Below, piece by piece: positions 1 to 64,000 of a DNA stretch of 64,000 nucleotides. The notes under the pieces were generated by a model that worked only from the letters and a program-made list of their open reading frames with translations, did not search any database and was not told where the DNA came from. Each line of letters starts with the position of its first letter. The stretch's first letter is position 1. A program made the translations under genes and the position numbers. Location of the stretch: assembly GCA_951406725.2 (NCBI GenBank), contig OX597829.1, positions 21,948,001 to 22,012,000 of the forward strand, given 5' to 3'. The DNA comes from Octopus vulgaris. Its lineage: Eukaryota.

Positions 1-5
1 TATAC

Positions 6-66
<61 letters not shown>

Positions 67-73
<7 letters not shown>

Positions 74-430
74 TTAGAGACAAAACCACTATTATGCAAA
101 TCAAACAAAGAAAGACTTAAGCCAATACATAAAATAATTTATATAATTAAATTTAATTAAAATAACCACTACGATCGTTTCGTGTCAGCACTTCTATGAG
201 ACATTCTTCAGGTGGTTTCAAAACCTTCTTTGCAAATTTTAAACTATGAGTTCATAAATTTAATTATATAAATTATTTTATGTATTGGCTTAAGTCTTTC
301 TTTGTTTGATTTGCATAATAGTGGTTTTGTCTCTAATTTAATATAATATAATATTTTACTATAAAATTGGATTCAATCCTAAATCTGATTTTTCCCTGTA
401 AATTTGGATTCATTCCCTAATATTTATTAT

Positions 431-432
<2 letters not shown>
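67..432 (-). mobile_element. Penelope-like element remnant: about 90-bp inverted repeats around a hammerhead ribozyme, inserted in (TA)n
   Basis: 67-155 is the reverse complement of about 255-341, with a hammerhead at 164-217 between them. The terminal block (gatttttccctgtaaatttgg...) recurs inverted at about 47806-47913. Both sides are (TA)n. Confidence 0.65.
164..217 (-). ncRNA. Minimal type-I hammerhead ribozyme (canonical C3-G8 core)
   Basis: Minus strand reads AACCAC-CUGAAGA-A-UGUC(loop)GACA-C-GAAA-CGAUCG-UA-GUGGUU. Stem I is a perfect 6 bp, stem II is 4 bp, stem III is the palindrome ACGAUCGU, and the triplet is GUA. Confidence 0.85.
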
Positions 433-477
<45 letters not shown>

Positions 478-520
478 CACAATAACTCAAACACACACAC
501 ACACACACATACATACATGC

Positions 521-551
<31 letters not shown>

Positions 552-573
552 CATACATACATACATACATACA

Positions 574-621
<48 letters not shown>

Positions 622-718
622 TCACTCAAACACACATACACACACACACACATTTGAATTTACATGTTTGCAAATACATTGACATAAATAAAATATATTT
701 GTTGATGTCTATTTTCAG

Positions 719-813
719 GAATGAGAGTTCACATTACAGAGTCAACAAAGAATTCTTTGCTTGACAACTCTGCTGACTATATTATTTCTAGCCGAGGCAA
801 AACAATGATTAAG
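719..813 (+). CDS. Internal exon of a receptor-type guanylyl cyclase (C-terminal part of the cyclase domain)
   Basis: ttttcag acceptor and AAG/gtaagt donor. Encodes (x)MRVHITESTKNSLLDNSADYIISSRGKTMIK, matching the cyclase motif RIHxSxxT...RGxxxxK. Joins the exon at 7378 in frame. Confidence 0.88.
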
Positions 814-1123
814 GTAAGTGAAATTTCAAAAACAACTGAGTGAATCTGCTAGCATGGTATAGCTGTGAAACAGAAAGAAAGCAAAAAGAGAAAATATATT
901 GAACTGACATGAAACCAAACAAGATTGGTTATAAAATATAAAACAGAAATGAAATTACTTAAAACAGAAACATATCTAATAGAAAAATATTATATAAAAA
1001 TAAATTGACATAAAGCAAGAACATTTTTGATAAAGATAAAACGAGAATAGACTAATATGAAAAAAGAATTGAATTGGAATAAACCAGAAATGAGTTCACA
1101 TAAAACAGAAACATATCAATATA

Positions 1124-2396
1124 TAGGAGTAGGAGAAAATAATGGAAACACCTAGCATCATAGCATCATAATTTTGAAATATCTATAAAGACCATCAAAA
1201 GTTTGTTTATTTTTATGTTTTTTGATTTATTATTAGTGTTACTTAATATGTTTTGCTAAAATTGCTGTTTCTTTTCATATATTATCAGAAAAATGTAATT
1301 AAAATTCATTAAAATGACAGATCTATGAGACTTTAAAGAGGTCAAATTACTGGTGTTCATATGGCAGGTGCTAGCATAATGAAAACAGATGAAATATTTG
1401 GTATATCAAGAAGTACTGTCTTGAAAGTAATGATAGTCTTTGAGAAAGAGAGTAAAAAACCTCCTCATCAAAACTAAACTCCGGAAGAAAACCAAAACTT
1501 TCAGACAACGATTGTCAAACTCTGAATTGTTAGAAAGAATCACAAAAGTACAGCTCCTAAAATTACTGCAGAGCTTAATAACCACCTCGAGAACCCAGTT
1601 TCCACAAAAACAGTTAACTTGGAGCTGCACAAAGCTGGATTTCACGGGAGGGCTGCAATCAGAAAACCACTAGTTTCATAAAACAAATGTTGCAAAGTGT
1701 TGAGAGTGAAGTAAAACCTACAGAATTGATCCCTAGAGCAGTGGAAGAATGTTATTTTCTCAGATGAGTCATACGTTACCATATTTCTGACCACTGGCCA
1801 AGTAAACATGTAGAGACAGCCAAAAGAAGTATTTGACCCCAACTGCCTTCTTCCAACTGTTAAACATGGAAGAGGATCTGTGATGATCTTGTGGGATTTT
1901 ATATCTTGGAAATCCACCAGCCCAATAGTTTCCCTTCATGGCAGAATTAATAGTGAAGACTATTTAAGCATTTTATCTGATCAAATTCATCCTATGGTTG
2001 CAGAACTGTTTCCAGAGGGAAACGTAATCTTTCAGGATGATAATTCACCAATTCACACAACTTAAGTTGTTACTAAATGGCACGAGGAATATTCTAGTGA
2101 AGTTGAACATCTTATCTGGCCACCACAGTCCCAAGATCTCAATATTATTGAATGTTTATGGTGCATTTTAGAAAAACAAGTAAGGAGTTGATATCCTCCA
2201 CCATCATCACTACAAGAACTGGAGATTGTTTTAGCTGAAGAATGGACAAAAATTCCTTTGGAAACAATTCAAACTTTGTACAAGTGCATACCTCACAGAA
2301 TTCAAGCTGTAATTACTGCAAAATGTGGTCCTACTCTATATTAAAATAAATTTGTTTAAAATTTTAAGGTGTTTCCATTATTTTGCCCAACCCCTG
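1124..2396 (+). mobile_element. Tc1-like DNA transposon, decayed, DD36E spacing
   Basis: TIRs like cagggggttggacaaaataatggaaacacc (left one degenerate). Transposase remnants MTDL*DFKRGQI, LFSDES, IFQDDNSPIH and WPPQSQDLNIIE, with stops and frameshifts. Confidence 0.9.
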
Positions 2397-2409
2397 TGCA
2401 TAATACACA

Positions 2410-2625
2410 AAGCGGTGAGCTGGCAGAAACATTAGCACGCCAGATGAAATGCTTAGCAGTATTTCGTCTGTCTTCATGTTCTGAATTCAAATTCTGGTGA
2501 GGTTGACTTTGCCTTTCATCCTTTCAGGGTCGATAAATTAAATACCAGTTGCATACTGAGGTCAATCTAATCAACTGGCTCCCTCCCCCAAAATTTCGTG
2601 CCTTGTGCCCTGGAGTCGAGAAGAA
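2410..2625 (+). mobile_element. tRNA-derived SINE family A (Nin/Deu-like central domain)
   Basis: Head gcggtgagctggcagaaacattagc, B-box-like ttcaaattc, central gcctttcatcctttcagggtcgataaattaaataccag. Many copies in the window. Confidence 0.8.
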
Positions 2626-2819
2626 TATATATAATACACATGTATTTGTATATATACATTTTTTGTGAGTTTGTTCCACTTTTTATGATTTACTCTCTAA
2701 ATAATCCAACATCCAGCTCTAATTTATTTGACATAGGCTGGAGTTGTTCTGTTTAGCTTTTGTTTTAGAAAGTTCATTCTGTTCATTTTTCTGCTTTTTC
2801 TCAATAGTATATCTAATTA

Positions 2820-3096
2820 ACATTATTTACATTTGACGGATACTAATTAACATTATTTATATTTGATGGATATTTGTCCTCATTTTGTTTGTTGTTAGCA
2901 CAACATTTTGGCTGATATACCCTCCAGTATTCTTCAGGTGTCTTGGGGAAATTTCAAAACTGGATTTTTCAATATTATTATTATTTTTCAATATTATTAT
3001 TATTACTATTATTATTAGTGTTCAGGTCACTGCCGGAAATTGAACTCGGAATCTTGGGGTTAGTAGCCCGTACTCTTAACCACTATGCCATATTCC
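2820..3096 (-). mobile_element. tRNA-headed SINE family D with hammerhead-like tail (copy 1)
   Basis: Minus strand has A-box TGGCATAGTGG, B-box GTTCAATTTCC, (AAT)n, then gacacCTGAAGA...cagccAAAAtgttgtgct and a (tgtaaataa)-like tail. Homologous to 6170-6404. Confidence 0.75.
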
Positions 3097-3235
3097 AGTG
3101 GTCAATTATGGAGTGAATTTTAGGGTTTATAAATCTAATATTTTTTTCTATCCTTCCTTAATACCGGTTAAATATAGAAATCTAATTAATTCATACATAA
3201 TATACTAAGTGTCATCAATATGTATTGCATGTATT

Positions 3236-3416
3236 TGCACGTAAAAAGCATCTGCTACACTCATGGAGTGGTTAGCGTTAGGAAGGGCATCCAGCTGTAG
3301 AAACACTGCCAGATCAGACTGGAGCCTGGTGCAGCCTTCTGGCTTCCCAGACCCCAGTCGAACCATCCAACCCATGCTAGCATGGAAAACAGATGTTAAA
3401 CGATGATGAGGATGAT
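3236..3416 (+). mobile_element. RTE LINE 3' UTR fragment with (GAT)n tail
   Basis: ttaggaagggcatccagctgtagaaac...aacccatgctagcatggaaaacagatgttaaacgatgatg. The same sequence ends the RT-bearing copies at 42131 and 59180. Confidence 0.8.
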
Positions 3417-4512
3417 TCCTTTTTACTCTTTACTCTTGCTAATTATTCTGCTTCATATATTCCACTATATTCCACTATTACATTTTATATTCAAATTACT
3501 GATAGTTATCATGTATTTACCGTTACTCTTACAATGCATGCATTTATTTCTTGATTTAAGCAGAGTATAAAAAAAACAACAGAAATAGCATGAAATTACA
3601 GATTGAAAATTCAGAAGGCTGAGTGGTGTTGGTGCCTCTTCATGCCTATACAAGAAATATAGTTCTTTAGAAACTTTTGCAGTCATCATAATAATTTAAT
3701 GTCTGTTTTCCACACTAGCATGTGGTGAATAATAATGCTATGTTAAAGTACATTTGTAGCTTTTGCATAGAATGTGTCAAATATGTTGCAAAAATGCACA
3801 GCATAAAATGAACCTGCTGTTCCTTGAAAACTCTTAGAAAAATATATCTAACCTGTTTGTAAAATTATGTTCCCGTGTGTAAATATACATATATTCTGGT
3901 AGTTTTTAACACATGTACATTTACAACATTTGTGAAATAAGCCAAAGCATTTATTGTAGAAATTAACATAATGTAGAATGACAATATATTGACTACAATG
4001 TGTTGTACATATTAAAAGTAATCAAACCTGTATAATATTTGAGGAGTGATAAATATAATTTTCTTATTTTCCTGTTATTTTGGCATTTGTATTTACATTC
4101 TCATAGCCTCATTAGTAACTTTCATGTACATTTTTTTCAACAATACCACCAGTTGGAAAAATTGGATATTCATACATACAAACCAAAATGTAATTATCAC
4201 CAAGTTTAGTAAAATACCCACAGTCATTATTGATAAATCAGATACTCTAGTCCAAAATAATAAAATATCAAACAAAATGAATTGACAGAAAACAAGAATA
4301 ATACCGATAAACTTAGAACAAGATTTAAATGAAGAAATGAACTGGCATGAAATGAGAATGAAATTATATAAAACAGCAAAAAAAAAACTTATGTAAAACA
4401 GAAATAAACTGACGTGAAACAGAAATATACTGTCACAAAAAGGAAACAATATGGTAGGATTTTAATTCAAAGCGGCTACAACTATAACTGTTACGAGGCA
4501 TTTTGTCTAGTG

Positions 4513-4699
4513 TAGCGCTCTGCAACCAGTAAGCCTCGGAACACTGGTGTGCCATGAGATAATGCTAGGTGTGCCACAGTGTAACCTGAATATAATTGTT
4601 TTCCCTATATTTTTAGTTATATTTTTAGTTCAGGTGTGCTGCTGAATTTTTAAAGGAATATAAGTGTAGTGCAAGTGAAAAAAAGGTCGCAGAGCACTG
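4513..4699. mobile_element. hAT-type MITE
   Basis: TIRs tagcgctctgcaacc / ggtcgcagagcactg, with 8-bp TSD gtctagtg at 4505-4512 and 4700-4707. Confidence 0.8.
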
Positions 4700-5846
4700 G
4701 TCTAGTGTTCTCACAACTCAGTCAGTCCATTATCTTCAACATGGAAGTACTTACAGCATCTAGTTTTCACAAATAGACATTCATTTAAGTACTAATTAGG
4801 TTTGTAGCCCAACCATGTCACATTCTGTGTCACATTGAATCTCTCTGAGAACTATGTTAAGGGTATGTCTCTTTGTGGAATGCTCAGCCACTTGCACCTT
4901 AATTCCACGAGCAGGCTGTTCTGTTGATCGGATCAGTTCGCTCACTCGTATTCATAATGAACAGAGAGTCAGTTCAAATGATGATGATGATGATTGGGTG
5001 AAGACGAATCTTTTCACTGTGATATAACCAGTCAACTATCCAGAGTCTTAGATAGTAGTTCAAAAACTTCATTACGTTATACTACACAACAAATATTTAA
5101 AAAATATGTCAAGGAATAATTTTTTTATAAATGCTAAATTATAAATTATATATAAATATATATAATTATATATGAATATATATAAATTATATATAAATTT
5201 TTATAAATTCTAAATTCTAAATTCTAAATTCTTTGTCCAACAACATGGCAACTTCTAGTTGATACATTAAATAACATTTAAGAAATACAAAGAAATAAAT
5301 GAGATAAATTCCATCAAAATATTGTTTTTGTTTGTGACATTTTGAATCACTTGGCCGATTCTATAATCAGTTATTTGCTGCTACAGCTCATTACAATTGC
5401 TCTCATTACAAGAAATAATAACTATTAATTGCTGTTAATGATATGGCCTGAAACTATTTCTTCTTTTGTTGTTACCATGGTGACTGTTTTACATATTTAT
5501 TGAAAAAACTAACAGGGTGAGAATGGTGAATGTGTATATGTCAAAGCATGTTCTGCCTTTTTTGTTTCATTCACTTTATTTTTGTTTTTAATGAGTTTAT
5601 CTGTCTTTCAGATCAATTTTAATTTTATGTGAATTTCAAACAGTTTTCGTAGATGTTTTCTATTCTGTTCTGTCATTTGATTTCTGCCTTTTATGAGATC
5701 ATATCACTTAAATTTATATTTCACCTTAGATTCTCATCCATGTAATTGTCTTCAATTTTATATCAGTTAGTCAATACTTGATATTATTTTCTTGGTTTTA
5801 TATCAATTAGTCAATGTTTGATATTATTAAGTTTATTTCTACTTAA

Positions 5847-6067
5847 CCCTTTTGATACCAACCTGCCTGAGACCACCTCTGGCTCTGAGTACAAATGTCT
5901 TGTTTTCAAAAGTTCTGAATTAAAATCTTCCACCAAACCTTAGTCACAATTTATGTTCCTAACAGAAGCTGAATGATAACTAAGTTATTTTACTAAATTC
6001 TTTGTTGTATTTAAAATTAATTGAAAGAAACACAGAAAATCGTAACAGAAATATGGTAACAAAAGGG
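5847..6067. mobile_element. piggyBac-like MITE
   Basis: TTAA-CCCTTTTG...CAAAAGGG-TTAA termini. Confidence 0.7.
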
Positions 6068-6169
6068 TTAATGTTTCTTGACAAGCCATTTATTGAGCAA
6101 ACTAACAGGATGAGAATGGTGAACATGTGTATGTCAAAGCATGTTCTACCTGTTTTTGTTTCATTCAAT

Positions 6170-6404
6170 GGACATATGGCGTAGTAGTTAAGAGCGCGGA
6201 CTACTAACCCCAAGATACCAAGTCCGATTCTAGGCAGTGACCTGAATAATAATAATAATAATAATAACAACAACATCGAAAAATACCTTAGGAATGAGAA
6301 CTCATGTTCGAAATTTCCCCAAGACACCCGATGAAGGCTAGAGGGTATATCAACCAAAACATTGTGTTAACAACAAACAAATGTAAATAATGTAAATAAT
6401 GTAA
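6170..6404 (+). mobile_element. tRNA-headed SINE family D with hammerhead-like tail (copy 2)
   Basis: TGGCGTAGTAGTTAAGAGCGC...GTCCGATTC head, (AAT)n linker, gacacCCGATGAaggctagagggtatatcaaccAAAAcattgtgtt, and a (tgtaaataa)n tail. Confidence 0.75.
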
Positions 6405-7377
6405 GCTGTTTATATTTCATGAGTTCAGTTGTTTTATCTCAATTCATTTCTGCTTTATGTTAGTTATTTCTGTTTTATGCCAATGTATTTCTGTTTTGCC
6501 AATCATTTCTCTTGTATGTTACTATATTTGTTTTATGCCAGTCCATTTCTATTTCATGCCAGTTCAATTCTGTTTTATGCCTGTATTTTTGTTTAATGCC
6601 TATATTTCTGTTTTATATCAACATATTTCTCTTTTATATCAACATATTTCTGTTTTATATCAATGTATTTCTGTTTTATATCAATGTATTTCTGTTTTAT
6701 ACCAGGCATAAAAATTCTGTATCTTTTTAAAATGTCCTTATGTGGTTACTTGATCATGTAGCAATAACATCCAAATTTCCCCCAAACCATATCCTACAGC
6801 CTTAAAAAATATCGTGATCCTGGGTCTCTTGCTCTTATGAAAAAGACAGGAAGGTCATGAGTGAAACACCTTTGATTTTAAATCAACTTCATCTGAGCTG
6901 ACCTAGGGTTATATACCAATAACAACATCAACAATAACAGTAACATGGTATCCTACTCAAAGTACAAACTTCCACATAGTCACTCAACCTGTCTAGAAAT
7001 AACAGCCAAACTTCCTTCAAATCATACTTGTTTGTCTTTAAAACAATTGAAAGAAACACAGAGCATCTCAAAATAAATACAGTAATGAAAGGGAGTTCTA
7101 GATACACTGTCTGCTTATAAGATATTATGGTCATAACCAGAATATCTTTGATCATAGGCCTGTTTGGATCAGGACTGACCTTCTGGTGCTAAAAGACAAC
7201 AACAGTTACTATATTTATCTATGCACTGGTTCCTGTACTTATCTATTTACCCTATATGTGTAAATAATACCAGTCAACTCAACTTTGCCCTCTGTGGTAT
7301 GTTAATTAAGGATGATTTATAAAGAATAAATCAAGATTTGCTAAATACCATCTCTGTTTTTTTTAATATCCTTTCAG

Positions 7378-7458
7378 GGTAAAGGTTTAATGCAAACTTA
7401 CTGGTTGAATGGCAAGCGAGGATTTAGCCAGCAGCTTCCATTGGTTTCGGAATTGTAA
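7378..7458 (+). CDS. Guanylyl cyclase exon GKGLMQTYWLNGKRGFSQQLPLVSEL* (terminal, or spliced onward at 7454)
   Basis: Polypyrimidine tract plus ctttcag acceptor. Carries the GKGxMxTYWL signature followed by GxxGFxxxLP, as in membrane guanylyl cyclases. The stop TAA overlaps a gtaagt donor. Confidence 0.9.
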   Translation, partial: GKGLMQTYWLNGKRGFSQQLPLVSEL

Positions 7459-7721
7459 GTAAATGACATATTCATAATTTCTATGTATAAGATGATTAAT
7501 TAGCTTAAATGAAGTAATTATGAAGTAGATTTTCTGATGCAAACATGGAAATAGAACTCAAATCGGGAATATATGTACCCTTATGCCAAAACAGACACAG
7601 AAGTACCCTTATATATGTACCCTGAGGCCAAAACAGACACAGAAGTATGGTGCAGGCTTCTGCCTGGCTAGCTCCTATCAAACTGTCCAACCCACGCCAA
7701 CATGGAAAGAGAACTTTAAAC

Positions 7722-7990
7722 ATGATGATGATGATGATGTTGATGATGATGATGATGACGATGACAATGATGATGATAATTATGATGATGAAGATGATGA
7801 CAATGATGATGATGATGACGATGATGACGATGATGACGATGATGACGATGATGACGATAATGATGACAATGATGATGATGATGACGAGGATGATGATGAC
7901 GATGATGACAATGATGACGATAATGATGATGATGATGATAATGATGATGATGATGATGACGATGATGATGATGACGACGACGACGACAAC

Positions 7991-8037
<47 letters not shown>
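7722..8037. repeat. (GAT/GAC)n microsatellite, expanded tail of an RTE 3' end
   Basis: Directly follows ctgtccaacccacgccaacatggaaa...ttaaa. Confidence 0.95.
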
Positions 8038-8040
<3 letters not shown>

Positions 8041-9129
8041 GAATGTGAAGTGGCAGTTTCTTCTGTGTTTTAATGCCCTGAGATTAAATGCCACCAAGGT
8101 CAACTTTACTTTCCATCCTTTTTGGGATTGATAAAGTAAGTATCAGTCAACACTGGGTTCAACGTCCATTGACTTCCAACTACCTCCAGAACTGCTGGCC
8201 TTGTGCTAAAATTAAAAAAGAATTATTCGTTAACTGGCACAAGTTACAAAATGACTCGAAGGTAGGAAGTTTCGTGCTTTGGCACTTACCAAATTATAAT
8301 CATGATTATAATTACTATAAGGTAGATAATTCCTTGTTTTGTTGTTTATAATACTGAGGTGTGCCTCAGAGAAAGCTTTGATTTTCACTTTCAAACCAGC
8401 TTATGTTTACCTTTCGATAAAGGCATGAATGCTACAACAGCCCATTTACTATTCCATTATAAAAGATGCAGAAACCTTGTGATTAGTAAAGACTTTGTCT
8501 ATCATTTCAATAGATGCATAGTATGTATGTGTGTTAGAGAGTGAGAGAGAGAGAGAGAGAGAAAGAGTATGTGTGTGTGTGTGTGTGTGTTTATGAGAGA
8601 AAGTGTATGTGTGTATGTGTGAAAGTGTGTTTGTATATATATGTGTATGTGTGAGAGTGTGCGTGAGAGAGAAAGAGAGAGAGCATGTGTGTATGTATGT
8701 GTGAGAGTGTGTGTATGTATGAGAAAGAGAGAGAGCATGTGTGAGAGTGTGTGTGTGTATGAGAAAGAGAGAGAGAGAGAGAGAGAGCCTGTGTGTGTGT
8801 GTGTAAGTACTAAGAGTCAATATTCTTTGACATATAAGCAATAATGAAACAAAAGTGGTAAAGCAACTGATAATTTTCTTCTGGAATTTCTTTCTATTCC
8901 TCAATAGTATTGAGTCTATCAAAGCTGAGTTGCTATTATTGTTGTCATTAGTGAAAAAAAAAAATTGTTATTGAGTTCAATAGACATACTGCTTTGAATG
9001 TGATCATTTAAGAAAGACCTGAGGTTTGAACCTTGGATGTTAGGATTCACAGATGAAATGCATCAAAATGATTTGTAATATGACATGATAGAAACATGTC
9101 CTAATTAATCCAACAAGAAAATGATATAC

Positions 9130-9885
9130 CTTAAAATAGAGATGATAATAATGATGGTGATGAAAGTGGTTGTGGCAGTAGCTGTGGTGGTGGTGTTGGT
9201 GGTGGTGGTTGCAGTAGTGGTGTTGGTTGTAGTTATGGTGGTTGTGGTGGTGGTGGTGGTAGTTGTGGTGGAGGTAGTTGTGGTGGTTGTGGTGGTGGTG
9301 GTGGTTGTGGTTGTGATGGTTGTGGTGGTGGTTGAGGTGTTTGTGGTTGTGGTGTTGGTTGTGGTGGTGGTAGTGGTTGTGGTTGTGGTGGTGGTGTTGG
9401 TTGTGGTGGTGGTGGTGGTGGTAGTGGTTGTGGTTGTGGTGGTGGTGTTGGTTGTGGTGGTGGTTGTGGTTGTGGTGGTGGTGTTGTGGTGGTGGTGGTG
9501 TGGTGGTGTTGGTGGTTGTGGTGGTGGTAGTGGTTGTGGTTGTGGTGGTGGTGTTGGTTGTGGTGGTGGTGGTAGTGGTTGTGGTTGCGGTGGTGGTGTT
9601 GGTTGTGGTGGTGGTTGTGGTTGTGGTTTTGGTTGTGGTGGTGGTAGTGGTTGTGGTTGTGGTGGTGGTGTTGGTTGTGGTTGTGGTGGTGGTAGTGGTT
9701 GTGGTTGTGGTGGTGGTGGTGGTGGTTGTGGTGGTGGTGGTGGTGGTGGTGGTTGTGGTTGTGGTGGTGGTGTTGGTTGTGGTGGTGGTTGTGGTTGTGG
9801 TGGTGGTTGTGGTGGTGGTGTAGGTTGTGGTGATGATGATGGTGGTTGTGGTGGTGTTGGTGGTGTTGGTTGTGGTGGTGAAGGT
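9130..9885. repeat. (GGT/TGT)n trinucleotide array
   Basis: Seen directly; source of the poly-V, poly-T and poly-H pseudo-ORFs. Confidence 0.95.
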
Positions 9886-10109
9886 GATTATGGCTTTGTT
9901 GGTCGTAAGATCTTCTGCAACAAATGGGTTATTAGAAAAATATCTATTGCATGGCTGAGTGGTAAAGAAGTTTTCTGGGCAACCATTCATTTCCAGGCTT
10001 AGTCCCACTGCAATGTACACTGGTCAAGTGTTTACTATACTATAGCCCTAGGCCTACCAATACCTTGAGAGTGGTTTTGGAAAATGGAGACTCTGTGGAA
10101 GCCTGTCAT

Positions 10110-10445
10110 ACATAAATACATCAAGGAAAAAGAGATCACCTATGCTGAACTATTGAGAAATCTTCAGTTACTCTATCCAGATTACAAGTTCAGATTTGTA
10201 CCAGTAATTATTGGGATTCTGGTATATGTAACACATTGCCTAAATATCAATATTGAGAAATTAGACTTCTCAAAACCAGAAAGGAGAAAGCTAATTAAAA
10301 GACTGCAGATCCAATCCATTACTGGAAATGTACAAAAATCTGTAAAACTTTCCAGAAGATTATCATTTAAGTATATATGAGCATGTCTAGATATGCAACT
10401 ATATGCATAAGAATACATACATAAAGCAAAACATACAAATCTGCA
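10110..10445 (+). mobile_element. 3' fragment of an RLE-type (R4/Dong-like) non-LTR retrotransposon
   Basis: KEKEITYAELLRNLQLLYPDYKFRFVPVIIGILVYV...LIKRLQIQSITG resembles the EKxxKYxxL...PxxxGxLG end of restriction-like endonuclease domains. It runs into (TACA)n and is nested in a family-B SINE. Confidence 0.6.
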
Positions 10446-10716
10446 CATACATACATACATACATACATACATACATACATACATACATACATACATACAT
10501 ACATACATACATACATACATACATACATACATACATACATACATACATTCATTCATTCATACATACATACATACATACATACATACATACATACATACAT
10601 ACATACATACACACACACATACATACATACAAACATATACACACACACGCACATACATACATGCATATATACGTACATACATACATACAGGTATAAATAT
10701 ATATATATGTATGGAT

Positions 10717-10763
<47 letters not shown>

Positions 10764-11162
10764 TGTGTGCATTTTTATATTTGTCTCTTCACTGCTTGAC
10801 AATCAGTGTCAGTTTGTTTACATCCCTATAATTAGGCAGTTCAGCAAAAAAAAAAAAACCACTACAATAATAACAAGACTTAAAAAACAAAAAACATACA
10901 TACTGGAGTCAATTCAAAGCAGTGCTCCAGCATGGTCACAGTCCAATAACAGAAACAAATAAAACAATAAAAAAAGTATATTTTTGCATGAACAAATAAA
11001 AAAAAAAAAACTAAGACTAACAGATATGAAACATAAGATAAAAGAATAATAATAAAAAAATATAAATAATAACTATCAAAAAAGAACAAAAATACACAAA
11101 TTGAAAGTAAGATGACTGCAATGAAAAATTCTTATATCTCCATTACTGAAGAGAAATATTTA

Positions 11163-11396
11163 ACCTATTTCTTTATTACCCACAAGGTGCTAAACACAGA
11201 GGGGACAAACAAGGACAGACATAGGTATTAAGTCGATTACATCGACCCCAGTGCGTAGCTGGTACTTATTTAATCGACCCCGAAAGGATGAAAGGCAAAG
11301 TCGACCTCGGCGGAATTTGAACTCACAACATAACGCAGACGAAATACCGCTAAGCATTTCGCCCGGCGTGCTAACGTTTCTGCCAGCTTGCCGCCC
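11163..11396 (-). mobile_element. SINE family A, full length
   Basis: 15-bp TSD gaagagaaatattta at 11148-11162 and 11397-11411. Confidence 0.9.
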
Positions 11397-11511
11397 GAAG
11401 AGAAATATTTAGCCGTTTTTGTTATCATGTTTCCATTGAAATACACTACCTTTGTTCCACTTAAGTTTAAAAATGAAGAATTTAGTGAAAGAATTTTGTT
11501 TATTAAGATAT

Positions 11512-12192
11512 AGGTGCGGGAGTGGCTGTGTATAGGTGAAGGAGTGGCTGTGTGGTAAGGGGTAAGCCCCTCCCATTTTTATTCATTTTTGTTGTTATCA
11601 TTCTTATCACATTAATGTCCCTGTCCAGCCCGTAGCTACTCTGTGCACTGCCCTTGTGGCAAACTATCTGAATAAAAGTAGCTTGCTTACCAACCACATC
11701 GTTCATGGGTTCAGTCCCACTATGTGCCACCTTGGGCAAGTGTCTTCTACTACAGCCTCGGGCCGACCAAAGCCTTGTGAGTGGATTTGGTAGACAGAAA
11801 CTGAAAGAACCCCGTCGTATATATGTATATGCATATATATGTGTATTTGTGTGTGTGTGTTTGCCCCCCCCACGTCGCGTGTGTGTGTGTGTTTGTCCCC
11901 CCCCCAACGTCGCGTGTGTGTGTGTGTTTGTCCCCCCACAACGTCGCGTGTGTGTGTGTTTGTCCTCACCCCCAACGTCGCGTGTGTGTGTGTTTGTGTG
12001 TTTGTTCCCCCCCAACGTCGCTTGACAACCGATGCTGGTGTTTACGTCCCCTGTAACTTAGCGGTTCGGCAAAAGAGACCAACAGAATAAGTACTAAGCT
12101 TACAAAGAATAAGTCCTGGGGTTGATTTGCTCGACTAAAGGCAGTGCTCCAGCATGGCCACAGTCAAATGACTGAAACAAGTAAAAAAGAGT
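11512..12192 (+). mobile_element. tRNA-derived SINE family B with internal microsatellite and a roughly 100-bp insertion
   Basis: gtggctgtgtggtaag...gggttcagtccc...ccttgggcaagtgtc...gtgagtggatttggtagac...tccagcatggccacagtcaaatgactgaaac. Contains internal tandem cccccaacgtcgcgtgtgtg units. Confidence 0.85.
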
Positions 12193-12369
12193 AAGGTAGT
12201 GTTTTGAAAACGAATTAACATAAAATTGTAATAGAAGATTTTAATTGAGATCACTTTAAGCCTTTTTCTTACTAAATTTCTATTGAAATATACTACCGTT
12301 ATTTCACTTAACTTTGATAACAATGAAGAATTTATTAAAACAACTTTATCATTTTTAAGCTGGTATTTA

Positions 12370-13122
12370 AGGTGGCAAGCTGGCAGAATTGTTAGCACAC
12401 TGGATGAAATGCTTAACGGTATTTCGTCTGCCACTACGTTCTGAATTCAAATTCCGCCAAGGTCGACTTTGCCTTTCATCCTTTCGGGGTCGATAAATTA
12501 AGTACCAGTTACGCACTGGGGTCGATGTAATCGACTTAATACCTATGTCTGTCCTTGTTTGTCCTCTCTGTGTTTAGCCCCTTGTGGGTAATAAAGAAAT
12601 AGGTATTTCGTCTGCCGCTACGTTCTGAATTCAAATTCCACCAAGGTCGACTTTGCCTTTCATTCTTTCGGGTTCGATCAAATAAGTACCAGTTACACAC
12701 TGGGGTCGATATAATCAACTTAATCTGTTTGTCTGTCCTTGTTTGTCCTCTCTGTGTTCAGCCCCTTGTGGGTAGTAGAGAAATAGGTATTTTGCCCATT
12801 TCTACGTTCTGAGTTAAAATTCCGCCGAGGTCAACTTTGCCTTTCATTCTTTCGGGGTCGATTAAATAAGTACCAGGTTACGCACTGGGGTTGATATAAT
12901 CAACTTAATCCGTTTGTCTGTCCTTGTTTGTCCTCTCTGTGTTCAGCCCCTTGTGGGATAGTAGAGAAATAGGTATTTTGCCCATTGCTACGTTCTGAGT
13001 TCAAATTCCGCCAAAGTCGACTTTGCCTTGGATCCTTTCAAGGTCGATAAATTAAGTACCAGTGGAACACTGGGTTCAATGTAATCAACAAGTCCCCTCC
13101 CTGCAAATTTGAGGCCTTGTTC
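12370..13122 (+). mobile_element. Four tandem units of SINE family A
   Basis: About 183-bp periodicity; only the first unit has the complete head. Confidence 0.85.
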
Positions 13123-13739
13123 CTCCAGTATAAAGGATTATTAAGCTGGTGTTTGGAACATACATCAACATGCACTTTGATAGAAGATTTTAATTTGGAT
13201 CACTTTAACGCTCATCTTACCAAATTTCTGTTGAAATACATTGCCTTCATTTCACGTAATTTTGAAAATGATAAAGAATTTAGTAAAACAACTTTGTCAT
13301 TATTTAGCTAATGTTTGGAACATAAATTAACATGAAATTTTGGTAGAATGTTTCACAGAAGCAAGGGTAGCCTCAGGTGGGTTGGTATCAAAATGGTTAA
13401 AAGGATAATAAACTGGTGACATATTTCAATGTTATTTAAAGCACCAGATATATAACAAAATGAAGTTTTGTTGGAGATTCAGATAAAAGTGCTCATATAT
13501 AACAAAAAAAAAAAAATTGTTGTTGTCATTGATAATGTTTTAGAATGGCAAGGTTTAGTCTTCATGAAACTGCAGACTGATAAAAAAGTGTCTGTCTGAC
13601 AGAGGGGAAAAAAAGATATTGTTGCTATGACAGCAAGTTTGGTTTCTAATAAGGTAAGAATAAAAAAAAATTTTAATAGATTCAATATCTCATGAGAGAA
13701 TCAGAAAGATGATATATAATTATATTTGGTAATCTAGAA

Positions 13740-14033
13740 TACACATATACACATAAATATATGCATACATACATACATACATACATACATACATGCATGC
13801 ATACATACATACATACATACATAACATACATATGTACATACATATGTACGTACGTACATACATACACATATATATATATATACGTACAAATACATACATA
13901 TATATACACATATATATATATATACATACACATACATATATATATATACATGTGTGTGTGTGTATATATATACATACATGCATATATATATATATATATA
14001 CATACATACATACATACATATATATATACATAC

Positions 14034-14066
<33 letters not shown>

Positions 14067-14149
14067 CATATACATACATATACATACATACATGCATATA
14101 TACATACATACATACATACATACATTACATATATACATACATACATTAC

Positions 14150-14217
<68 letters not shown>

Positions 14218-14340
14218 ATGTATGTATGTATGTTTGTATGTATGTATGTTTGTATGTATGGATGTATGTATGGATGGATGTATGTATGTATGGATGGATG
14301 TATGTATGTTTGTATGTATGTATGTGTGTATATATATATT
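13740..14340. repeat. Compound (TACA)/(TA)/(TG)/(TATG) microsatellite
   Basis: Seen directly. Confidence 0.95.
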
Positions 14341-14749
14341 TATTTAACATAACATCACAAATATTTAACATAACAAAAAATTTTTAAATTCGAAAAATTT
14401 CAGACATATAAAGATAATATGATTTCAATGCACTGATGTTTAGTAATAGTTTTGATAAATTCTTCAAGAAACAAACTCAGTAACCACAATCAGTAACCAA
14501 TTAAGAAGGAATTGTCAAAACCAAAAAAATCCTTTTCTAAAAGGAATTGCAATAAGAATGCTTTTCTCTATTTTTTTTCCATATTTGATTCCTGATTATA
14601 AATCTTTGACTCAGTTTCTAATATTCTTTGGAAAGACATGAACATTGCAACATATCAGTTCCCTCTTTCTGAAAACAATATTCCTGAACTCTCATAAATC
14701 AATGCGCTTGGTCACATAGGCAGATTAACCAGCTGACATGTCCCCTCCT

Positions 14750-15450
14750 TCTTAAAGGATCTTTGTCTTGCAAGTTACTTGATGATCCTGCCAGTGCTGG
14801 TAACACGTAGAAAGCATCCAGTCCACACAGAACAGTGGTTGGCATTTGAAGGGCATCCAGCCATAAAAAAACCATGCTAAAACTGACCTCGCCTATGCTG
14901 GTGCAACATAAAATGTGCCCAGTCCACTCTGCTTGGTGGTTGTTGTTAGAAAGAGCAGCCAGCTGTAAAAACTATGCCAAAACATAACACAGACAGAAGT
15001 TTGGTGCTGTCTTCTGCCAGGCCAGCTCCTGTCAAAACTCCCAACCCATGCCAACATAGAAGATAGACATTAAACAATGATGATAATGATAATGATGATA
15101 ATGGAAATTGTAGTTGTGATACCTGTGCCGATGGCACGTACGGAGCACCATCCGAGCTTGGTCGATGCCAGTCCCGACTTGACTGGCTTCTGTGCCGGTG
15201 GCACGTGAAAAGCACAAACTGATTGTGGCTGTTTCCAGCATCGCCTGGCACCTGTGCCGGTGGCACTTAAAAAGCACCCACTACACTCACGGAGTGGTTG
15301 GTATTAGGAAGGGCATCCAGCTGTAGAAACACTGCCAGATCAGACTGGAGCCTGGTGCAGCCTCCTGGCTTCCCAGACCCTGGTCGAACCGTCCAACCCG
15401 TGCTAGCACGGAAAACGGACATTAGATGATGATGATGATGATGGTGATGA
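14750..15450 (+). mobile_element. Two adjacent RTE 3' UTR fragments, each ending in (GAT)n
   Basis: Repeated gggcatccagc...aacccatgc...gatgat motifs ending at about 15100 and about 15450. Confidence 0.75.
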
Positions 15451-15904
15451 ATGTGGAAGCATGTGCCTCAGTGATTAAGATGTCACACACCTGGTTATAT
15501 GACTGTGGTTTCAATTGCAATACCATGATTGCAATATATATATATATATGAAGAAGAAATTATATAAATAGCTGACAAAAATGTTTATATATAGATACAG
15601 CATAATATAATGTTTATTCCCAGGCCAACCCATGTCCTTATGATTCAAAGCAACCATCAATGACCATCACATCTGTTTTCCTCAGACATAGTATTCACTT
15701 CTTCAGCAGGCTACCTGTTCCCGTCTTCTTATTATATTTATTTATCCCTCAATAGTTGACCCCACTCAGATGAGGGATCTTTCTGTAAAGCGTTTGGTGT
15801 TAGGAAGAGGCATTCGGTTCTGGAAACTATGTCAAAGCAAACATTGGAGTTTGGTGCAGCCATTTGCCTTGTCAGTTCATACAAAGACAACAAACTCATG
15901 ACGA

Positions 15905-16392
15905 TGGGGAGGAGGAGGAAGAGGAAGAAGAAGGTGAGGAGGGGAGAAAAAAGGTGAGGAGGAAGAGGAGGAAAAAGAAGAGAAGGAAGACGAGAAGGAG
16001 GAAAAGAGGAGGAAGGGGGAGAAGAAAGTGAAGAGGGGGAGAAAAAAGGTGAGGAGGAGGAGGAAAAAGAAGAGAAGGAAGACGAGAAGGAGGAAAAGAG
16101 GAGGAAGAAGAAGAAGAAGGTGGGGAGGAGAGAAAAAAGGTGAGGAGGAGGAGGAGGAGGAAAAAGAAGAGAAGGAAGACGAGAAGGAGGAAAAGAGGAG
16201 GAAGGGGAAGAAGAAAGTGAAGAGGGGGAGAAAAGAGACGAGGAGAGAAAGGGAGGAGAAAAACGAGGAGAAGAGGAGAAGAAGATAGCAAGTTGGAGGA
16301 AGAAGGCAAGGAGGAGGAGGAAGAAGAAAAAGAAGAGGAAGAAGATAAAGAGAGGAAGAAGGAGAAGAGGAAGGGAGGGAAGGAAGAAGAGG
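15905..16392. repeat. Purine-rich (GAA/GGA) low-complexity repeat with internal duplications
   Basis: Seen directly. Confidence 0.9.
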
Positions 16393-16644
16393 TTATCTTT
16401 ACTTACATTATATAAAATGTGATTCATATTTTCTTTTTTTTTTAAATACAGCACTAGAATGAGTTTTTATGAGATATTTGGCTGCTATTTCTCACAGCCT
16501 GAGTAACCACATAGGCTCTTTACAGTCTAATCAAGAGTCTCAATAAAATCTTACATTTCATAGTGATTGTTCAGCAACAGAAGACATATTAAGAATCAGA
16601 TCTTTGACTCCAATGAAAATGTAGAATAAAATGTAGAGTAAAAG

Positions 16645-16689
16645 ACCACCACTACCATCACCACCACCACCACCACTACTACTACTACA

Positions 16690-16742
<53 letters not shown>

Positions 16743-16746
16743 CACC

Positions 16747-16796
<50 letters not shown>

Positions 16797-16873
16797 TACT
16801 ACTACTGCTACCACCACTACTGCTACTGCTGCTGCTAGTGCTTACTACTACTACTACCGCTGCTGCTAGTACT

Positions 16874-16923
<50 letters not shown>

Positions 16924-17631
16924 ATACTACTGCTGCTGCTGCTGCTGCTATTACTACTACTACTACTTACACCACCACCACTACTACTTACACCACCCCA
17001 CCCTCACATCCACCACCAGCACCATCACTACTACTACTGCTGCTGCTGCTGCAACTGCAGCTGCTACTATAACCACCACTGCCACCACCACCACTACCAC
17101 CACTACTACTGGTAATAGTATTTAATCCTCTAGTGACGACATCATTAACAGTTGTAATTGAATATACCAAGCTGTTTCATGTCCCAGCCACTGGACATTT
17201 ACTATAGTTTCCAGCGGCTGAAAAGGATATAAACTGGGATTTAGTGTCACTGGACATTAATTAGCATAGTGTGAATGTCAAGTTGTGCAATAAATATTCC
17301 TAGCCAAGGATTCTAGAAATGGAATTACTGTAGAATTAGCAAATGGCTTCATTTGTTCGCTATGTCAAGTTGATCTCCTGGTTGAATTTGTCCTAGATGC
17401 ATTTATTGAAATGAAATGTTGTGACATGCTGTTATGAGAAAAGAAATCAGCTGCTGTTGCTAATAATTCTTAGTGGATGGTCAACAAAGAAGTTACAATG
17501 TATAGTCTATTGACCTTACTTGAAATAACAGCCAAACCTCCTTCAAAATTATGCTTAATAGGTCTTACATAATGAAAGAATATAAACCGCCGCCACTACT
17601 ACTACTACTACTACTACTGCTACTACTACTA

Positions 17632-17696
<65 letters not shown>

Positions 17697-17760
17697 AGTA
17701 CTTACTACTACCACGACTACCACTACTACCACCACCACTACCACCACCACCACCACCACC

Positions 17761-17810
<50 letters not shown>

Positions 17811-17856
17811 CACTACTACCACTACTACTCCTACCACTAATACTACTACTACTACT
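16645..17856. repeat. Two (ACT/ACC/GCT)n arrays (16645-17110 and 17593-17856)
   Basis: Seen directly. Confidence 0.9.
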
Positions 17857-18769
17857 CTTCAAAATACAATAGTTTTTCTAAGTTCTCTTTGACAAAAGAC
17901 ATTCATTCTGGAAATAAATAAATGCCAAATACATCAGATAATTACTCTCAGAAATGTTTGCCACTCAAAGACAAGAGCTATTTCCATTCTGTCTGTTAAT
18001 AAGTTATGTAAGTTTGATATAATAATAGAGCGCAGTCATCTCTAGAGTACAGACGAACCAGTGGAACCTAGAACTAAATGAGAGTTCATCATATGGCATA
18101 TATCTTTTCCCAAGAATTTCTTCTGAGCTTAAATAGATGAGGGCAGCAAGCCAATTATCAACACAGCATTCATTTGATCCTTGTCTATAGAAATAACAGA
18201 ATATCTAACACAAGTTGTACTGTAGTCTTGCATGAAAATCCGTTATTTTTAGAACATATTCCTCCATGCTGTGAAGCTATTTGCTTGACAACATGTCTCC
18301 TGAAAATATATAGAGTATGTTTCTTCTTGGAGATAAAAAAACAAAAAAGAAAAGACAAAAAAGAAAACCCATTGAAGTAAGAATTTTCTGCAAGTTTAGT
18401 TAGCTATGATAGTGTTATATAATTAGTTAGAGCCACAATAATTCCAAATATTGGATACACAATAACAAGAATAACAAGAATGAGACTAGTAGTAGCAGCA
18501 ACAGCAGCAGCAGTAACAACAATAACACTAACAACAACAGCAGCAGCAACAACAACACCAACATACCACCAACAACAACAACAGCAGCAGCAGCAGCAAT
18601 AGCAGCTACAACAATCATTATAAGAATGAGGAGAACTGCAAAAATTGGTATTGTGCCACACAGTATTTAACCCATTCAATAACAAATTACCTGAAATCAT
18701 CTCTGGCTCCATGTTACAACACATCCTATTTTCAAATATTCATACCAATCATCGTCGGCGTTTGCGGCG

Positions 18770-20166
18770 GTGTCATTGTCGTCATCGTCGTTTAACGTCC
18801 ACTTTCCATGTTGGCATGGGTTGGACAGATTAACCAAGGACTGGCAACCCAGAAAGCTGCAATCTGATCTGGCAAGGTTTCTGCAGCTGGATGCTCTTCC
18901 TAATGCCAACCACTCCAAGAGTGTAGTGGGTGCTTTTTACATGCCACTGGCACAATGGCCAGGCAGGCAGCACTAGCAACAACCACACTCAAATGGTGCT
19001 TTTTACGTGCTTCTAGCATAAGGGCCAGTCAGGCAGCACTGGCAACAACCATGCTCAAATGGTGCTTTTTACGTGCTTCCAGCATAGGGGCCAGTCAGGC
19101 AGCACTGGCAACAACCACGCTCAGATGGTGCTTTTTACGTGCTTCCAGCATAGGGGCCAGTCAGGCAGCACTGGCAACAACCACACTCAAATGGTGCTTT
19201 TTACGTGCTTCCAGCATAGGGGCCAGTCAGGCAGCACTGGCAACAACCACGCTCAGATGGTGCTTTTTACGTGCTTCCAGCATAGGGGCCAGTCAGGCAG
19301 CACTGGCAACAACCACGCTCAAATGGTGCTTTTTACGTGCTTCCAGCATAGGGGCCAGTCAGGCAGCACTGGCAACAACCACGCTCAGATGGTGCTTTTT
19401 ACGTGCTTCCAGCATAGGGGCCAGTCAGGCAGCACTGGCAACAACCACACTCAAATGGTGCTTTTTACGTGCTTCCAGCATAGGGGCCAGTCAGGCAGCA
19501 CTGGCAACAACCACGCTCAGATGGTGCTTTTTACGTGCCTCCAGCATAGGGGCCAGTCAGGCAGCACTGGCAACAACCACGCTCAAATGGTGCTTTTTAC
19601 GTGCCTCCAGCATAGGGGCCAGTCAGGCAGCACTGGCAACAACCACGCTCAAATGGTGCTTTTTACGTGCCTCCAGCACAGGAGTCAGTCAGGCAGCACT
19701 GGCAACAACCATGCTCAAATGGTGCTTTTTACGTGCTTCCAGCATAGGGGCCAGTCAGGCAGCACTGGCAACAACCATGCTCAAATGGTGCTTTTTACGT
19801 GCTTCCAGCATAGGGGCCAGTCAGGCAGCACTGGCAACAACCATGCTCAAATGGTGCTTTTTACGTGCCTCCAGCACAGGAGTCAGTCAGGCAGCACTGG
19901 CAACAACCATGCTCAAATGGTGCTTTTTACGTGCCTCCAGCATAGGGGCCAGTCAGGCAGCACTGGCAACAACCACGCTCAAATGGTGCTTTTTACGTGC
20001 CTCCAGCATAGGGGCCAGTCAGGCAGCACTGGCAACAACCATGCTCAAATGGTGCTTTTTACGTGCCTCCAGCACAGGAGTCAGTCAGGCAGCACTGGCA
20101 ACAACCATGCTCAAATGGTGCTTTTTACGTGCTTCCAGCATGGGAGCCAGACAGGCAGCACTGGCA
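18770..20166 (-). mobile_element. RTE 3' UTR containing a 57-bp minisatellite expanded to about 21 copies
   Basis: RTE terminus at 18770-18950, then the unit gccagtcaggcagcactggcaacaaccacgctcaaatggtgctttttacgtgcttccagcataggg from 18955 to 20166. Confidence 0.85.
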
Positions 20167-21714
20167 ATTTTGTGGGGAGGGGATCAACTCAATTACATTG
20201 ACCTCTAGTACTTGAAAGGTACTTTATTTTCTTGAGCCCAAAAGGACGGAAGGCAAAGTTAACTTCAGTAGAATTTGAACTCAGGACATAGAATGCTGGA
20301 AGAAATTCCACAAAGCATTTTGTCTGGCAAAGTAAACAATTATGCCCTCTCGCCACCTTGCACAAGTTTAATAATGAAAATGTTAGTTATTACACTAAAT
20401 CCATTGAAATTATTAATTACACTGGGTAACATGATTTTTGTCCTTGTGTAGCAACTGTTCTTTCCTATTTGCTTATCCCTAGAAAGTATGAAAAATGGTT
20501 AACATTTCCTTCAAACTTTGCTTTTGTTACATTTATTCAAACCTAAAGAATCCTTCTCAACACGTGGCAATGATGCTCCCCAACTCCTCCTGCTGATGAT
20601 CAGATGCACATATTATCAGCCATTGAGGGATATGCTCAAGTGGTTACGGTCAAGCAACTGACAAGTAAATCAGTGGTACTGAGCAGAATATTTTGCAATA
20701 ACAATATTTCTGCTTCAGCAATTCAGTGCTGAATCTGTCTGAAATGTAATGGATTATAGATCAGTTTCAAAACAGTGATGCTCAGATATTTCATAAACAA
20801 AATATGTGTTTGTTTATGAAATATCACAGCTTGCAGTACTGGCTCTGTATTCTGTAGAAAAACTGAGAACATGACACTGCTAACACTTGGTGAGACACGG
20901 TATTGACTTGTAAATTTGTAATATACTTGGCAGTATATCATGGTTGCAAAACAAAATATTGTACAGTTGCCAACAATTAGTAGCTGTAATTTAGAGGATT
21001 GGTTTTAATTCACTGATCCTGCCTGAGAATTACATTAAATAAACAAGTGCCTTTGGAATACTCAGCCAGTCACATCAATGGGTAGAATTTTCTCTCAAGT
21101 GAACATCTGCTACTTTCATTTTCTATATTGATTCAGGATCTACTATGCATGTATGTATATCTGTGTTTGTGTGTTTATGTTCATGTGAGCATCTGTTGTT
21201 TGTGAATTTATGTAGTGACTCTTAATCTCTAGAGAAAAATAAGTAATGGGTATATATACATATTTATATAATGCATATCATGGGTGTAGAGAAAAATTTT
21301 CTATAACCTTTGAAATGTGCATATACACTCGTTACCTACTACTGTCTTTTTAGCAGATCCAGTGACCTTTTAATATCCACCTTTTTAATATCAACCATTT
21401 TAATATCCATGCCATATCCCAAACCTGGATTTTCGTTTTTTAGTGGGTGGCACCAAAAAAAGTAAAACACATGTTAATTGAAGAAAAATTTATCATATTT
21501 ATAAAGGAAAGACAATTGGGAGTGGGGGCCACTGGAAGGAAGTTTGAGGGTCTCGTGCAGCCCTGAGAACCACAGTTGAGAAATGCTGATGAAGAGTATT
21601 CCTTGGTGACATTTTAATATTTTATTGTTGAAACTAAATCAGAAGCTTGATTCTATTTATTTTGTTTCCATGTATTTCTGTAAGAATTTACCTTAAAAAC
21701 TTTTCCAATTTTAA

Positions 21715-21937
21715 CCCTTTAGTATTTAAACTGCCCATATCAGGCCCAAATATTCTACCTTTTTTATGCTCAAGCCAGCTAGATCCAGCCCCTCATACCT
21801 ACCCGACAATATCATTCTAAAAATAAACAATCACATCATTGAAATCCTGAAGTTACAAGATAATGAATGATTATATAAAAACAAAGAAAATAAATAAGTT
21901 TTACATTTGAGAGCAGAGTAATTTGAATGCTAAAGGG
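21715..21937. mobile_element. piggyBac-like MITE (second family)
   Basis: TTAA-CCCTTTAG...CTAAAGGG-TTAA. Related copies at about 33865-34445, 34450-34655, 39975-40190 and 46695-46880. Confidence 0.7.
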
Positions 21938-22059
21938 TTAATAACCGACAGTCCTTGTTTTATTAAGTACCTCAAAATGTGTCAGTTTTTACATATTAAT
22001 TCAACTGGGACCTTCATCTAACTATTGCTACTAATTTCTCTTTAAACTATTTATTTCAG

Positions 22060-22107
22060 TAACGATACAGAATCAACCTTATATTCTACGAACTGTTTGC
22101 AACACAG
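22060..22107 (+). CDS. Candidate 48-nt exon extending the guanylyl cyclase C-terminus
   Basis: tatttcag acceptor and CAG/gtaagt donor. Phase 2-2 and open in the frame set by the 7454 donor: (F)NDTESTLYSTNCLQH(R). Confidence 0.5.
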
Positions 22108-22139
22108 GTAAGTGATTACTGTTTGTCGTGTATTATTTA

Positions 22140-22515
22140 GTACAAGTAGAAAGATATATTTTTTTCAACAAGTAAAATACTGATATAACAGTATACATGG
22201 GATAATATCCCTTACAGAGCAGAAAAATCTGTCAGCAACCAGCCATGAGAATTGAACGATTCTCATGGCTGGTTGTTGACAGATTTTTCTGGCTAGTTGC
22301 TGACAGATTTTTCTGGCTGGTTGCTGACAGATTTTTCTGGCTGGTTGCTGACAGATTTTTCTGGCTGGTTGCTGACAGATTTTTCTGGCTGGTTGCTGAC
22401 AGATTTTTCTGGCTGGTTGCTGACAGATTTTCCTGCTCTGTAAGGGATATTATCCCATGTATACTGTTATATCAGTATTTTACGCATTGAAAAAAGTATT
22501 TCTTTCTGCTTGTAC
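22140..22515. mobile_element. Foldback MITE with a 24-bp unit expanded 7 times in the right arm
   Basis: About 110-bp inverted arms (gtacaag...cttgtac). The unit is tggctggttgctgacagatttttc. Confidence 0.8.
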
Positions 22516-22598
22516 CACAATACATTTCAGAACTTCAAAAACAAACTTAAGTTTGTTTACATATGATGTAATATATTATTTAGTTTATTTATTTTCAG

Positions 22599-22638
22599 AA
22601 AAGAAATCAAGACAATTTTTAAACCAATGTGTACCTAA
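22599..22638 (+). CDS. Candidate terminal exon of the guanylyl cyclase
   Basis: ttattttcag acceptor. In phase with 22107 it gives (R)KEIKTIFKPMCT*. Confidence 0.4.
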
Positions 22639-22650
22639 AAGAAATACACA

Positions 22651-22745
<95 letters not shown>

Positions 22746-23030
22746 ATAGTTCAGTCCCACAGCATGGCACCAGTCATGATAGCTCTGGATCAATCAAAGC
22801 CTTATCAGTAAATTTGGTAAATGGAAACTGAAAGAAGCCCACTGTAAAGTGATTTCCATTAGGAAGGGTATCCATCTACAAAAACCATGCCATGAGCAGA
22901 CTCTGGAGCACAATGCAGCACTTGGACATATTGGATAGTCAAAACATCCAACCCATGTCAACATGGAACATAGATCTTAAATGATAATGAGGATTTACAT
23001 TTATATATATTTGTGTGTGTATATGCATGC

Positions 23031-23070
<40 letters not shown>

Positions 23071-23198
23071 CGGTAAGTTTTATGAAAATAGACAAAAGAC
23101 GAAGGCAGGTTTACGGAAATAAACAAAAGACGAAGGCAGGTGGAATACAAACAAACAATTGTATTAGTATGGCGCTCAGGAAATATAAATGAAACAAG

Positions 23199-23236
23199 TC
23201 TTTAACGTTTCGAGCCTACGCTCTTCAACAGAAAGA
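23199..23236 (-). ncRNA. Hammerhead-like motif with A6U core change (second decayed copy at 23471-23508)
   Basis: UCUUU-CUGUUGA-AGAGC(GUAG)GCUC-GAAA-CG-UU-AAAGA. Stem I and stem II are perfect and stem III is the palindrome ACGU. The second copy has CUGUCGA. Confidence 0.6.
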
Positions 23237-23745
23237 TACACAGAGAAAAAAAACACAGAAAGAAGGAGAGAAAAAAATATGCGTGCAAAAGCATATATAT
23301 ATATAGTTCATTGTGTCTTTTAGTGTCTTATTAAATTAACACACTCATTGGTCTGATTTCCACTCATTTACTTATTTATATAGTTCAAATTTACAGAAAA
23401 CAAAAGATGAAGGCAGGTGTAGGAACAACAAGCAGGTGTATTAGTTTAATGCTCAGGAAAAATGGAAAAGTCTTTTATGTTTAGAGCCTATGCTCTTCGA
23501 CAGAAAGGGTTAAGAAAAATGGAGACAGAATTTTTTTTTAAATGGTGAGAGGAAAAGTGTGTAGGGGTTAATGATTCAACATGATGTGTGTGTGTGTGTG
23601 TACCTTTGTTTTGACATCATGTGATGGTTGTAAATTAGCAACATTATCTTACAAGCCAAGTTGTTCATTAATTCCAATGGAAAACGGATGATGATGATGA
23701 TGATATATATATATATATATGATGCATGATTATGTAATGTGTATG

Positions 23746-23790
<45 letters not shown>

Positions 23791-23803
23791 AATGTAATGT
23801 GTG

Positions 23804-24630
<827 letters not shown>

Positions 24631-24747
24631 TATATATACATGACTGGGTAATTTATGTTTATATCTACTTATATGATACATATGCCTATTTGTTCCAACT
24701 TTACACATTTAACTGATTTTTTTTCTAATGAAAAAAACAACTATTAA

Positions 24748-24828
24748 AACTCTGATGAAGTTATATGATGTTGCGATGGCACCCAACTCTGTGTGCACTG
24801 CTCTTTATAGCTGAAACAGTTATAAGCT
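24748..24828 (+). ncRNA. Degenerate hammerhead-like motif
   Basis: CU-CUGAUGA-AGUUAUA...UAUAGCU-GAAA-CAGUUAUA-AG. Stem II is good, while stems I and III are decayed. Confidence 0.4.
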
Positions 24829-25001
24829 AATGGAAGCTATTATAAAACTTCTTTTTTTGTTGTTCATTTCATTTATTAAATCTGAAATATTATGCTCCAT
24901 ATTCATTTTACATTTATTTTTGTGGTTTTAAATAAAATGTGTGTGTGTAAAGGCATGTATGAATACATACATGACATTGATGTGTGCATATAAGTGCTGC
25001 T

Positions 25002-25047
<46 letters not shown>

Positions 25048-25160
25048 TACATGACAATGATATTGATGCATGTATATAGAGTAAGATTTATATAGAATGT
25101 GTGTGTGTCTAGAGATTGCATATGTGTAAGTGTGTGTGTACATGTATGTGTATGTGTATA

Positions 25161-25450
25161 TGGCTGTGTGGTAAGTAGCTTGCTAACCAACCACATGGTT
25201 CCAGGTTCAGTCCCACTGCGTGGCATCTTGGGCAAGTGTCTTCTGCTATAGCCCCAGGCCGACCAATGCCTTGTGAGTGGATTTGGTAGACGGAAACTGA
25301 AAGAAGCCTGTCGTATATATGTATATATATATATGTGTGTGTTTGTGTGTCTGTTTGTCCCCCTAGCATCGCTTGACAACCGATGCTGGTTAAAGGCGGT
25401 GCTCCAGCATGGCCGCAGTCAAATGACTGAAACAAGTAAAAGAGAAAGAG
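25161..25450 (+). mobile_element. SINE family B, internally deleted
   Basis: Same head and tail as 11512-12192, lacking the cggcaaaagagac...gaataagtcc block. Confidence 0.85.
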
Positions 25451-25871
25451 AAAGAATATATATGACAATGATAATGACATGTGTATATATAAGTGCAGGC
25501 TTAATATGAAATGTACATATGTAGGGAGATTGTATCTATGCAAAAATGTCATTGACGTGTGTGTATACAGATGTATGTATACAGTGCTAATTTTATAAAA
25601 TGTGTGTATCTATGTGTTTAGAGACTGTGTACGTGTGTATTTGTGAGTATTAATATTTGTATCATCATCACTTAACATCCATTTTCCATGCTGGCATGGG
25701 TTAGAATACAAATTAATTATTAAGCAAGAATGTTATTGACAGTGGCTTTGAAGTTTTGGCCAGCTAAGCCATTGTTGAATTCCAATGATGGTTTAGCTAG
25801 CGATAACTTAGAAGTCACTGTCAGCAACTTTCTTGTTTAAGAATAAATATACATGTATGTATAAGATTGTA

Positions 25872-25913
<42 letters not shown>

Positions 25914-25915
<2 letters not shown>

Positions 25916-27073
25916 GGGGTTGGACAAAATAAAGGAAACACCTTAAAATTTCAAACAGATTTATTTTAATACAGAGTAGGACCACCTTTATCAGTAATTA
26001 CAGTTTGAATTCTATGAGGTATGGATTCATACGAAGTTTGAATTGTTTCCAAAGGAATTTTTGTCCATTCTTCAGCTAAAACAGTCTCCAGTTCTAGGAG
26101 TGATGATGGTGGAGGATATTGACTCCTTACTTGTGCCATTCAGTAACAATTTTAGCTGTGTGAATTGGTGCATTATCATCCTGAAAGATTGTGTTTCCCT
26201 CTGGAAACAGTTCTACAATCATAGGATGAATTTCATCAGATAAAATGCTTAAATAGTCTTCACTATTAATTCTGCCACGAAAGGAAACCATTGGGCTGGT
26301 GGATTTCCAAGATATAGTCCCCCCAGATCATCACAGATCCTCTTCCATGTTTAACAGTTGGAAGAAGGCAGTTGGGGTCAAATGTTCCTTTTGGCTGTCT
26401 CCACACGTATACTCGGCTGGTGGTTAGAAATAAGGTAAAGGATGGCTCATCTGCGAAAATAATATTCTTCCACTGCTCTAGGGACCAATTCTGTAGGTTT
26501 TACTCCGCTCTAAACACTTTGCAACATTTATTTTTGAAAGTAGTGGTTTTCTGATTGTAGTCCTCCTGTGAAATCTGGCTTTGTGCATCTCCTGGTGAAC
26601 AGTTTTTGTGGAAACTGGGTTCTTGAGGTGGTCATTAAGCTCTGCAGTAATTTTGGGAACTGTATTTTTGTCATCCTTTCTAACAATTTGTGCAAGAATC
26701 TGATGGTTGCTATCTGATAGTTTTGGTTTTCTTCATGAGTTTTGTTTCGATACAGAGGTTTTTCCTTCTTTCTCGAAGGCTGCCATTACTCTCGAGACAG
26801 TACTCCTTGATACACCAAATATTTTGGCTGTTTTCGTTACACTAGTGCCTGCCATACGAACACCAACAATTTGATGTCTTTGACAGTCCAATAGATCTGT
26901 CGTTTTAATGAATTTTAATTACCTTTTTCTGATGATATATGAAAAGAAACACCAATTTTGGCAAAACATATTAGGCAACACTAATAATAAATCAAAAACA
27001 TAAAAATAAACAAGCTTTTGATGGTTTTTATAGATATGATGCTAGGTGTTTCCATTATTTTGTCCAACCCCTG
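25914..27073 (-). mobile_element. Tc1-like transposon, second copy of the 1124-2396 family, internally deleted
   Basis: TIRs caggggttggacaaaataaaggaaacacc / ggtgtttccattattttgtccaacccctg-TA. Colinear with copy 1 apart from a 94-bp deletion removing the catalytic E region. Confidence 0.9.
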
Positions 27074-27642
27074 TATATATACAAATATATATAATTGTAT
27101 ATAATTGCGTGTGTACATATATATGACTATGATAAAAGAAAGAATTATATGTAATGTCTACGTGTGTGTGTGTGTGCGTGCGTATAGAGCTATGCAGTGA
27201 AAAACTATGAAAGACACTAAATGATGTGGAGCACTAAATATTTGATTTATTTAGCTGGGATTATGACAATGTCTGTTAACATTGAGTGCCAAGACTTCAG
27301 CAGTTTGACGTTTTCTGTTCAAATGAACACTATTTATTTGAATTCATCATCACAGGTGACAGCTGGCATGGCGATGTGTGTGTGTGTGTTGTATGAGTAT
27401 GTGTGGGAGAGAGAGAGAGAGAAAGAGAGTGTGTGTGTGTGTGTGTGTGTGCATTTGTATGCCTGTGTAAGTACATCTGTGAACATGCATTTGTGTGTTT
27501 GTGATTGTGTGTACATGCCTGTGTGAGAGCATGTGTTTGTGTGTACCTTCCTGTGTTTGTGTATAATCCATTGAATGCTACATGGACAAATTGAAAGACT
27601 CCTTAAATCATCTGACAGAATGCCTTGTGGTACTTGTTTCAA

Positions 27643-28040
27643 CTACGAGCAGTCTCACCTGGCATTGCTCGGGTTTGTTTCAACCCTTTAGAATTGGAAT
27701 TTTTGAAAAGTAAAAATTTCGCATTATGTAGCTTGTTATTCTCTTTAAGTGAACATTTTTCAGGTTGAAATACGCCGAAAAATGGTGACACAGTGGTCAA
27801 AAAATCATAAAATATAGGGATTTTCATAGAAAAAAAAGCAACCTTTTTGATGTAAATAATTTTTGGTGTTAACATAGTCCGATTTGAATTTTTTCTTCTA
27901 CGGAAGGAAGAGCAAGCCTTCTTCTATCATACTCTCAATTTTGGTCAACTTGCACCACAGGGTCTCAGAGGAGATAGTGTTAGTTGAAGGCTACCAAACC
28001 TGCCATACACAGACAACTTCAGCTTTATATATATAGAGAT
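27643..28040. mobile_element. Non-autonomous Helitron/Helentron-like element
   Basis: Begins acta...cacctggcattgctcggg (short hairpin) and ends ctttatatatatagagat, a pattern typical of such elements. Confidence 0.4.
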
Positions 28041-28483
28041 TTATGTTCTGAGCTCAAATCTTGTCATGGTCAAATTTGCCTTTTACCTTTCAAGGTTGAT
28101 AAAAAAAGTACCAATTCAGAGACTTTGGATTAGTAGAACTGTAAGAAAATCAGACCAGATACCTTGTTAGTTGTTCCTTTGGTGGTAGACTTAATCCATT
28201 GCTCTATTTAACAACACCACCCGGACCCCTTTGGTAGCTTAAGAGGAGTCCACTCTGTTGCAAGCAAACTAGATCGATGATTTAAGGATATCTTCCTCAC
28301 TCCTATCAGTCACAGAGGATTTTTAACAGGGGCCCTGCCTTCCCACTTGACTAATCGCCCTCATCATTTCGCATGTGTTTTCCATGACTGGACAATTTGA
28401 CAGGAACTGGCAAGCCAGAAGGTTGAACCAGACTCCAGTTGTTTGCTTTGGCATGGTGTCTGTGGCTGGATGCCCTTCTTAAT

Positions 28484-28716
28484 ACCTATTTCTTTACCAC
28501 CCTCAAGGGGCTAAACACAGAGAGGACAAACAAGGACAGACATAGGTATTAAGCCGATTACATCGACCCCAGTGCGTAACTGGTACTTAATTTATCGACC
28601 CCGAAAGGATGAAAGGCAAAGTCGACCTCGGCGGAATTTGAACTCACAACGTAACGCAGACGAAATACCGCTAAGCATTTCGCCCGGCATGCTTACGTTT
28701 CTGCCAGCTCGCCGCC
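28484..28716 (-). mobile_element. SINE family A nested in an RTE 3' UTR
   Basis: Near-TSD ttcttaatacc / ttcctaatacc, and the host sequence resumes after the insertion. Confidence 0.85.
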
Positions 28717-28808
28717 TTCCTAATACCAACTACTTAACAGAATATACTGGGAGCTCTTTATATAGTGACAGCTTGGGTGCTTTTTTATGTGACACCATTA
28801 CTAAAAGA

Positions 28809-29080
28809 TCATCATCATCATCATCATCGTTTAACGTCCGCTTTCCATGCTAGCATGGGTTGGACGGTTCAACTGGGGTCTGGCAAGCCCGAAGGCTACA
28901 CCAGGCCTGTCAGATCTGGCAGTGTTTCTACAGCTGGATGCCCTTCCTAACACCAACCACTCCGAGAGTGTAGTGGGTGATTTTATGTGCCACCGACACA
29001 GGTGCCAGATGAGGCTGGCAGACGGCCACGCTCGGATGGTGTTTTTTATGTGCCACCGACACAGGTGCCAGACGAGGCTG
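28809..29080 (-). mobile_element. RTE 3' UTR fragment
   Basis: (CAT)n-cgtttaacgtccgctttccatgctagcatgggttggacgg... Confidence 0.8.
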
Positions 29081-29394
29081 TACTAAAAGATAAAAGAAAA
29101 AAATATATTCATCTTCAATGGAGTTATTGTTAAATATAAAAACTGTGACAGTTAATCCGTAAAAAGTTGATGTTCTTGTCGGTGGTGATGATGGTGTTTT
29201 TACTTTTATGCAAGTCCTGACCAAGCAAATCTACAGTCAGGGCTAAAAGTTTGGAACATTGTTTTTTCAAAATTAAAATTGGTGTGCCCAAGTACAATTC
29301 GATTTAAATTTATATCTACAATGTATCTATTTGGGCATTCAATATAAAAAATTCTAATCTTCAGACCAAAATTTTTGGTCACAACTGTATGACT

Positions 29395-29660
29395 AAAAAA
29401 AAAAAAATAGATGCGCCCTTTTAAAGCCTAACCAGGCTCATGGGCCTGGTTTCCTGGTTTCTATGACGTATGTGTTCCCCAGCTGGACAGGACGCCAGTC
29501 CATTGCAGCGTTACTCATTTTTGCCAGCTGAGTGGACTGAAGCAACATACAATGAAGTGTTTTGCTCAAGAACACAACGCGTCGCCCAGTCCAGGAATCG
29601 AAACCACAATCTTACAATCATGGTGCAGACACCCTAACCACTAAGCCATGTACCTCCACC
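29395..29660 (-). mobile_element. tRNA-derived CORE-like SINE (family E; relatives at 60590-60826 on - and 63100-63395 on +)
   Basis: Minus strand has A-box TGGCTTAGTGG, B-box GGTTTCGATTCC and tgttcttgagcaaaacacttc...gtccactcagctggcaaaaatgag. Confidence 0.75.
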
Positions 29661-30659
29661 TTTATGGCTAAAGGTCCAGGATTATTCACAATGTATACAG
29701 GACCATGTTCTTCCGTTCTTTATAATACAGTATATGATTTGGAAGAGATTTAGCTGCTATTTCTAATAGATTACGGCTCCCTCATTGGCTTTTCTGGCTG
29801 CTGTTGTTGTTTAGCCCCAGGTCAGCCCAGACTGGACGGACCTATAATCAAAGGTATCACCCAGCCATGACTATCCTGACCTTTTTACAGGTACTGTATA
29901 TCTAGGATCTCATGGTAGAGGTATAAATTTGAGGCCAGTTTGCCTGCTATTTCTGAATATAAGATAGCTGGACTATGAGACGCAGTTTAGTGTACCAGGC
30001 AAAGCTGTTTCAACAGTTATGTAAGTGCTGCACAAACAGACAGTAATTCAGACAGAAAGTCATTTTAAGTAGTAGCAAGATATATTTGTGTGTGCATGTG
30101 TGTATTGGTGTGTGTGTGTGCATGTGTATATATGAGTGTGTATGTGTATGTGGGGGTGTATGTGTGTGTGTGCATGTGTTTGTGTGTGCATATGTATGTG
30201 TGTATGCGTGTGTATGAGTGTGTATGTGTATGTAGGGGGGTGTGTGTGTGTGCGTGCATGTGTTTGTGTGTGCATATGTATGTGTATGCGTGTGTGTATG
30301 AGTGTGTATGTGTATGTGGGGGGGTGCATGTGTTTGTGTGCGCATATGTATGTGTGTATGCGTGTGTGTATGTGTGTGTGTGTATGAGTGTGTATGTGTA
30401 TGTGGGGGTGTATGTGTGCGTGCATGTGTTTGTGTGTGTATATGTATGTGTGTATGCATGTGTGTATGTGTGTGGTTTTGTGTTTGCGTGTGTGCACATG
30501 CATGTGTATATGCATATATGTGTGTGTTTGAACTTCTCTTTAAATATGTGTTCTAATGTATGAATATAGACAGTACCTTATTGACCTTGGAAGAATGGAA
30601 GTCACCCTCAGTAGGATTTGAACTCAGAACACGAAGTGCAACAACAACAATAATAATCC

Positions 30660-31905
30660 TTTCTACTTTCTCTTTTATTCTCTTATACTTGTTTCAGTCA
30701 TTTGACTGTGGCCATGCTGGAGCACTGCCTTTAGTCGAGCAAATCGACCTCAGGACTTAATCATTGTAAGCCTAGTAGGATCTTTTCCTTTTGAACGACA
30801 CTTTTCAACACAATTTCTAGTTAACTAAACACTTTTAAACTTCGTATACTGGTAGAATGTGTTTATAAAACATCATTTTTTCTTGGCTGTATTGAGAAAA
30901 TTCTATAGGTTGTAACATATTTCGTTTTTAATTTCGAGCATTTTGACAATTTTAACTAATTGCTGGAGTCCATTTAGGTAAATAACATTCTGTGCATAAT
31001 GAATATGTTCCTCCTTTAAGAAACAGATTGGGTTTATTTACATTTGTGAAGAAAAAAATATCCTTCCCCCACCCCTAACCTTAACTCTAACTCTAACCCT
31101 AACTAACCCTAACTCTCACCCTAAATCTAAAATAGATTGAAATGCAATAGATCAATACTCGGGCCATAATTATGGGTGACAATTTTATACGACACCGCTA
31201 CGGAAAATGGGATTTTTTTCTAGTGGTGTCAAATGAAAATGTCACCCATAATTATGGCCCTAGTATCGATCTATTGCATTTCAATCTATTTTAGATTTAG
31301 GGTTAGGGTTAGTTAGGGTTGGGGAAGGGTATTTTTTTTTCTTCACAAATGTAAACCCAATCTGTTTCTTAAATGAGGGACATATTCATACAGCACTGGA
31401 GGTAATTGATTGGTTAAAATTGCCGAAATGCTTGAAATTAAAGACAAAATATCTTACAACCTATAGAATTTTCTCAATAAAGCCAAGAAAAAATGATGTT
31501 TTATAAACACATTCTACCAGTATACGAAGTTTAAAAGTGTTTAGTTAACTAGAAATTATGTTACAAAGTGCCATTCAAAAGGAAAAGATCCTACTAGTAC
31601 TTATTCTATCGGTCTCTTTTGCCGAACCGCTAAGTTACCGGGATGTCAAGCAATGTTGGGGGTGGAAAACACAGACACACAAACATATCCACACACACAC
31701 ACACATATATATATACATACACACACACACACATATATATACGACAAGCTTCTTTCAGTTTTCATCTACCAAATCCACTCACAAGTCTTTGGTCCGCCTG
31801 AGGCTATAGTAGAAGACACTTGCCCAAGGTGTCCCGCAGTGGGACTGAACCCAGAACCATGTGGTTCGTAAGCAAGCTACTTACCACACAGCTACTCCTA
31901 TGCCT
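30660..31905 (-). mobile_element. SINE family B interrupted by a foldback element
   Basis: Tail at 30660-30775, with body and head at 31594-31905. Confidence 0.8.
30776..31593. mobile_element. 818-bp foldback DNA element with CTAG TSD and internal telomere-like repeats
   Basis: About 400-bp inverted arms (taggatcttttcc...ggaaaagatccta). CTAG is duplicated at 30772-30775 and 31594-31597 relative to the intact SINE sequence gcCTAGtactt. Confidence 0.85.
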
Positions 31906-32249
31906 ATAGGAACAGAATTTGAAGTTTTGGGGGAAGATGTAAATTGATTAAATCAACTCCAGTGCTCAACTGGTACTTATTTTATCAACCCCAGTAAGAA
32001 TAATGGCAAAGTCAACCTCAGTGCAATTTGAACTCAGAACTTAAAAGTCAGACTAACTGCTGCTAAGCATTTCGCCCAGCATGCTAACAATTCTACTTGC
32101 TTACCATGTTCTTAATAATGATGGTCACTCTTTGAAGTTAAAAAAAAAATAAGAAGCTGCATCTATTTGCGATGGATGCAGTAATGTGATTTCAGTCCAG
32201 GTATGGATTTTGCTATGAAGTCACAATGGGGACATTGATAATTTTGATT

Positions 32250-32700
32250 TTGCCTGGAATTGGACAAATGTGTCTAGTGATTGCAGGATATAATTCTTTT
32301 ATTGTTCTGTTTCTTCAACTCAAATTGTTCAAATGCATCATGTCACATTTTACACCATGCAGATTGATCAAGGCAATGACTTTCACAAGATGTCAAGTTA
32401 AGCTGTAGAGACTTTAGTGATTGCTTCAACTTATCCTTATACCTAAGGAGAGGTCTTTATTTGTTGTGATATCCCTAAGCCTTCTTAAAGCATAGAGATA
32501 TTGCCAGAAAAGTGTCAAAAGCTGCATACAAGGCAAGCCATTACGATTGGCTCAAGAGATAGAAGTGATATAGCAAGACTGAGCATTGAGCATGGTAGGA
32601 ACATCTGGCCCAGAGTCATATCATCTGACTCAATAAAGCTTATGCTGTCATGCAGCAGTTTTGTTGCCTAAATTAGCAGGTGGTCCGAAGGAGTTCTAGT
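32250..32700 (-). mobile_element. Old BovB-like RTE 3' fragment
   Basis: Minus-strand translation RPLLRYKDKLKQSLKSLQLNLTSCESHCLDQSAW parallels RPFLHYKDVCKRDM...WEAVASNRGDW at about 53265. Confidence 0.55.
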
Positions 32701-34066
32701 GTTGCAGTGGAAGGGGCTGAAACACCTACAGAGCTGTTTCATCACCTGATGAAATATCAACTCGTGCATTCAGAGATGGAACACAGCAGCAACTTCAACA
32801 AATAAATGTTTATTTTAAAATGTTAATTAAATATCAACACTTGATGTACAATTTGCTAAATTTCTTTAAGCCATCTGTGATATCAACTAAACCTCTCTCT
32901 CCTTAAAATCATTGTTCTTGTGCTTAGATTAGAAACTTTTAAAATTATACAAACAAAGGAGAACCTATTGTGCCATTATTTTTTTCTTTTTTCTCATTCA
33001 GTAAAAGTGTCCAAGTACCACCATTGCCTGAAGACTCAGCCAATGTACCAGGAAGTATTGACCAGAATCAGTTCGAGTAAGAAAAAGAAAACTGTTCAGT
33101 AAATTTAACATAATTGTTTAATGTTCATCAATTATTCGAAAAAAAATTTTTTTTTTACATATATATATATATATAAAATTAGTCAATGGATAAAGGCAAT
33201 GTCTGTGAATTGTGGAAGTTTTATTCTGAAGCCACTGAGATATTTTCAATTGCTCTGCTGGGTTGGAACAGTAAGAAGCTACATTACATTTAGTTAGTTA
33301 GTTAGTTAATTTTTGGGCTCAAAAAGTAAAAAGCAAGGCCATGTAGGGGGACATGGAGTTATGTATAGGGTGGTGTTCATGTAAAGAGTTCAGGATGTAA
33401 ATGATGGTGAGAGTGGATAGACATGAAATAGAAAACTTGAGATGAGGTTTGTTGAGTGCATACAATCTAAAGTTGGAAATGAGGTACGCAAAAAACATAA
33501 TAACATTTCTTCTAGTGGGAGTCTTGCTTAGAGAGTCACCTAGGCTGAGGTATTGAGGACAGGAGAACTCTCCAATTTGGGAAGCAGGGAACCTTGCATC
33601 CTATGCAATGCACAGAGGCAGTAGTCTTGCAGATGTTGCAGTGGTGAATAACTTTTTCCCTATGTATTATGGGAAGTGATGCTATGCTGCCTGCACAGCT
33701 CTGGATAAACAACTTGGGGCTTGTGGAATGGGGAGGTTAAATGGCTTCAGATGTGTGATAAATGTGAAGTGAGGTGCCTAGGAGGAGGATATCATTCACA
33801 CACTTGTCTCAGATGAGTCAAAATTGAAACATTTTCTATAATGAATAACCAGCTTTAAGCTTTTTAACTGTTTAGCATTCAGATTATACTGTCAAATGTA
33901 ATGTTTGTTTATTCATATTATTCATATTGCTTTGAATTATCATGCATTATCTCATAGCTTCAAGATTTCAATGACATGATCGTTTAGTTTTAAAATGACA
34001 TTATAGGGTTAAGGCGAGAGGCCAGATCTGGCCTATTTCAGCATAAAACATGCTAAATATCCTGTT

Positions 34067-34331
34067 GTGTCTGGGGAGAGTCATTTTCTTTTTGTGCCTT
34101 ATTATATAACACACTCACCGGTAAAATTTCCACTTTTTTCTTATTTTTATTTTCCTAAAATTTTCGTTGCGTCTCGCAACCTTTTCAAGAGTCAAGACTA
34201 TTGAAAGGGTTGCAAGACGCAACAAAAACTTTAAGAAAATAAAAATAAGATATAAGTGGAAATTTTACCGGTGAGTGTGTTATATAATAAGGCACAAAAA
34301 GAAAATGACTCTCCCCAGACACAACAGGATA
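34067..34331. mobile_element. About 125-bp perfect-style hairpin (inverted duplication) carrying a U3-A8 hammerhead variant in each arm
   Basis: atatcctgttgtgtctgggg...ccccagacacaacaggatat. The left arm on minus reads UUGAAAA-GGUUGC(GAGAC)GCAAC-GAAA-AU-UU-UAG. Inserted in a piggyBac-like MITE. Confidence 0.65.
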
Positions 34332-34807
34332 TGCTTCAACACACAAACTCATATAAAGAATCTTGCAAACCAAATCCAAAAATCCAAAAACGAAACATGC
34401 TAAATAGTTTGGCCAGATGTGGTTGGTTTGGATGCAAAAGGGTTAAACAAGTTATATCCAGCAGAAATATTCTACCTGTTTTATACTGAAATCAACCAGA
34501 CCCAGATTCTCACAGCTACCTTGCAATGTCATCTTAAAAATAAACAGTTACATCATCAAAATCTCAAAGCTACGAAATAATGCATGAATTGTTCAAAACA
34601 AATTGAATATATGAGCATTACACATGACAGAGTAATCTGAATGTAAAAGGTTTAAACAGGATGACAGTTAACTGACTTCAAAATTAGAGTCCTGAGGTGA
34701 GTCATATGATAGGAAGATGTGAGGTGGCTCTTTATCACTTTTTTTTTTACAAATCTCAATCATTCCATTTTGATCATGACTGTGATCACTTGGTTAATTT
34801 AATGCCT

Positions 34808-34850
34808 TTAAACTGTTGTTTTATCTTTCAGCCAATCTGATGGAGGTACC
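34808..34850 (-). CDS. Candidate terminal exon (x)VPPSDWLKDKTTV*, gene unassigned
   Basis: Strong acceptor ttaacttttcattcaattcttcttttacag. Phase-compatible with the possible MZT2 donor at 55725, but no homology was recognised. Confidence 0.25.
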
Positions 34851-34949
34851 CTGTAAAAGAAGAATTGAATGAAAAGTTAATTCTATCGTTGTATATGTAG
34901 AAATAAATGTCGGCATCTCGGTTTTATAGATAGGTAGATAGTACAGCAT

Positions 34950-35830
34950 TAGTATAATATACATAGAGAGTACAGTTTTATTAACATTTACTTTAAAATA
35001 GTTAAACACTACAATTTTGGTAACGATTACATGAAAATACAGCATACACTATAGTTGCATTAACATAAAATTTACATCTAAACAATACTCTTTGTTAACA
35101 TATGGTAAAATACAGCTAAACACTATAGATTTTATTTACTTAATTAAATTCAGCTAAACATTTTATGTATCATTATCAGTGGTCAAAAACACAAACACTA
35201 TAGTTTTTAACATGTTATAATACATTGAAATACTATATTTTCCATTAACAATATGATAAAATAGTATAGTTTTCATTAACAAAATGTTAACACCAAGATT
35301 TTGTTAAAATCTTGCTAAACACCAAGATTTTGTTAAAATAATGATAAACGCCATACTTTTTAACATGTTAACATATAGCTAAATGCCATAGAGTTTAACG
35401 TGTTAACATGCAACTAAACACCATAGTTCTTTAACATATTAACATATGGTTAAACATCATAGTTTTTTAACATGTTAACATACAGCTAAACATCATAGGT
35501 TTTCATTAACATGATGTTAACATACAGCTAAACACTATAGTTATTAACAAAATGTAAACATGCTGCTAAACACCAAGATTTTGTTAACATAATGCTAAAC
35601 ACCATTGTTTTTAACATGTTAAAATATAGCTAAATACCATAGATTTTAACATGTTAACATACAGCAAAACATCATAGTTTTTTAACATGTTAACATACAG
35701 CTAAACACCACAAATGTTATTTATTAACATAATGCTAGCATATTGCTGAATACCCCAGTTTTTTTTTATTAATGAGTCAACATCCAACTAAACATATTTA
35801 TTAACATATAACTAAACACCGTAATTTTTG
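34950..35830. repeat. Degenerate minisatellite of about 33 bp
   Basis: Recurrent aacatgttaacatacagctaaacaccatagtttttt. Confidence 0.8.
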
Positions 35831-36949
35831 TTTTAAAAAAGGAAACCTTTGTATCTGGGTGACAGAACAATTCTCCTGAATAAGATTATAATTGTTTTGT
35901 GTGTCTACTTCTAGTTTCTGAAATTCATATATCTATTGCTTCAACTGGTCATTCTTCAGATGTTTTAGTTCAGTAGTAATAAGACACCTATTGACAATAG
36001 TTCAAACCAATCCTTGGTTAGTCATCTGAATTGCATTAACAAAATCTAAACCTAGACATTTTAGACATTTAATTCTCCCATGCTTAACAAAAATGCTGGT
36101 ATAAGAGCATTTGATGTTTAAATGATAAATTGCTAGGATCAAATTTCCCTATTTCTCCTGCAACAACAGTATTATTAACTGCAAGCGTTAGCAGTCTTTT
36201 TCTAAGTAAACCCTTGCTTTAGTGATTTTATAACACACAAAATAAACTTTTAGAATTCACTTTAATTCAGTTCATGAAGTGTCAAATTTTTCATCCACTT
36301 TAACCTGAGCACAGCGGAAATGTGTCAGTGACCAAGTCATGGTTGAGCAATGGAAATAGGAAAAATTTTGATTCTTCATGAAATAATAATTTAGCAATCT
36401 GTATATCTTACTTAACATGGCTATTCTTTAAGAATGCCAAAATACCACAGTGTTCTAGCACAGTGTTAAAAAGCAAAGAAATATATCAAAATGAGATGCT
36501 TTCTCAAGACGAATACTGCAGTATCATGGTGTTCTTACAGTACATCCACATCAAATAAGTAGGATATAGAGATTACTATTTGGTACTAACACTGCTTTGT
36601 TGCTAATAACTGAATGTTAGTTTCATTAAACATTTTTGTGTGCTATCAAATGGGTAGAATGGCCGTACTTCTATCATATAATTGCTATAACGATCTAGAT
36701 CAGTGGTTCTCAACTGGGGTCCATATAAAATTTTTGTGTTTGGTGGATGGGAGTGGGGGCATACCAGTAAAATAATAAACTGGGGATCCACATTAGTATT
36801 CTATTGGTCCATTAAAAAAACTTGCTTTAGATGTATTTAATGTAAGAAACAGCAAAGTTTCTTTCTCTGATGTTTTACATAGCTAAACCTACACATGTGA
36901 ACATGTGTAAAACAAAATAGGAATTTTGAAAGAAATATTTATAAAACTA

Positions 36950-37153
36950 CGGAGATGTACTTGCATAGCAAGTGATTTGATCTGAGATCATGTGCTGAAA
37001 CAAAAACAATTGCAGCATGGCAGGTGTTTGTAAGCCATTTAAGAAACACACAAAAGCCGTTTGATTCACTTCAACATTTAAGTTTAATTTGTCAAAATAT
37101 TTTCATCGCTTTAAGACCGCGACCTGTTCACTGACAAAAATCCATGCTGCATC
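36950..37153 (-). mobile_element. 204-bp hammerhead-containing retro-insertion
   Basis: 11-bp TSD ttataaaacta at 36939-36949 and 37154-37164, inside the hAT MITE. Confidence 0.75.
37088..37138 (-). ncRNA. Minimal hammerhead ribozyme, G3-C8 variant
   Basis: UUUGUCA-GUGAACA-GGUCGC(GGUCUUAAA)GCGAU-GAAA-AUAU-UU-UGACAAA. Stem I is 7 bp, stem II is 5 bp and stem III is the palindrome AAUAUU. Confidence 0.75.
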
Positions 37154-37769
37154 TTATAAAACTAGTTTTTAAACATCGAATGACTATGGGTCCACTAGAA
37201 TAAAATAGTAATCAAGGGGGTCCATAGATTAAAAAAAATGGTTGAGAACCTCTGCTTTAGATGTATGTATTGGTATGTATTGCAAGAAACAAGTAGGTTT
37301 CTTTCCCTGATATTTTACATGATTCAACCAACACAAGTAAAATAGGAATCTTGAAAGAAGCTTCCATAAAACTAGTTTTTAAAACATTGAATGGTTATGA
37401 GGGTCCACCAGAATAAAATAATCAAAGGGGTCCATAGGTGAAAAAATGGCTGGGAACCACTGATCTAGATTAATTACAATAAAGATTTTTTTTTTTAAAA
37501 AAAGAAGGAAAAGTGAGTAAGAACTAATAAAAAGCTGTTCAATTTACAGCTTTCCTTTGGTAATGTGTTAGTCTGTCTTTGCCATAGGATTTGGAAGCTC
37601 AGTCAAGGAGGATTCACTGAGAGTAAGACTATAAACAATTTGCAGTTAATATTTTCTTTTGCTGCATGTAGAATTAGAGATATTTGATCCAAGGATTTTA
37701 TTTCTCGAGATATTCAATATTCTTACGCAAGTACAACTCTGAAATAGATCTTTGTGGTTGGCCAACATG

Positions 37770-38255
37770 TTTAGACACCAGTGGTTGCTAGGCGATGCCT
37801 GCATGTTTATAAAACCAGTTTTTGCCAAGTGGTGTCTACATGTCTACAAACCAATAATTGCTAGGTAGTGTCTACATATATGTACATACACTTGTGGTTG
37901 CTAGGTGGTGTCTACATGTTTATACAACCAGTGGCTGCCAAGTGGTGCCTACATGTCTACACACCTGTAGTTACTAGACAGTGTCTACATGTTTATACTT
38001 CAGTGGCTGCCAAGTGGAGTTTACATGTTTATATAGCAGTGGCTGCTAGGTAGCATCTGTATGTATATACACCAGTAGTTGCTAGATGGTGTCTACATGT
38101 TTATACAACCAGGTTGCCAAGTGGTGTCAACATGTTTACACATCTGTAGTGGTTAGGCAGTGTCTACATGTTTATACATCAGTGGCTTCCAAGTGGGGTC
38201 TACACATTTATACACCAGTGGCTGCTAGGTCATGTCTACATGTTTATGCACCAAT
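37770..38255. repeat. Degenerate minisatellite of about 38 bp
   Basis: Recurrent gtggtgtctacatgtttatacaccagtggctgctag. Confidence 0.85.
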
Positions 38256-38899
38256 TTAATATCACAGCGTAGTCCTTGAGTGCCTTTAGCAAAGTTCACC
38301 AGATTACAAACATTTAAACCAGGATCTATATTTATCATGCAGATTTTGAGATACACATGTTCAAGTCAGGCAACAGCCACATATGTCTCATTCTCTGTGC
38401 TTGGAAACAGGGGGTTGCAGGGAGAGCAAGTTCACACCCTAGAATTTTTATGGGGTGCAAAATCAAAATTTGCAACCCTACTTACTTTTCTCAGGTTTAG
38501 AAAACAGTGAATAAAAAGTGTTCTGTTAGAAGCAGCTCAATGTTAGGTTTCTTCACAAAGAACACAGAACAGAAATAAATACAAAAAACAAGACTTTGTA
38601 AAAATTTTTGGACCTGGGTTGGCATACCCTAAGCAAATCTTGTTCCTAAGCCAGTGAGCAAACATCAAGATTTCTTCCTCTCTGGCCCTATCTAATGTAT
38701 TTCTTTAAATTCTTAGCCCCTACTCTACATTGTTAAACCAATGATTGGAGTAGTATTTTAATTAACTTTACATTATATTAGACAAGCAATAAAAGTCAAA
38801 ACAGAAACCTTAATTTCAAAATTGAATAAAATCTAATTATAATATTTTAATTACATTAACAAGATTGATACACTGATCACCCACTTACAACTGTTTATT

Positions 38900-39400
38900 G
38901 TGTTAATTAGAAATTACTATGCCAGTTTGATTAACAACATTATTAGATACCACTTTCAGTAATTATTATACAGTAGTTTATTTAGTTAATTACTACATTT
39001 AGTAATTACCACACTGTGGTTTAACAACATTAGTTGATATATTCAATAATTACTACACAGTTTAATTAATCATTATTATTTATTACATTTAGTAATTACT
39101 TGGTTATAGATTAATTAACAGCATTGTTACTAATTATATTTTGTAATTACTATGTAGTTAATTAACAACATTTTAGTTATCATATTTAGTAATTATCACA
39201 TTGTAATTTAATATCAACATTATTAGTAACTACATTTAGTAAGCACTCCACTACAGATTAATTAACAGTACTGTTACTTATTACATTTTGTAATTACTAC
39301 ATAATAGTTTAATTAACATTTTAGTTATCATATTTAGTAATTACCATATTATAATTTAATTATCAACATTATTAGTTACTATAGTTAATGATTAATATTG
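38900..39400. repeat. Degenerate AT-rich minisatellite
   Basis: Recurrent tacatttagtaattac and ttaattaacaacattattag. Confidence 0.7.
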
Positions 39401-41012
39401 TGGTACCACACTCTTATAAAATTGATGTATCACATGATACAGTTCAACTTCCTTCCTGGAAGGTGTAATGCATCATTGGTTGTTGAATAATAAAGTCTCT
39501 AGTACAGAGAATTCTTATTGTTACTTCTTATGACAGTTTACTAAACAGCTCTTATAGGAGCTGTCTTCTATGTTCCAAAAGACTTAACACAATATCTTTC
39601 TAATTGGTATCAATTCAGACACTGATTATGTATATGTCTGAAAATTTCCTTGCCAGTATTTCTGGTATCAACAGACTAAACACATCTTCATATCAGATAA
39701 AATATTCATATTCACGAACGGCCGTGACAGTTGCAAGAACGTGATAAACTACCTGAAAGAGGAGATCTTCATTAAACCAAAAGATGAGAATTTTGCGAGA
39801 GACCAGCTCATTAATTTCAAACAACACTGACTGAATATTTGGATCAATGTCTTCAAGTCTTGAAAACACTGGCTAATGAGAGTAAGTCTAAGGCAGTCTA
39901 TATGCATCAGAGCCATATGTAAAATAATGGAAGCACTTATGTCTAGAATAACATCAAAAGGAGCAAGATTTAACCCCTTAACATTTAAACTAGCCATGAT
40001 ATCCACCCAAAATATTCTACCTGTTTTATATTCAAACTGGCTAGACCCAGGCTCTCTCACCTACACTGCAATGTCACTCTAAAAAGTAGACAAGTCATAT
40101 TATTGAAACCTCAAAGCTATGAGATAATGCATGATTAAATCAAAACAGTATGAATAAACAGGTATTACATTTAACAGAGTAATCTGAATGCATATGTAAA
40201 AATTATAATGCAAAAATTATCAATTGCTCTTTAGTACATCATGACACAAAACTGCAATTTAAAAACATATCACAGACATATATATATAAACAACATATTA
40301 CAAACTAAAAGCATGCATCAACATCACCATCATTTAATGACCGTCATCAATGGGCTGGACGGTTGATGGGAACCGGCCAGGTAGAAGAATGGTGCTTTTT
40401 ACACGGCACCAGCACAAGAGAGGTCGGTTTTGGCATGGTTTTTACAGTTGGATGCCCTTCCAAATGCTAACTACTTCACCCACTTCCCAGCCTTATCTCT
40501 TTCACTGACACTATTCTTTTCCTCCAAATACTCCTTGACTTCCTTATGTGACTTTCTCCTCTGACAACCTCTCAAAACAATAAATCTGCTCATCTTACTT
40601 TTCTCCTCACCCTTTCTATACTTCATCACATAGCTGTTGGGGCTCTTTAGTTTTGTGAGTAACAAGGATACTTCACTAGTATCAATAAAATGTAACCAAT
40701 GTATTTGTAAAGTGATTGGTAAATGAGTGGAGACACTGCAGGGTCATGACGACCACTTAGTCTAGCTGAGAACAAGATTATGTTTCTAACGTTTGGTGCT
40801 ATGATTAAATGCCCCCAGTATGCTCTATACATGGTTGGTGCTAGGAAGGATACCAACCCATAGGAGTCAAACTGAGATGGTTGAGTGAGGCATTACCCTC
40901 TAGCCTATGTAGAAGGCCCTAACTCTGAATAAGAAATGACTTAGATAGTGACAACTGCTCCAACACATGCTGACATGGAAAAGAAATGTGAAATGATTTT
41001 ATATATATATAT

Positions 41013-41408
41013 ATCATCATCATCATCATCATCATCATTTAGTGTCCGCTTTCCATGCTAGCATGGGTTGGACGGTTCAACTGGGGTCTGTGAAGCTGGA
41101 AGGCTTCGTCAGGCCCAGTCAGATCTGGCAGTGTTTCTACGGCTGGATGCCCTTCCTAACGCCAACCACTCCGTGTGTGTAGTGGGTGCTTTTTACGTGC
41201 CACCCGCACAGGTGCCAGACAGAGCTGGCAAGCAGCCACGAACGGATGGTGCTTTTACGTGTCACCGGCACGGGGGCCAGGCGAGGCTGGCAACAGACAC
41301 GAACGGATGGTGCTTTTACGTGCCACCGACACGGGGGCCAGACAGAGCTGGCAAACGGCCACAAACGGATGGTGCTTTTACGTGTCACCAGCACAGGGGC
41401 CAGGCACC
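41013..41408 (-). mobile_element. RTE 3' UTR fragment with four subrepeats of about 60 bp
   Basis: Same family as 42131-43841. Confidence 0.8.
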
Positions 41409-41596
41409 TTTTATCTCTCACTTGTTTCACTCATTAGACTGCAGCCATGCTGGGGCACCACCTTAAATTTTTAGTCTAATGAATTGACCCCACTACTTTT
41501 TTTTTAAGCCTGGTACATATTCTATCAATCTTTTTTGCCAAACTGCTAAGTTACAGGGACATAAACACACCAACACTGATTGTCAAATGTTGGTGG

Positions 41597-42045
41597 GAGA
41601 GGTATGCAGTAATATACATCTGGAAGACCCTGCAAGAAATTGTGCCAAAGTTTGTCATTGAAAGCTACACCAATGCCAGAACGAGTCGACACTGCACAGT
41701 GCCAAAGATCCCAGCAATGCCATCGCACTTCAGGATCAGTTACTGCAATGGTCTGGTTTCCAGGGGCCACAGCTTTTTAATATTGTCCCAAAGAGCCTGA
41801 GGGACCTACACAAAGTGGATGTGGGCGTTTTCAAATCGAAACTGGACCTCTTCCTGTCAAAAGTCCTAGATGCACCAACCTTGTGGCAAGAGGTGCAAGT
41901 GAGGGTAGCAATATCAAACTCCCTTATTCACCACATGTCACATATTACAGGAAGTTCTCAATAATAAAAGTGTAGCAAAAAAGTGGTGCCCCAGCATGGC
42001 CGCAGCTCTGGGCTGAAGCTACGAAATGGAAAATAAATAAATAAA
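41597..42045 (+). mobile_element. CR1/Jockey-group LINE 3' end
   Basis: ERYAVIYIWKTLQEIVPKF...(frameshift)GPQLFNIVPKSLRDL...FKSKLDLFLSKVLDAP, then a short UTR and (AAAT)n. Confidence 0.7.
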
Positions 42046-42086
42046 TATATATATATATACACGTATATATATACATATATACACAC

Positions 42087-42130
<44 letters not shown>

Positions 42131-42132
<2 letters not shown>

Positions 42133-43841
42133 TCATCATCATTTAGCGTCTGCTTTCCATGCTGGCATGGGTTGGATGGTTCAACTGGGGTCTGTGAAGC
42201 CAGAAGGCTGCATCAGGCCCAGTCTGATCTGGCAGTGTTTCTACAGCTGGACGCCCTTCCTAACGCCAACCACTTCGTGAGAATAGTGGGTGCTTTTTAC
42301 GTGCCACCCGCACAGGTGCCAGACGGAGCTGGCAAACGGCCACGATCGGATGGTGCATTTTACGTGCCACCCGCACAGGTGCCAGACGGAGCTGGCAACG
42401 TCCACGAACGAATGGTGCTTTTTACGTGTCACCGGCACGGAGGCCAGTGGGGGCGGCGCTGCCAACGGCCACGATCGGATGGTTCGCTTACTTGTCACCG
42501 GCACTGGTATCATAGCTGCAATTTCCATTGATGTTGATCGACTTCGATTTTGGTTCTGCTTTCTGATATCTGATTTGATTTGGTTTGATTTGATTTTCAC
42601 TTGCCTCAACGGGTCTTCACAAGTGGTGTTTTGTGTCCCAAGAAGGAAAGGTATGTATAAGTCGACTGGCTACATACCAGGTAGAGGCCACGGGTTATGG
42701 TCTCATTAGTTTTGCCGGGTCATCTCACGCACAGAATACTTCCATAGGTCTCAGTCTCTAGTCATTTCCTTGGTGAGACCTAAAGTACGGAGGTCGTGCT
42801 TCACCACCTCGTCCCAGGTTTTCCTGGGTCTACCTCTTCCATGGGTTCCCTCAACTGCTAGGGTGTGGCACTTTTGCACACAACTATCTTCAGCCATTCT
42901 CGTCACATGACCATACCAGCGCAAACGTCTCTCTTGCACACCACAACTGATGCTAGGTCCAACTTTTCTCTCAAGGTACTTACACTCTGTCGATTATGAA
43001 CACTGACATTACACATCCATCGGAGCATACTGGCTTAATTTCTTGCGAGCTTACGCATATCCTCAGCAGTCACAGCCCATGTTTCACTACCATGGCTGTA
43101 CGTACACATGCATCATACTGTCTGCCTTTTACTCTGAGCGAGAGGCCTTTTGTCACCAGCAGGGGTAAGGGCTCTCTAAACTTTGCCCAGGCTATTCTTA
43201 CTCTAGCAGTTACACTTTCAGCACACCCACCCCCGCTACTGACTTGGTCACCTAGGTAGCGGAAGCTATCAACTACTTCTAGTTTTTCTCCCTGGAACGT
43301 GGTATAAGTTGGTCTCTGCACATTTTCAGTGTTTATTGCTCCTGAGCATCTGCCACAGACAAAAACTATTTTCCTAGTTAGCCTTCCTTTGACATTGCTG
43401 CACCTCTTATGTATCCATAGCTTACACTTGGTGCACTTTATAGAGTTTCTACCTACACCTTTTTTACAGATCGAGCAGGGCCATCTACCTGAAGGCGTTT
43501 GTGATTGGTCTACCTTCCTACTTATTAGGACTTTGGTTTTGGCTAGGTTGATTCTAAGGCCCTTCGATTCTAAACCTTGCTTCCACACCTGAAACTTCTC
43601 CTCCAGTTCTGATAGTTACTCAGCAATTAGAGCAAGGTCATCAGCATAGAGGAGCTATGTCTTGAATTCCTCTGTTATTGCCTGGGGGACTATGATAAAT
43701 AGGAGAGGACTGAGGACTGAACCTTGGTGGACCCCAACCTCTACTTGGAATTCTTCATTGTACTCGTTGCTAACCCTCACCTTACTAGCAGCGTCTCTGT
43801 ACATGGCTTGCACAGCTCTCACTAACCATTCATCTATCCCT
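42131..43841 (-). mobile_element. RTE-clade LINE, 5'-truncated pseudogene
   Basis: GVHQGSVLSPLLF, LYADDL, FRYLG, RRLRWYGHVTRM and GRGRPRKTW motifs, plus a 3' UTR and (GAT)n tail. Confidence 0.92.
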
Positions 43842-43890
43842 AGTATATATATACATACATATATACAGGTATATATATACATACATACAC

Positions 43891-43921
<31 letters not shown>

Positions 43922-43950
43922 CATATATACACACACATACACGTATATAT

Positions 43951-44437
43951 AGGTAACGGAACCTATCAACTACTTCTAGTTTTTCTCCCTGGAATGTGGT
44001 GGAAGTTGTTCTCTGCACAGTGTCAGTGTCTATTGCTCCAGAGCATCTGCCACATACAAAAACTATCTTCCCAGTTAGCATTCTTCCTTTGATATTGCTG
44101 CACCTCTTATGTGTCCATTGCTTACACTGGGTATATCTTATGGAGTTTCTACCTACGCCTTTTCTACAGATCGAGCAGGGCCATCTACCTGAAGGTATTT
44201 GTGGTTTGTCTGCCTTCCTACTTATTAAGACTTTGGTTTTAGCTAGGTTGACTCTAAGGCCCTTCAATTCTAATCCTTGCTTCCACACCTGAAACTTCTC
44301 TAGTTCTGATAGTGACTCAGCAATTAGAGCAAGGTCATCAGCATAGAGGAGCATCCTATCTTGAATTCCTCTGTTATTGCCTGGAGGACTATGATGAACA
44401 AGAGGGGGCTGAGGACTAATCCTTGGTGGACCCCTAC
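43951..44437 (-). mobile_element. Second RTE RT fragment, paralogous to about 43250-43740
   Basis: LLYADDLALIAESLSEL...WPCSICRKGVG...EVVDRFRYL. Confidence 0.88.
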
Positions 44438-44489
44438 CACACATACACACACACACACATATATATACACACATACATACATACACATA

Positions 44490-44967
44490 TAGAGATGATA
44501 AGAAATGGAACAATAATTAACAATGAGGAGTGAATCATTAGTGTTTTAAAGTCATTATTTAATTGATTAGAAGTATGTTTACACCTGTTTCTATTTATCA
44601 AAATTTGCAGTTACCTCATCACAATTGATAAACACCATCAGAAAGATTATATGGCAAAAATAAAATAGAAAGAAAGAAAAAAAAATGTTAATCCAATAGT
44701 CTTCCATTTTAGTAACTTACATAGTTCCATGTATCGATGTATTACCTCAGTATGTATGGTCCTTGTTATAAGGTATACAGTAGTAGGTAATTTAAAAGTA
44801 AAACCATGGTTGAGTGGGTGTGGTAAGTAGCTTGTTTACCAACCACATGGTTCCGGGTTCAGTCCCACTGCGTGGCACCTTGGGCAAGTGTCTTCTACTA
44901 TAGCCTCAGGCCAACCAAAGCCTTGTGAGTGGATTTGGTAGACGGAAACTGAAAGAAGCCCGTTGTA

Positions 44968-45039
<72 letters not shown>

Positions 45040-45597
45040 TGTGTGTGTTTGTGTGTCTGTGTTTGTCCCTCTAGCATTGCTTGACAACCGATGCTGGTGT
45101 GTTTATGTCCCCGTTACTTAGCAGTTCGGCAAAAGAGGCCGATAGAATAAGTACTGGGCTTACAAAAGAATAAGTCCCGGGGTCGAGTTGCTCGATTAAA
45201 GGCGGTGCTCCAGCATGGCCGCAGTCAAATGACTGAAACAAGTAAAAAAGAGAGAAAGAGATAGAGATGATAAGTCACTAAAATGGAAGACTATTGGATT
45301 AACAAACATCTTTTCCTTTTCTTTCCTTCTATTTTATCTTGCCATATAATCATTCTGATGATGTTTATCAATTGCAATGAAGTGAATGCAAATTTACCCC
45401 ATTTTCATAAATAGAAACAGTTGTAAACATACTCCTAATTTAAATAAATGACTTTAAAGCATCAATGATCCACTTCTCATTGCTATTTATTGCTCCATTT
45501 GTTATCGTCTCTACATATACTAAACCAACGTTTTACCTTTAAATTACCTACTACTGTATACTTTATAACAAGGACTATACATAGTGAGGTAATACAC
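44490..45597. mobile_element. Permuted and inverted Penelope-like repeat pair with hammerheads, interrupted by a family-B SINE (44815-45255)
   Basis: 44490-44720 is inverted at 45271-45512, and 44738-44812 is inverted at 45515-45597. Hammerhead cores lie at 44575-44647 (-) and 45349-45430 (+). Confidence 0.65.
45349..45430 (+). ncRNA. Hammerhead ribozyme motif with long loop II
   Basis: CUGAUGA-UGUUUAU...AUAAAUA-GAAA-CAGUUG-UA-AA. Stem II is 7 bp, stem III is the near-palindrome ACAGUUGU, the triplet is GUA, and stem I is weak. Confidence 0.6.
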
Positions 45598-45816
45598 CAG
45601 GAGTGCCAATGGATACATCTATCCCTTAGATGGTTGCATAACCTCTAACTTACACAACCTATATACATACATACATATACACACACACATATATATATAC
45701 ACATACACTCATACACACACACATATATAAACTTACTTGGAAATAGATGCATCACATTCAATTAAATAATAAACAGTAAATGATATATAATATATACATG
45801 TGTATGTATATATATA

Positions 45817-45947
45817 CAGGGTGTCCCAAAAAAATGTATACACATAGTGGTTCGGCAAAAGAGAACGATAGAATAAGTACTAGGCTTACAAAGAATAACA
45901 AATTTACAATTATTTAAGGTGTGTATACATTTTTGGGGGACACCCTG
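45817..45947. mobile_element. Tc1/mariner-type MITE
   Basis: TA-cagggtgtcccaaaaaaatgtatacaca ... tgtgtatacatttttgggggacaccctg-TA. Confidence 0.8.
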
Positions 45948-47705
45948 TATATATATCCATGCATATATGGGTACAGGACATCACCAACGGTGCAAATAAC
46001 ATGAAATACATAAACAAATGAGTGAAATATGTAAACAATGAGAAAAAAATGGAAAACAGGACAAGTAAACACAGATAAAGGGCCCTCCCCCAGTTGTCGG
46101 CTGTCTATCTACTCCTCTATATTTTGAGCATTCAACAACAATATGAGTCTTTAAAGACAGCTGCTCCCATAAATTCTAAAATAAAATTTAGGATTTATGG
46201 AAGGTCAAAGTTGGGAACAAAAGCATGACAGTGGAGACATACAAGGAAACCGAACAAAAAGAAACATGGAGGGTCATTAGACCAGAACGAGAGGAAAATA
46301 GTGAATGCTGGGAGAAACATTATTTTGAAAAGAGAAAAGATAGAAGAGAGAGAGAAAAAAAACACATCCACTGTTCTGAATTTCCCTGAAGGAAAAGAGA
46401 GCTGGTCATATAAGGAAGGGCAAGATGGACAGTGGTCAAATGTGAGCAATGAGAGAAAGAGAGAGAAAAAGAAGAATGAAATAGTATTATAGAACCAGTA
46501 GGAGTTTTAAAATAAAAATAGTAAATTAAATTGAATTTTTTGGCTTGTTCTGACTATTTGTAAAATTGTTTGCTGGGCAGATACAGATATGGTTATCTTC
46601 TGTGGCATATAAATTAATGGTTATTGCAGCGCTCATAAAAATAGAGCTGGCTGGTTTTAATATCATTGAGAAATATTCTTTGATAAACTATCTTTAACAT
46701 TATAGCATTCAAACCGGCCATGTTTGGCCAAAGTATTCTACCTGTTTTATTATCAAACTGGCCAGAACTGGCCTCACACAAACCTTACAATATTGTTCTA
46801 AAAACTAACAGTTACCCCTTCACAATCTCAAAGCTACAACGTAATGTGTGATTATTATAAAACAATGAGAATAAATATATGCTTTCACTTCTAAGTCCAG
46901 CTCAGTTGAAGCAGGGATGAGAAAAATGTGGTGGGTTTAAATCTGAGTACATCAGGTTTCAAAATGTGAGTACACTGCAGTAAAATGACCACAATTCAAA
47001 TGATGAAGATAATGACCAATATTACCAAATAAATTCACTTTACTTATGTTTCTTTACATATTTCAAAATAGAAAGAAGAGGAGATGCAATGTTCTAAAGA
47101 GGAGGTACAGCCTCTTAAGGGGTATAGTAGTAATTATTTGAAGTTAATAGGGTAAAAGTCCAGTTTTCAAAAATTGCAGATTAGTGAGTGGGTTGATGGA
47201 AAAAAAAAACAGAGAGAAAAGAGAGGGGGTAAGGTATAGCCAGATCAAAAACAGGCCTCACAGATAACAAAATTGATATAAGGAGACATGAAATGTATAC
47301 CAACAAACACGACCAAACTATGCTAGCACAGAAGAAGAAAAGAAATGAAAGGTATATGTTAAAAAGACAATCCTAAAAATTATTACGATGGTGATGGTAA
47401 TAGATTTGGTGATAACAATAACCTCTTTTATAAGAGCTGTAAGAACAATGATAACAACAATGGAGTTTATATAAATACACACAAATTTATTGCCTTAACA
47501 GTTACAAATACATAAGAAGAATTGATATGTAATGCCTCTTTTATTTTTAATCTTTTCAACTTAATATTGTGATAATAAACATACACATATTAGTACCTAG
47601 ATGCAAATATACATAGTCAATAGTACATTATATTACTTCCTTAGCAGTATATTGGATATATGTTATCCCATGGAGGGTTGCATTTACAACCCCTATCTCA
47701 ATTTG

Positions 47706-47777
<72 letters not shown>

Positions 47778-48309
47778 TATATATATACATATATATATAT
47801 ATACATAATAAATATTATGGAATAAATCCAAATTTACAGGGAAAAAATCAGATTTAGGATTAAATCCAATTTTATAGTAAAATATTATATAATATTAATT
47901 AGAGACAAAACCACATATAACTAAGTATATATAACCATATCTAAATACATACACTAACTCACACACCTATATATATATCCCTATACATACACATAAAAAC
48001 GTCTAGGCAACGATAAATAAATAAAATAGCCAAATACTTCAACACAATACTTATTCATACTCCCTCACACACACATACAACCCACATTCATAAACAATAT
48101 ACGTATACCCGCTCACACATACATATACAAACATACAGAACTCGATATATACACCAATATATTCACACCCACATCTATACAGATAAATAAATTACGCAAA
48201 CAATCACACACACACACACACACATTCACACATACATAAACACTCAAAAGAAAAATAAACAATTCTTTGCACGTGGTGATCGAACGTTTTTTATAAAAAA
48301 TTATGAATG

Positions 48310-49854
48310 GAATAATATATAATCAACTTAAATATACAGAATTTACTACAAATCATTAATAAACCATCATGATAAATGAAACCCATATACATATGATAAA
48401 ACTCCCTTTACCATACACAATTATACCTATATAGCAATCTCCATATATACATTCACACACAAATATACATACGTAAAACACACACACAACATATACGTAT
48501 ACCCCCTCACATATACATATACATACTTACTAAACTCGATATATACAACAATATGTTCACACCCACACTCATACAGATAAATAAATTACACAACTAAAAT
48601 ACGCACACACACACACATTCACACATACATAAACACTCAAAAGAAAAACAACATTACTACACATAATACGATATATAAAATACTTCATAAGTAACCAGAA
48701 TATCATAAGTAACAAGATTAACATAAGGAGAAAAAAATATACATACTTTCAAATCAGTTTCAAATTATGAAGTGAAATTAAACTCTAGCCGTTAAAAACG
48801 TCAAACAAAATTACGTTACCATAGGAACCTAACATATGTATAAAAAGTATTCGCGCTCTGGAAACGAACGTCATTTAAAATTATGAATGGAATAAATGGA
48901 ATAAATGGAATTAAAAATTATATTCACGTAGTAAACGAACATTACTTAAAAATTATGAATGGAATAATGTAATAAAATAACAAACATCATAAATAGACAT
49001 AAATTACTACAAATTCTTTAATAAAACTACCATGATAAACTAAAACTCATAAATACATATAATGATAAAACCTCCCTTTACTAAACTCTATAACATACCT
49101 ATATAGCAATCCCCCTAACCTATACATTCACACACAAATACACACACGTAAACCACACACCCACGACATATACAAATACCCACCTCACTCACACATACCT
49201 ATACATACGTATAAACCTCGATATATACACCAAAAATTCACTCCCACACCCATACAGATAAATAAACATATACATCCTTAAAAATGGGTGCAATCTCACG
49301 CACATCAATCATGCATGTATACAAGTGCATACACAAGAATAATATATAATCAACTTAAATATACAGAATTTACTACAAATCATTAATAAACCATCATGAT
49401 AAATGAAACCCATATACATATAATGATAAAACTCCCTTTACCATACACAATTATACCTATATAGCAATTTCCATATATACATTCACACACAAATATACAT
49501 ACGTAAAACACACACACACAACATATACGTATACCCCCTCACATATACATATACATACGTACTAAACTCGATATATACAACAATATGTTCACACCCACAC
49601 TCATACAGATAAATAAATTACACAACTAAAATACGCACACACACACACATTCACACATACATAAACACTCAAAAGAAAAACAACATTACTACACATAATA
49701 CGATATATAAAATACTTCATAAGTAACCAGAATATCATAAGTAACAAGATTAACATAAGGAGAAAAAAATATACATACTTTCAAATCAGTTTCAATTTAT
49801 GAAGTGAAATTAAACTCTAGCCGTTAAAAACGTCAAACAAAATTACGTTACCAT
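48310..49854. repeat. Near-identical direct duplication of about 520 bp (48310-48833 and 49337-49854) within older AC-rich subrepeats
   Basis: Both copies run from gaataatatataatcaac to aattacgttaccata. Confidence 0.85.
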
Positions 49855-52568
<2,714 letters not shown>

Positions 52569-52749
52569 TCCATGCATATATGGGTACAGGACATCACCAA
52601 TGGTGCAAATAACATGAAGTACATAAACAAATGAGTGAAATATATAAACAATGAGAAAAAATGGAAAACAGGACAAATAAACACAGAGAAAGACCCTTCC
52701 TCAGTTGTTGGCTGTCTATCTATGATTTTATATATAAATATATATATAT

Positions 52750-53637
52750 GGGTCAGGCTACATCGGACATCCCAAACATACATATTGGAGGCCACAGATT
52801 ACAAGAGGTGGAGAAGTTTACCTATCTTGGCTCTACCGTCACCTACAACCTATCCCTTGATGCTGAGCTCAATATACGCATTGGCAAGGCAGCTGCTGCG
52901 ATGGCCCAACTCTCCAAACGGGCGTGGGACAATAAGCTCACCAAGACCACGAAAATGAAGATCTACCAGGCATATGTACTTAGCTCTCTACTGTATGGAA
53001 GTGAGACTTGGACGCTATACACACGCCAAGAGCGTCGCCTAAACATCTTTCACCTGCGCTGCCTCCGGAAAATCCTCCGCATGAAATGGCAGAATCATAT
53101 CCCCAATAAAGATGTCCTCAAGCAAGCAGGAATACCAAGCATGTTTGCACTCCTCACACAAAGACATATGAGATGGCTTGGACATGTTAGCCGTATGAAA
53201 GATGGCAGAATCCCCAAGGACATACTCTACGGAGAGCTTGCTAGGGGTACTAGGTCTGTGGGTAGACCGTTCTTACATTACAAGGATGTTTGCAAAAGGG
53301 ACATGTAGGCCTGCAACATCAATATTAGCGGTTGGGAGGCAGTTGCCAGCAACCGTGGAGATTGGCGACGTACCGTAAAAGAGGGAATACAAAGGCGTGA
53401 CAGAGAGAGAGAGAGGAGAAATGGAAAGACAAGAAAAGATGTCAACAAGAAACTATAGCATTACAACCAGCCAGGAACAGTCTTCGCTACATTTGCAGTA
53501 CCTGCCAGAGGGAGTGTTTGTCCAGGATAGGACTACACAGCCACAGCAGGAAATGTATCAGGACATGAAATGTAAAAGTCGGACTAGACTATTTTATGCG
53601 CAACTCCATTGTATCCCGAGACAAAAAGGATGCCAAA
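52750..53637 (+). mobile_element. BovB-like RTE LINE 3' fragment
   Basis: LQEVEKFTYLGSTV...LLYGSETW...MRWLGHVSRMKDGRIPKDILYGEL, a C-terminal CSTCQRECLSRIGLHSH zinc finger and a short UTR. Inserted in (TA)n. Confidence 0.9.
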
Positions 53638-53807
53638 AAATATATATATATATCTCTAATATAGGATATATCTGATCTGGCAGTGTTTCTACAGCTAGAT
53701 GCCCTTCCTAACGCCAACCACTCCAAGAGTGTAGTGGGTGCTTTTTATATGCCACCTGCACACACATATATATATATACATATACATATAGCGTTTTTCT
53801 GATGGCA

Positions 53808-53870
53808 GGATAACCGAAGAGATGGTGGTGTGGATTTCCACCTCGGCATCCGAAACTCAGAGTTTTATCT
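53808..53870 (+). ncRNA. Hammerhead motif with U4C change
   Basis: GGAUAA-CCGAAGA-GAUG...CAUC-C-GAAA-CUCAGAG-UU-UUAUCU. Confidence 0.6.
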
Positions 53871-53984
53871 TGGCTATTGAATAATTGTCACATATTACTT
53901 TTACAGATAAATTCCTCTATTGAGGTCTCTTTCTTTCTTTTGTTATCTTACTGTTTTACCAATATATATATATACAAGTGAGAC

Positions 53985-54492
53985 CATAACCTTGAGGCCT
54001 AAGCCAGGGGTGTAACCAGCCCACTTATGCGTACCTTCCCTTCATTGGACACTGATTGCGAAGACCTGTTGAGGCAAGTGAAATCGAAATCAAATTCAAT
54101 GACTGGCATCCGTGCTAGTGGAGCACCATCCAAGCGGGATCGTTGCCAGAGCGGCTAACTGGCGCTCATGTCGGTGGCACATAAAAACCACCATTCGAGC
54201 GTGATTGTTACCAGTGTCGCCTTACTGGCACTTGTGCCAGTGTGCAGGTGACATGTAAAAAAAAAAAAGGTTTTTTTGTGGACGTTGCCAGTACCGCCTG
54301 ACTGGTCCTCATGCCAGTGGCACATGAAACCACCCGCTACACTCTCGGAGTGGTTGGCATTAGGAAGGGCATCAAGCTGTAGAAACTCTGCCAGATCAAA
54401 ATTGGAGCCTGGTGCAGCCATCTGGTTTGCCAGTCCTCAGTCAAATCGTCCAACCCATGCTAGCATGGAAAGCGGACGTTAAACGATGATGA

Positions 54493-54497
<5 letters not shown>
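53985..54497 (+). mobile_element. RTE 3' UTR with (GAT)n tail
   Basis: Same terminal sequence as the other RTE copies. Confidence 0.8.
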
Positions 54498-54521
<24 letters not shown>

Positions 54522-54526
<5 letters not shown>

Positions 54527-55120
54527 CATAAATGAGGGCAAGGGAAAAAAATTTCTAATGCCAAATTTGCCGAAAAATTGGACATATTGTCCATTAACCA
54601 TATAATTTTTTCACAATACACACGCTACTCGAAAAAAGGTCGACAGAAATTTCTAAAAAGTTCCATTATTACCATATCGGACTCATACCCATGGGTATGA
54701 GTAAGTATCTCATTTATTTCTTTTGCCACATGTATCACTGACGAAGAGAGGGCTCTTAGTAGCTAACTCTGAAATCGGTCCGATATGGTAATAATGGAAC
54801 TTTTTAGAAATTTCTGTCGACCTTTTTTCAAGTAGCGTGCGTATTGTGAAAAAATTAATGGTTAATGGACAATATGTCCAATTTTTCGGCATATTTGGCA
54901 TTAGAAATTTTTTCCTTTGCCCTCATTTATGAATTGTTTATAAATTTAACCGTTAAAGGTATTTTTTAATATGCTGGCCATTGATAAGATTTTTTTCGAG
55001 AAAATATTTTTTTTCGAAAAGAATTTTATCCTCACATTTGATATATATATAGTATTTCTAAATTGAATTTTTTCCCTGTAAGTTAGGATTAATATTCCCT
55101 CAAATAATTATTATTATATA

Positions 55121-55152
<32 letters not shown>

Positions 55153-55215
55153 TATTATTTGAGGGAATATTAATCCTAACTTACAGGGAAAAATTCAATT
55201 TAGAAATACTAAATC
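54522..55215 (+). mobile_element. Penelope-like remnant with inverted repeats of about 160 bp and about 65 bp
   Basis: 54522-54682 is inverted at 54778-54937, and about 55050-55115 is inverted at 55147-55211 across (TA)n. A hammerhead lies at 54732. Confidence 0.65.
54732..54786 (+). ncRNA. Minimal hammerhead ribozyme (C3-G8 core)
   Basis: GUAUCA-CUGACGA-AGAG...CUCU-GAAA-UCGG-UC-CGAUAU. The triplet is GUC, with one mismatch at the base of stem I. Confidence 0.7.
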
Positions 55216-55721
55216 AAATTTCACACAATATAATATATATATATATAAAATTAGAAAGAACCAGTTTTTATCAATTCAAAATGAACAATTAAATTACACC
55301 ATCTAGAAAATTACATATAATAGAAATATTAAAATTAAAATAACAATAAAATACTAATGATTAAGTAAAATGCAAAAAAAATAATAAAAACGTACATAAT
55401 TGGTAGAATAAAAACACGGGTTTCGTGGCTATATTTAAGAAATGATTATAGTAAAAAAAGTAGCTTATCAAACCCATGCCAGTATGCAAAGAGGGATGTA
55501 AAATTACGACAATAATGATAATAAAATGATAATAAAATATGTGCATTATTGAAGTAACTATACATTACTACACATTTCACACATGCCCCATGCAGTCCTC
55601 TACCGTTCTTAGTCGTATGCCACCACACGTCATACACGACCACAAGACCTCTGTATAAACACAAACACACATCTTATAAAATCCTCTATACTCACTTTCA
55701 CATGCTAGATAATCGACACAA

Positions 55722-56013
55722 TTACTTTTTTCTCAGGTTTGCAGTGCTACCAGAATTCACGTTAGCAGACTGAGTGGAAATAGCACTGTGAGGCCTTGTA
55801 TTTGGAACTGGCTTTTTTGACTTCTCTTTCGTAGTTTTGCTCGTTACATTTTCCTTTGGTCGAGTAGCAGGGCCTTTAGCTGCTTGTTCTTTCGGTTTCC
55901 TTTCCGTACACTCAGTCCTGGGAGTTACTTCTCTGTTTTGAGAACACATTGCTTTTAACATTTTTGCCAATGCTACAGGATGCACGCCCATTTGAAGTAA
56001 ATCCCATAAAATT
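55722..56013 (-). CDS. MZT2: Mitotic-spindle organizing protein 2 (MOZART2)-like exon; upstream exon not found in the window
   Basis: taatttcag acceptor, phase 2. ILWDLLQMGVHPVALAKMLKAMCSQ aligns with MZT2 ILVDLLKLNVAPLAVFQMLKSMCAG and is followed by a basic disordered tail. Confidence 0.8.
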
Positions 56014-57047
56014 CTGAAATTAAATAAGAAACATTATATACAACTAACAAAAAAAAAAAATAATTAAGCTTGACATTATTTTGCAGATCTGGGACTAAGG
56101 GTTACTTTAACATATTTTTTTTTACATGTTATTTATTTATTTACAAACAAGCTTAAATGCTGCCCTAACAATGAGACTTTATGCATTGAATACATATTAG
56201 ATTTTACTAAACTTGAACAATATTTTTCAAGCAATGAACAATTTTCTCCAAAACAATGATATGATTTGACTTGCAACTTACTGCAAAGCTGCATGATAAA
56301 CAACAGTAGCACCACCATCGCCACCACATCTGCCATACACACACCATTCAGACTTCTGACACCACCACCACCATCAATACTTTTGACTTCACCACCCCAC
56401 CACCATCACCACTGTCTTTCACATCACTTGCTCTCACTGTCATCCCTGACTGCCTCAGCTAGCACCATCATCACCACTGCTTCCACTTCTACCACAGCTA
56501 CAGTTCATACTATAACTATCATCCCATTACCATCATAAAAAGGCTAAATGTGTGTGTAAAAGAATTGTGTTCAGTTTGTTCGCTCAGTATGTTAATTCAG
56601 TATGTTGGTTTCAGTGTTCAGACCCTCTCACATACCCACTCTCTCGCTTATTATTTCTCCCACTACCACCATCAACACTACCACTTTTAATAAAAATATC
56701 ATCAACTCTCCCTAAACTTCTTTGTCTCTCTTTCACTCCCTCTCTCTTTCTCTCTCTCTGTCTTTGCCACCACCCTCACTGTCTCTATGCCTACTATTAT
56801 TCTTACCCCAGCATGAGCAATAGTAGAAGTGTCAATGAATAGTGAGAGAGAAGGGTTGAAATGTGACACACTGACAAACAGAAATTAGTTTTCGCATTTG
56901 TTATATTAGATATTATAAGAATGGCTCTGTGTTTAAGAAGTTTGCTTTACAAGCACTTGGTTTCCATTTCAGTCCCAATGTAATACACCATATGCAAATG
57001 TCACATGACTAAGTAATGCCTTGGGAATAAATTTAGACATTGTACAA

Positions 57048-57079
<32 letters not shown>

Positions 57080-57082
<3 letters not shown>

Positions 57083-59180
57083 TGCTAAACAATTGAGATA
57101 TTATAGGGAGTAAAGTGTGTGTGGATGGATAATGGTGTGCTTGCACTTAATGATGTGGACAAGAAAGAGGTATAGAAAAGTTACTATGCAAGACTGTTGA
57201 ATGTAGAGAATGAATGGGATAAAGAGAGTCTCCCTCATATGAACCCAACAGAGGGACTAACTATCCTAGTGGACAGCAGTATGGTAGATAAGGCAATTAA
57301 AACCATGAAAATCAGGAAAACCCCTGGTCCATCTGGAATCATGACTGAGATGCTCAAAATATCTGCAAAGGTAATGTATGGGCTAGTCATCTGCATAGTT
57401 AATTAGGTTATTCAGGAAGATGTAATACCCAGTGACTGGTATAGCAGCCTAATTGTTAGCTGCTACAAGGGCAAGGGTGATGCTTTAGATAGAAACAATT
57501 ATAGAGGCATCAAACTCCTGAAGCAGGTGATGAAAATTACAAAGAGAGTTATAGCCCAATTAATTAGGAGCAGGATTAGGCTAGATGAAATGCAGTTTGG
57601 CTTCATCCAGAGAAGAAGCACTACTGATGCTATTTTCATGGTCAGACAACTGCAAGAGAAGTACTTAGCTAAGAATGAGCCAATATACTTGGCATTTGTT
57701 GATCTAGAGAAGACCTTTGATAGAGTGCCCCGCTGTATGATATGGTGGGCACTGAGGAGGTTAGAGATAGAAGAGTGGCTGGCGAAAGCTGTACAGGCCA
57801 TCTACAAAGACACTGTCAGTAAAGTGAGAGTTAACCACGAGTACAGCAAAGAATTTGGTTTACATGTAAGGGTTCATTAAGGCTCAGTCCTTAGTCCCCT
57901 CCCTTTCATCATTGTCCTCCAGGCCATAACAGAGGAATTCAAGGCTGGCAGCCCCTGAGAATTACTATATGCTGATGACCTTGCCCTCATAGCAGACTCC
58001 TTATCAGAGCTAGATGAGAAATTCCAGGTGTGGAAGCAAAACCTGGAATATAAAGGCCTTAAAGTTAACTTGGCAAATACTAAGGTCCTAGTAAGCAAGA
58101 AAACTGACAGGACTCTACTTCACTCAAGTAGGTGGCTCTGTTCAGTTTGTAGGAAAAGTATAGACAGAAACTCAATATGGTGTATCCAGTGTAAACTATG
58201 GACACACAAGAGGTGCAGCTGATCATTAGGAAAGTTGTCAAAGAAGATAGTTTTTGTATGTGGAAGATGCACAGGATCTATAAAAACTTTAGAAACTCAG
58301 GAGGTAGTAGATAATTTCTGCTTCCTAGGGGACCAAATTGATGCTGGGGAGGATGTACAGAGTGTGTGTGATAGCTAGAATAAGAATAGGATGGAGAAAA
58401 TTCAGAGAGCTGTTGCCTCTGTTGCCCACAAAAGGCTTCTGTCTCCGAGTGAAAGGAAGATTGTATGATGCATGTATACAGACAGTAATTCTACATGGTA
58501 ATGAGACAAGGGCCTTGAATGCAGAGAATATGCAAAAGTTAGAAAGGAATGAGGATAGTATGCTCAGCTGGATGTGGAATGTAAGTGTACATGTTCAACA
58601 GAGTATTAGTGTTTTGAGAGAGAAGTTAGGCATAAGAGAAATTAGTTGTTGTGGGCAAAAGAGGGGACTGTGTTGGTTTGGTTATGTGATGCGGATGGAC
58701 ATCCACAACTTCATAAAGAAGAGCCAATCTCTCAAAATAGATGGAACATGTGGAAGTGGGAGATCCAGGAAGACATGGGATGAAATGCTGAAGAGTGACC
58801 TAAGGACACTGAACCCTTAAGGTGAGATGACAAAGGACCAAGATGCCTGGCACCTTGCTGTACTCAAGAAGACCTGTATTCTGCAGCAGAAGTGTTAAGA
58901 TTGGTCCCTCTGGTGGTGTAAAGCACTTGTGACAGCACCATATAAAGCACCCATGCAGTGCCACATAAAAGCACCTATGCAGTGTCACATAAAAGTGCCC
59001 ATGAGGTGCCATACAAAAGCATCCAGCACACTCTATGAAGTGGTTGGTGTTAGGAAGAGCATCCAGCTGTAGAAACCATGCCAAGGCAGACTGGAGTCTC
59101 GTGTAGTTTCCCAGCTTGCAAGTTCTGGTCAAACTGTCCAACCCGTGCCAGCATGGACAACAGATATTAAGTGATGATGA
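57080..59180 (+). mobile_element. RTE-clade LINE, decayed
   Basis: KTPGPSGI, NYRGIKLL, QFGF...STTDAIF, AFVDLEKTFDRVP, LYADDL, a PHD-like insert, a 3' UTR and a GAT tail. Several stops. Confidence 0.92.
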
Positions 59181-59906
59181 TATATAAAAAAAATATATAT
59201 AAAAGCTATGTACATAAACATGCATATACATATGTGTGTGTATACACACACACATGCACACACATATACAATGGATTCGTTTCAGTTTCCATCTACCAAA
59301 TCCACTCACAAGGCTTTGATTGGCCCAAGTTTGTAATAGAAGACTTGCCCAAGGTTCCACGCAGTGGGACCGAACACAGAACCATTTGGTTGGGAAAGCA
59401 GTGATATTGTTGACCTTTTTCTCTCTCAATAAATTATCTGCTGGCTCACCACATTCAAAAGCACAAGGAATAAGAGATTATTTATTTGAAAATGTCGTAA
59501 AAGTTGGTAATAGGATATGCTTGAAAGATCAGATAGAATTCCGTGAGGTAGATTTTTTACAACCAGATGTGCTTCCTACCTCCAATCTCTTACTTGTTTC
59601 CAAGCAAGGTAATATTTTCCCAAGGTCAGACATCTTCTCATGGAAAAGTGGAAAAGGACTCTGCTTGTATGATGGTGGTGCTTGTTTACAACTATAGCAA
59701 GACAAGGACACAAACAAACACGTGTATGTATGTATGTATCTATGTGTAAATATAATGAACAATAACAAGTACAACACAGGACACAGATCATGTCATCTAG
59801 CCAGCTGGAGACGAAGGCTAAATTACAGCAACATTCATCCTAAACCAGGACTGGCAAAAATCTTTACTCTAGGAGGAACAAAAGCAAATATCTTAACGAT
59901 TTAATG

Positions 59907-60430
59907 CAGTGTTTCTCAACCATTTTTATCACTGGACCCCTTTGGTTACTATTTTATTCTGGTGGGTCTCATAGCCATTTAATGTTTAAAACCTAGTTTT
60001 ATAGATACTTCTTTCAAAATTTTTATTTTGTTTTTCACACATTATCTTGTGTAGGCTGAACTATGTAAGACTACAATAAATACCAATACATACATATAAA
60101 GCAAAGGTTCTCAACCATTTCTTTTATCTATGGACCCTTTTGATTACTAATTTATTCCGGTGGACCCCATAACCATTCAATGTTTAAAAACTAGTTTTAT
60201 AGAAATTTCTTTCAAAATTCCCATTCAACTTGTGTAGGTTGAACTATGTAAAAAGAAACCCAGCAGAAAGAAACCCAGCAGTTTTTTGTAATACATGCAT
60301 TTAAATCAAACTTTACATGGACACTTAAACTACTATTGTGGTTCTCCAAGTTGCTATTTTGCTAGTGTGGATCCGCATAAATCTCACATGGACTTCCATG
60401 GTGTCATACGGACCTAATAGGGAACCACTG
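59907..60430. mobile_element. hAT MITE, same family as 36701-37462 in the opposite orientation
   Basis: TIRs cagtgtttctcaacc / gggaaccactg, with 8-bp TSD atttaatg. Confidence 0.85.
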
Positions 60431-61039
60431 ATTTAATGGAAAGGCAAAGTATCTTAATATTAGGTCTTTATCAGAAGAAAGAGAAGGAAATGCAGAGGGA
60501 GTAAGAAATAGGAATGGTCAGTGTGAGAAAAGAAAAAGGAGGTGAAAGGTTAGAAACCAGGGCAGAATGTTGTTCCATGGGGGAAAAAAAAACCAAACAG
60601 GATAGACTCATACGGCTGGTTTTCCAGTTTCTGTGCTGTATATATTCCCCCACTGGATGGGGTGCCAATCCATCGCGGGGTTATTTGTTTTTGCCTGCTG
60701 AGTGGACAGGAGCAACGTGAAATAAAATGTTTTATTCAAGAAAATGCACCACCTGGACCAGGATTCGAAACCACATTTTTATGATCATAAGTCCAACACA
60801 TTAACCATTAAGCCATACACCTCCACAAGAGGGGAGAAGAGTTAAGATGGGGGAGAGGTGAGCATGAATAGTTGCATCTATGTCTGGAAGTGTGTATAAG
60901 GGAGAAACTGTGAGTGTGTGAATGTTTCAGCATGGTGTATGCACAGAAGTTTTGAGATTTTTTGGAAGAGGTAGTTACAACTGTCCTAGACTGTCGTAAT
61001 TTTAGTATATTATTAATATACATCTAATAAGCTGCCCTG

Positions 61040-62050
61040 CCAACTTTTGTTATTCCAGAGTAAAGGAGATGGCTGTAAAAGCACTTTGAACATACACTAC
61101 TAAACAGTGCTTAACACAGCTGACTAGTTTGCGGAATACTGTTGAGATGTCACGACAATTTGGAAGTTTACTAGGCAATAATATTTTGCATTTAACAGGG
61201 GAAAAACACTACAGAATCTTATGAAATGCTTCAAACTGCTTATGAATTAACTTGTATAATACAAGCATCTATTATTTCTTTTCTGCCCACAAGGGTCTAC
61301 ACACAGAGGGGACAAACAAGGACAGACAAACGGATTAAGTCGATTATATCACCGACAGTGCATAACTGGTACTTATTTAATCGACCCTGGCGGAATTTGA
61401 ACTCAGAACTTAGGAGCAAAGGAAATACCGCTAAGCATTTCGCCCGGTGTACTAACGTTTCTGCCAGCTCGCCACCTTACAAGCATCCATTTCTAACTGG
61501 CACAAGAAGCTTATGGTAGTCTCCTTTTTCAACTGTGTGGGTACCATCTACATTCACTGAGTTCTCTCTGGTCAGACAGTCAACAAAGAATTACTTTGTG
61601 GAGGTTTTGAGGAAGTTCAAGAAGAGGTTTCATTGCCAAAAGCCAGAATTCTTTCATGGTGCAGGTCAATGGCACCTGCACAATGCACCAATTCACAGTT
61701 CCATCCTGGTAACCAAACTACTTGACAGAGCATCAAAATTGGCCCACTCCCTCCCATCACTCCAGCCCTTGCTCTTTGTGACTTTTGGTTGTCCTCCATA
61801 CCGAAGGAGAACCTAAGGGGCAATTGCTTTGAAGACATTGAGAAGACAAAGGAAGTTGTGACAATGGCCCTGGAAACCTTCACTTTGGAGGACTTCAATG
61901 GAGCCCTTCCCAATGTAACTAGAGCACTACAACAAATGTATTGAAGTCAGAGGGTCCTATTTTGAAGGGGATTAGGGTTTTGTACTTCTTTGAAATTAAT
62001 AAATGTCTCTCCTGGAAAAAGTCTCAAAACTTCTGGAATGCACTTTATAC
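61040..62050 (+). mobile_element. Decayed mariner-like transposon interrupted by a family-A SINE (61270-61477)
   Basis: GKNTTESYEMLQTAY, YFVEVLRKF, WHLHNAPIH, ALCDF and YNKCIEVRGSYFEG remnants. SINE TSD tacaagcatc. Confidence 0.75.
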
Positions 62051-62239
62051 GTGTAGAAGTCTATATGTGTTGAAGTATAGTGGTGTATGGGATATTTGTG
62101 GGAGGTAAAAATCAAAACTGTGTCAATGAGGAGGTAAGAGTGAGTGCAAGTGTGAGGGGATGACACAAACAGGATGATATGTGAGATGATGTTGATAACA
62201 CAAACAGGATGGCATAAATAATGTGGAGAGTATGATAAA

Positions 62240-63100
62240 TATGTGTGTGTGTGGTGTGTATATATGTATGTGTGTGTATATGTGGATGTATGGTGTGTGT
62301 TTGTGTATGTGTGTGGTGGTGTGTGTTGTGTATATATGTGTATGTGTGTTGTGTATATATGTGTATGTGTGTTGTGTGTATATGTGTGTGGTGTGTGTAC
62401 ATGTGTAGGTGTCGTGTGTGTATACATGTGTGTTGTGTATACACGCATGTGTGTGTTGTGTGTATACATGTGTTGTGTGGTATGTGTATGTGTGTTGTGT
62501 AAATGTGTGTGTATATGTGTATGCATGTGGTATGTGTATATATGTATGTCTGTGGTGTGTGTATATATGTGTGTGGTGTGTGGTGTGTATATATATGTAT
62601 GTGTGTATGTGTATATGTTTATGTAGGTATTGTGTGTATATATGTATGTGGGTGTTGTGTGTATATATGTATGTGGGTGTTGTGTGTATATATGTATGTG
62701 GGTGTTGTGTGTATATATGTATGTGGGTGTTGTGTGTATATATGTATGTAGGTATTGTGTATATATATGTATGTGGGTGTTGTGTGTATATATGTATGTG
62801 GGTGTTGTGTGTATATATGTGGGTGTTGTGTGTATATATATGTATGTGGGTGTTGTGTGTATATATGCATGTGAGTGTTGTGTGTATATATGCATGTGGG
62901 TGTTGTATGTGTATATGCGTATGTGTATTATGTGTGTGTGTTATGTGTGTTGTGTGTGTGTGTGTGTGTGTATGTTGTGTGTTATGTGTGTATGTTATGT
63001 GTGTGTGTTATGTGTGTGTGTGTGTTGTGTGTGTGTGTTATGTGTGTGTGTGTTATGTGTGTTATGTGTGTGTGTTATGTGTGTTATTTGTGTGTGTGTC
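62240..63100. repeat. TG-rich micro/minisatellite with a 23-bp unit
   Basis: Recurrent tatatgtatgtgggtgttgtgtg. Confidence 0.9.
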
Positions 63101-63527
63101 TTAGTGGTCAGGGTATTTGGCTCATGATTGTAAGATCAAGAAGTTTGATTGCCTTGAGCAAGACACTTTACTCTCACTTTGCTGCAGTCCACTCAGCTGG
63201 CAAAAATGAGTTATACCTGTAATTCAAAGGGGCCAGCCTTGTCACATTCTGTGTCACATTGAATTTCTCTGAGAACTACGTTAAGGGTACACATGTCTGA
63301 GGAGTACTCAGCCACTTGCATGTTAATTTCATGAGCAGGCTGTTCCATTGATTGGATCAGCTGGAACACTCATCGTTGCAACCGGTGGAGTACCAATGTG
63401 TGTGTATGTGTGTGTGTGTGTGTGCAAATGCATACATGTGTCTATGTCCCTTTATTGCTCCCAGGACTTTTTCAGCAGCGTTCTTAATCTGGTTACTCTG
63501 CTAATTAGGTCACCTAAGTAACAGAAG

Positions 63528-63744
63528 GTATCCTTTTCTACTCTAGGCACAAGGCCTGAAATTTTGGGGGAGGTGGGGCAGTCGATTAGATCGACCCCAG
63601 TGCGTAACTGGTACTTTATTTATCGACCCCGAAAGGATGAAAGGTAAAGTCAACCTTGGCGGAATTTGAACTCAGAACATAAAGACAGACAAAATACCGC
63701 TAAGCATTTCACCCGGCATGCTAACGTTTCTGCCAGCTCGCTAC
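63528..63744 (-). mobile_element. SINE family A with alternative tail
   Basis: TSD cctaagtaacagaag on both sides. Confidence 0.85.
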
Positions 63745-64000
63745 CCTAAGTAACAGAAGATATCAACACCATCAACAGAGGCTTCTGAATATTGGAAAGA
63801 ATTTATTACTTCTACACATTTTATCTTCTAACACATTACATCTTTCTTTTCTGTTACCCCGCTTACAATTCCCATATAGCTATTGTACATCTGTGTGTAC
63901 GCACGTGTGTGTGTGTGTATGTGTGCATGCATGCATAGAAGGTAATTTTAGCAAAAGTTGAGCAACATTTGCATTTTACTTTTATTAAATAATACTCTGC

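What the first reader, a model, noticed from the sequence alone, without database searches (positions are those of the whole stretch)
36939..37164. Discrete 204-bp ribozyme insertion with an 11-bp target-site duplication
The insertion sits inside a hAT MITE whose sister copy at 59907 lacks it, so its boundaries are exact. It has no ORF, no poly(A) and no TIR. It contains the G3-C8 hammerhead and a short inverted repeat (tgcagcatgg at 37011 / ccatgctgca at 37142). This looks like a retrozyme-like monomer integrated by target-primed reverse transcription.
Basis: partly seen in the sequence, partly recalled or inferred. Interest (0 to 1): 0.7.

Follow-up and report, generated by a model that had tools for sequence, protein, structure and literature searches.

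The report
Octopus hammerhead-bearing mini-retroelement family
This is one copy of a very abundant, roughly 210-base octopus repeat with fixed ends that carries a hammerhead ribozyme motif with a swapped core pair, and it was likely pasted in by the enzyme of a Penelope-like jumping gene rather than copied from a circular RNA.

Summary
The insertion is real. It is 204 bp between exact 11-bp repeats, inside a MITE whose sister copy lacks it. It carries a minus-strand type I hammerhead motif (G3-C8 core, palindromic stem III) matched by 1 of 20,000 shuffles. The window is Octopus DNA.

Contigs from four runs show a high-copy dispersed family with a fixed 3' end (36948), a minor second 3' end 61 nt inside, and a family 5' end 7-9 nt beyond this copy. 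No head-to-tail joint was among the rows shown, ends are not permuted, and the circle folds no better than shuffles. Target-primed insertion is supported; the circular-retrozyme reading is not.

Best reading: a solo pseudo-LTR-like end module copied by a Penelope-like reverse transcriptase that starts internally. No parent open reading frame was linked. The duplication is 8-11 bp once microhomology is counted. The perfect 10-bp inverted repeat is imperfect in the family.

The kind is known. The distinctive feature is a G3-C8 core that appears family-wide, which I did not find reported as natural; one key paper was unreadable.

The parts
36950..37153 (-). 204-bp inserted copy of a high-copy non-coding repeat; hammerhead sense is the minus strand
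36939..36949 (+). left copy of target-site duplication (last two bases TA also align with family ends)
37154..37164 (+). right copy of target-site duplication (first base is also the family letter)
37088..37138 (-). type I hammerhead motif: stem I 7 bp (37138-37132 with 37094-37088)
   Evidence: pair probabilities 0.67-0.98
37125..37131 (-). first core box GUGAACA with G3-C8 in place of C3-G8
   Evidence: no variant listed at these positions
37105..37123 (-). stem II, 5 bp after a 1-nt bulge, 9-nt loop; G10.1-U11.1 here, G-C in the family majority
37095..37104 (-). GAAA box, palindromic stem III (37101-37096), U17; predicted cut after 37095
37011..37020 (.). inverted repeat, inner arm
37142..37151 (.). 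inverted repeat, outer arm; perfect only in this copy's lineage
36948..37008 (-). 61-nt 3' segment between the major (36948) and minor (37009) family ends, with two short perfect hairpins; candidate Penelope-type tail
   Evidence: table 7; tail reading is inference from PMC11167929
36701..37462 (+). host MITE with CAG ends and 8-bp duplication (36693-36700, 37463-37470); hAT label rests on these features and recalled knowledge
59907..60430 (-). sister MITE with empty site, own 8-bp duplication (59899-59906, 60431-60438), 77-82% identical in local matches

Best explanation
The insert is a slightly 5'-shortened copy of an abundant, dispersed, non-coding octopus repeat of about 210-215 bp with fixed ends and a G3-C8 hammerhead motif, and it was likely written into an AT-rich site by target-primed reverse transcription with the enzyme of a Penelope-like element, of whose pseudo-LTR end module it is likely a solo copy. 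Shown: the duplication, the empty sister site, the motif, many copies with unrelated flanks, and clustered ends. Inferred: an RNA starting near the family 5' end, or reading through it, is bound by a Penelope-type RT/GIY-YIG protein. The endonuclease nicks AT-rich DNA. Reverse transcription starts inside the RNA at one of two set places, 147 or 86 nt downstream of the ribozyme cut site, which gives a fixed 3' end with no poly(A). It runs through the uncut ribozyme and here stopped 7-9 nt short. An offset second nick gives the 8-11 bp duplication. Predicted: the ribozyme is weak as a monomer (G3-C8 core, 2-bp palindromic stem III, U17, G-U at the base of stem II in this copy) and cuts only as a dimer or with protein help, so cleavage does not set the ends.
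For: Copy number: summed contig depth over the insert reaches 2.1 million in X1 against 14-23 for the eight contigs listed, and mid-insert depth is 21-29 times the peak MITE bin in X1 and X2 (rough). Ends: 123 (X1) and 103 (X2) contigs leave at 36948 into mixed AT-rich flanks (agreement 0.46). 54 and 55 contigs leave at 37154 with a shared 7-9 letters and then mixed flanks. 10 contigs in X1 leave at 37009. 5 and 4 contigs in X3 and X11 leave at 37139, the outer edge of stem I. Ribozyme strand kept in the family: at 37105 the majority (93% X1, 91% X2, 67% X3, 74% X11) gives the G10.1-C11.1 pair. The 37092 variant keeps stem I as G-U on the minus strand only. None of the 19 listed rows inside the insert falls on the 17 core and stem III positions. 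Literature: Poseidon RT starts internally at two sites downstream of the hammerhead, cuts AT-rich DNA, uses uncut RNA, and C3G/G8C is partly active (PMC11167929). Penelope-type motifs have a base between 9 and 10.1, G10.1-C11.1 and a palindromic helix III, and are mostly dispersed singles (PMC4209133). An octopus Penelope-like family has its hammerhead about 100 nt from its 3' end, with U17 (PMC8557442 supplement). O. vulgaris has 190 Penelope-like families covering 6.83%, 31 with recent copies (PMC13282606). Two other hammerheads in this window sit in Penelope-type fold-backs beside (TA)n, about 102 and 149 nt from their ends.
Against: No link to an RT/GIY-YIG frame was shown: no assembly is held, and the loose ends do not continue into a shared longer sequence. 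The 61-nt interval exceeds the 30-40 nt tail in print. This copy has no inverted 5' partner and no tandem. The minor 3' end rests on 10 contigs of one run, and only 24 of 1,131 loose-end rows were displayed. In Poseidon the frame starts inside the hammerhead, whereas this element has no such frame. In the family the inverted repeat pairs better on the plus strand (two G-U) than on the minus strand (two mismatches), and one 3' hairpin pair behaves the same way. The ribozyme-strand reading does not explain that, though loss of CpG could. The depth profile does not prove 5' truncation, because both end bins fall steeply. Both family ends carry TA and an imperfect end complement, which a DNA-transposon reading also predicts.
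Confidence: 0.62

Rival explanations
1. Non-LTR retrozyme: tandem copies are transcribed, cut by the hammerheads to monomers, circularised, and the circle is reverse-transcribed into new sites.
For: Size (170-400 nt), low GC, type I hammerhead, long duplication and no promoter, LTR or poly(A) all fit PMC7229834. The ribozyme is intact inside the copy, as expected after copying across a ligation junction. TA at both family ends could be one junction base pair. Penelope-like elements are the proposed mobilisers of retrozymes, so the two readings share an enzyme.
Against: No head-to-tail joint in 15 of 233 joints and 12 of 317 spacer rows shown; ends are fixed, not permuted. Circular fold z = -0.74, with 54% of bases paired against 61% in shuffles. 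An intact ribozyme is also expected from uncut linear RNA.
Confidence: 0.1
2. A SINE-like element moved by a non-Penelope LINE (such as RTE), comparable to the hammerhead-bearing Schistosoma SINE-like repeats.
For: Dispersed copies, fixed 3' end, variable duplication and subfamily variants. Reverse-transcriptase fragments lie in the window (Pfam RVT_1 in 2 of 7 frames tested, one above the curated cut-off). LINEs of several clades are recently active in O. vulgaris.
Against: No tRNA head or A box; only a loose B-box-like match that family variants disturb. No poly(A) or repeat tail. The 3' 53 nt have no match longer than 14 bases elsewhere in the window, which is a small sample.
Confidence: 0.12
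3. A non-autonomous DNA element (TA-flanked MITE or Helentron-like) with degenerate terminal and subterminal inverted repeats that happens to carry a hammerhead; the 10-11 bp duplication arose in repair.
For: TA at both family ends. An 8-pair end complement, a subterminal inverted repeat and 3' hairpins. The Helentron layout is recalled, not tested.
Against: No true terminal inverted repeats. This copy lacks one end yet has a clean duplication. Several alternative ends exist. Conservation of the ribozyme core and stems implies an RNA stage.
Confidence: 0.12
4. Chance motif or assembly artefact.
For: Rfam finds no hammerhead here; the whole insert folds no better than shuffles (z -1.24).
Against: 1 of 20,000 shuffles. 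Exact duplication and empty site. A contig from another sample matches the left junction over 138 bases with 0 differences (X3 record 25). No listed contig spans the right junction.
Confidence: 0.02

Closest known systems
Pseudo-LTR end modules and dispersed hammerheads of endonuclease-positive Penelope-like elements (PMC4209133; PMC8557442; Poseidon mechanism PMC11167929)
   Same: Type I hammerhead with short palindromic helix III, base between 9 and 10.1, G10.1-C11.1, position 90-150 nt from the 3' end, AT-rich target, variable duplication, no poly(A), two 3' ends, dispersed single copies.
   Different: G3-C8 core (C3-G8 in 34 of 34 rows of the PMC8557442 motif table, whose search was built on the canonical descriptor; U3-A8 is the natural swap in PMC4209133 and PMC3088659). 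A shared 5' end rather than a visible run into a frame. Interval of 61 nt. No inverted partner in this copy. No parent shown.
Non-autonomous Penelope-like elements such as MRC1 of Chlamydomonas (PMC8557442, passage)
   Same: Non-coding, presumed moved in trans by a Penelope-like protein.
   Different: Those often form head-to-tail arrays with pseudo-LTRs, and most Chlamys families lack canonical hammerheads.
Metazoan non-LTR retrozymes (PMC7229834, PMC7761336)
   Same: Size, low GC, type I hammerhead, no coding frame, long duplication, proposed Penelope mobiliser.
   Different: Retrozymes are tandem repeats giving abundant self-paired circles; no tandem joint, permutation or unusual circular stability was seen here.
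Hammerhead-bearing SINE-like repeats of Schistosoma (review PMC6765202, passages)
   Same: Short non-autonomous retroposon with a hammerhead.
   Different: Those have a Pol III promoter and tandem organisation; neither was seen.

Membership tests
Type I hammerhead ribozyme | Core boxes N3-UGA-N-N8-A and GAAA...UH with a 3-8 pair and helices I-III | tested here: met
   3-8 pair is G-C
Type I hammerhead ribozyme | Match to an Rfam hammerhead model | tested here: not met
   the two C3-G8 motifs in the window were also missed at gathering level
Type I hammerhead ribozyme | Self-cleavage | not testable with these tools
   needs in vitro assay; engineered C3G/G8C is partly active
Penelope-like element end module | Hammerhead of Penelope-type architecture near the 3' end | tested here: met
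Penelope-like element end module | Linkage to an RT plus GIY-YIG frame | not testable with these tools
   no assembly; loose ends show no shared continuation
Penelope-like element end module | Optional 3' tail between two RT start sites | tested here: inconclusive
   ends at 36948 and 37009 (123 and 10 contigs in X1), 61 nt apart against 30-40 in print
Penelope-like element end module | Partial tandem or inverted 5'-truncated partner | tested here: not met
   absent at this locus; none among joints shown. Described as frequent, not obligatory
Penelope-like element end module | AT-rich target with variable duplication | tested here: inconclusive
   met for this one copy and flanks are AT-rich; duplications of other copies not measured
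Non-LTR retrozyme | 170-400 nt non-coding unit with type I hammerhead | tested here: met
Non-LTR retrozyme | Tandem repeats or permuted ends | tested here: not met
   0 of 15 shown joints (233 in all), 0 of 12 shown spacer rows (317 in all); fixed ends. Hidden rows leave rare arrays possible
Non-LTR retrozyme | Highly self-paired circular fold | tested here: not met
   64 of 300 shuffles as stable
Non-LTR retrozyme | Abundant circular RNA in tissue | not testable with these tools
   only contigs were available; no raw reads
tRNA-derived SINE | tRNA-like head with A and B boxes, simple-repeat tail | tested here: not met
TIR MITE | Terminal inverted repeats and fixed-length duplication | tested here: inconclusive
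   no true TIR in this copy, but the copy lacks the family's last bases and TA flanks both family ends

The most novel reading that the evidence does not exclude
A free-standing Penelope-dependent SINE equivalent: a roughly 213-nt unit with its own start site, its own master copies and no coding parent. It has reached thousands to tens of thousands of copies in several octopus species and has fixed a natural G3-C8 hammerhead, selected for a tuned-down or protein-gated cut. It would be a natural cargo RNA for a Penelope reverse transcriptase and a large natural dataset on what these ribozymes are for.
Probability: 0.3. Interest if true: 0.6.

Novelty: new variant of a known kind. Interest (0 to 1): 0.37.

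Why it matters
The job of hammerheads in Penelope-like elements is still stated as unclear (PMC8557442), and in the one reconstituted system cleavage is not needed for insertion (PMC11167929). A high-copy family that keeps both helices and an inverted but still paired 3-8 core suggests the fold is under selection. It gives a small, testable substrate for asking whether cleavage, dimer formation or protein binding is what matters. If the unit is moved in trans it also shows the minimal RNA a Penelope enzyme will accept. The insertion itself is an ordinary nested event.

Tried and rejected
Whole genome: not held, so no BLAST census. Rfam: nothing relevant. No second copy in the window (best local E 0.12).

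Pattern scans: viral contigs gave 0 hits for each of two patterns. Metagenomes gave 1 hit, L001, in a GC-rich bacterial coding stretch that I read by eye as an ATP synthase operon. Prokaryote genomes gave 3 hits. All four match only 23-37 bases around the pattern and were dropped as chance.

A plus-strand hammerhead (CUGAGA...GAAA near 36982-36999) looked possible by eye, but the descriptor found none. Cleavage site as the 5' end of copies: depth steps down to 0.60-0.75 across 37095, but no loose-end row is shown there, and contig overlap biases depth; not adopted. Expression: the insert-to-MITE depth ratio is lower in the two RNA-guess runs (6 and 3) than in X1 and X2 (21 and 29). Contigs cannot give level, strand or ends, so I draw nothing from this. 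A loose B-box-like match near 36982-36974 was rejected as likely chance. No notable similarity to the second hammerhead element beyond core letters. The 'terminal' and 'hp36958' rows were mis-registered and are ignored; the terminal pairing was redone. Stem III duplex energy alone is negligible (-0.2 kcal/mol), so dimer action rests on analogy. Three short motifs of this element were absent from the PMC8557442 supplement. The Lunse et al. paper on small hammerhead variants was not available.

Full report
Setting. An exon-like frame at 55725-56009 is 100% identical to a protein that NCBI names as Octopus sinensis mitotic-spindle organizing protein 2, and 82% to the O. bimaculoides one (2 hits of 4 candidates). 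The window is therefore Octopus DNA of that group. No assembly is held.

Observation. The 11-base repeat occurs twice in the window, at 36939 and 37154, enclosing 204 bp. The host element 36701-37462 and its sister 59907-60430 each have CAG ends and their own 8-bp duplication, and they align end to end with a gap at the insert. The hAT label rests on those features and on recalled knowledge. The insert has no ATG frame over 23 codons, no A run over 5, no tRNA and no Rfam family. A descriptor allowing any 3-8 pair finds one type I hammerhead on the minus strand: 7-bp stem I, core GUGAACA, one bulged base, 5-bp stem II, GAAA, palindromic stem III and U17. Stems I and II dominate the predicted ensemble. 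1 of 20,000 shuffles gave any hit and 0 of 20,000 an equal one. The 10-bp inverted repeat alone is marginal (249 of 5,000).

The family. 20 of 24 listed runs hold part of the 771-bp stretch, 11 of them half or more, from 10 studies, under four species labels plus one metagenome. I laid 4 of these on 36840-37260 at 85% likeness: X1 and X3 (organism A), X2 (B) and X11 (D). All are contigs, X1 may be the assembly's own source, and RNA status of X3 and X11 is a guess. 12,723, 11,300, 675 and 326 contigs were laid from X1, X2, X3 and X11, MITE parts included. Summed depth over the insert reaches 2.1 million in X1 against 14-23 for the eight listed contigs. The naive ratio is about 1e5, but overlapping short contigs inflate it, so I claim only thousands to tens of thousands of copies. 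More than 100 contigs with mixed flanks leave at one end position.

Ends. On the ribozyme strand the 3' end is sharp: 123, 103, 5 and 10 contigs leave at 36948 into mixed AT-rich flanks. A second 3' end at 37009 has 10 contigs in X1. At the 5' side 54, 55 and 2 contigs continue past 37154 with 7-9 shared letters ending in TA and then diverge, so this copy is short by that much. 5 and 4 contigs in X3 and X11 stop at 37139, one base outside stem I. Only 24 of 1,131 loose-end rows were displayed. Of 233 joints 15 were shown, and of 317 spacer rows 12. All 15 shown joints skip forward, 14 across the insert, and none of the shown rows joins the insert's end to its start. The tool keeps the best supported rows, and those shown have depths of tens to hundreds, so common arrays are unlikely while rare ones remain possible. 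One X3 contig matches the left junction over 138 bases without a difference. One X1 contig matches 37044-37151 with 1 difference and continues into 1,344 other bases, which suggests a young sibling copy.

Duplication length. About 90% of MITE depth has C at 36939, family contigs align to T37154, and they also align through TA at 36948-36949. The duplication is 11 bp as read, 10 most simply, and 8 at least.

What variation says. Of 51 variant rows 40 were shown, 19 inside the insert at 17 positions. None lies on the 17 core and stem III positions, so G3-C8 appears to be the family state, with 11 rows unseen. The majority at 37105 restores G10.1-C11.1, which PMC4209133 calls highly conserved. 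The 37092 variant keeps stem I only on the minus strand. Against a simple picture, the family letters at 37017 and 37144 turn two inverted-repeat pairs into mismatches on the minus strand and G-U on the plus strand, while 37021 adds a pair. Five of the family letters sit in CpG, so the perfect repeat here is probably a product of CpG loss (inference).

Mechanism. PMC11167929 (parts 1-2 of 4 read) shows that a Poseidon protein nicks AT-rich DNA and starts reverse transcription inside the RNA at two sites that bound the optional tail. It uses uncut RNA, needs protein for ribozyme cleavage, and keeps partial cleavage with C3G/G8C. The stem loop where it starts lies 111-118 nt into the frame and the cut at 26, about 85-92 nt apart. 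Here the two ends are 86 and 147 nt from the cut; the first match may be coincidence. Internal initiation explains a fixed 3' end with no poly(A) and an intact ribozyme in the copy without any circle. The shared 5' end could be a transcription start, since Penelope pseudo-LTRs hold the start site (passage), or a stall point. I could not tell a by-product of an autonomous element from a free-standing non-autonomous family.

Retrozyme test. PMC7229834 (parts 2-4 of 6) and PMC7761336 (passages) define animal retrozymes as tandem repeats yielding abundant, highly self-paired circles. Size and motif type fit. Tandem joints and permuted ends were not seen, and the circle is no more stable than shuffles on either strand (64 and 89 of 300 as good). 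Circular RNA itself was not testable.

What is in print. PMC4209133 (parts 1-2 of 4 and a term search of 2 supplementary files, one further file not searched) reports dispersed minimal hammerheads from Penelope-like elements and a natural U3-A8 swap. PMC3088659 (section 8) reports U3-A8. PMC8557442 (passages, supplement part 2 of 59 and term searches) lists octopus Naiad and Hydra families; its 34 motif rows are all C3-G8. PMC13282606 (part 1 of 3 and supplement search) gives Penelope content in O. vulgaris, and its supplement does not mention ribozymes. PMC3884650, PMC8495972 and PMC6765202 were read as passages; the first two mention G3-C8 only as an engineered variant. Searches for hammerhead with octopus or cephalopod, retrozyme with molluscs and G3-C8 spellings found no description of this family or of a natural G3-C8 core. 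That is weak evidence. The Lunse et al. survey of Penelope-associated variants could not be read, subscription journals and repeat libraries were not searched, and figures and unread supplements may hold it.

Earlier scan notes. Nothing was found by sequence or place. Five unchecked notes from other animal genomes describe short Penelope-type copies, some starting at the stem I edge. I saw them after forming this reading. They are leads, not support; the 37139 ends here are a small parallel.

Verdict. Target-primed insertion is likely; the circular retrozyme reading is not supported. It works like a Penelope-like end module; membership is unproven without a parent frame. New variant of a known kind, interest 0.37.

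Noticed in passing
window 54510-54948: Fold-back element with arms of about 170 bp beside a (TA)n run and a C3-G8 type I hammerhead (core at 54738, plus strand, long stem II region) at its centre; the inverted arm begins within stem III, near the cut site. Typical Penelope-like insertion.
   Followed up: partly
window 54-354: Second fold-back beside (TA)n with a C3-G8 hammerhead on the minus strand (core at 211, palindromic stem III), about 102 nt from the arm end; a different family.
   Followed up: partly
window 30772-31597, 34057-34332, 55047-55214: Further long palindromic elements with no hammerhead by my descriptor; the first carries several TAACCC-like repeats in both arms.
   Followed up: no
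window 36701-37462 and 59907-60430: Both MITE copies contain an internal duplication of about 210 bp, so each has two copies of the palindromic site into which the insert landed.
   Followed up: partly
window 305-461, 47756-47914, 55115-55280: A short AT-rich repeat that sits directly next to both hammerhead fold-backs and next to (TA)n runs.
   Followed up: no
window 43070-44516, 52655-53308, 57407-58820: Broken LINE-like coding fragments; Pfam RVT_1 and PHD matches in 3 of 7 frames tested.
   Followed up: partly
window 18904-20208: Tandem array of a 66-bp unit derived from a dispersed repeat that recurs many times in the window.
   Followed up: no
window 55725-56009: Exon of mitotic-spindle organizing protein 2 on the minus strand.
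   Followed up: partly

Follow-up and report, generated by a model that had tools for sequence, protein, structure and literature searches.

On the minus strand, positions 37088–37138 of the window (the whole stretch of 64,000 nucleotides analysed here) parse as a minimal type I hammerhead with the core GUGAACA. The descriptor scan bears out the sequence-only reading, which had named a G3-C8 hammerhead at this place. The letters of a type I core are present (U4, G5, A6, N7, A9, G12, A13, A14, A15.1-U16.1 and H17), while the canonical C3 and G8 are absent and are replaced by G3 and C8. Stems I and II both appear in the minimum free energy (MFE) fold of the window motif. The stem III palindrome is unpaired in the monomer MFE and forms no stable intramolecular stem; its duplex is predicted at −4.6 kcal/mol, and in the predicted homodimer MFE it is stems I and II, not stem III, that pair across strands. 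The window copy also has a decayed G10.1·U11.1 pair, and C11.1 is found in 72 of 83 family copies. The identity of the motif as first described stands. That description overlooked the extra G between A9 and G10.1, the palindromic nature of stem III and the decayed G·U pair, and its statement that all three stems are intact does not hold, with stem III a 6-nt palindrome that is unpaired in the monomer and a G·U at 10.1/11.1.

A strict descriptor that leaves positions 3 and 8 free matches this motif alone within the 64-kb window, and the same descriptor gives no match in 200 block-wise dinucleotide shuffles of the window. An Rfam scan of the small region (E ≤ 10) returned four unrelated weak matches and none to a hammerhead model, which indicates that standard searches miss the G3-C8 motif, as had been foreseen for searches with a fixed CUGANGA. 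In an Rfam scan of the window, there is no hammerhead among the best 150 of 156 matches listed.

The motif lies in a leader copy of a Penelope-like element (PLE), which is bounded by an 11-bp target-site duplication and inserted into a MITE that we take to be hAT-like from its terminal inverted repeats and target-site duplication. This PLE copy is a dead, decayed insertion with no evident selection on it. Inspection of the window's ORFs by eye revealed no host exon. LINE-like reverse transcriptase (RT) ORF fragments were seen by eye at 43073–44516, 52655–53305 and 57407–58817, and a tandem array of a 66-bp unit (×19) occupies 18929–20167. The coordinates of the features are collected in Table 1.

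Table 1. Features of the hammerhead motif, of the insertion that carries it and of the other hammerhead motifs in the window.
Feature	Position	Strand	Basis or remark
Minimal type I hammerhead motif	37088..37138	-	Descriptor scan and fold
Stem I, 7 bp	37138-37132/37094-37088	-	Scan and MFE fold
Core positions 3-9	37131-37125	-	G3 = 37131, C8 = 37126
Extra G between A9 and G10.1	37124	-	
Stem II, 5 bp	37123-37119/37109-37105	-	Scan and MFE fold
G12-A14 (GAA)	37104-37102	-	
Palindromic stem III segment, A15.1..U16.1, 6 nt	37096..37101	-	Dimer-type
U17	37095	-	Predicted cleavage after U17, between 37095 and 37094
PLE leader copy, 204 bp	36950..37153	-	Putative RNA 5´ end, hammerhead, 5´UTR, first ~30 ORF codons
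PLE ORF start	36950..37038	-	ATG 37038-37036; premature stop in the window copy
Target-site duplication, 11 bp, left copy	36939..36949	+	
Target-site duplication, 11 bp, right copy	37154..37164	+	
MITE with terminal inverted repeats	36701..37462		Host of the PLE insertion; 8-bp duplication at 36693-36700 and 37463-37470
Inverted pair of family-1 leader copies (U3-A8 core)	34057..34332		Both arms damaged
U3 of the family-1 motif	34188	-	
Canonical C3-G8 hammerhead, separate repeat family	54733..54790	+	Motif scan

Two further hammerhead motifs lie in the window. A U3-A8 variant that had been placed at 34155 does exist, with its U3 at 34188, but this copy has lost stem I at the inversion junction and was missed by a relaxed stem-I scan; family 1 as a whole retains stem I. 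Where several C3-G8 copies had been claimed, one intact motif was found, at 54733–54790. It lies in a young repeat (54500–55050) that forms an inverted pair between TA microsatellites; the best copies of this repeat are 98–99% alike, with 1,924 first-look candidates, and an ORF linked to the family was looked for and not found. The co-occurrence of three pairings in the window, which had been offered as evidence of selection, is a weak argument because each motif comes from one of three repeat families, and copies of repeats do not count as independent.

The Penelope-like family and conservation of G3-C8

The motif is part of a dispersed repeat of ~225 nt that often occurs as inverted pairs, and a 16-mer across its core has 7,098 exact matches genome-wide, compared with one for the reversed control (genome-wide counts cover a 2.8-Gb genome). 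Longer copies extend upstream into a same-strand ORF ~1.0–1.3 kb away with a YVDD motif, a Cys-rich linker and GIY-YIG. A G3-C8 motif that passes the scan lies downstream of 24 of the 34 endonuclease matches of this family (family 0) within the downstream DNA examined, and in two full 5´ copies (L196 and L197) the leader runs on into the RT ORF. The RT, marked by YVDD, and the C-terminal GIY-YIG share one open frame, as in an EN+ PLE. The GIY-YIG scores above the Pfam cut-off; Pfam RVT_1 itself gives no match for family 0, and Atlas neighbours of the element carry RVT_1, HTH_animal and GIY-YIG. Other traits of EN+ PLEs are also seen, namely a pseudo-LTR (pLTR), inverted 5´-truncated copies and a tail extension. 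The motif occupies the pLTR on the sense strand and has the extra nucleotide at 9/10.1 and the palindromic helix III of PLE minimal hammerheads (min-HHRs). It is thus the 5´UTR/pseudo-LTR hammerhead of a high-copy Penelope-like retrotransposon with RT and GIY-YIG. The ORF begins with an ATG 56 nt after the predicted cut and an in-frame stop lies directly before it; the hammerhead is therefore outside the coding sequence, which rules out a codon constraint on G3 or C8.

The sequence-only reading had pointed to other genomic copies as a check on G3 and C8, and there the pair is kept. Among 6,291 genome-wide exact matches to the 20-mer flank, with positions 3 and 8 free, 5,777 are G3-C8, 339 have G3 with another base at position 8 and 175 lack G3. 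A set of 83 copies (69 loci), picked by the 5´ part of the pLTR or by the ORF without regard to the hammerhead, contains 74 with G3-C8, nine with a single change and none with a double change. The remaining core letters are near-invariant in this set (G5, A6, A9, G12-A14 and A15.1-U16.1 are kept), and subfamilies that differ in loop II show no change at any other core position. By hand count, 12 of the 100 listed matches without G3 are doubles, five of which are Watson-Crick (~4 expected from the spectra) and none C3-G8. The changes within the family are neutral decay, with no compensatory excess. Contigs from four runs of four organisms, one of which may be the source of the window itself, have no alternative letter at ≥5% over 37122–37138 or 37093–37104; CpG and loop positions vary in the same contigs. 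Such contigs carry no information on RNA ends or strand, and the dataset records consulted for expression listed no RNA sample that contains the motif.

An older loop subfamily has G3-C8 in 72 of 100 listed copies and G8 in 10 (hand count). When G3 copies are changed at position 8 (window-equivalent 37126), the replacement is G in 43, U in 39 and A in 18 of the 100 matches listed (hand count); C-to-G at this position is far commoner than the mirror change at position 3 (9/100 listed), which slippage or a mutational hot spot might explain. Copies with G3·G8 are seen in several subfamilies; they are scattered over a poorly resolved tree, which gives no support to a G3·G8 intermediate subfamily. 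At one locus (L210), about seven family-0 leaders stand in tandem ahead of an ORF start, an arrangement in which dimer cleavage could occur naturally.

Covariation of the 3-8 pair between sister families

With the endonuclease region of a relative as the query, three families were found among 50 of 150 matches listed: family 0 has G3-C8, family 1 has U3-A8, and family 2 has C3-G8 with a C at position 9. The motif at 34188 belongs to family 1 and that at 37131 to family 0, which are sister Penelope-like families. The family 2 copies (L145, L146, L151, L163 and L164) share C3-G8, C9 and an extra G, and L145 has an open frame of 1,151 codons. An intact motif just behind the ORF is present in three of 11 metagenome loci, with C-G in L108 and U-A in L104 and L110. 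The covariation count excludes the other eight, including L105 and L106, whose cores are damaged, L107, which has no motif, and loci that lack 3´ DNA. L106 (1025–1150) retains the first core strand with C3/G8 and a 7-bp stem II and has no GAAA; L105 (1570–1750) retains a partial core with C3/G8 and U4G.

The families branch as (family 0 G-C, (family 2 C-G, family 1 U-A)) with support 92/92, unstarred. The six lineages on the tree are all Watson-Crick at 3-8, with no mismatch, and parsimony over them gives three changes at position 3, three at position 8 and three of the pair. When the bases of position 8 are dealt out at random, all six lineages are paired in 1/60 cases. Since the lineages share kinship, the covariation amounts to three events rather than six, and the case, resting on six lineages and three events, is limited. 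A descriptor free at positions 3, 8 and 9 was applied to 0.97 Mb of genome DNA enriched for family 0; the majority is Watson-Crick in six of six recurring hammerhead families, compared with three of nine singletons. The flanks of L167 and L175 contain two further recurring hammerhead families of the genome; one has U3-A8 and lacks the extra base, and the other has C3-G8 together with an additional A.

From the sequences compared, the real covariation lies between families and not within the family. This Watson-Crick covariation among sister families upholds the earlier conclusion of selection, and it supports G3-C8 as a real, natural variant of the minimal hammerhead in a Penelope-like family.

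Copy ends, proposed cleavage and its meaning

The 3´ ends of family-0 copies cluster at ~+30–35 and +88–94 of the ORF, which resembles the internal sites at which RT starts in the anole PLE (PMC11167929). The 5´ ends were placed in 238 copies, a sample biased toward those that bear the hammerhead: 70 lie at one site ~58–60 nt before the predicted cut, 72 further upstream, 2 at the cut and 3 beyond it, and 91 between the common site and the cut, a number inflated by trimming. Of the 30 copies whose first base falls precisely on the common site (window 37153–37154), 27 have a G before it; this preceding base is limited to G or A by construction, and a fair background for G is ~0.36. The boundary at 37153–37154 is sharp and also resembles a 3´ splice site. 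The common start with an apparently untemplated G suggests a transcription start with a copied cap, and hence templates that were not cleaved. An intron model gave no match to the guessed exon junction, and its candidate donor is not conserved in 30 copies; the transcription start is preferred because a cap-derived G would fit better. Copies that likely derive from capped, uncleaved RNA would indicate slow or gated cleavage, and this picture would fit slow, dimer- or protein-gated cleavage and a non-catalytic role equally.

Minimal PLE hammerheads, natural U3-A8 and partial rescue by an engineered G3-C8 are already known. In the available text of Cervera and De la Peña (2014; PMC4209133), metazoan min-HHRs resemble the octopus motif in their pLTR location, G10.1-C11.1, extra 9/10.1 nucleotide, palindromic helix III, mostly solo or inverted copies and the U17 common in Fig. 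S3, and U3-A8 covariation is reported in Schistosoma min-HHRs. In contrast, G3 occurs in none of the 56 families of that figure as given in text form, the extra base there is H by consensus with one G example, compared with G here, and stem I is longer here, at 7 bp (PMC4209133). The text of Perreault et al. (2011; PMC3088659) also describes natural 3-8 covariation and gives U3-A8 only; a search of its supplement was uninformative, as a canonical control core matched just a primer table. The non-LTR retrozymes, as far as the preprint text covers them, likewise place a type I hammerhead in PLE-derived repeats, but these form head-to-tail tandem arrays, whereas most octopus copies are leaders of an element with an ORF and stand alone or inverted (bioRxiv 10.64898/2026.07.22.740005).

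The closest functional comparison is the anole Poseidon element PAc (Frangieh et al., 2024; PMC11167929), which, in the text consulted, shares the hammerhead at the pLTR-ORF junction, AT-rich targets and copy ends inside the ORF start (two sites at +30–35 and +88–94 here, 111–118 in PAc). Unlike in the octopus motif, the ORF overlaps the ribozyme in PAc and is not separate from it. In PAc, C3G and G8C each abolish cleavage and the double mutant partly restores it, so that G3-C8 is an engineered partial-rescue mutant there and natural here, and cleavage needs the PLE protein (PMC11167929). The octopus family also differs in its Cys-rich linker, which is of the Neptune/Nematis type according to the text of PMC8557442, the tree for the clade question having been built without named reference PLEs. 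Natural G3-C8 was not found in the text of the literature searched, which yielded engineered mentions only; a literature search on octopus returned nothing on the hammerhead motif.

On balance, we regard the G3-C8 motif as probably a slow, dimer- or protein-assisted ribozyme that would cut the RNA of the element after U17. Two points favour retained catalysis: pairing of 3 with 8 is a feature of the active fold, and none of the other catalytic letters has been lost. G3-C8 would still make the tertiary pair of this fold, and stem III would form between two motifs through the palindrome in tandem read-through RNA or, alternatively, with help from the element's own protein. U17 sites are cut more slowly than C17 sites. 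With slow cleavage, reverse transcription that starts inside the ORF would usually copy uncut capped RNA; trimming of tandem or read-through transcripts by the ribozyme would belong to some step in the master element's cycle. Several findings count against retained catalysis: just 2 of the 238 copies in the biased sample begin at the predicted cut, family 2 has C at position 9, the family itself shows no compensatory excess, and PLE min-HHRs are weakly active in vitro (PMC4209133). In the PAc text, moreover, ribozyme mutants have no effect on insertion and no RNA-seq reads end at the cut (PMC11167929).

In a possible, though clearly less probable, explanation, the fold and its 3-8 pair persist as a structural signal that serves protein binding, folding of the RT template or control of translation, with negligible cleavage in vivo. 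Copies that seem to derive from uncleaved RNA and the tolerance of A9C in family 2 would fit such a signal, as would several published observations: in the PAc text, ribozyme-dead mutants still insert in vitro (PMC11167929); for PLE min-HHRs, functions other than self-cleavage are allowed for (PMC4209133); and Naiad PLEs are described as proliferating without canonical hammerheads (PMC8557442). However, the 3-8 pair is described as part of the active conformation and as absent from ground-state crystals of minimal ribozymes (PMC3884650), and G5, A6, A9, G12-A14 and A15.1-U16.1 are all kept.

A dead relic whose master element acquired G3 and C8 as separate neutral changes, complementary by chance, is improbable; one family is one event, a chance pair is not rare, variation within the family is neutral and G3·G8 recurs in several subfamilies, but the pair is complementary in all six tree lineages and all six recurring genome families, and no other core position changes across the loop II subfamilies. 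The silence of the Rfam models would agree with a hammerhead look-alike that arose by chance in unrelated repeats, but this is highly improbable given the empty shuffles, the usual PLE hammerhead site and the homologous motifs at the same place in relatives.

Beyond a slow ribozyme as such, we raise tentatively, and consider rather doubtful, that natural G3-C8 is a rate-tuning core and that sister families set the slowness of leader cutting through C-G, U-A and G-C. Capped RNA would then be translated and copied uncut, and would be cut only after dimerisation or RT binding.

The weight of these findings is limited by the prior knowledge of the motif class and of G3-C8 rescue and by the dead state of the window copy. 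PLE hammerheads show little activity in vitro, and in one reconstituted system insertion proceeds without them. A non-coding pair of the active fold that has switched among C-G, U-A and G-C in sister families argues for selection on the active conformation, and the three pairings form a naturally matched series for kinetic comparison. At least 7,098 copies in this genome escape descriptors and Rfam, which leaves the counts of eukaryotic hammerheads incomplete. If the rate-tuning view is true, thousands of ribozymes per genome would be invisible to CUGANGA/UUGANAA searches.
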